Part shown: piece after piece, positions 1-64,000 of the stretch
Numbering within the stretch: position 1 is the first letter of the stretch
How the letters are laid out: every line of letters starts with the position of its first letter
From: Podarcis erhardii
Taxonomy: Eukaryota
Length of the DNA stretch: 64,000 nucleotides
Reading direction: 5' to 3' (one strand)
Assembly (NCBI GenBank): GCA_964252035.1
Contig: OZ176207.1
Position numbers and translations under genes: made by a program
The notes under the pieces: generated by a model
The model's input: the letters and a program-made list of their open reading frames with translations, nothing else
Database searches by the model: none
Told to the model about the DNA's origin: nothing

Positions 1-1457
1 AAGTTTGCTAATGCCTATCTTTCTGTTTTGCAGGAAAGGATGGAGTTTTGTATTGTTCCAGAGGTGCATCACTGTTTGTTATCTGTGCCTTATTTGTTAG
101 AAAAAGGGTTTCAGGTTTGTTTCCAGGATGATGTCTGCACAATCTCCAAAGGGGAGAGGGTACTTGCCAAGGTTAAGAAGGGGCAGAATGATCTTTTCAT
201 TCTTAAAACGTCTCTTGGGGGTGAGGGGAAGGTTGAGAGAGCACAGGCGCAGCGTGCTACAGTTCCCGCTCATGTTACTTGTGCTTGTGTATGGCATCAG
301 AGGACTTTTCATGGTTCTCTAGAAGAACTGCAAGTGCTTCCTGAGGTTACCAGAGGGTGTAAAATTAGAGATTGTGGACGTGCCATTAGTTGTGACACAT
401 GCAAGCAGGCAAAGGTGAGAGGGTGCAGTTACCCAAAGGTGGAACGGGTAACCACTAAACCTTTTCAGCTGGTACACATAGATCTGTTCAATCCTGTCAG
501 GGAACAGAGTCTAGGGGGGGGGGCAGGTATCTGCTAACGTTTCAGGATGATTTTTCGCAGAACACCTGGACTCATGGTCTCAAATCCAGGGAGGATGCAG
601 CACAGCTGATCAGGAGCTGGATTGAGGGGGTGGAACTAAGGTTCTCCACCAAGGTGAAAGCAATCGTCAGTGACAGAAATGCTAGGTACACTGGTTCTGC
701 TTTGCAGCAGTTCTTTCACAAAAGAGGGATAAGTTACACGGTTACTTCACCCAGTAAGAGGGGGGTGGCAGAGCTGAGGAGTGAAGCTCTGGTTAAGGCT
801 GCACAGGTAATGCTAACGGAAGCTAGGTTACCTCCAAAGTTTTGGCTGGAGGCAGTCCGATGTGTGTCTTTCACCTGGAATCGTGTCTACAACTCGCTGG
901 TAGGTGACACACCGTACTCTTTGTTGAATGGCAGAAAACCCCAGGTTCACTTTCTGCGCAAGTTTGGATCTCCTGCGGTTGTCCCTGTGCCTAAGGCTTT
1001 GCAAGGGCTAGATGGAGCCAAAGTCCAGAAAATGATCTTCTGTGGGTATGAGCCAGACGCTCGTGCTTGGAGGTTTGCTTACCCGTCAGGTGATCAGAGT
1101 AAGGTGCTGATCAGTAAACACGCTGAGTTCTTTGAGCAGGATGAAAGGCCAAAGATTTCTGCACAGCGTGATGTTCTTTCAGAATGTCTCTCTGATCCAG
1201 AGGACAGTTCTGTTGAGGAGGAAGGAGAGGCTGAGTCTGCTGATGACGACCAGGCCACAGGTGCGTGGGTAAGTTTCGCACAGTGCGATTCTGAGAGTTG
1301 TGAGGTGATTCCACAGATGCCTAACAGGTACTCCAAGGGAGGGCGCAAGGCATTGGGGAAGGAATTGATCTCACAGGGTGTTACTGAAGATGTTACACAG
1401 GTCTTGTCAGAAAGCAACGCAAGGGGGTGTGTGAGAGTTCAGAACTTAACTGGTTAA
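1..1457 (+). CDS. Copia pol fragment (end of protease region plus integrase), split by one frameshift in a G10 run at 514-523
   Basis: Frame 1 is open from base 1 to 537. After the G-run the sequence reads GRYLLTFQDDFSQNTW... in frame with ORF 630-1457. The putative DDE residues are retained (HIDL, VSD, VAE). Confidence 0.85.
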
Positions 1458-1854
1458 GTGTTCTGAGATGTGCGTCACTTTCTGACGTCAGCTATAGAAG
1501 CTGGGAGGAGTCTGGGAGGAGACTGTACTTGTTATTCTCTCTGTGTGTCTTGAGAGAGACGGACATGTTTTACCATGGCTGAAAGAAGCCCCGGTCTTAG
1601 ATGGACTGAAATGTTTCAATAAAGAGCTGTAAATAGACGAACCTGTCTGTGTATGCTTGCATGGAGAAAAAGGGAGAAAAAGACTGCTTTACACCGCTGT
1701 ATGCTACTCTGCTAAGCCGTGGCTAAAGAGACAGCAGAATTTCTTGCGCAGCAAAGAAGGAAGTGTGCCGGACGCTGTAAATGACTGATTGGGATCGTAA
1801 AGCTATCAGAGGCCACGGCTCAACGATCAAGCTCCAAAGATCGTTATCTCAACA
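1428..1854 (+). repeat. Copia 3' LTR (~427 bp)
   Basis: It begins TGTGTGAGA directly after the PPT AAGGGGG (1421-1427) and ends TCTCAACA, a near-inverted terminal repeat. It contains TGACGTCA (1483-1490), a TATA-like CTATAGAA, and AATAAA near 1618. Confidence 0.75.
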
Positions 1855-3725
1855 AAAAATACATCCCCCCCTTTCGATACTCTTTCTTTCATTCCCTTGT
1901 TTCCTCGACCTCCTCTCACCTCCCTTTTTGTATTCCACTTCTACTAGTTATTTCAGCAAATCCTTTCCATCTTTCTCTATTCTCTATCATATTATAAATA
2001 ACATATTTTTTAACCTTATTTTAACATTAAAACTAAAATACTTATATATACTTAACTCCTTATAACATTTCTGCTAAATCCATAAAATATCAATCCACCA
2101 TTTTTCTATCACTCATTAATTTTGCGATATTTCTATATATAAACTTTAAATTTTCCAATCCTCTTCCATCAACTCCTCTCCCTGGCTTCGGATTCTGCCA
2201 GTCCTTTCCGTCAATTCCATATAGTCCATCAACCTGGAGATCTTATGTCCGAGGCTCTTGACACTTTTCCAGGTCCCTTCTGCAGATTTTCTTCATATTC
2301 TTTGATGCTAGAGAGCAAATCTCGAGAAAACTCCATCCTAACAATATTCAAGATTCCTCCAAATCCAAAGGCCCCCAAAACTTCAATCTCCTCCAAATCC
2401 AAGTCCATGTCCCAAAAGTCAATTAATGCCTGGATAGAGGGATCTTTCCAACTTTCCTTCTTCAGTCCAAGCCGGGATCCAATCCTCAAAGTCTGACTTT
2501 TTCTAGATTCAGTCATAAAAGGCCTCAATTTATAGTCCTCAATTTGCTTCTGTAAAACTAAGGATCCCGCTTGCGTTCTTTTAGGTTCAAAAACAACAAC
2601 TTTCTCCTTTTCCTCCACCATTTCTTCTGCCAAAGTAGGTTCCTGTGCCAGGTCCTGAATTATTTCTGTGTTGGTACTCGCTTTTTGTCTCAAATTAGTC
2701 ACTTTCTGTTCCAAATTATCAATTTTAAAAGTCATGTCATCCGTCATGTCATCCATCTTTTTATGAAACTCTTCCAGCGAATGGCTTATCTTACATAATG
2801 CAGTCACAATAACTTCTCCTATCAACATTTTGAATGGTCCAAGGTCAATCTCTGGTTCTCAGAATCCTTATCTTGCAGCTGGAGATCTCCCAGTTACACT
2901 CCTATAACAGTTTCAAAAGCTCCCTCTAGAGGGAAACAGTCTCCACTTGTATCAGTTCTTTCAAGCACAACTCAAGCAATAAACATAGTTTCGATTTTCA
3001 GTTACTTTTCCTCCATTTTAAATGCAGAAGAGGACAATGGAAACAGTATCTTACTCTTATTTTAACTAGCTGTCAAATCCGTTCTGTCAATGAACTTTCC
3101 CCAAACGTCATCTGGCAGCCCGTTCCCAGGTTCAGAGCTGTGGTAATTTGATTTTCCCCTCACTCCTGCAGGCTTACTAAGTTCAAATTTCCCCCCCTCT
3201 TCACCTGCTTCCAAGGGGGGTTTTGTATTTTTAACCGATGGAGATTTAATCCTTTGTCAAAAGCTTTCAAAGACTTTAGCTTGTAACGTCTTTGCTTCAG
3301 TCTATTTACAAAAGCGGAAGGCGGACTTCCTGTCTATGACCTTCCCACTTCGGCGCCAAATTAAGGTATTTAAAGATCCAATTTTCCGTTCTACTCACGG
3401 GTAGTTGTTTAAGATCCAATTGTCCACAGGAAAAAGTCAGCGCTCTCCAGCAACAGCAATGCGGCTTCACTCCGTGAAAGAAACAGTCGATTCAAAGCAC
3501 CGCGCCACTCATCCCACGTCGCTCCGGATCCCCAAAACAGGGTTTCCCTGCGAGTAGGGGAGGCGCAAAAGGTGCCAGCCGAATCCCAGATTCACAAGCT
3601 TCTCCCGCTTGTGATGTCAATGGGTCTCCGCCTTTGCCGTGGCGGTCAGACCCTGTTTTTCACGGAGTAAGTTCCTCCCGATCGGAGGAGCTCAGCCATT
3701 GCCGGAGGTGCCAACCCGGAAGTAG
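1855..3725 (-). mobile_element. L1-derived short non-autonomous retroelement (HAL1-like); extreme 3' end displaced by the copia insertion
   Basis: The 5' end ACTTCCGGGTT matches the element at 41042. A GC-rich 5' UTR precedes a single 199-aa ORF. The following sequence encodes MDYMELTERTGRIRSQGEELMEEDWK, homologous to the ORF2 C-terminus of the L1 at 49070-49200, and then an L1-like 3' UTR. Confidence 0.8.
2229..2828 (-). CDS. Element-encoded 199-aa protein; coiled-coil-like N-terminus resembling L1 ORF1p, C-terminus ASDIRSPG
   Basis: The ORF is intact. It has a heptad-like segment (FHKKMDDMTDDMTFKIDNLEQKVTNL), and its C-terminal similarity to ORF 41853-42428 is visible by eye. Confidence 0.6.
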   Translation of the reverse strand: MLIGEVIVTALCKISHSLEEFHKKMDDMTDDMTFKIDNLEQKVTNLRQKASTNTEIIQDLAQEPTLAEEMVEEKEKVVVFEPKRTQAGSLVLQKQIEDYKLRPFMTESRKSQTLRIGSRLGLKKESWKDPSIQALIDFWDMDLDLEEIEVLGAFGFGGILNIVRMEFSRDLLSSIKEYEENLQKGPGKVSRASDIRSPG

Positions 3726-4776
3726 GCAACTCTCCCCACATTTTAGACATAAGTGGCTGAATTTTTTTAAGCATGGCTGCCACTCCAGAGTGTATAAAGC
3801 CTCCTAAATTACAGCCAAATAATTCCTGGGGGTTTTGTGTGGAACCATTTTAAATTTATGAGTTGTTGTTTTTTAAAAAAACAAACACACACACACAATT
3901 TTTTTAAATGATCAGAACTGGATGACATTTGCAGACAAGCTTGATCCATCTGAGGGCATGGATCCTGGAAACTTTCAGAATAGCTGCAGTGGTTCTTCTG
4001 AAAGAACAGAGATTATAATCTGGAGGTAGTAATATACGAATCATGGTTTTTTGGGTTATCAATCTGAAACCTGAAAGAGGTGCTGAGGTAAGAAACATGA
4101 AAATTGTGGACAAGCAAATCCAGGTGTTTTGTGCTGGGTACTTACAAGTTGGGCCTCTCAGTCAAAATGGAGCTTTCTGTGTGTTTTTTCCTCACCACAT
4201 CCTATTTCCCTTAAGAGAAGGTCTTTATTTTGCACTTCTAAAGTTGCTTCCCAAAGTACCGGGATTGGAAAGCACTGGCAAAGTAATTTACTCTGATTAC
4301 AAACTGCACCTCTCAGTTTCAAAGGTATACTTTCCCTCTTCCCCATTCTGGAGTTTTTCTTAAGCTACAGATATAAATTTTGATTTTTAAAGTTACCTCC
4401 CTTTCTCCCCACACCCTCACCATTTTCTGTAATTATGTTGGTGTCTGGATTGCTGAGGCCTTGAAATACTTCAGGGTTCCTCCTTAGACTAGTGCCTGCC
4501 TTGCAGATATTTTGCTCTACCCTGCCTCATTATTTTGGATTCATACAAGTCCTTTGCACACCCATACTGGATTGTACCTGTCAGCTAGGTGCCGGGATGC
4601 CTGCCTCAATATAATGGGATGAACTGCAAATAGCACAATGGCAAGCCAACATTTTCTTGGTTTTAAGTTTAAAAATTGGTCTCAGTCACTGGTTTTCAAT
4701 GCCCTCTTCTGCTTGCTCTACATAATATTAATGTGACAGCTAAGCACTGGTACATTTACAGTTTTTTTAAACTTAC

Positions 4777-4788
4777 ACATTTGACCAC
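4777..4788 (-). other. Candidate 12-nt microexon (GTGGTCAAATGT) of an unidentified minus-strand gene
   Basis: The minus strand reads atttcaccttctctttctgcag|GTGGTCAAATGT|gtaagt, with a consensus acceptor and a perfect donor. The length preserves frame. Confidence 0.45.
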
Positions 4789-5425
4789 CTGCAGAAAGAG
4801 AAGGTGAAATCAGTCTGGGCAGTGGGCAGTGAAATGAACTGAAAGTCTGTGTAACTTGCAATGAAGGAGCTAAAATTTTACCCTTTGATTTATCTAACCC
4901 ATTGAAAACCAAGCTGTTCTGCTAAAAATATATATCTCAATATCAAGTGCTTTTGGTGAACTGCTCATAAAATTCCCAAAATGAAAGAGAAACAAAAAGC
5001 CTAAGAGAGACTAAAAATTTAATATATCTGAATAAATTATTACTCTATGCATATGAACTTCATGTGCATAAAAAGACTATTGTATGATACGAGTGAGACC
5101 TACAAAGGAATAGGGAGCAACATGTAGAACTTATGTTCAGGACTTCAGCTAGCTGGTTATGTCCCTTTTCATGACACTCTCTTCCATTGTCTTTCTACCC
5201 TGATCCTACTCCTCCCTCAAAAGACAGTAGCACCCCTTGTCCGTCAAGCATACTTACTCCTCATTAGAGTTTTTTTTTGGGGGGGGGTCTTCTAAGGGAG
5301 TCCTTCTCCCCAGGGGTTCTTCCCCTGCTTTCCATTCTTTTCCTACACTTTTTTTTTGCAAACCTTGGCATTTCCACAAGCCTGCTCTTGTGTATTTTTA
5401 CAACATAAAGAATGGCCTTCAAAGA

Positions 5426-5429
<4 letters not shown>

Positions 5430-5476
<47 letters not shown>
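5430..5476. repeat. Compound microsatellite (CT)n(GT)n
   Basis: Read directly from the sequence. Confidence 0.95.
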
Positions 5477-5814
5477 TACTATTCTAAAGAGTAACAAACT
5501 GTCATGTTTGTAAAAGTGTAAAGGTTTCCCTCCCTGTTTAATAAATCTTTCACACACTTGGTAAGGAAAAGGTGTGTTAGCCTGGAACGACACAATTACA
5601 ACAACACAGAGACACAAAATCTCCTAGTCAATAAAAATAGATACCTGGCCTGGAAAGAATCATATGGCAACATATATGTGGTAGCCATGCATATAATTTA
5701 CCCATATGGTGTTTAAGAGATTCATTGAGTAAAGTGCACAGCCATTAGCTAGGTGATATACTGAAAAGAGTTGATCAAAAAGACAGATTACTTTGAAAGG
5801 CACCTGTTTATCAT

Positions 5815-5816
<2 letters not shown>

Positions 5817-5851
<35 letters not shown>
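5817..5851. repeat. (CA)n microsatellite
   Basis: Read directly from the sequence. Confidence 0.95.
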
Positions 5852-5852
<1 letters not shown>

Positions 5853-6956
5853 TTCATCAATAAAAGTATTTCTATAGCACCATCTAATAAAATATCAGGG
5901 TGGTCTACAACTGTAACACACAAAGCTATAAATCACCTTGTCCATATGACTAGACATTACTTGGGCTGTATTTTGTATCTGTGGGTGGAAGTCAAAATTA
6001 ACTCAAATGGTGATACTTACAATTTTTTATTCACTCCCATATTGTGTGTGGGTATATAGATGAAGTTTTGTGTGCATAGCTGCTACCGTTCCGGCTTCTG
6101 GGTTTGTTTTCACTGAACATATTCACACAACCAGTCACCACATGCTGTTTCAAATTAGGATAAGAAAAGCACAGAAAGAAAAAAAGGTTGTGGGAATCAT
6201 TCTTAAGTTTAATGAGATCCCAAGGCTCATTCTTTATTTTTTGCTTACTGTGCACTTAAAACCATGCAACATTTTTCAAATTCATTTTAAATTACCATTT
6301 AGATACCATAGCTGTGGTCTTAGGGGCAGCAGCTCCAAGAAAGTGAGTGAAGTCGGAGCATGATCAATGACCCTGAATACTAGAACTGGCAATTCATAGA
6401 GAATCATTTTGAACTTAGTCTCACACATTGAGGAATCTAGTCTTTGTAGTTAGTCCCATAAATCCTAAGCCGTTTTATGAAAGATGCATTAACTTTCTAA
6501 TTGTTTTCTCACAGCAATGTGAACTGATCTTTCTTATTCTTTTTGTTTCTGCATCTTTTTAATAGAATTCTTCAGCATTTGATCATTGGGATTTTAATTG
6601 CCAACATGACTGTTTCCCCCCTGTGTCTGATATATATTCCATTTGTACTGTTTTCCAAAATGCACTTTATTCAGGATTATCTTGGCTTGGTACATTCAAG
6701 GTCTTATTGTCCATCTCTCCCACTTCCTTTGTTGCTCTATGAGTCCTTCTCTGACTATGGGATGGTAGGAGGTGGACCAAATATGCAAGTGACTGAAACC
6801 ATAGAAACAAGAGGCATATTTATTACAATTTTCAATGCACATATATGAGGGTGCATTTGTGGACAGAGATCAAAACTTTTGATACATATCTTAAGGCTTG
6901 GGTCAGTGTATTTGAGTGTTAGTCCTTCAGAGAGTCTGGTTCCAAACCATTTAGGC

Positions 6957-7205
6957 CAGGGGTAGGCAACCTAAGTCCCGGGGGCTGGATCTGGCCCATT
7001 CGCCTTCTCAACCCAGCCTGCGGACAGTCTGGGAATCAGCATGTTTTTACATGAGTAGAATGTGTCCTTTTATTTAAAATGCATCTCTGGGTGATTTGTG
7101 AGGCATAGGAATTTGTTCATACCCCCCCCCCCAATATAGTTCAGCCCACCACATGGTCTGAGGGAGGTGGACCAGCCCATGGCTGAAAAAGGTTGCTCAC
7201 CTCTG
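6957..7205. mobile_element. hAT-type MITE
   Basis: TIRs are CAGGGGTAGGCAACCT / AGGTTGCTCACCTCTG, with a perfect 8-bp TSD ATTTAGGC (6949-6956, 7206-7213). Confidence 0.9.
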
Positions 7206-8167
7206 ATTTAGGCTTTAAAGGCTAAAACTATCAATAATTTGGGCCTGGGAGTGAATAGGTAGCTACTGTAGCTGCCACAGAATGGGTGCAATATGTTCAG
7301 AGCACTGAGCTCCTACAAGCAACTGTTGTTGAAGCATTATGCGCCAAATGAAGGTTTGGGCCGTCTTTAAGAGCAGCTTCACAAAGAGTGCATTGAAGTT
7401 GTCCAACCTGGATGAAACCAATCCATTTGCACTGAGGGAAGACTTGTCCTTCCAAGATGATATTGCAATTGAGTAGCATATTATGTTGCTTTTGAGATTT
7501 GTTTCCCTCTGCAAATCACATCGAAATAGTCTGTTATTCTTTGTGACATTGATATGTGTTGAACAAAGCTGGAATAAGGGTAGGGCGCTTTTAAAAGCAG
7601 ATAGAGAACTGCTTTACTTTGGCACCAAGCAGAGTACTGTAGTAAGTGGAAAGAATGAGATGATACATCACTGATACTAACTAGCTAATGAAAGTGCTCC
7701 AGTGCAGAATATGTCAGATTTTGTATGCTTGAACAGCTAGCCTACTTTGCGAAATTAGTCATTAAATTCCCCATATCTATGAAAGAAGCTGGAAGGAGAT
7801 GCAGCATATTAAGCAGCCATGTTAAACCTTCCTGTTGTTGTTTTTTTAGTTTTAGCACAAAAAACAACAACCCAGTTTTTAAATGTTCAACTATCTTGCC
7901 TTGAAATGTAAAAACATTTCCTGTAATAAATTAGGTCGGAATCATAATATTTCTTCATAAATATTTGTGTAGAACAGGGGTGGATTCCTTCCTTTCTGCC
8001 AAAGGTCACATTCCCTCAGAAGCAATTTGTCAGGGATTGCATGCCAGAAATGGGTGGAGCTAAATCTAGTGGAAGGTGGGGCCAGAGCCAAAAATCAATG
8101 CGACCATGTCTTCTCACTCTTTCTGTGACTACATTTTGTCACTGTCTCTGACCCCAATTGCACTATA

Positions 8168-8424
8168 CAGTCGTAACTTGGTTCTCAAATGTAATCCATT
8201 CTGGAAGTCCATTCGACTTCCGAAAACGTTCAAAAACCAAGGCACAGCTTCTGATTGGCTGCAGGAGCTTCCTGCACTCAATCAGAAGCCACAGAAGCTG
8301 TGTCAAACGTTCAGTTTCCAAAAAACATACGCAAACTGGAACACTCACTTTTTGTGAGCATTTTGTGGCATTTGGGAGCCAAAACATACGAGTACCAAGG
8401 CGTTCAAGAACCAAGGTACGACTG
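8168..8424. mobile_element. Tc1/mariner (Tigger/pogo-like) MITE
   Basis: TIRs are CAGTCGTAACTTGGTTCT / AGAACCAAGGTACGACTG, flanked by TA on both sides. Confidence 0.85.
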
Positions 8425-10220
8425 TACTTTCAATTATAACCACTGGAAACATAGTTTGATTCAAATGAACTGCTTGATACATATCTTCCTAAACTGCAAA
8501 GAGATACAGGCTTAAATGTGAATAAGCTCATATTGCCGATTTTCAGCAGATGAAACACTTAGCACCAATAGTCTTTTCATGGAGGCATGGTTAATCCTGC
8601 ACTAGAACACAGCAGTCATGTGTAGGCTTATTTACACAATAAATGTTACGCCTATGTGAGCTGTCAATCACAACTGTGCATCAGTGTGTGTACAAACAGC
8701 TTGGTCAAAAATTGCTTTGTGTGAAACAAAAACATTTCTGTTTCAAGAAGTATATACTGGATCACTTCGATATCTTTGGAGAAATTCAAATGTATGAAAA
8801 GAGAAACTGCCTGAGCAAATATATATGTAGGCCTGAGGAACCCGATACAGAGCTCTTCAGATATTAGTGGACTGCAATTCACTGTCATTCCAGACCACTG
8901 AACATATAGGGAGTTGTAGTTGGGAGTTGTAGTTCAACAACATCTGGACACCACTCCTGCTGCAAACTCTCACAACACGTGCAACCCAATATTCCTGCCT
9001 TTGTGATGCTACCAAATGCCATAGGAATGTTGCAGTATTCCTATCCACTTGCTGCCACCATATCTTGAAATTTAAAAAGGCTTCTTTTTGTCTACACAAG
9101 CCTTCAAACAAGCCATTGTTCAACCTCAAAACTAACCCAGAACAAATATTTCCAGAGCCACTGTTTTCTTATATGATTTCCCCATTTACATTAAAGTAAA
9201 AATATTCAGAACACCATGCCTAAAACCAGCAGTTGCTTTCATGCAATCTATATATAGCACATAGAGCATTTTTATTCGATATGAAGTGGTCTGCGATCCT
9301 TCTCCCACCCGTAAGGATGCAGTGTTAGCTTGTGGCTAGTAGAATTAGATAGCAATTATCCACTACCCCATTACTTCTGGAGCATCTCTATTGATGTTGA
9401 TCAGAGTAATCTGGAGCAAATGGGTTTCTGATGAGACTCCATTTTTGCTTGCCCCCCCCCCCCGGCCATTTCTGTAATAACGACAGGCGGAATCACCAAA
9501 TGCCAGAAAATACCATCATGTTATTTATCACCCAATAAAAACAGCTGGCATCTGAGTAGTGCAATCTCTCTCTTTTTATTCTTTTTTACTTATTAACACT
9601 TTCCGTCTCTATTTCATAACAATTGTGTATGCTTATGCAATTTACTGCAAATTATTCTTTGGGAGAGATGAGACTATAGAAAATAGGCAACAGCAGCAAA
9701 TCAGTTTTATATGTTTAACTCAGCGGGGTTTCAAATCAATAACTAATGCATGAATTGAAGATATCCATAAATAATTTAATGCTTAGTGGGGCTCAGTGAC
9801 TATAAACTAATACTGCTATCATTTTTAGCACTGTTTACAACTGCACAGATGCTTTCCCTTTCCCAGGCATATTTTCCACAATTCATGCCTAGCGATGCCT
9901 TTTCTCTCCCGATTGTCCAATTCCATCTTCCATCAAGTATAAGGGGATGGGAGGGGCAAAATATTTATTTTGATACATGAATGTGTGGTTGCGGCCATCA
10001 TCTTAGAGGAGGCTTTCCTCCTGTGCAAGGAAGGAATTCCTCTTCTAAATCATCCCAAATTGTGGAAGGGGTGTGTGTGTGTAAATACTTACGTAAAAAA
10101 ACCTTAATGTTTAAGGGAAGGTTTTAATGTTTGATCTTTTATTGTGTTTTTAATATCCGGTTGGAAGCCTCCAAGAGTAGCTGGGGAGGCCCAGCCACAT
10201 GGGCTGGGTATAAGCAATTG

Positions 10221-10269
<49 letters not shown>
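10221..10269. repeat. (AAT)n microsatellite
   Basis: Read directly from the sequence. Confidence 0.95.
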
Positions 10270-13200
10270 GTTTTAAAAAATGGTTCCAAATTAATCTGGA
10301 AGGACTTTTTAATCAATTAAAAGGGTTTTCATCAATTAATTTAACCAATTGACTCGAGATACTATTTTGCAAAGCCAAGTTCAGACCATATGTTGATCTG
10401 GAGGGTGTATTTTCTCAATCAGGATCCCTTAAGAAAGTGGCCTCTGAAGGGCAGCACACCCAACTGTTGACTACACAGAAGGACAGAACTGTGTTAGGAT
10501 CTAAAGAGGTCAAGCAATTAGACCTTTGGTGAAGAAGGTTCTGAGGCTTGACCACACATAATCCCTGGTAGTTCACTAGGCTAGATTCCAGGTTCAAAGC
10601 CTAGAGTCCTAGCAGGGATTGTCAACTAATGAACTAATGTGTGTAAATATCAACCAGATCCACAGAACAGCTGGCATTTATTCTTTGACGGCGGACCAGA
10701 GTGAAGACTATTGCACTATTGCTGCCAAAACTCTGCCCCTTGATTGGCCAGATGCAAAATTGAGTTTGGCGGACTATCCTGCAATTCCTTTCAGCCATCT
10801 GAGGAGGATCCCAATGGCTGGCTGCAAGGTGACAATTTTTTTGCCAGCTGGGTGGGGGGGACCGTGATGGGCCGCAACCACCGCCCACTCTGGAACCAGG
10901 TAAGATGTCATTCCCTGACAATGAGGCAAAAAAATTGGGAACCTTTTCACATAGAAAGAGAACCTTTTGAGAAACTGAAGGGCATATTTCAGCAAAACAA
11001 TGGTTTTAATTGCCACAGTATTTTCTAGCCTGTTCACAGCCAATATTATTCTGGAATTATATACAGAATTATAAGAATACCTTGGATAGATGTCGGCACA
11101 CCCTCTCTGCCTTCAAAAAAATTGAAACATTGTGATATGCCCTTTTCGTTTGCTTTTAAATTTAAGTATCCCACTGTGAAATATATTTACTAAATCTAAC
11201 TTCAGATAAGTATTTTATAAATGCTGGGTGCTGGTTGGTAAGTATAAAGGTTCTAAATCACAATAATAAGTCTACCAAATTAGCCAAAACTGACCCCAGT
11301 GTCGTATACTGCATTTCCCACCTGGACTTTTTGATTTAACACCATTTTAGTAAGTGAGCTAGTATGAGGTACATGTTGGACCAGCATTTACCCTTTCATA
11401 TTTTTGCTATGAGACCTTAGGTTCAATTTATCTCAGATTTAATTATACAGAAGTCAATGTATAGATGCAAGATGCTTGCCAGAATCATCCCAGTTGTAAT
11501 TCAAAGGTTGCAGAGAAGTCAATGGAGTTCCACGGTGATGAATTAGCCCCAGAGGCTATATTTTTTGCTTCTAGATTTCCAGGATGATATGATTTTGTTG
11601 TTATATTAACCACACTCTATTGCTGCAAATCAAGGAAACAGTGGGTATACATAGTAACTATATGTAGCTGTATCTTAATAGAAATCTTTGCTGCCTTCTC
11701 TACTGTATAGGAAAGACCTGCTTATGGCATGTGTTATGAGGACTTGGACACAGGAATTGGGATTAAAATGCCACAACTTTATTGAGGAAAATGAATGATG
11801 TAACTCAGCCTGAGGATTGGTGGAGAGTTTGAGCATGCAGAGTCGACTAGTCTTATGATTAGGGGCACGGATGGTATAGTTTTGCTCTGCAGCAGGATTG
11901 AATCTTGCCATATGAATAATATCATTCAGTAGCACCCAAGAGGCAAGCTGCCATAGAAGCTTAGCTTCATCTCTTCTGTGCTCTACTCATACTGTTCCTC
12001 GGGGCATTCTTTTGTTGGCCACAGTTTGGTGTATTTGCACCGTCTTGTTTACTATTTCCAGAGTTAACAGAGCCACTTGGGAGGCAAAGGTGAAGAAGCA
12101 ACCAAAAGATCTGTCCAAACATCAAATTCAATTATATTGTTGTTGTCGTCGGCATCCGTTTGCTTGAGAGACAATGGAGTTGCTACCAATATACCATTAT
12201 ATTCAGGGAGGAGGAACCTGTGGTTCTCTAGATGATGTTGAACTACAACTCCCATCATTCCTGTCCACTGTCCAAACTGACTAGGCTGATGGTAGTAGGA
12301 GTCCAAAAAACTGAAGGACTACAACACCCCAGTTCCTGATTTAATATTTACCCTTTAACTATCAGGAAAGCAGTGCATATAGATCCTTGACAGATGTCTC
12401 TATGGTCCTTAAGCAGGACTAGATCTGATGAAACATCTATTTTAAAGTGTTCGTTTGTAATTCTACCAAGTAGTTTCCCATAATTTACTATAAATTTAAG
12501 AGGAATAAATCTAACAGGAATTTGACAGGCATCTCCCTCTGCTTGGAGTGCACACTCCTTTTTGTAATTCAAAACCCATTCTATTGTGATTTTCTGCAGT
12601 TTCTTTTGCAAACATAGCTGCTCCAATGTAATATTTATCATTAAAAAAAATGATTACAATAGCTAACCAGACTTTTAAATTGCTGACATTATAGAGAAGG
12701 CAGAAATATATGAATGTTGTCCATTCAGGTAAACCAAGCCATTTGGCTTGTGAATTTTTATATATGTGAAAATAAAATTATTCCCTGTTTTAGCTCAGTC
12801 CCTGTTAGCTGCCTAGTGGGCTCCATTTCAGGACAGAAAAACAGAATGTAAATATTTTCAAGAAACAAATTAATGATTCTCAGCTGCTTCTAAAATATGC
12901 AGGAGCAAAATTTAAGATATTTGGAGGGGAAGGGGAAGAACTGTAAATGAGCAATAGTGCCCTCAACATCTGGCCCAGCATTTATTTCCATTCATTTTAT
13001 TTCCAAACAGTGATAAAAATAGCTTTATCAGAACATGCCAGAATTTTTGACATCAACAATCATTTTGGCATACTGATTCCATTTTTAAAGCGCTTCACTC
13101 AAACTTCAAAACCCTGTCAGAAGAAACAAACAGTGCCATAATCTAATGTTCTCGCTGCTTGGGGGGAAGAGAAAAGCTTTGAAAATTGTGCCCTCTTTCC

Positions 13201-13940
13201 CTCTTGCGGAGTCCACATTCATCCTGTCAAAACATTTAACTTCATCAGCTCCTTCTGCTGAATTCTGCATTAATATGCAATGTGAGTTTTGTGAGAGTTA
13301 TGGCCTGTCATGCTTTCTACAATATGGTACATAATGACCACAAAACTCCTGTCATTTGCTTATCTTGTCTTCAGCAGGGTCTGCTATAAAGCACAACTTA
13401 AGGCCTTTTAAATAATTAGATAAATACATATTTTTGACAGGAATTGCTTTTACTGACTCCCAGCAGTAACAACTGGAATTCATAAACCCCAATTCACTGC
13501 ATGTACACCTAGTTTTCTCTCTTACATTCATAATTGAAGGTCTGCTTTTGTTGTGGCACTTGACATACCCAGAACAAGATACTTATGTCTGTTTATTTGG
13601 GACTGGAGGTGTTGTCATATCTTGTGTGTGACAGGTGTTCAGGCAGAGCCATATCTAAATGGAAAAATCCCACCTGAGATTTGTGCTGCATTGATGTTGT
13701 TTTTTAATGGGAAGTATTATAATCTCTGACAACAATAATTATCCCCAGGCTTGCACAAATTCAGTAGTTGAAAACTGGGTTGAGGATGAGCACTTGGGTT
13801 GTCTAAAAATTCCCCAGGAATTTTAAAACACTGAAGGTAGATAGACTAGTTTCTGATGGTGGTGGTGATGATAGTTCTTGTACATTTTGCCTCTTGTCTC
13901 AGGTTGGGTGTTTTTGTTTGTTTGTTTTAAATGGCAGTTG

Positions 13941-14778
13941 TGATGACAGACTTCTGGGAGCTGCCGGACCAGTGACATTGGAGGGTGAGGAGAAGGGGGG
14001 AATTAAGACAGAGGTGGGCAGCTCAGGCCAACCACAGAGCAACAGCTTTAAGAAGAGGGTGTGGTTTTGCAAGTTCTGAGGCTTTGATAAGTTGTAAGGG
14101 GAAAGGGGTGGGTTTGGGGAGGTAGTTGGTGTCTGGTGGGGATAGTCAGGGTTGGCAATTGAAACGAGAAAGGTCATAGCCCTAGTATAGCTATAACTAT
14201 CTATATTGGGGTGGCCAGCTTCCAAGAGACTGCAATCTACTTACGGAATTAAAAACTGGCAGTGATCTACCCCCGTTTTAGTGGGGCTCAGGTCAAAGTT
14301 GTTGAGCTTTTTTGGGGAGGGGGAAGTGTTGGAGATTCATTCCTCGTGTCTCCAGTCATGGGATTGTTATCACATGACGGTGTATGTTTTCATTCCACAG
14401 AGTGGGAAGTGATGGACACAGGATGTTTGTGTTACTGTGTTCCATGAAGTGGGACTATTGTCCTTTGTTCTTTTCTCTCTCTGCTGTCTGATGAGAAAGG
14501 GGATGGAGCTATGTCAGAATGCTCCGAGTGTATTATATGTAAATAAAGTAGATTAGCCAAAATGCTGTGCTATTGGTTCTGTTATGCAAGCTGCGAATAC
14601 TCTGCGGATCCCTAAGTGTGCTGATGTCTCCAAGGCATTAGTCGCTGTGATGTTCGGGTAGAAGAAAGCTTTTGAAGCTCCTGAACGACCGACCAGGAGG
14701 AGAGAACATGCCATTCGGGCATGTGTCTCTACTACTCGAGAGTAGGACGCCCTGTTTTTAGGGGGTTCGGGAGGCATA
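13941..14778 (+). mobile_element. Putative solo LTR
   Basis: It starts with TG, has AATAAA at 14542-14547 and a U5-like tail, and is flanked by a 5-bp direct repeat AGTTG. The terminus reads TA rather than CA, so the boundary is uncertain. Confidence 0.55.
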
Positions 14779-15155
14779 AGTTGCTTGGCTTTGGGAGGGG
14801 GGTGCAACATTTTTACATTATTTTGGGGTCAAAGAGAAACACCAACTCACCGAAGGATCGCTGGGGGGGGGGGGGAACACCCTCGGTTTGTAAACTCCGT
14901 CTTCCGTTCTCCAACAATGGAGGGTGGGGCGGGGCGAGGGGGCAGGGCCAGAAGGGGGCCAGCGATCAACCAAAACCTCACAGGGATCGACCAGTAGATT
15001 ACAATCGACCTGTTGGACATCCCGGATCTATATCATAGCCTCTCTTCTAGTTCTAATGTTACAGTACACTCCTGAGAGCTACTCTGCAGAGTCAAAAGCT
15101 CTTAAAAACTAGACAAAGATTCACTGTTGGCACGTCTTGCTGTCATGTGTCTTCC

Positions 15156-15556
15156 ATACCCTCCAACATTCCTAAAATGAAAACAGGGACATTTCTCCTT
15201 GTGCTCCACTCTTCTCCCCATTTCTTCCCACCCAGGGCAGCTTGTCCTCTTCCCACCCTTCAGAGCCAGGGCATCATGTGGGGCTGGGCCTTGGTGGTGA
15301 CAGCATCTCCTCTTCCTTGCCTGCTCTCCAACAGTCACTATGAGCTGCCCAAGAAGGAGGCAGGCAGCAACGGCCATGGAGGGGCCGTGGAGAGGTCATT
15401 GCAGCTCAGGACAAGAGCTGGCTCATCCTCGTCCCCAAGCTCAGCAGCAACAGCCCTGGCAGGGAAAATAGGGACATTCCGGGATCAACTCAGAAGCCAG
15501 GATGGCTTTCGTAATTCCAGGACTGTCCTTGAAAAATTGGGACACTTGGAGGTTAT
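15156..15556. mobile_element. hAT-type MITE
   Basis: TIRs are ATACCCTCCAA / TTGGAGGTTAT with subterminal GGGACA repeats. The 8-bp TSD TGTCTTCC / TGTCTTCT matches at 7 of 8 positions. Confidence 0.75.
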
Positions 15557-17140
15557 TGTCTTCTTTGCTGTGGAAAACAGAACTGAGTCCTTCTGGGCTG
15601 GGAGAGACAGGGACGAGATATCATTCTGTGTTGCCCATATCCCAGGGGTGTTTATGGTTCATAGTAAATCTTTCTTGGTGTAGTGGAGGATGCCATGCCA
15701 TAATCTGTGCTGGAGTAAGTTTCTGCACATGGAATGGGGAGGAGGACACCGTCCATCTATGTATCTATTTGAATTTAATTTTATATAATCAAAATGGTAA
15801 AAAAAGAGAGAGAAATGGGTACCATCTTGTCCTTTACCTCAAGAAGCAAAGGTCTTGGGAAAGAAAGAACCAGGATTTATAGGGGAGAGGGAACATATAG
15901 ATGGTTCTGTTCCATTTCCAAATGGGACTTGACCAGGCATGCGATTTATTCAAGATTTTTAGGGCAGCCAAACAGTCCTACAGCTGATTTCTCTCATGAA
16001 TGTAAGATTACGTGGGGATGCCACTGATTACAAAATACATTCATAGGCAAGTTTCTTGAAGAAATTTATTTAGTACCAAAAGCTGTGATGAGTGAACGGG
16101 GACCTGTAAATCAATAGCACTAATTTCTGTTGTTCACATTTTATGCATTAATGACAGTGTAAAAAAGGGCAGTGCCAATTAAACACACACTGAGATAAAT
16201 CATAGCCGCTCTAGAGAACTTTCTGAAATGGCACTTAAGGTAAAGAGTAAATAACCTGTTTTTATGTACTCCCCTAATGGCTGCCTCTGTTATCCCTCTT
16301 GTGTCATTGTTTTCTTATCAAAGCAGAAAACTGAAAGACAGCATTTTTTATCTTATTCAGTTTTCTATAAAACGTTATACAAGCAGCAAAGAAGCAAAAC
16401 TGTGGCAGGCAAAATTTCAAGATTTTTTTTTTTACAATTCTGACTGATTAAAGTCAGTGGGTGATATCCAGCATATAAACTGAATAGCATAGAGCACTTG
16501 AAATCAATGGACCTAAGTTCATTTTCATTTTAGAGAGTCTATTCTGAATATAACTTAGCTGAATACCATGCAGTGAAACTCAATGAATGAATATCTCAAG
16601 AATCACCCTAAAAAGGGCTGGGGCATTGTTCACATTTCAAGTGAATACACCCAAAGCCTTGAGGCACTTCTCTTCCTCGAGGCTATGAAAATTATACTGG
16701 GGGCAGGGAAGCTATATGCAACAGTGACAGGAGCATCTTTTTCTGCCAGGGATTGTTATTTGTACAAGTGCCAGAATCTCGTGGGAATCTGATGCCTCAC
16801 AATACCTTCTTACTAAGAAGGTTTCCTGCTAAGAATTCTGGAACTTGCAGTTCCAGTTTCTGGAAGGAAAAAAACGGATGATACCCAGCTCTACCTCTCA
16901 TTAAAATCAGAACCAGTGAAGGTGGTGCGCTTCCTGTGTGCCAAGAAGTGTGTGTTTTGGGGTGCCATCCAAGATTGCTGCCCCACACTTTTCTTTGGGA
17001 AACATGCCCCCCAAAAGTGTAGCCCAAAATTGTGTGAGGTTGCAGTGGCCATTTTGATGACTGTTGCCTCGTGAGAAAAAAGAGGCCTCTCCCCCCCCTT
17101 TTTTAAAGCTGGACCAGGCCAAAGACCCATTTGGTCCATT

Positions 17141-17622
17141 TGTCAGGCTTCAGTGAATCTGATCCCTCCCACAGTGGCAGCCAAGAAGCAGAGAAACAAA
17201 AAACAGTTCTTACCAAGTAATTTATTCACTATGCACAGAGAGAGACGAAGGAATGCAGTCTAACTAGGATAAAGGCATTACTCCAAGTAAAGTCCAACTC
17301 ACTACGTCTCTTCTATTCTACGTCACCCCTGTGTCAGCTAATCTGAGCTTTCTGCCTCTGAGCTCTCTGTTCTACTACTCTCAATGCATGCCTAGTCCTC
17401 AGTGTCCAAAGACACTGAGTCTGTCAGTTGTTTCTCCCATGGTCTTTCTTCTTCCTGCTGATCATCTCCCAATATTTCCCAACTTCTCCCCTCTGCAGCC
17501 TCTGAACTATGCCCTTCTACAAACCACTGTTCTAAATCTATACTGTCCTCCTGTTCTTGGGAAGGTTCAGGAGAAGGGGGGGGGGAGGCCCCAACCATTC
17601 CTCCTCAGTCCATCCCCTAACA
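17141..17622 (-). mobile_element. Putative solo LTR (Gypsy-like) inserted in an older SINE-like repeat
   Basis: The minus strand begins TGTTAGGGG and ends CCTGACA, with AATAAA at 17221-17226. No clean TSD is visible. Confidence 0.6.
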
Positions 17623-18906
17623 CCAGCATCCTGTTCTCATAGTGGCCAACCAGATGCCTATGGGAAGTCCATAAGGAGGACCTGAATGCAATATGGGCAT
17701 GGCCTGTTTAGTGGCAGTTCCCCCATTGTGGAACTTTCTCAACCATTTCTTAAATTGGTGGTTAAATATATAATATAGATAGACTAGATTAGATAGTTAT
17801 AGTTATGTTGTAAACTGTGCTTAGGACCCTCACCAGGTAGAAAAATCAGTATAAAGAAGTTGTTATGAATAAATAAGATAGGAGGAGCTATATGGTGAAT
17901 ATATAGAACACCAAGAACTACCCATAGCTAGAAATATTTGGTTAGCCTGATGGTAGGCAAATACTTGGTGGGCATCATATTCTGGAAATCACTTTCCTGC
18001 CCCTTGCTCTGTCTCATATAATGTTAAAATACTATCAGCCAGGCCCTTATTAAGTAGATCCACTTCTGAATCTGTTTTCTATAATAATACTTTAAATAAA
18101 TAATTGCAGTTGCTTCTCACTGGTTTATTTTAAGGCTCAGGATTAGTGTTGAAATTGCAGTCATCACCACAGAATCCAGCACCACACATCTCCACACCTT
18201 GGTGAGACTCAAGGATACTGATAAGTTTTACAAGCTTATAAATTCGCTGTGAAGAACCTGTGGGGGAATTGGGAAGAGAACCAAAATCTCCTGTGCTTTT
18301 ATTCACCGACCTTTAATATGGAAAGTCTCAGCTTGGCTGAATTTAGTAGTTTAGCTTGTACACACACAATTCACTGCCACTGGGACTTTCTGTAAGTCCA
18401 AGCCGTAATGAAAGAGTAGAGCAGACTGACTGGGGATGAGCACAGCCACAGTATAGCCATTAATTTGGACTTTTACATTTCCCCCTTTGAAGGGCTTTTA
18501 TTTACAGTCCCAGCAGCAGCAGCAAAATGGAATCCTGCTGCTTTAGCTAATGTATGTGGCCCACTGATCTATTAACTTGGCCTTTGCTAGAGGATACTTT
18601 CTCCTGTAACTATATTCTCAAGATGTGCTTGCTAAACAGTAGTATCAGGTTAGTGGCAACGACAACAATATCTGCATTTAAAAGCCCAGAATTGCAGACC
18701 AGGAAATTCAAAGGTCGATTGATTATGAAACCAGAAGGAAGCATTTTACTTCCACAGTCTGCCTTCCTGCTCACCACTCAGATGATGGAACTGCAATTTT
18801 ATAATCTCATACTTTCCTGTCGAACAGGCTGTGCTTTTTTAAAAAAGAAGACACACACTTAAATGTAAAAGTTTCACAAAGTGTGTTCTCTTTCAGGAAG
18901 AGCACG

Positions 18907-19694
18907 TGTTGCGGTGGGGTCTACTGAGCCACCCCCTTTGTTGCTGGGTAAGTTCTCCAAGATGGCCAGGGGGCATTGATTGGATTGCTGAGTTGCTGGG
19001 GAAAAAGTTATGTTGCAATTTTGGTGGGAGGGGTAAAAGGTTTAAATACTCTGCACGCAGCCTTGTACTTTCTCTTTTGCTGCGTGCAACGGATCACCCG
19101 CCCACCCGCCCTAGAATAAGGGGTTGTTGCGTTGACCTTGCTATGCCTGTCATGGGGTCGTCTGCCTTTGAGCAGGGGCCTGGTAGGAATTTTTCCACCT
19201 GGCAAATTGGCTGGCTGGGTGGTTTTTGCCTACTGCATAGCAAATCGTCACAACTTGTAAGGTTGTGATTAGGCACTGGTTATAAATCTGGTGGAGGAGG
19301 GGTTAGGATAGGCTGGGCCTGCCCCTCCATGGTTTCTGCAGAAAGGGAATTCCGTTAAAGGAATCCTGGGGCTTGCCATCTTTTCGTCCAATCCCTGGAA
19401 TGGGACTAGGGCTGGCAAGCCTTCGGGGAGCAGGCGGGTGAGAGTTGAGGGTCTGTGTCTCAGCTCCAATTCTTCCCCGACTTGCTTTCCCCCGCACTGT
19501 CTTTCGGTGGTGCCCGGAAGTCAGTTCTGTCCCCAGGCGGGGGGACAGATAGTCTTAACCAATGCCTAAACAACCACTCACAGTTTGTATTTTAATAAAG
19601 TTGTGGCCAAAATCATGCCAAAAATCTTAAACAAAAATTACGTGTCTGTTGTGAGTTATTTTGGGGAGTGGATTGGGGACCTCGACACGCAAAA
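18907..19694 (+). mobile_element. Putative solo LTR (~790 bp)
   Basis: It begins TGTTGCG and ends CGCAAAA, one mismatch from the inverted CGCAACA. AATAAA is at 19594-19599. Confidence 0.65.
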
Positions 19695-19696
19695 GG

Positions 19697-19892
19697 ACAG
19701 TGGTATCTTGGGTTACAGACGCTACAGGTTACAGACTCCGTTAGCCCAGAAATAGTACCTCGGGTTAAGAACTGGTTATTTGTGGGGCATAGGAATTTGT
19801 TCATTCCCCCCCCCAAAAAATATAGTCCAGCCCCCGACACGGTCTGAGGGACAGTGGACCGGCCCCCTGATGAAAAGGTTTGCTGACCCCTG
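19697..19892. mobile_element. Chimeric remnant: one end of a mariner MITE fused to one end of a hAT MITE
   Basis: 19697-19767 matches the reverse complement of the right part of the 62656 MITE. 19768-19892 matches the right part of the 6957 MITE. Confidence 0.7.
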
Positions 19893-21689
19893 TTCTAACT
19901 AGTTGGTTTCAGATCCCAGCTTCAGATGCATTCTCTATATTACAATGAGGCTGTGAAAAAAGAATGGATGCACAAAACATCTAGGGTGGGGCCTCTATGT
20001 GAAGCAAGTAGCCATAAGTACTGGTAAATGAAGTACACCAGAGGCCAGCACCAATCAGGCTAAATCATTGAACAGTCAATGAATATGTCCATGATGCTGC
20101 CCAATAAGGGGATTTAAGATGAAATGCTTTCTATGGAATGTTCTACACATTCCAAAACTTGCCTCAATATCATAACCTTTAAAAGCAATGCAAATGGGCA
20201 TTGTAGTAGAAAAATAGATAGGTACCCTTTTCACATATTAACTGGGTTGTCTGAAAGAAGAGTCAACTCAGTGGGTGCTCCAAAATTATGAAATACATTT
20301 GCTCATGTACAAAATACAGGTTGTCTATATAATTAGCAGGTGATGCAGTAGGGATGTGATGGCAACAGAATTAAATGCAAAAAATAAAATAAAATAAAAC
20401 ACACAGTCCCCAAAATAACAGAATTCTGTAAATGCCTAGAATGAGAACAGTACAGGTTTGTGACCATGGATGTGTGACGTCTGTACTGATGATGAACTCA
20501 CAGGGCTTTGTTCCAAACTCATCTTGTTGGAAATAGAAGGTCGTTATGAATATAAGGTGTGCAAACTAAGCAGCCAGAGCACAGTATTTATTTAGTACAA
20601 CATCATTTCATTTCTCCTGGGACTCAGTGCAGCAAAAGGAGATGTTTTTAATTAAGAACATAAATTATAACCTCTCCCAGGAGAGTGATTGAAATGATCA
20701 CCACTGTCAGGATATTAACATGCTTTGCATTTATTTCCTTTATAAACTCCCACTTACAATTTGTTGTCTGCATTATAGACAGTATTAGCTACCTGGCTAT
20801 TCCTTTCTTGCTCCAAATGAAAAGCCTGTCATAATGCAATTGATGGAAACTTTTCGAGATTTATCCATGTTTTAGAATACAAGACAATCCATCCATAGTG
20901 TTATTTTTTTTGCACATCCAAGTTAGAAGCCAATTTGCAAGATGCTTTATCAGTTTTACCAAAATGCCCAATGGAGCTATGACTCTCTCATATGCACCTA
21001 CTCATATGCACCTACCTATGTTAGCAGGTTTCACAGGGCTGGCGCAATACATTTTGCTGTCTGAGGCAAACTACAAGATGGTGCGTTCTCTCCAACCCAT
21101 GTATAAAAGCTGACTGGACTGGCAAGTGAATCTTCCTTCAGTGCTGTCAATTCCATTGCACATGAAGACTGCAGGCTTGCTTTGGTGGCACAACAGTTGT
21201 TTCCCCTCACTGCTGTTTCCTGCTACCTGGCACCTGCTACCTGAAGCAGCCAACCATCCTCACTCTGCCTAATGGTAGAGCTGGCCCTGCATTTTTGGCC
21301 TATAAGGAGAACTTCTAACTTCCTTAATGTTTCTTTGCATGGTTGCCAGGAAACAACTCCTAAATATGGATGGGTGGATTTCCCTTATTCCATTCTTTTA
21401 TCATCCTACACTCCCCAAATTCCAGTTGAACTCAGTGCTTGTATTACAAGGGTGTATAAGTCATGGCCTCCTTAAATGATGCATTTGATGACTACAGTGG
21501 GAGCCATGACATAGTCCACCGTTTTTACTCAGGGGTGGCTCATCCTATTTTGCTGCTTGAGGCAAAATGGGAAGTCCGTCCCTGCCCTACCACTGCCACC
21601 TGTGCCAGCTGCTGACTGTCTAAACATTAGGCAGAAATAGGAGTAAAAAACAACAACATTAAAATGTTGCTCTTTGGTGCAACCCCCAT

Positions 21690-22180
21690 CTTTCTGTCTT
21701 TTTTCTTAAAAATCAACTTTATTGAAAGTTTTCCACATACGATTCAATAAAAATCACACTAATCTTAAAAAAGAAAAATAGAGAAAAAAAGATGAGGAAA
21801 GGGAGAGAATAAAGAAGAAAAGAATGAAAAGGAAAGGAAATCACAAAGTCCTCTATCAAAATTTAATCTTTATCCTTATTCCACAAACAGAAAAGTGAGT
21901 ATTCCCAGTTCTCATCTGGAAGTTTCCCCCCTTCCCCCAGCTTCTCACCCTGGGAGAGCCTCTCTGCCTTGCCTCTCACATAATCCCCATCTTGACCAAC
22001 GTTCCCATCTCTTCTCTTAGGTGCAAATGCAGAATATTTTGTCACATGAAATGTTTGGGAAAATAGGGACCTTGAAAAAAAATGTATTGAATGATTGAAG
22101 AATTTGATAACCCCTAAAGGATTGCAAATAGTCAAAATATGGATATTGATGCCATACATTATTTCCTCATCATTTTTTTT
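21690..22180 (-). mobile_element. Degraded L1/Tx1 3' end
   Basis: There is a T-rich tail with TTTATT on the plus strand. The minus-strand translation (FAPKRRDGNV...DYVRGKAE...ENWEY) weakly parallels the L1 ORF2 C-terminus. Confidence 0.5.
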
Positions 22181-23647
22181 AAAAAAATATATATGTTCAA
22201 ATCCAAGAGAAATGCACTGCTGTTTTAAGAACCAAGACAAATGTATCATTGTGACATGTGAAAGAAGGCACAATCAAGCTGGCTGTGGAGAAAAGAAGGA
22301 ATTGCTTCAATATAAAAACAGGAGATATATTATGCATCTAAATCTGCTACAAAAATAATATATTAACTCCTGTTGTGAAATCTTGATAAAGAGTGAAGAT
22401 AAAATGCTTACAGTTAAAAGCTTTATCAGAAAGCCCCAGGGCCTGTTGTGGGAACTAAAAACAGCCCCCCTCTCTCCAACAACAATTGCATTAGAGTTTT
22501 GTTAAGGAATAAACTACAGTCCAAAAGCATAAATCATCTTGTTAGTCCACAGTTAAGTTTTAACAACTGGAAGAAAATGCCTTGAGGTCTGAATAAATAA
22601 AACTCCCCCCCTGCCCCCAGTAAGGGGTTCTTTTTCTTCTTCTTTTACATTATCAAGCTTTGGCATTTGAAATCATTATATCCAACAGAAAGAGTAGCTG
22701 GCTGTCTAAAGCAGCATCACATTGGACCCCAAAAACCAATGGTTGCAGCTTTGGCTATTTCAAGATGGCTCCAAAACAAAGCTGCTAGTAAACATCATTG
22801 GTTACTGTGTATTGATGCACATTTCTATATATCTCGCTATTTATGGCTGTGCCAGTACAGAGAGAAACCTGCACATATGCAGCAAATTCACTCAGTCCCC
22901 CACAGGGTGTATGACCCACTTTTCCTTTGAAAGCTGCAATCCTGTACGCACTTGCCTGGGGGTTAGTATTATCCAACTCAGTGGGGGCTAGGTCTGAGCA
23001 GACACATGCAGGATTGTACTGTTAACTACTAGTCATGTGCCAAAATCTGCCATCCAACTTCTTGCAAACTTTGCTCTGCGAAAAGGGCTTCTGTTTGTGT
23101 GCCTCATTTTCAGGACACATGAAGAACGTAAAGGCAAGTCTGTTGGATCAAGCTGATGGCCCATCCACACCAGCATCCTATTCTCACAGAGACTGACCAG
23201 ATGCCTGTGGGCAGCCTGAAAGCTGGACATGAGCAAAAGAGCACTATGGTATACCAGAACAACTGGTATTCCAAGGAATAATGCCTTTGACAGTAAAATT
23301 TATTTAAAATTTGGATGAACATGGGTTCTGAGTTGGTGTTCTCAGTTGGCCGGGGGGGGGGGTGGTGGTGAAGCTTTTCTTTCTTTCCTTCTTCCCTCCT
23401 TCCTTCCTTCTTGCTTGCTTAAGAGCAATGTGTTACTTTATATATTGTAATGTCTATTTGTAACTATTTAAAGTTACAAATCTCTACTATGAAAATGCTA
23501 CTATTTCATTCTTGCAGTGGATAGCAAATTCATTGTCTGCTCTACACAAAATCCACATCTGGGGTTCTATTTGCAGCAACTTTCACACACCCCACCCATA
23601 AGAGTTTCATCAAAAATTTCTGTTGCTTTTGATAATTATTGAATGAA

Positions 23648-23648
<1 letters not shown>

Positions 23649-23702
<54 letters not shown>
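23649..23702. repeat. (TTTC)n microsatellite
   Basis: Read directly from the sequence. Confidence 0.95.
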
Positions 23703-23703
<1 letters not shown>

Positions 23704-25714
23704 GACTTTAAAACCAGAAGTATTAAACTTTGGAAATTTCAACCCAATTCTACTTGAGCAGCACATAAGCAACACATTTATGTATATCTAATATAGTATT
23801 CAATTTGCAAAATCTTTAATCTTGTCCCATTGGACCCTCCAATGGCACAATTCACTTAAATTTATATGGGGTAGGATTCTGGCTAGCCGATGCAGTCTGA
23901 TTCCACCATTCTAGTGGTAACAACTTTTGAGAAATCATTTTTATGTTTGATAGTTCTAAACTGTCAGTACTAATTTTCACTTCTTCTCCTGAGCCAATTT
24001 CTTGACAGCTGTGCTGAATTCTCCTTTGTTCTCTTTCGCTGTCCTTTTATTGTGCCATATTTTCCTTCTCTGATGGATATCAGTTCCCTCTTCCACACTT
24101 TCCCCCATCTGTTACTCAGTTTGTAGTATGCATCATCCAACCAACAGACACCAGTTAATTAAGGGCCAGAGAAAAATGAAATGGTGGTGGGTAAAGCAAT
24201 TAAGTACTTCAGGAAAACTACCAACAGTTCTATAGGCAAGTTGCTTAAGAAAGACTGTTGCACTGGTGGAGCAAATTCTTTGTATGCAGAAAGTCCCATG
24301 TTTAGTTGGGAAAGACTGATGTAAGCAGTCAGTGGGCAGGGCTGCGGTAGACTGATCAATATAGTATGACTTGATAGAATGCAACATCATATGTTGATGC
24401 ACATCTCAGAATTTCAGAAAGTTATAAGCAATGAGATGGTTTAATTCTAGGCCCCATATTACATTTTCAAGAAGGAATTATTATATTGATAAAGCTAAAC
24501 AAAGCAAAACAACTGAGTGCACTCTTTATCTTGGGGGACTTTGGGAGGGGATGACAATTAGTCAATCAGTGGCAATTGTTTATCTCATGCTTTACTAGTA
24601 GGGCTTTGTTGCTGAATATTTAAATGATTATTTGGAAATGTGTATCTGTGTGATTTAAATTTTTATTGATACTCGCTGTCATTTTAACAGTCCCTGTCCT
24701 GAGAAAGATGAGTTGGACATGCCACAAATAAACAAACAAACAATGCTCATTGATCACAGCAAACTATAGAATTATGAACATTCGTGCTTCCTAAAATGGT
24801 GAATAAATGCTTTTATTTCATAGCTGTTCCCAGTTTGTACAGCTGATCCTTTGCAATGTTGCCATATTGAATTCCCAGATCCTGTTACTCTAAAATATAG
24901 TGTCTTTGAGTTTGGCAGCATTTCTTTGTCCATTGCATTTAAGTTGCAGTTAAATTGCTCATTAAACCTCAAGCAATGCAATGTAATGCTTGCTACCATT
25001 TATAGTCAATGCTCTCCAAAGTACAATTAGAAAGAGTGCTATGACACAGAGCAATGGAGACAATTATTTCTGAAGTTACTAATGCTAAGCTAATTAGCAT
25101 ATGGCATCTAAGACAGCTGCTGATGCTAAATACTGAGGGACTAATTAGTGTTTGATGTTAATTAGCTTCTTCTGCATGAACATTGTCCTTAAATGTATAT
25201 GCATCGGTGCCATTGGGCTATTAAAATCCAGGCCTGTGCATGTCTTGCAGTAGTATAGGGTATTATACTATTATCATATTTGAATACTGTATGTATAAAA
25301 GGATATATATCACCATCAGGAAGATCTCAGCCACAATATGCTTACAATCTACGATCTGAAGCAGCAGGTGGGAAGTGGTGGTAGATGAAATCAAGGAAGT
25401 GATATACAGTTGTTCCAGTTGTCCTTGTTTATATTTATGTACAAGCTGAGTTATGGAAGAGCATGGGGTCTAGGGGGTTGTACAAAAGGTCCTATGGGAA
25501 AACTGGTGGGTCTTCTTTGGAAGAATTTGAATATGTTAAGATAGGTGATGGGATAGTTTCAAGCAGATGGAGCTGGAAAGGAGAAAGGAAGAAGACTTTT
25601 GAAGGCGCAGGACACTTTTGGACAGCACAGCATAGAGCTGGGGAAAAAAAGAACAAAAACACAATACAGAGATAGAGAGACAGAGATGTTCCTGATAAAA
25701 TTAGTGAATGATTA

Positions 25715-25985
25715 TTGTGCCTAGAGACAGACAGTCAGGGCATGGGTCCACTGCAATGACCAGAGGAAGAATGTCCATTGGGAGGCGTGCAGAAAGAAGA
25801 AACACCATGGTGCATCTGCAGAGGCACAACCAGGCACCTTCATCTGCCCCAGCTGCAACAAAACATGTCTCACCCATATTGGTCTCTACACCCACAGCAG
25901 GGGCTGCAACATTTCAACAGCTTGATTTCACTCCCAAAGGCACACTCCTCCATTGTCTCCTGAGACAGATGGATGCCAGCAAGAA
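25715..25985 (+). mobile_element. RTE-clade LINE 3' end remnant
   Basis: It encodes FICPSCNKTCLTHIGLYTHSRGC, a C-terminal C2H2-like knuckle, followed by the typical CCATTGTCTCCTGAGACAGATGGATGCC tail. Confidence 0.75.
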
Positions 25986-27484
25986 CTGCCCTAACCTTGG
26001 CGTCAACTACCAATGCTTTAGGGTTTAAATGCTGACATGAGAATTGCTGATTCCTTCCACATTCACACTTTATGAATCAGTTTGGAATGTCTTCCATTAT
26101 TCTAAACAAATGCTCTGCAGCACCTTCTGTTTTTGCTAGGTTATGAGAACACATTCATGTGCATCTATGTATATGCCTTGCATGCATACATTGCATCAAA
26201 TCTAAACCCATTGTCAAGTATGATAATTGACCTCCTCTTAGAACAATAAGCAGACAAGATTAGGTTGTGCTGATACGTGTTTATGCAAAGTGAAGCATAA
26301 ATGGTAGTGGTTACTGTGGCAACACCTGCAGCTAGGAAATGCCAGTGCTGCAGATCTGAATATCCTGAGCTCAAGGCATGATTAAAGTCTCCAAGTGACC
26401 AGGGAGGTTATAGCCAGAAATGGAGGGAAGCACTCAGTGTCTGCAGCAGTAGAAGGTATTACCAGCTGAGACAAGCAATAGATTCTGCTTTAGAAGCATT
26501 TTCTCACCTGTCTTTGCAGCTGGATAATACGATAATGGCAGCAGAGGCAGAAACCAGGACTTTGGGGATTTAAGGATGCCAACGGAAAATAATTTATTAG
26601 CAGACAACTTGCAAAACAAGTCATTTATAATAGCAAAGCCATACTGCAGAATGCACTGTTGACACTTAGAGCCTGTTATGAAAATAATCAGGCCTCCCCT
26701 TGTTTTCAACTGGTTAGTGATTTTATTTTTTTCCCCCACTGGACTACCCAGCTCGTGGCAAACGAGTATTGATGCTACTTGCTGGAATCTCTGGCAGCAA
26801 AATAAAAGAGAAGGAGTAATATCCTCCTTCAAGCATCATTGTGCACTATTGAACATGCCACCCCAGCTGTGGCTACACCTGATACTCCAGAAAAGTCTTG
26901 GGGTGGGTGGGGAAAGAAAATGTATAGAACATTCTGAAGGAGGGTGGACATTTCTTTTTCTTGACTTTCCAAAATCTATTCTATCATTTAAGTTATTAAA
27001 AATATAAGACAAGCGCTGCTGGAATAAAGGCCTATCTAGCCTGTCAAGTCCAGCATCCTAAAATTGCCCACAAGCAAAACAAAGAGGCAATCAATAACAC
27101 AGCAAATGATATTCAGAGCTATTCTGTTTCTGATCCTAAGTTTTAATACGACTGTGTGACATAGGCACCAACTCATGGGGAAGAGGTGTCTTCAGCTCTC
27201 TCAATATTTATTGGCAGGGGACTGAGCCTCCACAATGTGGAGGAGGTGGAAGAAACTGAATGAGGAGCTGAGCATGGCACAGCATCAGTGTCTGGCTCCT
27301 CCTGAGTGTGAGAAAAGGAGAAGCCACCCACATTGAAGCTGTGCGGTGCTGGGCTCTGTGCTCAGCCTCCTCTTGACAATGTGCATGACGTGCATGGCAT
27401 CACTGGCTCACATTGCTTGTTGTGCGACACTGGGCCCCTTCATTATTGGGTGTAAGATGGCATCTCTGCTGTGTGATGATTTAG

Positions 27485-27574
27485 CATAGCTGTCAATGTT
27501 TCCCTTTATTAAAGGGAAATTCCCTTATTCCTAATAGGATTCCTCACAAGAAAAGGGAAAAGTTGACAGCTATG
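27485..27574. mobile_element. Minimal 90-bp hAT-type MITE
   Basis: TIRs are CATAGCTGTCAA / TTGACAGCTATG, with a perfect 8-bp TSD TGATTTAG (27477-27484, 27575-27582). Confidence 0.9.
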
Positions 27575-30302
27575 TGATTTAGACATGTGGTCACGTAGCC
27601 AAATAAGGTCACTTGAAATACCTGTGTAACCTATACAATAGTTTTATTGTCCACCAGCATCTTGATAACATATTGTACTGTGCTACTAGCCAGGATGGCT
27701 ATGCTCTGCCTTCATGCTCAGAGGCAGTAATGCTTCTGAATACCAGTTGCTGGAAACTGAATACCAGTTGCTGGAAGTGCTACTGTGCTCGGCTCCTGCC
27801 TGCAGGTTTCCCACATGCATCTAATTGGTCCTGTGAGAAAAGGATGCTGGACTAGAAGGGCTATTGTATTGGCCTGATCCCACAGGCTCTTCTTATGCTC
27901 TTTTGTATTGGATAGCACTCATATTCTCTATCTGTGATGCTATGTTTGACCAATAAAGATTGTGTAACAATTGGAAACTTTCATTACAGAGTTGCTGTAA
28001 GCCACTATCTAATAATTTCAGACACCATCTGTAATGAGGACATAATAATACAATGGTTGTACTTTCCCTTCCTATCTTAACTATGTAGATATTAACATTG
28101 GACTACAATACAGCAAGCAACAATTTCTCGACCTGATCGTGTTTGTGATACTGAAATGCTAATACTGAACTGTATTATTAAAAGATATCGCCATCATTTA
28201 TAATTTTCATGTTTTGGAATGTGCAGCTCATAAAGCTCAGCTATATTATTAACTGAGTGTCATTTCCACTTAAAGTTCTTGAGATTTTGAAGGTGTGTGG
28301 TCAGTGGTTAGGAGGATTTGATGTGTAGGTTCTTGCACAAATATTCTTCAATATTAGCTCTTTGCTGTCAAATCTTGGGGTGAACAATATCACAGACTAC
28401 CCAGCCAAGCATCCTTTGGTTTGGTGTATGCAATGTGAAAATTGTAGCACAAGGCTACCTTGCAGATTTATACAGCGCTCTCTTCCTCTCCCAGTGTCAA
28501 TCTGTTGTGCAGGGGGCCCTTGTCTTCTTTTTTTACACTGTTCTGAGCTGAGCAATAAAATCTATTGCAGAAAATCAGAACAGAGTTTGAGTCTCTCATC
28601 CAGTGGGAACCTAGTTATCAGGTTCACATCTGCCATATGAGGACAATTGTACTGGAAGAGAAAATAATAATCTAAATAGTAGGAGACCTGAGTTTGGAAG
28701 AGCATAAATATCTGCTTCTATTTGTTCCTTTTGTCTTCTTTTTTGGGGTGGGGACTGACACTGCCAAATTATTGCAGTTTTTTGTTTTGGTATAAAAACA
28801 TGAAAAACAGCAAAATAAGGATGATAATATTTTAATAAACACACACACACACAAAGTCATCTATGGGTTCTATCTGCTTAGATCATTGATCGTTACAGTT
28901 CTCTTCTTCATACACTACCACTACATTTGGCATCATGGATACATTACTTTTTTAAAAAAGATAAAACAGTAAATTGGACCACAAGTGATGGTGTATAAAC
29001 CAAATAATGGGCTTTATAACCCAGACAATGCATAGTGAACATTTTTACAGCTAGAAAAGGTGTGCTGACAATTCTCTGAATTATCATTATAGGAATACTG
29101 ATAGGAACTCAGATTCCCTTTCTTTGCAAATGTAAAATACACACTTTAAACAAATATCAATGTCACTAAACATGCTGAACACACCCTTCAAAATTGTGAA
29201 GGAGCTCCACATGACCAAGTAATGGGAGAACAAGTATTCATAACAGAAACTTCTGGTGCTTGAGCAACTATTGCCACAGCAAAGAGTTTCTAGATACTTC
29301 AAAGCATTCTAAAAATGGATTTTATTTTCCCCCTCCAAATATTTATTTTCTTTTGTAAGCAATCCACACTTTAAAGTCTTGGATTTCTGCACTGATACCT
29401 ATATGCAGCTGTCATTGTTATCACTCTTAATGAGATAAAGTAATGGCATCAAATATAACCAGGAAATCTGTTCAACATATAAAAGGTGTGTTGCTGTACC
29501 CAAGGGAAAAAAAGAAATGAAACAACTCAAAAATCCACCAACATTTCGCATTTCCCATTATGACATGGTGTATATGTTTTTATCCAATTGCATCTCCTCG
29601 CCACTTACATAAATGCTAAATGTAAAAACACCAATGGGAATTCCCACCAGTTCCCCATTTAAATTTGTTTTATGAACTGGCCTTCAACTTTTTGCCCGAA
29701 ACTCTCTCCAGTGTAATGTCTTTTCGCTCTTCCTTCCAACTTTTAGTAAAAGCTTCTGCATGCTTGATTTCATGGGCTTCTTTTTGATCAATGACATCTG
29801 CCAGCCCCTTGTAATTTATAATGTTTTCCTGGTAGTGTAGATCTGAACTGATTAGTGCTCTTCGTGGGTATCTTACAGGGCTGATTTTCATAGTGGAGAT
29901 GATTTGCACTGTCTGCCTGTTGGGACACTTAAAGGCATCTCAGTTTGGATATCTGAACTGCCTGACATTCAAAATCAGTCACTTTGGAATAAATAGGCCT
30001 GTTTGTCTACAGTTTCTTTCCACAGCTATAAAGAGTGCTTAGTTCCAGCTGACTGGGTTTGATCTCTGCAGCTAGAAGATCAACTGTTAATTCCTTCTGG
30101 GATGCTGTGACGCTGGCTGTTAAGTTTCTGTTGGCGAGCTTTGATCACATTCTCTCCAATTTCAATTTCCGCCAGAGCTGCAGTTAGTCTTCCATTCACA
30201 CTGACGTTGTCATGGGTTCTTCACTAATGTAGCACAGTCGTCTTCTTTCAGTTTTCACGTGTTCCTGGGTAACACCTGGGAAATAGTCTTGAACCTTGGC
30301 AT

Positions 30303-30411
30303 CTTCTTCTTTGGCGATCACTCATAGCCAAGTAAGATTGTCTTCCATGAATACGGTCCGTAAGTGACTGTGGAGGCCAATTCTGGATCCACACATCTTT
30401 CCACAGTGGGG
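30303..30411 (-). mobile_element. Short 5'-truncated RTE-clade LINE 3' end
   Basis: It has a (GAA)n-type tail and a 10-bp TSD ACCTTGGCAT (30293-30302, 30412-30421). Confidence 0.75.
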
Positions 30412-31704
30412 ACCTTGGCATATATTACACCCTGTGTAGCATCAAGACCCTGCTAGAGGGCTGAAGTATAACTGCCTGGAGAATTCCAACAAATTTGGCC
30501 TTGATTGCTTCATATATGATGAATGAGAGCTGAGGAAAATCAGTCTAGGGTTTTTCTCAGCCATCGCTCCCACATACATACTCCTGACAGATAGATCATA
30601 AGAAAAAATGACAATATGATAAAAGAATATGGAACCATAAAAGCTCTCGTTCAAGGCAAGGGTAACAATGATAAAACCATTGGCAAAATAAAAGAGATTA
30701 GCCAATCTTTTTGCTGCTTACTTACCTAGCCTTGTTGTAAATCCTGACTGACCTTTTCTTTCTCATGTCCTCTGGTGCCTAATGACTTTGGCAGCTACGT
30801 CTGAAAAACAAGATGTAGCAAATTCTCACCATGTATGATGAAGCTTCAGACTTCTGCTAGCCATGGGATGAAGCTGGCATTTTGTCAATGCTCTTGAGCT
30901 GAAGTGGTGGAGAGATCAAACTGATATAAGTGTTCAGTTTGTCTTTCTGTATAGATCCTGACCATAACTTAGCAGTATGCATAGATCACTCAAGAATCAC
31001 TCATGAGAGTTATGAAGCCCCTTGTTGGGCCTTTGCTAAAACCTACTAAATTTTTGACAAGCCAGCAATGTGAAATGAGCAGCAGCAAACGACAAAAAGC
31101 CTTGTCTGGAAATGGAATGTGAAATGCAATCGTGCTTGACATTTTTAGCATCTTGCAAAGCATAAGGAGCAGATGAACCATGTTATTACAGGCTACATTT
31201 TTCTGCTGATATAGCATCAATGAAGTCAATGGGGTTGTGACCGTCAAAATCTCTGGCTTAATATATTAACTAGGGTGTATTGAAGGACAATAAATACTGC
31301 AGCTCCAGGTCAGTGTGGATTTACATGTCTAGTTGTAGTGAAGATCACCATGTGAGGAATCTGTTCACCACAGCCTATTTAAATTCCCGGTTGGTTCCAG
31401 ACCCTTACTGGAACAAAATCCTATGGCAGGCTTCCCAATCTGGTGCTCTCCAGCTCTCCAGTTGTTGTTGAACTACATCATGGGTGTAGCCAAGGGGTGG
31501 GGCAGGGAGGTTCTGTCCCCCCTAAATAAATGAAAATAAAAATACAGAGGTAACTGAGGTTCTGCCCCCCAACAAATGGCCTGGCCCCCTAAAAAAATCC
31601 TGGCTACACCCATGGCTCCCATAATTCCTGGCTATTAACCATGTCAGTTGGGATCCAATGGAGTTGTAGTCCAAAACATCAGGAAGACACCAGGTTGATG
31701 AAGG

Positions 31705-31789
31705 CAAAAAATCCTTTATTTATTCGCAAAATCCTTTATTTATTCGCAAAATCCTTTATTTATTCGCAAAAAATCCTTTATTTATTCGC
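31705..31789. repeat. Minisatellite, 4 copies of the 20-mer GCAAAATCCTTTATTTATTC
   Basis: The copies are in direct tandem with no spacers. Confidence 0.95.
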
Positions 31790-32372
31790 CTTCACACCAC
31801 TTGAGTGTCTGGATTTAGCTGAAACATTTTCTTGCTCTACTATCTATCATTTTGCCTCCTTGTCTGAACTCTCATTCAATAATCAGGATATAGAACTGGT
31901 GATAAACTATTAGGATTCTACCACGTTTGTGGAAAATATGTATATCCCAGCAGAGCTTAAAGAATCAAGGATAGTCACACTGTGTGTGCTGAAAGAAATC
32001 TTGTACTATGCCATTAATAGGAATGATGACTCTGCTAAATCAATAGTTCAGAATCTGTTGCACAAATCTGATTTTTACTAGAGAGCTCTTGTTAAGTGCA
32101 GTTGGGAGTCCCCCTTGCTCGGACCATTCACCTGCCTCTCTCTCATTTACTGGCTTGGCTTAGAAGACTGCTCCCTATGAAATAACACAGGGTCATTAAC
32201 TTAACAACTGTCCCCATCATCAAATGCTTAGCTGTGGGCTAAAAGAACTGTCATGCAGTGTAAAAAAAGGGTATTCAGAATCTGATGAAGCAAGTAGAAA
32301 ACCCTGTTCAAATTCAAAGATAGTAGTTACAGAGGAGCATTATGTTAGGATTCATAGAAAGTAAGAACACAA

Positions 32373-32742
32373 AAGGGACGTGGGTGGTGCTGTGGGGTTA
32401 AACCACAGAGCCTAGGACTTGCCTATCATAAGGTCGGTGGTTCGAATCCCCGTGATGGGGTGAGCTCCTATTCTTTGGTCCCAGCTCCTGCCAACCTAGC
32501 AGTTCGAAAGCACGTCAAAGTGCAAGTAGATAAATAGGTACCACTCTGGCAGGAAGGTAAACGGCGTTTCCGTGCACTGCTCTGGTTTGCCAGAAGCAGC
32601 TTAGTCATGCTGGCCACATGACCCAGAAGCTGTCTGCGGACAAACGCTGGCTCCCTCGGCCAATAAAGTGAGATGAGTGCCGCAGCCCCAGAGTCGGTCA
32701 CGACTGGACCTAATGGTCAGGGGTCCCTTTACCTTTACCTTT
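32373..32742 (+). mobile_element. Sauria SINE
   Basis: It has the GGGACGTGGGTGG tRNA-like head with a B box (GGTTCGAATCC), a (TTTACC)n tail and an 11-bp TSD TAAGAACACAA. Confidence 0.92.
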
Positions 32743-33315
32743 TAAGAACACAACAAATTGTACTTGGGCTCATTCAGACTTTCTCTTGTGCTGCATTTCT
32801 AGGCACAGGTGTGTGTTTTAAAGCTCCGTGTCCAAGCAGCCAAGCACTTTTTTTCTTGCCCCGGTGTTTTGCCCATGATACCCTACTCTTTACCTGTTCT
32901 GATTCATCGTTAAAGGGCAGGTTTTCCTGGATAAAGTGGTGGAGCAAAAAAAATGAAAAAAAGCAACTGCTAGAGGGTAATCCAGTCATTATAGCATTCT
33001 AGCAGTATCCTAAGAGGGAAAAATATTTGGTGTTGCCCAGGAGGAGCCACCTTTCTTAGAAACAGACTCCAGTCACTTCAGGTAAACTCAAACAGGAATA
33101 ATTTTATTTAAGTATAGTCTTATTTCCTCCTCAGACTCCAAGCCCACACTGACTTCCTCCCCTCCCCTCTACAGGAAGTTCCTTCTTCAGATATTTCCCC
33201 TTGACCCAAGAACTAACTATATACATGAAATGAGCATCCCCACCCAAACCATATACAATATAAAAGGTTTTGGTAGATATGGCTTTTAGCTTTCATAAGT
33301 TTTACTACATAATAA

Positions 33316-33666
33316 AAGGTAAAGGGACCCCTGTCCATTAGGTCCAGTCATGACCGACTTTGGGGTTGCGGCACTCATCTCGCTTTATTGGCCAAGGGAG
33401 CCGGAGTACAGCTTCCAGGTCATGTGGCCAGCATGACTAAGCCGCTTCTGGCGAACCAGAGCAGCGCACGGAAACACCGTTTACCTTCCCGCCGGAGTGG
33501 TACCTATTTATCTACTTGCACTTTTGAGGTGCTTTCGAACTGCTAGGTTGGCAGGAGCAGGGACCGAGCAACGGGAGATCACCCCGTTGTGGGGATTCGA
33601 ACCACCGACCTTCTGATCGGCAAGTCCTAGGCTCTGTGGTTTAACCCACAGCGCCACCCGTGTCCC
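33316..33666 (-). mobile_element. Sauria SINE
   Basis: It is a reverse-complement copy of the 32373 element. Confidence 0.92.
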
Positions 33667-36379
33667 TATATACTATATACATTTATATAAATAAAAAGTA
33701 GAAATAAAAGGAGTATTGGAAATGCTTGATCACGAGCATCATCTTTTGCTCTTGACTGCGTACTGCCTTCTAAAGCCAAACCATTAAAGGGGATTCGTTT
33801 CCTTCCAAGATTTAATGGCTTCTTTCTATTTTCCTGCCTTTATGAGCATTACATTTCTAATAGACTCCATGCTTTGATTTCATGGTGACTGATAGCCAGC
33901 TAACTGGAAAATAGAGATCTCAAACCTAACTGATTTTTAAAATCTGACTGCATACCTTGGACCAAATATTGAGGTCCTCTTGACACATTTCCACAGCATT
34001 TTTTTGTTTCATACCTTTGGTCTTAGGAAGGTGTCATGAAGGGCTGATCTGACTCATGGCAAGAACTAAGCATCATGAAATGCTAAAACTTTGCAGGAAT
34101 TGATTTTCAAGTACATTTCATAGAATCATAGAATCTTAGAGATGGAAGGGACCCAATCACCTGCAATGCAGGAATATCAGCTAAATTAGAGAGCATGAAT
34201 TACATTTAAATTAGAGAGTATAAGGCTCCTCTACTGGATGTCCTTTTTAGTGTGCATTTATGATTATTGTGCTCACGATGTTTTCTTTTGTGTTTACTCA
34301 AACCCTGCTAGTGAGTCCACTTTTTTACAATATTTCTGTAAGTAATTCGTAAACGGTTCCCAATCTTTTAAAAACTCTCTATTGTCTCTGTCCTTAAGTT
34401 TCCCTGTAAGCTTCGCCATTTCAGCATATTCCATTAGTTTTCCTTGCCACTCTTATTTTGTTGGTATCTTCTTGTCCTTCCATTTTTGGGCTAGCAGAAT
34501 CCTAGCTGCTGTGGTGGCATACATGAATAATTTCTTCTGCTATTTTGGCAAGTATTGTCCTGTAATACCTAATAAGAAAGCTTATGGTTTTTTTTTAGCA
34601 AATTTGGGGGGCTATACTGTGGCAAGATCTGCCAAGATCAGCAGCTTTCGATATGACAGGTTTTCCCTGGCTAAAATGGTATCAGATGGTATAAGTTCCC
34701 AACTTTGGCTAACCCAAAAATATGCTGGTGTAGTTTAGTCAGCCAGATTCAAATCTCCCAAAGCAGGCATTACAGGGGAATGGTGGGGTTAGTGCTGGGC
34801 ATGGTGAGCAGGGTGGTTAAGCTGGAGTATAACTCTGTGCAGTTTGGTCATTTGACCAGACAAAGAGGGTCATGGAAGTCAAACTCTATATTAAAGGCTT
34901 GTTTTCCCTCTGACACGATTGGGCAGCTGAGTTGGCTGTAGTCTTGCTCCTGAATGGGGTTGGGACCTGGTGTAATATTATGTTGGCTTAATGTTTTATA
35001 CCAGCTTCTTGTGTATAGGTTTGCTACCTCACTCACTTAGGGAGTGCCTCTTACCTGCATAGATGATGCTTTTCATGCACTAGGCCTTTTCAGTCAACCC
35101 TTCTTGCCTTCTTGCCTATTGTGTATGTAAAACAGCAAAATAACTTGCACAAACACACAACAAATGATATGTGCTATCTGCTCAATGTTAATATACCTTC
35201 TCTGTTACAATGTTATATATTCTACGTTAAAATAATAAGAAAATAATATATTGTTTAAAATGTATCCACTCTAGTTTTAATACAAGTCAACTTCTTTTTG
35301 TTTTAATCATATAATCTGGAATACGATATGAATTAATGTCAATATCAAAAGACGTAACATGATATTTCCTTTTTATTTTAGTTTCAGCTTGCTTAAGATA
35401 TCTAAAAAATGTCTACATTTCAAGCATAGGCAGGTACATTGTTTTGAAGGAAAATAATAATATATATTATGAGAATGAAGATGAAAAATATATGCATATT
35501 GATTATAGTTTGCTTGCTTGACGGATTCACAAGTGAATATTGATTGGCTGGATCAGCATGTTGTAAACCATGTTTCATTCATGTATGAATGTGTAACAGT
35601 CCCCCCCCCAACATTTGGGGGGATATTAGAGTTGAGGATTTCTTAGGAGCCTTGTTCTATTGTGCAAATAAATCAATGTGCATGCAAGTGTGTGTGTGCG
35701 CGCGTGCGCGCGTGCGCTAGGTTTCCTTCTCCTTTTCAGAACTTTCCCTTGGGGTCTTTCAAGTTTAATATTCTTCATGGAAAAAAATGTCATCTGAAGC
35801 TGGAATAAACCTAGGGGTGCCTTGGAGATTATTTTTGCACAGGTGATTAATGCTCAAAACTGGAATGAGGTTATAAAAGCAATTCCTAAAATCTCTGTCA
35901 TAGATCATATAAAAAAGATAAAGTGAGAAAATATGCACGAATCCTGCAGTTTTCTTACAGAGTCCTAAGCAAATGTTTCCTTTCAGTTCAACAGTTTGAA
36001 CTGTTGTCTGCAGACAGTGGCTTTGGTTCTTGCCTGGGAAGAGGCAGACATTTGTGACTGTCAGTAACATTGAAAACTGTACAGCTCCTTTAGTATGTCA
36101 ATTCAAAATAAAGTGGTTATTAGCCCCTAAGTGAAGAAACTGTATTTGGATACCACCACCCTTGATAATTGTTAGCTAGTGTCAAAGTTACCAAGTATTT
36201 TATGCTCGAGCAAGCAGGGACAATTCAGCTCTGGGCTCTGGGCTGATTATTTTCATCATTTCCTATGTCTGTTTAGGTCGAGTTTTAGGGCTAAACAGAC
36301 TTGTTTGCCTGGGTGCATGCCTAGTCCTAGGAGCTAGACAGAAGGAGTGTATCCCTGCTAATGCTGCTGAACCTCTTCG

Positions 36380-36660
36380 TAATAATCTTCAGGGGCATCT
36401 GGCTGGTATGGATCTTGGAGGCCCTGCTTTAAGGTCTTTCCAGTCCCATATGCTGGATGTTCCCAGAAAATGGTGCTAGGGGACTTTTGCTCACCTCTTA
36501 GTAAATGGTCTGTGGTCTGGAGCTGCCTTTGCACGCAGAGGTTGGGCTTGCCTGGGGGAAATTTGGTTACATTCAAGTTAAACGCCTGCAATGCTCTCTA
36601 CATGGGGCTGCCCTGGAAAAGAGTTTGGAAACTACAGTGGTTGCAAACTGTGGCAGGCAT
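36380..36660 (+). mobile_element. L2-clade LINE fragment
   Basis: The translation VTFKLNACNALYMGLPWKRVWKLQWLQTVAG resembles the L2 ORF2 motif VTSRLDYCN.LY.GLP. Confidence 0.7.
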
Positions 36661-38384
36661 ATTTTGCAGACTGGCACTGGCAGCCAGTTAGTTTTGAGCA
36701 ATAAAGATAGAGGTTTTGGTCTATCTTGTCTGCTGGGGAAGAAAGTTCAAAGAGGCAACTACAGCTTGGCTATCAGCTGATGATGTGTTCATACCTAATT
36801 CTTCTAAGAGAACTTGCATAGAAGATATTATAAACAGAATGCACATATTCACTCTTTCGTTACCCTGAAGCTTGGCATCAAATCACACAGTAATGCAAAG
36901 TCTTCCTCTGCCTAATGAGCAAATATTATTTATTACATCCAGCCAACAGCTTTAGGAGGTGAAATTGAACGTTCTCATATGTTTTCTCCAATCCCTGAAT
37001 TGGGACTTTTGCAAAAGGTCTCTTAGAGCTGTGTAAATACACCTGCCTGCTAGAAGATAGGGACTTCAATTAGTGTTCTCGGTGTTCATTTCCCAATTGC
37101 GGAAAATATGCATTTTTCACTGACAGCAAAGAAATTTTTCTTCTGCCTTTTTAATTACAGGTGCCAACCTAATGTCTCTTGACAGCAAGTACATTTTGAA
37201 GGCAAAATCTTGTTTATTGCCTTCAAGGTTGACTCTTTCTAACAATAACTGCCATTTTGATCTTAAACATTTGAGGGCATTGAATCTATCTGTCTTTGAT
37301 GCTGAAAACACCATGGTTGAGATCATTGTTAAGAAGTCCTTCTCCATGTGTCCTACTCTGCTATGATGCCCAAATTGTGAGAAGAACCCAACAATAAGAA
37401 TATCTGTGGAATATATAAGCTCTTCTAAAGTGTTCAGTTTGGTGGAAAGCCGCAGCAAGTAGAAACATTCAGGATGAACTCCATCTTCTTGGTGAGGTCT
37501 GCACACTGGGGACCTGCACAGCCAATGAATGATAAGTCTTCATTTGAAGAAATATGCCTTCTCTTACAAAGGTTTCCAACCTGGGAATGAGAACCAGTGG
37601 GTTCAGACCTTGCAACTGACCCAGAAGCCAACTTTGTCCCCAATATTATTAGAGGACCTTATAATGTCATCTACAATAGCAAGGTTTCAGTCACCAGATA
37701 ATCTTTTAATGTGATAGGATGTGATCTGCCACCAATGCCCTATTACATTCTATGCAGGCTTCAATTACACAACAGTTTATTCTGTTTCCCCAAAATTTCC
37801 CTAACTGTTAATTTCTGCATTATATTTGAGTTGTCACATGATATAAAAACCACTTCTGGAAATCTTGCAGAATCTCATGGAAGTTTAGTGCTCATTTCCA
37901 TGTTCATTGCTTCCATAAGAAAAAATTGTTTGTAACAACATTACTATTATTTTTTTTAAAAAAGTGGGGACGACAATTAAATTTGATTGGTATACCATTA
38001 TGCAGTTCTTCCTTGTCATTTTCATGTGTGAATCATGGGGGAACAGAAGCATGCATGTGGGGGAGTAGCGATGTCCAAAGATTTTTGCTGTTGTGTAACA
38101 ACACACTCACTGATAGGAATGAAATTCAGTGCAACTGGTCAAAAAGCCACAGCTCCATAATGCAACAGGTATTGAAAGAAACCTAGACAGATGCACCAGC
38201 ATTATCAGCAGGGAAACTAATGCTATATTCCCTATATTTGAAGGGACCAGCAGAGAAATGGGACAGTCTCTACCCAAAGGAACAAATGGGCACAAATCTG
38301 ACAGCTTTTGCTGATAAATCGAATTAAGCTCACAGTATTATGCAGTAAAACTTATGAAAGCTAAATGCCATATCTACCAAAACA

Positions 38385-38587
38385 CATGTAGAAAATTCCA
38401 TTTTCTTCCAGTGTAACAACCCCCTGGTTAAGTTTGGTGTAATATATTCTTCCATTGCTGGTAATATTTCTTTTATTTATACTTTTACAATATAAATAAA
38501 AGAAATATTACCATCAATGGAAGAATATATTACACGAAACTTAACCAGAGAGCGGTTACACTGGAAGAAAATGGAACTTTCTACATG
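38385..38587. repeat. Fold-back palindrome (two ~97-bp arms, 9-nt loop), probable MITE
   Basis: Arm 38385-38481 is an imperfect reverse complement of arm 38491-38587. Confidence 0.85.
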
Positions 38588-38965
38588 GGACGTGGGTGGC
38601 GCTGTGGTCTAAACCAATGAGCCTCTTGGGCTTGCCAATCAGAAGGCCGGCTGTTTGAATCCCCGCAACGGGGTGAGCTCCCGTTGCTCGGTCCCAGCTC
38701 CTGCCAACCTAGCAGTTCAAAAGCACGCCAAAATGTGCCAGTAGATAAATAGGTACCTCTCTGGTGGGAAGGTAAATGGTTTTCCATGCACTGCCCTGGT
38801 TTCGGTGTCCTGTTGCGCCAGAAGCGGCTTAGTCATGCTGGCCACATGACCCAGAAAAACTGTCTGCGGACAAACACCAGTTCCCTTGGCCTGTAAAGCG
38901 AGATGAGCGCCACAACCCCAGAGTCGTCTGCGACTAGACCTGTCAGGGGTCCTTTAGCTTTACTT
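38587..38965 (+). mobile_element. Sauria SINE
   Basis: It has the same head, core and tail as the 32373 copy. Confidence 0.9.
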
Positions 38966-39812
38966 TTTCTTTTTCTTTACAAATACTTTCTAAAAAATAA
39001 TAATGGATTTGCTTCTGGTTCATTTACCCTCAACTCAAAACGTCCAAGTCCTAACTGAGGATTCCCTCCACCCCCTTGATGTATAAAGTTTGAGAAGCAC
39101 AGCTTGCTTTTCAGGCCTCATGCTGAGTTTGCAGGCCTGACAATTACAGGAATGCTCTTTTGATGTAGAAATTAAGCAGGTTTATTATGGAGGTAAACGA
39201 GAGGAGAATATGGGACCTCATTATGTCATTGTCACAAACACGCTACACTTAGCCAAATAGGAAGCATTGTATTATTTTACTAGAAGCTAAGACTGCTATC
39301 ATGCACCCCTTTAAATGGCAATTGCGTGTAATATTTGGCAAGTTCAATATACTATTCAATATACTACCAATTTCATGAAAATATGGGTAACTAGATTGAT
39401 CCAAGTGTATGTCCACTGAAATGCAGAAAGTCTCAACAGCTCATTCTTTCTCAGAGAGACACAGCCAAACTAAATCAAGCATCACTGCCTCATGATGAAA
39501 ACTGTTCTGTACTACACAGAATCAACCACACTTTCCCTCCTCACATCCATGTACAGTAACTGAATCTGCTTCTCGCCTGCAAATTTTTCAAGTTACATTT
39601 AACCTGAAAAATAAATTCCAAGTTAGTGTACCAAGAAATGTGTGAAGAAGGGATGTGGAACGTGTCATAAAGAAATAAATTGAAATAGACTTCTCTGAGC
39701 ATTAGAATGCTCAGGAATGTGTGAGATCACATGTTTTTTGTTACTGATCAGAATTCAGCTTCTCAAAATTCACATACTTGAAAAAGGGAGTGTCTTTTGA
39801 TTATGCAGAAAA

Positions 39813-39843
<31 letters not shown>

Positions 39844-39925
39844 ATTATTATTATTATTATTATTAATTTATATCCCGCCCTCCCCAGCTGAAGCCGGGCT
39901 CAGAGCGGCTAGCAACAATAAAAGT
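39813..39925 (-). repeat. (GTT)n(ATT)n microsatellite forming the tail of a short L2-like 3' end
   Basis: The repeat is followed by TTTATATCCCGCCCTCCCC...GGGCTCAGAGCGGCT. A similar unit occurs at 60775-60875. Confidence 0.7.
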
Positions 39926-41044
39926 AACACAACATTTTAAAATCAATTCATATTTAAAATCAATTCAATGTAAGTACACACCCTTTAGCTCAAATCTACT
40001 TCTAACATTTTCATTTAGGCAACCCATCTGGGCACATAGATGTTCATGTGGTTTAAACACTTTTTAGTCCACAGTTATTTTAGTTATCTTTACTATGTTT
40101 TTAATTATTTGCTTTTAGCTTTTTAATTGATAATGTTAATATTAAAATTGCTTAGATATTTTATTCCAAGCAAGCAGTATATAAATGTTGCTGTTAAATA
40201 AATAACACATTTTGGTCTTTTTGATGATTTTTATAGAATTGAACTTCATTGGTTCATTATTATTTTTAAAAATTACCCGTGTGCAGCTCTTCAGAATTAA
40301 GCAGATGTTTTCTTCTCAAATTCGGAAAAAGAAAGAAGGCATTCTTCTGTTGCATAAGTCTCTGAATTAGTGAAATTACACGCATGAAAACGGCATGCTT
40401 TCAGGGAAGAAAATAACATTCTGAAATAACGTTGACAGGAATACGCCTGTAGGTCTACACCAAGAATGGGAGAAGCTACATGGTGGTTAACTTCCATTAG
40501 ATTTTTCATCTTTATATTCTCAGTTGCTGATTACAGTGCCAGGAGCAGAGTTTCTTTAATTTGGTATTTTGTTCTCTCTTCCACTCCCATTAACAGGCTC
40601 TTAGAAGCTCTATCCTGGAATGAAGAGTTATGAGGTAAGTTCATGGCATATAGCAAGTGAAGCTTCCCTTCTACTAGAAACAAAGTGGTTTGGAAAGCTT
40701 AACCTGCTGGCCTCCTGCCTGTTTTTCACCTGCTCAAGGCACAGACATCCTTTCAGGAAAAATAAAGATTTGGCAACTCCGGTTGTTATGTTGTCCTTGG
40801 GGACTATGGAGTAAATGCAGCAAATTACAATCTTTTGAACAGGTCCATGGTTAAGGACCTGCCATCACTAACCTTTACTTCCAGCACTAAGAAGAGTTCG
40901 TTCACCGAACGACTAAATAAAATATCCACAGTTGATTATGGACTCATTATAATGAATCATCTGAGATTTTTCTGCATGGCACAAGAGTGCCACCATTTAT
41001 CCCTGACACCAGGAGCATACACTTTTGAAAGCAGAGAATAGGAG

Positions 41045-41076
41045 ACTTCCGGGTTAGCGCGAACGGCTAATGGCGG
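41045..41076 (+). promoter_or_regulatory. Putative internal Pol II promoter motifs at the element 5' end (ETS site ACTTCCGG; YY1-like ATGGCGG)
   Basis: The motifs are at 41045-41052 and 41070-41076. The ETS motif also marks the 5' end of the other copy (CCGGAAGT, 3716-3723). Function is inferred. Confidence 0.45.
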
Positions 41077-41852
41077 ATTCCCTCCGAGCTCCGGAGGGAA
41101 TCGGCTCTGCTGAGGACGGGTCTTGCCGTGCCGGCGACACGGGGACCCTCAGAAACCGCAGGCGCGGAAGCCTGCGGACTTGGTGACTCGGTGGGCACCT
41201 TAAGCGCCCTCCCCGACCCACGAAGAGCCTTTTTAAAGGCTGCGGAGAGGGTACGGAGAGTGGCGTGGTGCTGAGAGTAGACCGCTACCTCAGTAGAGCG
41301 AAGCCGCAAGCCATGGCCGGAGAGCGCTGACTTTCTTCCCAAAATTTGGACTGGATAAAAAAGGACCCGTGAGTAGTGGAATTTGGACTTTAAAAATTTT
41401 ATCCTGTGAATTCGGCACGATCGGGGGATGTGTTAAAGGGAAGTCCGCACCCCCTCTACTTATAGACGTTTTAAAGCAAGGAACGGAGAATTAAGGCGGA
41501 ATGAATACTGTTTTGATGATTTAAAAGTTTCTCACAAATTTGATAGAACAAGATTTTTGTGCTGGAGAGAAAGGGAATTTGGAACTTTGTGTGTATCCCC
41601 CCCAAAAAACCCGGGAGTGTCATATTTGGGTCCCGGAGGAAGAAGTGAAAGGAGTTTGACAGCTGTCAAAGAAGCTGTCAAACGGGCGGATAAAGTAAAG
41701 AATTTTGCTATTTAATAACTCTTGGAATTAAAGCTGATACATTTGGACTGAGGCGATTGGAAACAAAGTATTGATAATAATAAAGTAATAGATTATTGGA
41801 AAAGGACTATTAAATAACTGAAAGCCCCCTAGGGGGAATTAGCGACATTACA

Positions 41853-42428
41853 ATGGCTGCAGAGGGAAAATTACTGGCGGAGATAGAAAAAATGTTCTTT
41901 CTCGTGGGAATCCTGCAGGAGCAGAGTATGGCTCTGAGTAAAGTTTTTATGACCTTGAATCCTGAAACAAACAACTCTGCTGAATGCACAAAGGAGATGT
42001 ATGATAAAAATTCTGCAGCTGAGCAGGAAGAGATGCCTTTGGAATTGACAGAGAAAAAAGAAGGAGTTCAGACACTACAAGTGGAAAACTTCAACCAGGA
42101 ATCTGCAGCGTTAGAGTATGAGCAAGAAGACTTCTGGACTACAGACCTGCGAAAGATGAGAAAGAAGAAGAGAGAAGCCCCTGGAGTACTTGGAATATTA
42201 AAACTAGAAAGAACAAAGCAATATGATTGGGACTTTTCTCTTGAGTATGGAAAACTAGATGGCCTTTCGCAGCAAACACTCTTCAACATTCTGAATGAAA
42301 GAAAATATGATCTGACTCTGACTGAACTCCTTCGGGGTCTTAGGACCATCAAAGAGGACTACCAATATAGCTGGCAGAGAGGGACTGACAGAGAATCAGA
42401 CGCCTCGGACGTGAGGAATCCGGGCTAG
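41853..42428 (+). CDS. Element-encoded 191-aa protein, C-terminus ASDVRNPG
   Basis: The ORF is intact and ATG-initiated inside the TSD-bounded element. Its C-terminus is similar to that of ORF 2229-2828. Confidence 0.6.
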   Translation: MAAEGKLLAEIEKMFFLVGILQEQSMALSKVFMTLNPETNNSAECTKEMYDKNSAAEQEEMPLELTEKKEGVQTLQVENFNQESAALEYEQEDFWTTDLRKMRKKKREAPGVLGILKLERTKQYDWDFSLEYGKLDGLSQQTLFNILNERKYDLTLTELLRGLRTIKEDYQYSWQRGTDRESDASDVRNPG

Positions 42429-43631
42429 AAATATTTTTTGTTTGTTTTCTGGACATGTGTCTAGGAAGGGACAGAAACCGGGGCAGGGGGGGGAGAGAAT
42501 AGAATTATAAAATGTTATGTTTTGTTTTACTTGGTCAATGTGACCTATAATTAATATAATAAAGGGAAAATTTGTGAAGGGGAAGTTAGATCGACCTTAA
42601 AAAAAAAAGAAATTAATGATTATAAGAGAATTGGATAGTTGAATATAGATAAACAAAAGAATTTAATTTTTAAAAGCAATGTGAATATCTTTAAGAGGTT
42701 AGACAAGAACTTGCTGAATTAATTGTGGAATTGGGATGTAAGAGGAGGGGGTGGGGGGAAGTCAACGAAAGTGGGTAAAGAAACTTAGGGTATGTAATTG
42801 TATTTGTGTGTTTGTCTGTCTTTGTCTTTGTGTGTGTGTCTGTTGTTATAAAATGTAAAAACCCAATAAAAATTATTTAAAAAAAAAAAAAAATGAAAGC
42901 AGAGAATAGATGGATTAAAAACCCGTAACGATAAGCAGCTCATAATCACTTTAAAGCTTTAGCTAAGCTTCAGCGCCTCAGGCTGCTGCCTCTATGGTTG
43001 CTCTTGTAAGCAGACTTAGTTATTGCTAAGGTTGATCTTCATGCAATATAATATTTTGTTGATGGTGAAATATGATTATTTCCCTTAGCTACACTATCAA
43101 CTCTGGTACATAAACTCTCACTTAGACTCCTACAAGTTTGAGAACAAAAAGTCCAGTGCCAGAAAAGCTAACCCATAACCTGCAGCCACAGCTCTCCTCA
43201 AGACCATTTGTGGACCATTTTTAAATATGTAGGAAAAACTACAAAAGCAATGTTCTGCACTGGGGTGGTCAATATTTCGAGGCCAGCGAACACATTCTAG
43301 TCACAGAATGGCTGCTATGAGGTCCTGGAGTTATAGCTGCCACATCTAAAAGAGCAGGAAAAATGACAAGGCCATGAAAAGATGCAGGGAAATCTCCCCA
43401 TAAGTCCACTCCACCAATTCAGGGAAGGCACAGTCACTCATAGAGAATAAGTTATTTGTTCAGAACGAATGGTAGGGTGGGCATCCAGCACTGGCATCCA
43501 ATGAAAATTCGGCATATCAAAGTGAGTGTATTCAGTGTAGGACAGGCTGGGCCAGTGCAAGCAGGAAGTGAGCAGAAAGAGCAAACAGTCTCTCATGTAT
43601 TGTGGATTTTTGAGGGGATATTTGCCTAAAC

Positions 43632-44025
43632 CAGGGGGCGGCAACATGCAGCCCATGGGCCGGATGCGACCCATGATTACCATTTTACCAGCCCACGAGC
43701 TGCCCCTGAACTGAGCTGCCAGCTTGGTGAGTCCCCTGCGCGCTTTGCTAAACCGGCGTAGCGTGGCGCGGGGACTTGCTGAGTGGTGCCGGAAATCATG
43801 TCTGCGCACATGCAGATACCGGAAATCGCTTCTGCACATGCCCAGATGCCGAAAATCACACCTGCACAGAAGCAATTTTCGGCATCTGGGCATGCGCCGA
43901 AGCGATTTCTGGCACTGCGGACATGCGCAGATGCAATTTCCAGTGTTGTCCTGCACCAGCCTGGCCCACAGACGATCTCTGTGGGAGTGATCTGGCCCAT
44001 GGTCGGTAAGCCTTGCTGACCGTTG
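43632..44025. mobile_element. hAT-type MITE with internal palindromic repeat array
   Basis: It has degenerate CAGGGG.../...CCGTTG termini and a perfect 8-bp TSD GCCTAAAC (43624-43631, 44026-44033). Confidence 0.85.
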
Positions 44026-45432
44026 GCCTAAACCTTTGGCTGGTGCAACAGGAGGTGCATATAGTGGCAGGAGGATATAGTGGCATTCATGGGCCGCATG
44101 CTACTAACTCCTGCTATCAAGGAGAACCTAATTATAATTTTAAAAGCATTTTTACTAGAGTTAGCCCTGGCAATTCATAGGTGCTCACCCCCTCCTCTTT
44201 TAATGAAGGGCAAGTCAGCCAATCAGGATGCAGGAATTAGCAAATAGCCATAACATATGCATACAGTCATAGTACATATGTACATAGTACACATTACAAC
44301 AATGGTAGCTCTGTCTACTAGTAGGAGGTAAACCTGTCTGAATTATAGATATGTGTTCTGAGAGATGTGCAAGCAATATTGTGAGGAAAACAACAAGATT
44401 AAAAAATATTAACATGTCATGAGCTGCCATTGGATTGCTCCCAATTAAAGTCCTGATCGCATCAGTGGGGTGTGATGGATCTGATTTATATCAGAATGGG
44501 ATTTTGAACAAACAATGTTATTTCCCAGGTCTCTGGATAATTAATGATCATATCTGGTGGCTAAATGCTGGCTGTTCACTTGTTGCAGAACTAATATATC
44601 TATGCTCTTTTTGTATTGCAAACAAAGTGAATTCTGAACAGGTTAGTTAACCAAGAGGTCTCACCTTGCTTGGCTAACTATCCTGTCTTGCCTCCTAATA
44701 AGTCAGATATTATATGCATCTTTCAAGATGTTGTGAAAACCTAAAAGCAGTCCATGAGCATACCACTCCACTATCCCCCTGCACTACTAGACTGGCCGTA
44801 TAGATAGGCACAGCACTATATCCCTACGGACAGAGTGGATGTGCTGTATGGTTGAGAGCTCTTGTTTAGATGAAATTAATAATTTTACTTTTGAAAACTG
44901 GTTCCAGTGTCTTGCTTTTTGTGCTTCCCCCCCTGTGGTTTTGCAGTGTGCTCATGAGAATAATTAGCAGAGAAATCCAGTGGCATGTGGGAGAAGGATC
45001 AAGAAATCCAGAATCCTGCTGGTCTCCCTTCCTCCACCTCATCCCCAGAATGAGGAAACAGCACACTAGCCCTGAATATTTTCCTTCTCTTTAGGACCAA
45101 TGGAAGGGGAAATCTTGGGGGAGCGGAACAACTATGAAAAAGGAAGTAAAATGCAGGAAATGCAGGGCTCCCACAGTTTTACACTAGTGGTGTAAGACTG
45201 GAAGGGTCTGAATTGGGTAATTTTTAACCATGGAGCCTTCCCGAACCATTCTCATTGTAGTGTAGAGCAAAGTGACATTTAGTATAATTTTGCTTTATGA
45301 TCTCCCATTTCCTATCTTTGGAAATTAGGCACCCAAAAGTCCTGCATAAAATATTTGTGGAACTCAACAATTTCTAGATACTTGGTGTACCCAAATTTAC
45401 ACTGCCATCATTTTATACAGTGGTAGTGAGCT

Positions 45433-45492
45433 GAAGAAGAAGAAGAAGAAGAAGAAGAAGAAGAAGAAGAAGAAGAGGAGGAGGAGGAGGAA
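45433..45492. repeat. (GAA)n(GAG)n microsatellite
   Basis: Read directly from the sequence. Confidence 0.95.
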
Positions 45493-48400
45493 GTCAACAG
45501 TAATACAGTGCACATCTAATATGATTTTTTTTTTGGTCATGTGTAAACTCTGCTTCTACACTCGAAGGATCTGAAATAAATGTTAATCCCATCTTTTTGA
45601 AGACATCAAAAGGGTTTATGAGGTGACCTAAACCTCCTGCTTTGATATCATCTTAATCTCTCCTAAAAAAGCTTCCATGCCTTGTTTACTATTTAATTAC
45701 TCTATGGAAATGATTTGCTATTCCCTTCAGAAGCACTTTGGTTAATTTAGTAGCACTGTGGGGTGCAAGGGACTGCTCTAACTTTGTAATGCTCATCTGA
45801 GAGCTAACTGGTGATATCAGTGCATATTTGCATAATTTTATAAAACTGTATTAAGCCTCATACTTTTCTCACTGCTGGAAACCTGCCCAGAGGTATGTCT
45901 AATGGCTAAATGTAGACTGTTCACCTGCTGTTGAAAGAAGAAAACATTTTTAATAAATTTAGGAGGGGTTTCTTTTTCTTTTTCTAACTATTTTTGGTAA
46001 CTGCTAACATTTGTTATAATAACTTTGATGAAGCCCTCTGCTACCAATCCAGAAGTATCAGGTTGAACATGGATAACAGCTGTCTCTGGGTAGGGTCTTA
46101 GTCTGACCATCCACTTCCCCCCACTTGTCTGCAATTGTTTTTAATGGTGTGCAGACCTTGACAAATTCCTTTTTAAAATGAAGTGGCTGTAGTTCAAGTT
46201 TGGCCTGTTCCAAAAGGAACTAATTCCAGTTCACATTCATGCCATTACAAAATGAACTCGTCTGCTTCATGTTCAGTTCACTCTTCAATTCAAGTTCGCC
46301 CAATGACTCACAGCTATATTTCCCCCAGATTTCAGAATGTTAAAAGTTTCTGTGCTCAAATGCAACCCTCTAGGCCACTCTGCCTCACCCTTGGGACTCT
46401 CTCCAGCTAAAACCAATTCTGAGCTACACCTCCCACCAGACACCTGCTCCCCTCTTCAGACCACACCACTCATAGACCACACTATGCACTCCCCTTGAGT
46501 GATTTTGCCTAGGTGGTATGTGTGAACTTTTATTATACTTCTTGATTGCCTAAAAAGATAGAGTGTGTCTAGTAAACTATCCTACTGTGCAAAGGTAAAA
46601 TTCACATTTAGCGCTCTGTTCTGCTTTGCCTTTGGCCCTGCCCACTCATGGCATGTGGCTCTTGGAATGTTGTCCAGACTGGAATGTGGCCCTCAGATTC
46701 CTCACCTTGTTCTAGATCTCTTGGGCAGAGCACCCACGTGAATCAGGCTTCTCTTAATTTTTTAAATATGCACCAGTCACAACTTCTAGCAATTCCCATG
46801 TCCGGCCTTTGTAATGGCAGCAGAAGTAGAGATAAATCTCCAACTTCCAGCCAGATGACCAGCTGCCCTAGAGGTAAATTACAAACTTCCCAAACTGCAA
46901 GGGAATGCTGCCTCTCAGGAAGGTCAGGTGGCACCCGGTGAGGAAAATTTCTTGACACCCCACCCACATTTATTTTTTTTAATTTTTTTTTGCCTTCAAA
47001 AATAGTTTTACGTTATTTCATATTTTCTTACAAAGGAATGCGGATTATGGGCCTCTGATGACAAGTAGATGACTGTGGACAGATACTTAAATCTACAGGA
47101 TGGATTGTGTTTTGGCTTGTGTTATTTTATTTGTATTTATTGTTTATTTATTTAATAAAACTTATTTTAAAAAAACCTGCAAAGCGGTTCACCAAAACAA
47201 AAAACACCACAGCGGTAAAATCAAGGAAAATTAACAATCCTACTTCAAAATATACAAAAGCTAAGATATTAAGATTAAAATTACTTCAACTTCCAAAGCA
47301 TCTAGGTATGCTTGCCTAAAGAAGAATGCTTTTAGCAGGTGCCTGAAAAGAGTCTAGCAAAAGCACGTGCTTTGTTGAAATAGGCGGGGATTTCCAATGT
47401 GCAGGTGCTGCTCCACTGAATTGAAATTTCTGCCTTCACGACATAGGAAAACGGCCAAGTAAACAGCTATTTTAGTGGAGGAGGGTCAAGTTATTAACTG
47501 ATATGCATGAAATTTCATATTTAGCTATATAATCCCTAGTGTAGTAAGATAAGACCTTTGGAGCAGGCATTTTTTAAAAAATGTAGTCTTTTTAGTAGGG
47601 CAGTAATTGTTCCTTGATAATTTGTCACCCCCTCCATGATGGCATCCAGGGTGAACTGCCCCCCGCCCCCCTTCCTACGCACCTGCCTCTCAACCAACCC
47701 TACATATGGGGATTTTGTGCTTCATTGAAACGACAAAAGACCCACTGCATAATGTGACCAATGTTAGCTTAAAAAACAGATAAATTCAACCATCACTATA
47801 TTCAACCTAAAAATCCCTTCTGCAAACATGAGAGCTATGTCTTAATATTAACTATGTGTCTATTCTCGCTAGCTTCAGGGAAAACACCTTATATTAATGT
47901 GGTTAAATATTTGCAACTGGTGGGTGGTAGAACGTACTCTACTTTTCTCTTTTAGCCTTTTATAAACTTTCTCACTGCTTCCCTTAGCCAGTTGGTGGAT
48001 GAGCAAAAGTGCTTAGCTAAAAATAAAGTATGTGAGTAAAGTGCCTAAACTTAATATTTAGCTTAGGAAGGTTGGTGAGGTGACTGCTCTTATTCAAACT
48101 GCTCCACCTCACACTACGGATAAAATTTGCAAAGCAAGCAGAACCTGTTCATTCTGTGGAAAGTGGCCTTTGGAAAAAAGAGGTGAGGACAATCAGGCAA
48201 ATTGTCCAGGTTCCTTATAAGTGAATTTATATTTTCCAATTACATTAAACAGGGGGAAAGATATAAAGTTAATTACAGATCAGCAGGCTACCACTGAAAC
48301 ATTACAGGTCTTCTGTGGAGTTTCCCACAGAGGAAAAAGGTGGGGGGAATGAAAACCATCTACTCTCCCTTTTTAAAAAGGCCGGGATATCTTCGGCTGA

Positions 48401-48778
48401 AGTGAACCAACATGGATTTGCTGACTGCCCCTCTTTCAAAATTAGAGGTCAGGCAAGCAATAAAACCAATAAACAAGGGACAATCTCTACGTGTGCCTGC
48501 TGAATTTCAGAACACGCTTTATGGCCTGCTTTATCTTCTTTCATTGGTAGACTATTAAACTACAATCCATAAACCACTTACTCCAAAATAGCACTGTTTA
48601 AAGTCAATAGAGCTACTCATGTTCTGAGGATCATAGCTTTACACTGTAATCCTGAGTTAGCTAGCTGGCAAAGTTCACAAAATTAATCATAATGTGACAT
48701 CTGGGTTCAGTGTTGCAGGGCTGGCACTAGCAGAGAAGACTCTGGCAGGCTTGTGGGATTCAATATTGCTTTCATCTA

Positions 48779-50725
48779 TTTATTTTTTTTAAGTGATATT
48801 TATTAAAGTTTCCAATAAAAACATATAAACACAAACAACAATAAAAACATACACAAACAAAAAACCAAAAACAAGTATAATTTCAAACCTTATTTTCTTA
48901 AACCTAATTTCCCCGACCTCCTCACACCTCCCCCTTCTGTATTCTAATCTCATTTATCTTATCAGCAAATCTATTTCCCTATTTCCCATAGTTTTTGTTT
49001 ATTCTGTTCTTTTTCCTTAATCAACGCCCCTGAAAACCACTAATTTTTAAACCCATATCTTTCTAGCCCTCATTAATTTTATAGTGTTTATTAAGATAGT
49101 CTTTAAATTTCTTCCAATCTTCTTCCACTGTCTCTTTCTCCTGGTCTCGGATTCTGCCAGTCATCTCTGCCAGTCCCATGTAGTCTGTCATCTTCATCTG
49201 CCATTCTTCCAGGGTGGGTAGATCTGGTGTCTTCTAATACTTTGCAATAAGAATCCTTGCTGCTGTTGTAGCGTACATAAAAAAAGTTCTGTCCTTCTTT
49301 AACACCACATGGCTAAGCATACCCAGGAGAAAGGCCTCTGGTTTCTTCAAGAAGGTATATTTAAATACCTTTTTCATTTCATTATATATCATTTCCCAGA
49401 AAGCCTTAATCCTTGGGCATGTCCACCAGAGGTGAAAAAATGTACCTTCATTTTCTTTACATTTCCAACATTTATTATCTGATAAGTGGTAAATTTTTGC
49501 AAGCTTGACTGGGGTCATGTACCACCTATAGATCATTTTCATAATATTCTCTCTTAAGGCATTACATGCCGTGAATTTCATACCGGTGGTCCACAACCTT
49601 TCCCAGTCAGCGAACATAATGTTATGACCAATATCTTGTGCCCACTTAATCATAGCTGATTTAACTGTTTCATCCTGCGTATTCCATTTCAACAGCAAGT
49701 TATACATTTTTGACAGATTCTTAGTTTTGGGTTCTAGCAACTCTGTTCCCAGTTTTGATTTTTCCACCTGAACGCCAATTTTTCTGTCCAACTTATAGAC
49801 CTCCAGTATTTGATAATAGTGAAGCCAGTCTCGCACTTTATCTTTTAGATTCTCAAAACTCTGCAATTTCCACTTATTACCCTCCTGTTCTAAAATTTCG
49901 CAATATTTTGGCCATTTAGACTCCATATTAAGTTTTTTCAAAGCTTTTGCCTCCATTGGTGACAGCCACCTTGGAGTTTTATTCTCCAACAAATCTTTAT
50001 ATTTAATCCAGACATTATACAATGCTTTCCTGACAATATGGTTTTTAAAGCCTTTATGAGCCTTAACCTTGTCGTACCACAAATATGCATGCCACCCAAA
50101 AAAGTTATTAAAACCTTCCAAATCTAAAATGTCCGTGTTCTCGAGAGGCAGCCAGTCTTTTAACCAGCAAAAAGCTGCTGATTCATAATAAAGTCTATTT
50201 AAAGACAATTATGAGAAATGTTGGAAACAAGTGAAAAAAGATCTAGAAATTTGGTCAAATTTGAAGCTTTCCTTGTCTGGTCGAATAGCAGTTATAAAGA
50301 TGAATGTATTGCCTAGAATGTTGTTTCTGTTCCAAACACTGCAAATTGTGGACAAGATGGAATGTTTCAAGGGTTGGCAGCAATACATTTCTAAATTCAT
50401 CTGGCAGGGCAAATCCCCCTCTTTCCTTTGCATCAGTTAAAATCTTAAATTTTATTCTGGGCTTTTTGCCCTGCCAGATGAATTTAGAAATGTATTGCTG
50501 CCAACCCTTGAAACATTCCATCTTGTCCACAATTTGCAGTGTTTGGAACAGAAACAACATTCTAGGCAATACATTCATCTTTATAACTGCTATTCGACCA
50601 GACAAGGAAAGCTTCAAATTTGACCAAATTTCTAGATCTTTTTTCACTTGTTTCCAACATTTCTCATAATTGTCTTTAAATAGATTCATATTTTTAGCTG
50701 TCATATTGATCCCCAACTTGGGGAT
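48779..50725 (-). mobile_element. 5'-truncated, internally rearranged L1/Tx1-clade LINE
   Basis: It has an 18-bp TSD CAATATTGCTTTCATCTA (48761-48778, 50726-50743) and an A-rich tail. The ORF2 C-terminal region includes SLSGRIAVIKMNVLPR and the CCHC knuckle CWKC...H...C. Confidence 0.93.
49070..50720 (-). pseudogene. L1 ORF2 C-terminal fragment, interrupted by an inverted duplication and a premature TAG (49234-49236, in place of Trp)
   Basis: ORFs 50255-50740 and 49234-50208 join as ...RGGFALPD / RLYYESAAF... The frame continues past the TAG (KTPDLPTLEEWQMKMTDY). Confidence 0.85.
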
Positions 50726-53519
50726 CAATATTGCTTTCATCTAAGCTGTTGCATGTTAATCCTGAATCAGGAAGCTTTGATACTGTGACCAATTTTTGTG
50801 CTGCAAACTGCCCTGTGATCTTTGGATGAAGGGCAGTATATAAGTTTATTAAATAATAATAATAATGATGATGATGATGACACAACCAATTTACCAGGTG
50901 GGAGCCAGATTATGGGCTGGCATGAATGTGGCCATGGCTGAGCGGGTGAGGGGAGTCAGATGAAAACCTCCTTGGGAGATCTAGTGGGACATTTCTGTAT
51001 CTTTCAGGGATGGGCAGGTCTCAGGCAGGAACAGGACAGCAGCCCCCTTTCAATGGACTGGCTGGTTACGCCACTGGGCTTTCCCTCACCTTGTGGTCAC
51101 CAGCCAGATTCCTGTTGCATGGCATGCACCATGCTGGGTCCTTCTACATTGGGCAACTTCCATAGCATTCCCAAGCAGGCATTTTGGAAAAGGGTGTCAG
51201 ATTTCAGATCAGAAGCTTATGGATCCAGAACCAATGTCATGTCAACCACTACTTACTGTGATCAATAAAAACATCTCAGCCTCCCAGGACTCTCTTTGAC
51301 TGACCTTAAAGTTGCCATCCTTGAAAAAAAAGAACTTCAGCGGAAATCATCAACATTTAAATGTTGAAAATTCAATTCAAGCTTATGGCTTGAATCAAGA
51401 CAAATTTTCTTTGTTTATTAAATTTATTTATTTGATTTTTCAACTTAACATTTTACAGAGATATATCAAACACAGATAATAAAAACAAGATTCGAACGAA
51501 TCTCCTAGACTTCCATCCTCCCCTATGTGGGTCCTATTATTAATCAGCAAGACAAATGTTTTATTTATCACACTGCAAGTATTAATTAGAATACCAATTT
51601 AAGGATGTCTATGCTAACATTTGGGAGAGGGCAATATTTCTCTCTCTCTCTCTCTCTCTCTCAAACTAAGAAGTGGCTGAGTGATGTATTTTCTTGCTTG
51701 TACATTTGCTTTAAACACCAACAGCTTCACATCAGCCAGATTAGTTTTCTCAGTGTTTGTTTGTGCAGGGAAAGTATATCCTCCAATAGGCACCACAAGG
51801 TGAGGCTGTCCTTAATGCTACCTGCCCTTAATGCTGTCCTTAGTGTTTCATTTTCTATCTGCAGTAATCAATGAGAGAATAAAATTCTTAAGAGAGAATG
51901 CTGTGTCTTGTGGGGGAGATTCAGAATTTGAAGTCTTTATTCATTTGGGGTGTACATAATTTTATTTAAATTGGCATGGATTCATTTTATATTATTTGTT
52001 CCATTTTATTTTAGTTTAATGTTTAATGTTTAATTTTAATATTTGTTAAAATATTAAATAGTGATGTTTCCTTTTTGAAGAGGCATGTTGAGATTCCCCA
52101 GGGAAATACAGCATATTAAGTTTGTTTATATTCTCGTTTATTTGGATCCGAGTTAAATTCTAGTTCTGCTAGCTTGTCTTACTTTCATATTGTTAAACTT
52201 TGTTTTGTAATCATCTGGTGAAATGAATCTAATGCTGCCTGCAGAATGCTAAAGAACTCTGGGCGATTTCTTCCCCAAACCAAGAAGTAAGATATATATA
52301 CATAAGTTAAATGAAGCTTTTAACTTTTCTTTTTGAAAAAAATCTCTCTGCTGCTTTTTGAAAAAAATCCAGGGCTTGTTAGTGCTCCACAGGCAGCATT
52401 TAGACAACCTTATATCTTGCAAAGCCCATGGACCTAAAGTGGAGAAACATAAAGACATAGAAATATAGAGTACAGAAAAGTAGGAAGTAGAGAAAAGAGT
52501 GACAAATAAATGTGAGGCTTTGCAGCAGCCCTGATCTAACTTGGGTCACTTTGTTCGTCTCAGTTTTCAATTCAGAAAGTGGTAAAACCACGCTTATCCA
52601 CCCAATTCACCTAATTATTCAGTGCCAGCACAGATTAGTTCCACATACTTATTGCTTACTTTGTTTTGTAGTGACTTCAGCTTGGGGTGAAATAGACTGA
52701 ATCCCTGCCTTACAATCCAAAGACTTCAGGTCTAAGACTAGCTATGACATCTAGCCCTATGTCACTTCTTCTATGTCTCACAGGGTGGGTATAAGGAAGT
52801 GACAAGAGTGCAATTAACCTGCATGTCTATTAAAACCAGCTAAAGAGGTTTCAGGTGCTTTAGATGAAGCTCTCAGAAACTGTATATTCCTACTATAAAA
52901 TTCCATGCACAAATCTGTGTGTGTGGATAATAAACATCCCCCACAATATACAATGTACACAAACATAAAGTGAGTTAAAATATCTCGTAGTCAGTAGCAC
53001 TGGAATATCTATTCATATCAGAAGGTCAGGGAGTGATTGCATATTGATTTAAATGGAATTTAAATGCATCCATCTTACAGATATGATTTACCATAAGTTT
53101 GGAAAGGACTAGTGCAAGGATATTGAACCTCTCGCTCTAAACATTATGTCATGTTGTTGGGAAACTCTGGCAAAAATTAGAGTGTGTTATAAATGCCTTA
53201 AGTGGATTTCTAAAACCCATCTCTTTAGAGCCAGTGCAAAATAAAGTTAACGTATTGCATACTGTCTATTATAGGAGAAAAAGGGCTTCCGGAATTTAAT
53301 AGAGATTGCATTCAGTGCACAAAGTGCTATCTGAGCATGGGAACAGTGCCCATATAACCTTCCCTAACCTGGAGTCATCCTGATGTTTTGGACTCCCACA
53401 TTTCCTGACTGTTGGCCAGGGGCTGATAGGAGTTGGAGCATAAAAGAACTGCACAGCACCAGTTAGGAAAGGCCGCTATAGCAGTTTACAGTGCCTTGTA
53501 GCCCTAAGATAGGGTTGGT

Positions 53520-54340
53520 GGTAGGGTGTCCCAAATTTTCCTTCCAAAATGTTGGGGTGCTTGTAAAGGACAGAAGTTAGGAGCACAGCTGGGCTATCAG
53601 CCTAAGCTGATGGAAAGCAATCCCTGACATGGAGGCCACCTGAGCCTGAAGCGACAGCAAAGGTTCTAGAAGTACCCCTGAGCTACGTACCCACTCCTTC
53701 AGAGGGAGTGTAACCCCATCAAGAGCAGACCACCTCCCATCAATTTGATCTAGGGAACCACACACTAACAGTGCCTCAGTCTAATCTGGATTGAGCTGCA
53801 GTTTGTTGACTCTCATCCAGCCCATTACTGAGGCAAGCTAATGGTCCAGCACATCCACTGCCATACCTGAAGATGTAAAGGATATTGCTAACAATGTACT
53901 ACCAAATGCCAGATAACCCAACACAGCGGTTTCATGTAGTTGTTAAACAGCATAAGGGATAAAATTGAACCCCAAGGAACCCCACATTGAAGACTTTGGG
54001 GCCGAAGAGCACTCCTCAAGCACCACCTTCTGGAAACAACCATCCAAGTAGGACCAGAACTGCCGCAAAGTGGTGTGACCATCTCCAACTCGGACAACTG
54101 CTCCAGAAGGATGGCATGGTTGATGATATCAAAAGCTACCGAGAAGTCGAAGATAATGAACAGGGACATATTTCCCCTCTTTCCCTTCCAATGGAGGTCA
54201 TCATACAGGGTGACCAAAGCAGTTTCTGTGCCAAAACTGGGCCAAAACCCCGTTTGAAATGGATCTAGAAAAATCTGTTTACTCCAAGAGCACCTGGATC
54301 TCATCCATGACCACCCGCTCAAGAACCATGCCCCAGAAGG
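53520..54340 (-). mobile_element. Degraded L2-clade LINE reverse-transcriptase fragment
   Basis: The translation contains FLDPFQTGF..FGTETALV.L.DDL, DFSVAFDII.HAILL and GVPWGSILSLMLFN.YMKPL. Confidence 0.85.
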
Positions 54341-54624
54341 AGAGATTGACATTGACAACTGGCTGGTAGTTACTTAACAAATACAGGGAGGGTTTCTTGA
54401 GGAGTGGTTTTACAACTGTTTGCTTCAAGTAGGCAGGGATCACCCCCTCACAAAGAGGTATTAATCATTTCCCTGGACCAGCCAGCTACCCCCCTGCTAG
54501 TTTTTATCACCCAAGAGGAGCAGGGGTCCAGAGCTAGAGTCAATCAGGATTCCAAGGCCAGGTTGAAAAGGGCAGCAAGGCAGGAAGCAGGTCCTCTAGG
54601 ACTCAAAGCCAAGATGGGGCCTAC

Positions 54625-54850
54625 TTCATTTCATTTATTGAATTTATATACCGCCCTATATCTGGAGGTCTCAGGGCAGTTCACAAAAAAAGAGATCACA
54701 ATATATAAAATCAAAATAAAAACAACAATCCAATAGCACACACACCCCAAGAAAGAGCCACATTTTAAAGGGTATAGGATGTTGATTAGATCAGTCAAAG
54801 GCTTGGTTAAAAAGGAACATTTTTTCCTGGTGCCTAAAGGTGTATAATGT
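54625..54850 (-). mobile_element. L2-like 3' end
   Basis: The tail motif TTTATATACCGCCC...CTCAGGGCAGTTCAC is followed by a sequence typical of L2 3' ends. Confidence 0.55.
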
Positions 54851-55261
54851 ATACTTCAGAGTAGACAGTAGGGACGGTAGAGAGCTCTAACTGAAATGAG
54901 AGAAAAAAATGCCGATGTTTGTTATTTGACCTATTTCCAGAATTGTAATGAATTCACCTGGCTACGCAAGGGTTAAAATGGGTAGGGAGCAGAGGCATGC
55001 ACACAAGTCCCATCCATAGCATACCTGTATGCAGGAGCTTCTCTCAGACCTTCATGCTGAATGAAGCTTCTCTGCATGGTCTCTACACACTTGGGGACCA
55101 TACAATTCCCAAACACTTGGGGACTTTTAAGTGTATTCAGTTGAATATGCACAGAAGCTCCATGCAGACCTCTTCACACAGTGTGTGAAGGTTTGAACGG
55201 AACCTTTCCATGCAGGTACATTGGAGATAGGGCATGTAAGGGCACCAGCATCTCTCTACAC

Positions 55262-55397
55262 CAGGCTTCCTCATCCTTGGTCCTCCAGAAGTTTTGAGAC
55301 CACAATTCCCATAATCCCTGACCACTGGTCCTGCTAGCTAGGGATCATGGGAGTTGTAGGCCAAAAACATCTAGAGTGCCAAGGCTGAGGAAGCCTG
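55262..55397. mobile_element. hAT-type MITE
   Basis: TIRs are CAGGCTTCCTCA / TGAGGAAGCCTG, with a perfect 8-bp TSD CTCTACAC. Confidence 0.9.
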
Positions 55398-57853
55398 CTC
55401 TACACACTTTTAATGCATTTCCGGGCAGAATGAAGAGAAGCTTCTATAGAGTTAGGCTCTTTGTATATTTCTTCATCAGTGAAGTCTGGTGGAAATGATA
55501 GCATTATTTGACCTTTACTTCCAGCATAACCTAGAATACATATTGCTTTATCAATTAGAAGTAAGTGCAGGGCTGTGCAAAAATGGCCTCTCGAAAAATT
55601 GCCATCCTATTTCCAGGCAGGGAAATTACATGGAGAGACATTTGATTATTGCATACCTGGAATATAGCTTACTGTGAAAAAGTAGGTGGTCCATCCATTG
55701 CTCTACCCACTTTTACTTCTAGTCCTGCCTTCAACTGGCATGCAACGCTCCCACAAAAATTGCCCACTTGGAAATGCAACTCTCAGGCTGAAAATGACTC
55801 TACATCCTTTGTTTATAGAATTGCAGCCTAAAAGATTCAAGCTAGGGATAGCTTTGCTTCCTTCTTTCTTTGTATTAGACATGGCTACTTTTCTGTGTCT
55901 GTGTTCCTAACAAATGATGAAAGTTAAAGTATTTATTCCAGATGAAAGTTCTGGAAGAAGTGGATTTCTCTGTCAGAAATTGCTTCAGATCTGCAAGATT
56001 CATTTTGGAACCAGTGCAATAAAATAGCTCAAGCACTCAACAGCTTTTTAACAAAGTGGGGAAGGATTTGCCTGGCAGTTTATGAATTACTGCACAGGCA
56101 GCCTAAGGAAAAAAATGTCATTCTTCTTTTAAAAGAAACAACAGTGACTAATCTGGGCAAATGGGCTTCACAGGTGAAATATGTTGATTTAATGATGAGG
56201 CAAATGAAGCAAAAGTCACCACCCTAAACTGGCTGATTACAGTTAATGTTACATGGCCAATTATGAAGTGAACAATAGCAAATCTAGTGAAGAATAGATT
56301 TGTTTTGTTTTTCTGAGAAAGGGCAGGAAAAGGGGCAAGCTTAAAAACGCCCCACATTTTTAAAAAATGAAAAAGGATGTTGTGAATATAAAATAAGACA
56401 CTAATTGAAGTATAATTTTCTGAGTCAGTGTGGATATTTCTTGTCAGGTGCACTTAAAAATGTCTTGGAGGTAAGCTGCTGATGCAGTGTACAAGGAAGT
56501 CTAAATATAAAATTGTCATGCTATCATTTTGCTAATGGGAAGCACTGAATAATTCAACTCCAGTAATAATAAGGCAAAATCTATCTTGTATCTGTATCTT
56601 ATGAGCCAGGATGTTAATTTACTTTGAGCATTTGAGATGAGATTATTATTATTTTCTTTTGCTCTGAAAGATTAAAAAAACCAGCACTTTTGTGTCATTC
56701 ATTCATTAGGGTAGGATGAGTAATAGTGAGATGCTGTAGGAGCAAAATGGAACTGACTCCCTCTCCACATCCCATAACCTGGAAAGAACTGAAGGCTGTG
56801 GAGGAGGAGCTTACTATAGGATTCAGCTAGTGATGGGAGAGAAATTCACTACCTATATTGCACTTACCAAAACAAGACACAGACCAAAACATAGGAATCC
56901 TTCAAAATTCATGTTTTTGTGAACTTTGCAATGTTGTCCTCCAACAAAAAAATATACCCAAAAATATATATCATATTTTAGGGAAAGTGTGCATGGAAAT
57001 GCATATATTAGTGACAATAACATAATAAATTCCATTGTGTTAAAGGAAATTGCTTGCAACATGCAAGTACTGGGATAAATGCACACTGATGAATTTTCAT
57101 GATCACATTTAGAAATGAATCAAAAAGTGTTGTAGAGATGTAGCAAGCTGGGCTTAAAACTAGAAAAATGAGAATTTGAGAGAACCTGAAATGGATAGGT
57201 TCATCCATTCCTAACTCCATGAAAAGTAAAGTGTAATTATGAAAGTTCATTAACCACACACAAAATGACCCCTTACAAAAGTTCATTTTTGCTTTCCACT
57301 GTCCTTCCACTGAGCATCTGCCGGCTTATCATTTTTGTTCCACACCAAACCTGGAAATGTCTTTTGGCACTTGACAGAGATGTTCCAATAGTCAGTTTCC
57401 TTTGAGAGACCTGCCAGTTAAACTTTACTGTGAACATCAGAGCTTGCATGGAATATGCAAGGTGGTTTAATATGTGTGTGTGTATGTTTGCCTAGGCAAA
57501 TTGTGATGCATCCTGTTTGAGGCTTCTGCAGAAAGTTGAACCAATTACTGGCTGATGGATGGATGTACTGAACTTGTTAGTCACTGGTAACACAAAACAG
57601 TCACCAAGCAACTCACAACAGATTTAAATGCATATGCGTCTTTCTTTTTTAAAGATGTTATTATATGAAATGCATTTTCACAAAACATGTTTACACAAAA
57701 ACACACCTAATTCGTAAAAAAAAATGCACAAAGCCACCACCAGTAACAATAGTGGAAAGCTTGGACAACATAATTAACAGCACAATGTCATCAAGTATTA
57801 CTTGATGCCAAAAAGATGTCAGTGAATGCACTAGGTGACTCTTACTGGGTGTA

Positions 57854-58211
57854 AAGGTAAAGGTAAAGGGACCCCTGACCGTTAAGTCCAATTGCGGATG
57901 ACTCTGGGGTTGCGGCGCTCATCTCGCTTTATTGGCCGAGGGAGCCAGTGTACAGCTTCCAGGTCATGTGGCCAGCATGACTTAGCCACTTCTGGCGAAC
58001 CAGAGCAGTGCACGGAAACACCGTTTAATTTCCCACCAGAGCGGTACCTATTTATCTACTTGCACTTTGTGCTTTCGAACTGCTAGGTTGGCAGGAGCTG
58101 GGACCGAGCAACAGGAGCTCACCCCGTCACGGGGATTTGAATCACCAACCTTCTGATCAGCAAGTCCTAGGCTCTGTGGTTTAGACCACAGCACCACCTG
58201 CGTCCCCCTTT
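57854..58211 (-). mobile_element. Sauria SINE
   Basis: It is a reverse-complement copy with a 9-bp TSD CTGGGTGTA (57845-57853, 58212-58220). Confidence 0.92.
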
Positions 58212-59141
58212 CTGGGTGTAGTATTCCATAAATACAGAGCTGCAACCGAAAAGGTCCTCTCTGTTATCTTTCAAATCTCCTTAAAGGAGGGACACAGAGA
58301 TGGGCGTCAAATGTAGATTTAAGGGTCTTCTCTGAGTTACCAAATCCGCTGTGGACCCATGAGGAGTTCTTCTATGGCCCAGATTTGATTACTGAGGTTT
58401 GTAGTTCACACCAAAGAACTTTGTCAATATCACTATTTAAAGTTGGACATCATGTTTTCTTTTCAACAATACAGACAAGTGAGGTCAATCAATTATTTTT
58501 TGACTATCCACCAGCACTTGTTGAGCCTTATTTCAGACGGTAAACAGCACCTTTTCCACAGGGCCAGTCAACCAGAGACAAGTTTTCATTCAATGATGAG
58601 AAGTTATTCTGATAAACAAAGTTTCAAATGATTTCTTCTTAGCCTATTCAGCTTCTTAAAGTGCTGTGTTGTGCTCCATGTTCCTGGTTCAAAAAGTGAT
58701 ATAATGCAGATCTCAGTCATTATTGCACATTACATATGCATTTGACTTCCTTTGCTTGCAAACCTGAGAAAGTCTGCACTCCTACAGCCTATTAAGGATT
58801 CATATCTATAGCAGTAAATAAGTGATTTTCACAGATATTTGTGTGAGCTCTGTACAATGTTGAGAAGCGGCTTTGTGGATTATAACCTTTCTGCTTGTAC
58901 ATGTGTAAGCTGTTCTGAGTTGCTGTGATGATATCTCAATAATGTTTCCTTTTCAGCTATTGTCTACAAGGAATAACAATTAGAAAGGGGCTATGATCTG
59001 AAATACTGGGACAGATTGCAAAGTAACACTAGTTATTAACCAATTAATTTCTGTTTACACTGTTGCAGATGAACTGGCTTGTGTGTTGAAAAAAAAATCA
59101 AAGGCCACTCTCATTTTAAAATTCAAGATTATGGTCTAGGT

Positions 59142-59278
59142 CAGGCATAGGCAAATTTGGCCCTCCAGAACTTTTTAGGACTACAACTCTCATCATCCCT
59201 AGCTAACAGGACCAGTGGTCAGGGATGATGGGAGTTGTAGTCCCAAAACATCTGAAGGATGGAGTTTGTCTATGTTTG
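59142..59278. mobile_element. hAT-type MITE (related to 55262)
   Basis: Termini are CAGGCATAGGCAAA / TTTGTCTATGTTTG, the GGGAGTTGTAG core is shared with 55262, and the TSD GTCTAGGT / GTCTAGTC matches at 6 of 8. Confidence 0.8.
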
Positions 59279-60774
59279 GTCTAGTCAAAGCTGTTCTCTA
59301 AGAAATAGCATGCATTTATGCCTTCAAATGTTCTCAAATTTCTGTCACAGTCATTTTACAATGAAGCTTTCCTATGTTCCTATATAACAATACATTAATA
59401 AAATGTGTGGTAATTCATTTCTTAAGGGTTCATTTCTTATTACGCTCCTACCACCTTTGGCCAGTGAAAGCATCCTACCAAAATTCACCAGTGTATGATG
59501 GTATCTGGAAAAACAATTCCATCATTCTCATCTATAAAAATGAAAGCTTACTGCAATTTCTCCATATCACCTCTAGTTTCACAAATACTAATTCGTTTCT
59601 TTTCATTGGAAGTAGCCAATCATATTGCCTATATAGTGGCATGAGCAGAAAATTTATATAAATGTATGTTCAGTCACAGGGAAGCATCTCAAAATTCTTC
59701 AAATGTAGTGTTCTAGTATTCCCTCCATATATACCATCAACTAGAATGTCCACTTCAGTGCCTGTAAAGTTATTTTTATTTTATTTTAAAGGAGCTAGTT
59801 TTGTATCATAGCTAGTAGTAGTTACTATCAACCTACTAGTCCAAGAAGTGTAGATCAGAACATTTTGCATTAGCAAAGATTGAAGGGCTCCAGCATCCCT
59901 GCTGCTCATATGAGAGTAAAGTGGCGGTAAAGAGATTTTTTAGTATTTAGTATTCTCTATTATGTGGAGTTAGGAATTGGTGGAAATTGCATAAAGGTAA
60001 AAAATAAAAACCAACAGAGATAAAATGTAGAGCCTTTATGGCTTTAAATCCATCCATGATGTTCCACAGACTGATTTTTGAATCAAAATATGTTTTGTGT
60101 TACAGAGTTTGCTTTGTCTCCTCTGTGATGCTCAGTCAGGTTTTGTCCTGCAGCAGGGGAAATGAACCAGTCACTTGGATAGCAATAATCATGATTGAAG
60201 TTAGAATCCAGGCTCTGCAGGCATGTTATTTCAGTAATTGTCATGAAATATATTAGTGCTCAAGATTTCTCCTATCCTTTAGGTATTTCCTTATTTATTT
60301 TCCTTGCTTAGTTCTCTGCATATGTTGCAATCATTGCTCACTCCTTCATCATTTTTCTTCTTAAAAATAGAATTCCTCATATAGCATTAGAGCTGGTCAA
60401 GAAAAACACATTACCTTGAAATGAAAATAGCTGAATTTTATTATTCTTATGTATATATTAGAGTCATGTGAAATACTATTCTCTTTCAATTTTCAGACTC
60501 AAAATAGTGCTTTCCTCCCTCGCAGATCTGTTTAATTGTTTGAACATTATCTTTTTTTCAAGTATTTATGTCATTGCTCCTTCTGTCTGCTGCTGCTTTG
60601 CAATAGGTTTTCTTCTTTTTTCTTCTTCTAGCTTCTGCCTCTCTTAACCACATGGGTGATTAAGCCAGTTAGGGATTTGTGTAATGGACAGCCACTTTTT
60701 AGTCAAACAGATCTGGCTGCATGATAAACGGTGGCAAACTCAATTAGTGAAGACAATGCTTTCCATCTCAAGCA

Positions 60775-60822
<48 letters not shown>
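60775..60822. repeat. (AAT)n microsatellite
   Basis: Read directly from the sequence. Confidence 0.95.
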
Positions 60823-60823
<1 letters not shown>

Positions 60824-62655
60824 TTTTTATTTATACCCCACCCTCCCCAGCCAAGGTCAGGCTCAGGGCGGCTATGGGTGAATCATGATATTACAAGACC
60901 GATACACTTTGACAAGAAAATGGCATTATTGATGACATCCAAAGCGATTTGAGAGAAGCAACAATATTGTGTGACATAAATTAATACACAAAAAGTATTA
61001 AATTTGTGACCTCTTATCTGGAAACAAAAAGAGGAGGGAATGCAATAACTGAAATTCTAATTCATTGTGATATAATTAGCTTTATTCATTTGGTAGTGAA
61101 AACTAAATATCTCTGTCAATCACAATTTAGAACAATGGCAGGAACAAGTTTTACCATGATGAGAGACATTTAACTGTTCTGTTGTATTCAGCTAAATTGT
61201 GACGAATGATTAGCTTTTAAAATAATCAATTTCATCCTTGTCACCCATAATCTTTTCCCATTCTGTATTTTGCATTCATTTCCAGCTGTAGAGGTGCACA
61301 TCAGGTGAGTTAATAAGCGGGGACGGACGGACGTAATTAACACATGCCCACAAAGGTTTAGTCAGAGTTATTTTTGTGACCAGAACTGGGTCAGAGGGTT
61401 AACTATAGTACATACTGAACCTGTCACTGCACTGTTATATTTCATAAGAATGAGAGATGACCAGACTTCAGGGAGTGTTGTTAACAGAACTGGTCTGATG
61501 ATAATATAGACCCATTTTTAAAATGTTAATCTGCATAATTCAGATGATGGGCTTATTGTGTGCCATTTAACACCATTTAATTATGCTTAGAAGTGGAACA
61601 AGTTAGTTGGGAATGAAGCCATTTCCTTAACAGATAGCTGCATCAGCAAATGGTAGGGAAGATGCTGTACAAATGGTACCAGTCTGTTGTGAGGAAGAGG
61701 GAATTCATACAAGAATGCCAGTAATAAGTCACAAAACTCCAACAGAAGAAGCACTTCAAATTGGTCCTAGGAAATTTGAGGATCTGGATATGTCCAGTAT
61801 CAAGGCTGGCCCTACAATTAGGCTGTGTCAGGAAGCTGACTTGGCTGTCATGGAAAGATGAAAAATTGTTGCTTATTTCATATAATATTCTCATACATTT
61901 ACTGCCAAGAAGGGAGAGAAGCACTTGCGGATTTTTCTGCCTTAGGTACCAAAATAGCTGGACTAGCCTTGGGTACTTTGCACCTTGATTTTAGTATGGA
62001 TAGATAATAATTTGTTTCTATGCCTCAGGCAGCAAAATGTCTTGGACCTGACCAGGATTTATATTGATTGTCTTCTTCAGGAGTAAAGCAATCTTATGCA
62101 TGTTTTTTATCCCGCTGCCTTGTCACAAGCTGTAAGTGTGCCACTGATACAAGACAGCTCAAAAAGACTGGATGGGATTTGCTTGCCTCTCAAAAAGACA
62201 ATCAGCCCCAAACCAATAAGAATAATGTTTGAGAGCCTGCACTTCAGATGTTTCATTAGAATACTTTCCATTTCCCCCTCTTTGAATGAAGATTTGTGGG
62301 TCACGATGTGATTATGCTCACAGTGTAATGTGGTGTCCTGAATATGCGCAGCTGAATAGGAATGCCTGATTTCTCAATCTTCAAGGAACTTAGGGCCTTT
62401 CGACACTCTCCACTTAAAGCAGTATAGCTGCTGTTTGATCTGACATTGTTAAGAGTGAATTTATAGCTGATTGTCAGCACCTTTGGTCACATGTCACTGT
62501 TATTACAGAGTGAATGTGGGGTTTTCCTTTCCACACTAATGGCCAGCTGTGCCTGAATTGTGAAAAATTCTATGACTGTAGTCATATCCCTTATGTACCC
62601 TTATGATCTTCCAGCCAGTTGTGAGCATGGGAGATAACTATTTTGTGGCTTATTA

Positions 62656-62894
62656 CAGTGGTACCTTGGGTTAAGAACTTAATTCATTCTGGAGGTCCGT
62701 TCTTAACCTGAAAATGTTCTTAACCTGAGGTATCACTTTAGCTAATGGGGCCTCCCACTGCCGCCATGCCGCTACCGCACGATTTCTGTTCTCATCCTGA
62801 AACAAAGTTCTTAACCCAAGGTACTATTTCTGGGTTAGCAGCGTCTGTAAACTGAAGCGTCTGTAACCTGAAGCATCTGTAACCCGAGGTACCA

Positions 62895-62897
<3 letters not shown>
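62656..62897. mobile_element. Tc1/mariner MITE; right end overrun by an (ATT)n microsatellite extending to 62936
   Basis: The left terminus is TA|CAGTGGTACCTTGGGTT and the right terminus is AACCCGAGGTACCA. Confidence 0.85.
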
Positions 62898-62936
<39 letters not shown>

Positions 62937-64000
62937 CCTCCTCCTAGTATTCTGGAATTCTGATCTTGTGGGAATATAAGACATTAGAAGAAGAGCTGTG
63001 TGTCTGCCTGAGCTGTGGCAAATCTGGTTAGTGTGATGAAAATTTGTCTTCTTCAGCTACAGATTAGGGTCATGGGCAGTATTTTGACCCTGTGCAATTC
63101 TGCCATATCTCTCCTCTGAACTGAGCTAGCAAACTGATACCTGTCACCATTCAGAAGGAAATGACACAAAACACATGCCCACCCCCACCACCCCACATGA
63201 TGCTTTTCACATGCCTCTCAAAGGAAAATATCTAGGTTTCATTCTGGATATTTCCCAAAACCAAACCAAAAGAAAACTAGAAGAAAATGCATTTCTAGCG
63301 CATTATTTCAGAATACTAGCTGAATAATGATGATGTTATGTGGCAGCATGCCAAAAACAAACAACCATCCCAGCAGCTATGCTGCTATAAGTGGTAAGTC
63401 CAGAAAGGCTCTTATTGTCATTGTATTTTACTTGCACTATGGATATGGTTTTGGTATTTTCAGTGTCTTTTCAAGAACAAATTCTATAATTCTGCAATAC
63501 TAGCAATGTCTATTGGCACCAGTTTAATAGAAGCAGATGCTCCATTTCTCTCCAGATTTGACCTTTTTGTCAAACAATGGCTCTCAGGGCAGGTGAACAT
63601 ATTTTATTCTCCCCACTGTCCCAACAGTAGGAAGTTTCAGGACACCCTTTTGCAGAGTTAGTTTCTTTGCTCAGAAAGAATACTACAGACATAGTACAAT
63701 GGCCTTTGTAATGAACTGTTTACAAAATAAATGTAGGTTGGGCAGATGGAAGAAATCCATACATCCATGCTATACTAGACCAATGTATTATCCACAGTGA
63801 TATATTTTGCAACCACTGTTGCCACTCAGAGGGCACACTGTGGAATACAACACTGTATATCTCTTGTTTATCATGGCATCCCATTCCACACACCACTGCT
63901 AAACCATGAAAGGGTTTAAGTCCTGCGTACTGTATTGTCTTTCTCTCCCCCTTCCTCTGGTACATCTGTGTGCATCTCTGCATGCAGTAAATGCAAACTG

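Follow-up and report, generated by a model that had tools for sequence, protein, structure and literature searches.

Two RT-less elements with a shared layout

The 64-kb window (the whole stretch of DNA analysed here) contains two related elements of about 1.85 kb, whose coordinates and anatomy, as given in the initial annotation, agreed with those that we re-derived. The first is a complete RT-less retroelement on the plus strand (41042-42894). It begins with a GC-rich 5' module (41042-41390) that is common to both copies, and its leader of 811 nt is followed by an intact ORF encoding 191 aa (41853-42428, stop included; start codon context ACAATGG). A degenerate remnant of an L1 ORF2 tail (42429-42515) abuts the stop of this ORF, and the element closes with an L1-type 3'UTR (42516-42894) carrying a G-rich box (approximately 42744-42764), a T/G-rich tract, an AATAAA signal (42865-42870) and a tail of 16 A residues (42879-42894). 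Endonuclease and RT are absent, and no sense ORF of at least 60 aa was found in this copy besides the 191-aa one. The insertion of the plus copy bears the marks of target-primed reverse transcription by L1: a poly-A follows AATAAA, and the element is flanked by a perfect 16-bp target-site duplication (tgaaagcagagaatag, at 41026-41041 and again at 42895-42910).

The second element, a divergent copy that we call subtype B, lies on the minus strand (1855-3725). It has the 5' module (3365-3725), a leader of 897 nt and an intact ORF of 199 aa that ends in ASDIRSPG-stop (2229-2828), followed by what is left of the final ~42 codons of L1 ORF2 (2100-2228), which abuts the small-ORF stop in a different frame, and by an L1-type 3'UTR (1855-2099). 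Note that this 3'UTR ends before the T/G tract and the poly-A: another element cuts the 3' end at approximately position 1855, past which the sequence is foreign, and neither a tail nor a target-site duplication is visible. As occurs in the plus copy, endonuclease and RT are absent, and besides the 199-aa ORF there are no sense ORFs of at least 60 aa.

The 3' part derives from L1

The elements had initially been described as RT-less and L1-derived, with an L1-like 3' region. This region is real, as judged by the identity of both copies to an L1 present in the window, and it consists of an ORF2-tail remnant followed by an L1-type 3'UTR. The comparator, which lies outside the family, is a decayed L1 3' end on the minus strand (48790-50208) comprising the C-terminal 324 aa of ORF2, with a premature stop at 49234 and a natural end near 49055, and then the 3'UTR; its ORF matches residues 1050-1163 of human L1 ORF2p (E 4e-10). 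Against the ORF2 end and 3'UTR of this L1, the minus copy showed 71-74% identity (E 2.5e-24), with 71% over 153 nt for the remnant and 73.5% over 83 nt for the 3'UTR. The remnant of the plus copy aligns both with the ORF2 end of the comparator and with the minus copy, and over 170 nt the plus-copy 3' region shares 60.6% identity with the comparator 3'UTR (E 3.5e-7), the boxes being in the same order.

The small ORF itself is not an alternate frame of the in-window L1, since an hhalign comparison of the family with the 324-aa ORF2 C-terminus gave a probability of 0.1%. When all members were searched with tblastn against the six frames of the window, only chance matches were obtained outside the two elements. 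The best of these (32913-33026) lies in no meaningful ORF.

The RT-less layout was also present in all 14 contigs fetched for the relatives of the ORF described below, and the junction between the ORF stop and the ORF2-tail remnant was identical in these 14 contigs and in both window copies. Several of the fetched contigs carry differing flanking DNA past the poly-A. The RT-less layout is found repeatedly in other samples, at unrelated loci.

The 5' module and the leader

In support of a common 5' end, which the initial annotation had proposed, the 11-base sequence ACTTCCGGGTT, with which both elements start, occurs exactly at two sites in the window only, one per element (41045-41055 in the plus copy and 3713-3723 in the minus copy); with one mismatch allowed there are 4 window matches, compared to 0.55 expected by chance. 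The 5' modules of the two copies are 67% identical over ~350 nt (E 1e-12), with a GC content of 0.62-0.66, and their consensus fold has an energy of -91 kcal/mol, versus -51 +/- 5 for column shuffles. RNAalifold also reported 12 compensatory pairs between the modules. We discounted these as structure evidence because a similar number arises in column-shuffled controls (11.3 +/- 2.8); the consensus energy alone stands out. We take ACTTCCGG to be an ETS-like start-site motif. To judge from these sequence features, the 5' module is probably a start-site or promoter region combined with a structured RNA leader, and we treat it as a putative one. No full-length L1 5' end is present within the 64-kb window.

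Further downstream, a palindrome or hairpin, CCCCCTAGGGGG (41825-41836), lies 28 nt upstream of the start codon of the plus copy. Most members of the family carry it ahead of their conserved ATG, in forms that differ by C:G to T:A exchanges. In both copies the leader holds 5 upstream ATGs, compared to 15-17 expected, and the longest upstream ORF does not exceed 38 codons. Translation of the ORF by scanning would predict such a scarcity of upstream ATGs.

The small ORF belongs to a protein family with a conserved C-terminal tail

A search of 1.84 billion representatives identified approximately 16 relatives of the small ORF in public assemblies, with lengths of 129-215 aa. These relatives are short and unnamed and come from sequencing-run assemblies (Logan) only, with no NCBI or UniRef entry. 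A search with the family profile in the same 1.84 billion representatives found no longer protein sharing it. Most members are net acidic.

The tail ASD[VIL][RI][NSD]PG-stop is present in 16 of the 18 aligned members, the exceptions being the two broken ones. It takes the form R-[NSD]-P-G-COOH in 15 of the 16 intact-tail members and ends in I-D-P-G in the remaining one, and the stop adjoins the Gly in every one of them. In the plus copy it reads ASDVRNPG (42402-42428, with the stop). The ending ASD(V/I)R(N/S)PG-stop had been noted initially for the two window ORFs, and the codons quoted for it are correct: the Arg, Pro, Gly and stop codons differ silently. The line-ups proposed upstream of the tail fared less uniformly. 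WD and ILN were recovered by BLASTP, which aligned the two window ORFs over their last 66 aa only (30% identity, E 8e-7), but IKE is offset, and in the family alignment WD is placed differently between the subtypes. The tail motif was found in no paper of the literature searched, and the same holds for HAL1-like or ORF1-only L1 derivatives in lizards.

The other conserved part of the protein is an amphipathic heptad helix at codons 7-35 (41871-41957 in the plus copy). Residues 7, 11, 15, 18, 21, 28, 32 and 35 are hydrophobic in at least 94% of the members, and Gly19 is invariant.

The ORF is under purifying selection

The initial annotation had suggested purifying selection on the ORF. Codon models bear this out, with an omega of 0.62 for the whole ORF (2dlnL 40.4) and lower values at both ends: 0.32 for the N-terminal 45 residues (2dlnL 43.0) and 0.375 for the last 30 residues (2dlnL 22.5). 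Over the middle 85 residues omega is close to neutral (0.81, not significant). Nei-Gojobori dN/dS ranged from 0.25 to 0.55 in pairs with dS <1. Within the last 8 codons, 13 of the 16 inferred changes are silent and 3 alter the residue, compared to 76% residue-altering changes across the ORF; third positions vary in 7 of these 8 codons, first positions in 2 and second positions in 1. Moreover, the ORF is open across subtypes in which synonymous sites are saturated. The ORF is under purifying selection that acts on the N-terminal heptad helix and on the C-terminal tail and is moderate in overall strength.

The protein has no recognisable ORF1p domain

The absence of a recognisable ORF1p RRM or CTD, noted initially, was confirmed by Pfam, by PDB profile searches and by an all-helical AlphaFold model. 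Pfam recognised no domain in any of the 18 members, and no Transposase_22 at E values up to 0.1; no chain of ORF1p was among the PDB profile matches, even at E values as high as 10. A truncated ORF1p therefore finds no support in these Pfam searches, which covered both window ORFs and all 18 members, or in the PDB profile searches. AlphaFold2, run with 9 sequences, predicted helices without strands (pLDDT 48, pTM 0.21), in which the N-terminal helix reached a pLDDT of 70-83. Foldseek found no match in PDB, as expected for a model of pLDDT 48, and two atlas searches returned only unrelated families, with scores of 0.80 or below. A three-copy complex prediction for residues 1-60 scored 0.02, a value that makes no call either way on oligomerisation. 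Since the protein is net acidic in most members and its fold is of low confidence, the sequence does not suggest an ORF1p-like RNA-binding role. A SINE was also considered and rejected: an Rfam scan of 40900-43000 at E values up to 1 gave one chance-level lncRNA match, and no tRNA, 7SL or 5S head was found.

A probable old, non-autonomous L1 derivative with its own protein

The elements have, in order, an L1-style 5' leader, a small ORF, an ORF2-tail stump, an L1 3'UTR and poly-A. We consider it likely that they belong to an old L1-derived family, non-autonomous and still recently active, whose layout is 'half-L1'-like. We read the family as a HAL1-like L1 parasite that, set against Pfam, NCBI, UniRef and the literature, appears to encode a new kind of protein.

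Another possibility could be that an unrecognised squamate L1 lineage has the small ORF as its ORF1, which would be either of a new type or a strongly reduced ORF1p in which the coiled coil alone is left; the RT-less copies would be ordinary internal-deletion derivatives of extant full-length elements. The N-terminal heptad helix does occupy the position of the ORF1p coiled coil, both the 5' and the 3' ends are L1-like, and homology to a parent ORF1p over some 35 residues would fall under the threshold of a profile search. Yet the ORF2-tail stump begins at the same junction in all 16 copies (2 in the window, 14 in contigs), which argues for one old deletion followed by a long independent life. 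Neither the lack of a longer protein with the family profile among the 1.84 billion representatives nor the lack of any Transposase_22 signal fits such a lineage, and we regard this origin as quite unlikely.

The ORF could also be a functionless passenger, its conservation resulting from constraint on the RNA or DNA combined with a search biased towards intact proteins. The DNA conservation of leader and 3'UTR roughly equals that of the ORF, so that the ORF is not the sole constrained part, and its middle is near neutral. Furthermore, the relatives were collected via intact predicted proteins, with 2 of the 18 aligned sequences broken, and the intactness of the ORF is thus partly an ascertainment effect. 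What makes a passenger very unlikely is that third positions in the tail vary (7 of 8), unlike what constraint on RNA or DNA would leave, that the omega values at the two ORF ends are highly significant, that the ORF has stayed open despite synonymous saturation between subtypes, and that upstream ATGs are scarce in both leaders.

Highly improbable, too, is that the NPG end acts as a 2A/StopGo-like or termination-stalling nascent peptide, which would retain the ribosome where the ORF ends beside the 3'UTR, or let it go there, instead of working within the finished protein. There is a resemblance between the ending D-V-R-N-P-G and the 2A motif D(V/I)ExNPG|P, a stop follows the Gly in every intact-tail member, and non-LTR retrotransposons are known to contain 2A-like peptides (PMC3708506). 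However, the motif D[VIL][RI][NSD]PG is one residue short of 2A, its Asn position can be N, S or D, and a stop takes the place of the Pro codon, with no ORF downstream. Finally, a retrogene family, in which the copies would be processed retrocopies of a host mRNA, is scarcely credible. The mRNA-like layout (leader, one ORF, 3'UTR, AATAAA and poly-A) and the target-site duplication would fit it, but the 3' part includes an ORF2 remnant followed by an L1 3'UTR, divergent subtypes share this layout at many loci, the protein libraries contain neither a host gene nor a longer homologue, and the protein is named in no source.

If the elements are non-autonomous L1 derivatives, as we favour, an internal promoter would start transcription at the ACTTCCGG motif, and L1 ORF2p provided in trans would prime on the poly-A and the L1-type 3'UTR. 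The protein, which is small, helical and mostly acidic, would act in cis on the RNA or RNP of its own element, which would explain why lineages that keep the protein propagate. The role that we prefer for it is that of a self- or hetero-oligomerising adaptor, not of an RRM-type RNA chaperone like ORF1p; the N-terminal helix may serve as the assembly surface and the R-x-P-G carboxyl end as a short docking or turnover motif. The loss of the enzyme, together with the retention, through deep divergence, of a small protein in which no ORF1p can be recognised, implies that the protein supplies something needed for copying by foreign machinery.

A bolder proposal from the same sequence features, which we consider unlikely, is that the protein represents a new class of retroelement accessory protein in which R-x-P-G is a functional short linear motif. 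The motif might be a degron that clears protein not bound in cis to its own RNP, enforcing cis-action, or it might by mimicry engage a Cullin-2 receptor of the host or proteins of the partner L1, and the N-terminal helix might dock on the L1 RNP.

Comparison with known systems

HAL1 elements depend on L1, and they are the closest point of comparison for the layout. HAL1 is a non-autonomous L1 derivative that encodes ORF1p only and arose several times in mammals (PMC5753468). Like HAL1, the lizard family has lost ORF2 and kept one ORF, and its elements have an L1-derived 3' end, no endonuclease or RT and, in the plus copy, an L1-type insertion, with a poly-A tail and a duplication that falls in the usual range of about 7-20 bp. 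It departs from HAL1 in the ORF, in which the Pfam, PDB and family-profile searches found no ORF1p: HAL1 encodes a recognisable ORF1p, whereas the lizard family encodes an acidic protein of ~190-215 aa that is predicted to be all-helical and has no detectable RRM or CTD. The hosts also differ, being mammals for HAL1 and a squamate for the lizard family with its invariant C-terminal motif. The same distinction applies to L1 ORF1p itself. Both are encoded by the ORF that comes first after a long leader, and both have an N-terminal heptad helix, but ORF1p is basic and has an RRM and a CTD, whereas the lizard protein is acidic, has neither domain and gave no profile or structural match.

HeT-A of Drosophila is a telomeric non-LTR element that encodes only the protein of the first ORF and relies on the RT of other elements. 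The lizard family is likewise a non-LTR retroelement without RT. However, HeT-A belongs to the Jockey clade and its Gag has zinc knuckles and targets telomeres, whereas the lizard family derives from L1, has no sequence similarity to HeT-A and shows nothing suggesting a host function.

As occurs in 2A/StopGo peptides, the ...D-V-x-N-P-G end of the lizard protein is strongly conserved at the protein level, but its spacing is one residue short, the Asn is variable, a stop replaces the Pro and no ORF follows. C-degrons offer a second parallel. KLHDC10 (CRL2) recognises -PG ends, the degron of APPBP2 (CRL2) is Rx[2-4]Gx[0-3] (PMC7458402), and an R-x-x-G placed at the very C-terminus is tolerated (PMC10614623). 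The R-x-P-G end fits both the CRL2-KLHDC10 and the CRL2-APPBP2 patterns; this is a pattern match only, to degrons defined in human cells.

Since no source names the protein, squamate gene sets may hold it as orphan ORFs or miss it. With 1.85 kb, one ORF and an 8-residue tail, the element would be a compact system for the cis requirements of non-autonomous elements, and it bears on the hijacking of the L1 RNP and on the use of protein-end motifs such as C-degrons by transposable elements. Known L1 parasites are either non-coding (Alu, SVA and processed pseudogenes) or carry a normal ORF1p (HAL1). If the accessory-protein proposal is true, the lizard family would represent a protein-based L1 parasitism, distinct both from the RNA parasitism of the Alu/SVA type and from the ORF1p-carrying HAL1.

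Two elements and their insertion

Our results showed that the insertion of the plus copy bears the hallmarks of L1 target-primed reverse transcription. This element (41042-42894, plus strand) is bounded by a perfect 16-bp target-site duplication (41026-41041 and 42895-42910) and terminates 3' in a 16-A tail after an AATAAA (42865-42870, plus strand), the duplication and poly-A reported in the initial annotation being both found at the element ends. The minus copy (1855-3725, minus strand) has neither tail nor duplication because it is cut at ~1855 by another element. An LTR-type element adjoins its 3' end near this position and apparently truncates it; a 275-aa ORF of that element (630-1457, plus strand) carries a retroviral-polymerase SH3-like domain (E 9.5e-13).

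Each copy carries a single sense ORF, of 191 aa in the plus copy (41853-42428, plus strand) and 199 aa in the minus copy (2229-2828, minus strand), after leaders of 811 and 897 nt, respectively. One intact ORF of 191-199 aa per element had been claimed, without endonuclease or RT, and both claims held, since 1.85 kb with one ORF leaves no space for either enzyme. The ACTTCCGGGTT motif starts three bases into the plus element, and its only further exact match in the window lies at the head of the minus element (3713-3723, minus strand). Likeness between the two DNAs is detectable only in the first ~350 nt (67% identity, E 1e-12) and parts of the 3' region, and the protein alignment is confined to the last 66 residues (30%, E 8e-7). 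By these alignments, the two copies are old relatives.

The elements are L1-derived

Directly 3' of its ORF stop, the minus copy is homologous to the ORF2 end and 3'UTR of an L1 in the window (48790-50208, minus strand), with 71% identity over 153 nt (E 2.5e-24) and a second match of 73.5% over 83 nt. The nucleotide match spans approximately the last 42 codons of ORF2, and 27 codons of the translation, in a frame different from that of the small ORF, still parallel '...DYMGLAEMTGRIRDQEKETVEEDWK...' of the L1. The comparator ORF matches residues 1050-1163 of human ORF2p (E 4e-10) and by this homology is a true L1 ORF2. Divergence from this L1 is greater in the plus copy (60.6% over 170 nt, E 3.5e-7), which keeps the same box order: tail remnant, A-rich body, G-rich box, T/G tract and AATAAA. 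Thus, the L1-like 3' region proposed for both copies was recovered. That the small ORF is an alternate reading frame of this L1 was ruled out by sequence comparison.

A decayed L1 spans 48790-56500 (minus strand); the C-terminal 324 aa of its ORF2 contain a premature stop at 49234, and an RVT_1 fragment (53891-54358) lies ~3.7 kb upstream of this part, farther than expected, so the decayed L1 is interrupted. Note that the G-rich box (GGGGGTGGGGGGAAGTC-like; 42744-42764, plus strand) is kept in the family 3'UTRs (contigs L002, L006, L011, L013 and L014), that a terminal CCAATAAAAATTAT is conserved there across the family, and that both occur in looser form in the L1 near 48900. Both are candidates for a role in 3' recognition or stability.

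A protein family with a shared layout

A word-index search gave seven full-length relatives (188-214 aa, 39-49% identity), all from Logan public-run assemblies and none with a name or Pfam domain. A nine-sequence profile, searched against 1.84 billion representative proteins (E up to 0.001), produced 12 matches, none of them an L1 ORF1p or a host protein: two were already in the profile, nine were new (all 129-215 aa), and the last, a repetitive protein of 2858 aa matched in 18 stretches, was taken as an artefact of low complexity or coiled coil.

Aligned together, the 18 sequences fall into subtype A (the plus copy and proteins P0001-P0009, with which the broken copy P0012 also groups) and subtype B (the minus copy, P0010, P0011, P0013, P0014, P0015 and the truncated P0017). 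The shared plan starts with Met-Ala-Ala-x-Gly-Lys and runs through a conserved amphipathic helix, a variable, acidic middle and a stretch around K-D-Y-Q-Q-N-R-R to the tail A-S-D-[VIL]-[RI]-[NSD]-P-G, followed at once by the stop in 16 of the 18. The conserved C-terminal motif seen in the two copies thus extends well beyond them, the exceptions being the frameshifted or truncated P0012 and P0017.

An ORF2-tail remnant lies immediately 3' of the small ORF in all 14 contigs encoding relatives (L001-L014), and in the longer ones the shared 3'UTR boxes follow, up to AATAAA and poly-A, beyond which the flanking DNA is unrelated. These flanks and the common layout identify them as independent genomic insertions of RT-less elements; that they are pieces of full-length L1s was ruled out by the junction and by the poly-A followed by unrelated flanks. 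Since the junction is identical in both subtypes, the layout suggests that a single ancient deletion was followed by long diversification.

No member had a convincing match to Transposase_22 or another Pfam family, and PDB profile searches found no ORF1p, in agreement with the lack of a recognisable RRM/CTD noted initially. The AlphaFold model consists of helices and disorder at low confidence (pLDDT 48; only residues 1-35 reach 70-83), and neither Foldseek nor the atlas searches gave a match. A 3-4 hydrophobic repeat runs through residues 7-35, with eight positions at least 94% conserved and an invariant Gly19 within the helix; modelling the first 60 residues as a trimer gave no answer either way. 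The net charge, acidic in most members (-2 to -14), speaks against a basic RNA chaperone of the ORF1p type.

Selection and the carboxyl end

Codon comparisons showed that the ORF is conserved, with selection at its two ends. Among relatives recovered through intact predicted proteins, pairwise Nei-Gojobori dN/dS fell at 0.25-0.55 in every pair whose dS was below 1; synonymous sites are saturated between subtypes A and B. A codon model fitted on 12 distinct sequences and compared with omega = 1 gave omega 0.62 for the whole ORF (2dlnL 40.4), 0.32 for the first 45 residues (43.0), 0.81 for the middle 85 (3.2, not significant), 0.62 for the last 61 (12.4) and 0.375 for the last 30 (22.5). The values for the whole ORF and for its two ends support the purifying selection proposed in the initial annotation. 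DNA-level conservation of the UTRs is about equal to that of the ORF.

By parsimony on the tree, the last eight codons underwent 16 codon changes, only three of which altered the residue, compared to 76% across the whole ORF (binomial estimate for three or fewer of 16 at a rate of 0.76, ~2e-6); third positions vary in seven of the eight codons, first positions in two and second in one. Because changes there are mostly silent and third positions vary, it is the protein sequence of the tail, rather than its RNA or DNA, that is conserved.

The R-x-P-G end matches, as a pattern, two published C-terminal degron classes, that of KLHDC10, which recognises -PG ends, and that of APPBP2, whose degron reads Rx[2-4]Gx[0-3] (PMC7458402), R-x-x-G being tolerated at the extreme C-end (PMC10614623). 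This match suggests two possibilities: protein unassembled in cis may be rapidly turned over, or the tail may engage a host receptor. The tail also resembles a 2A motif and could act as a StopGo-like peptide; however, this is unlikely, as it is one residue short of that motif, the Asn position varies, a stop rather than a Pro codon follows, and no translatable sequence lies 3' of it.

The 5' leader and a proposed mechanism

Both copies are GC-rich (0.55-0.66) over their first ~340 nt (41042-41390, plus strand; 3365-3725, minus strand), a stretch predicted to adopt a common, very stable multi-branch fold, in which ACUUCCGGGU, at the extreme 5' end, is base-paired to ACCCGUGAGU ~325 nt further 3'. 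The fold has a consensus energy of -91 versus -51 +/- 5 kcal/mol for shuffled columns, and its 12 compensatory pairs are not above the shuffled-column level. Each leader holds only five upstream ATGs, against 15-17 expected, all upstream ORFs are at most 38 codons, and the main start codon of the plus copy is flanked by A at -3 and G at +4, a context that, with the ATG-poor leaders, fits translation by scanning.

A palindrome, CC(C/T)(C/T)CTAG(A/G)(A/G)GG, occurs in the window only in the plus (41825-41836) and minus (2922-2933) copies, and also in L001, L005-L007 and L010-L014. It lies 12-20 nt 5' of the conserved start codon in most members (~90 nt in the minus copy), its arms are often lengthened to 7-9 bp, and pairing is preserved through C:G to T:A exchanges; a small RNA hairpin and a palindromic binding site are candidate roles for it. 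In L002, L003, L004, L005 and L008 the called ORFs start at an upstream in-frame ATG, and their first 36 nt encode 12 further residues, MAIPLGxTxDIT, ahead of the conserved Met-Ala-Ala, and the plus copy encodes nearly the same in-frame peptide at 41817-41852 without an ATG. Either the start site differs among lineages, or the palindrome is what is conserved.

We propose that an internal promoter would start transcription at the ACTTCCGG motif, that L1 ORF2p would mobilise the element in trans via the L1-type 3'UTR and poly-A, and that the small protein may work in cis as an assembly or docking adaptor.

Comparison with known elements

The closest known kind is HAL1, a non-autonomous L1 derivative encoding only ORF1p (PMC5753468). 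The lizard family shares the HAL1 architecture but departs from its defining feature, because the retained ORF is unrecognisable as ORF1p. We found no paper on such lizard elements or containing the tail motif, Repbase and Dfam lying outside this comparison. We file the family as HAL1-like with an ORF not recognisable as ORF1p, apparently undescribed in lizards in the literature compared. Functionally, it resembles Drosophila HeT-A, a first-ORF-only element that relies on a foreign RT.
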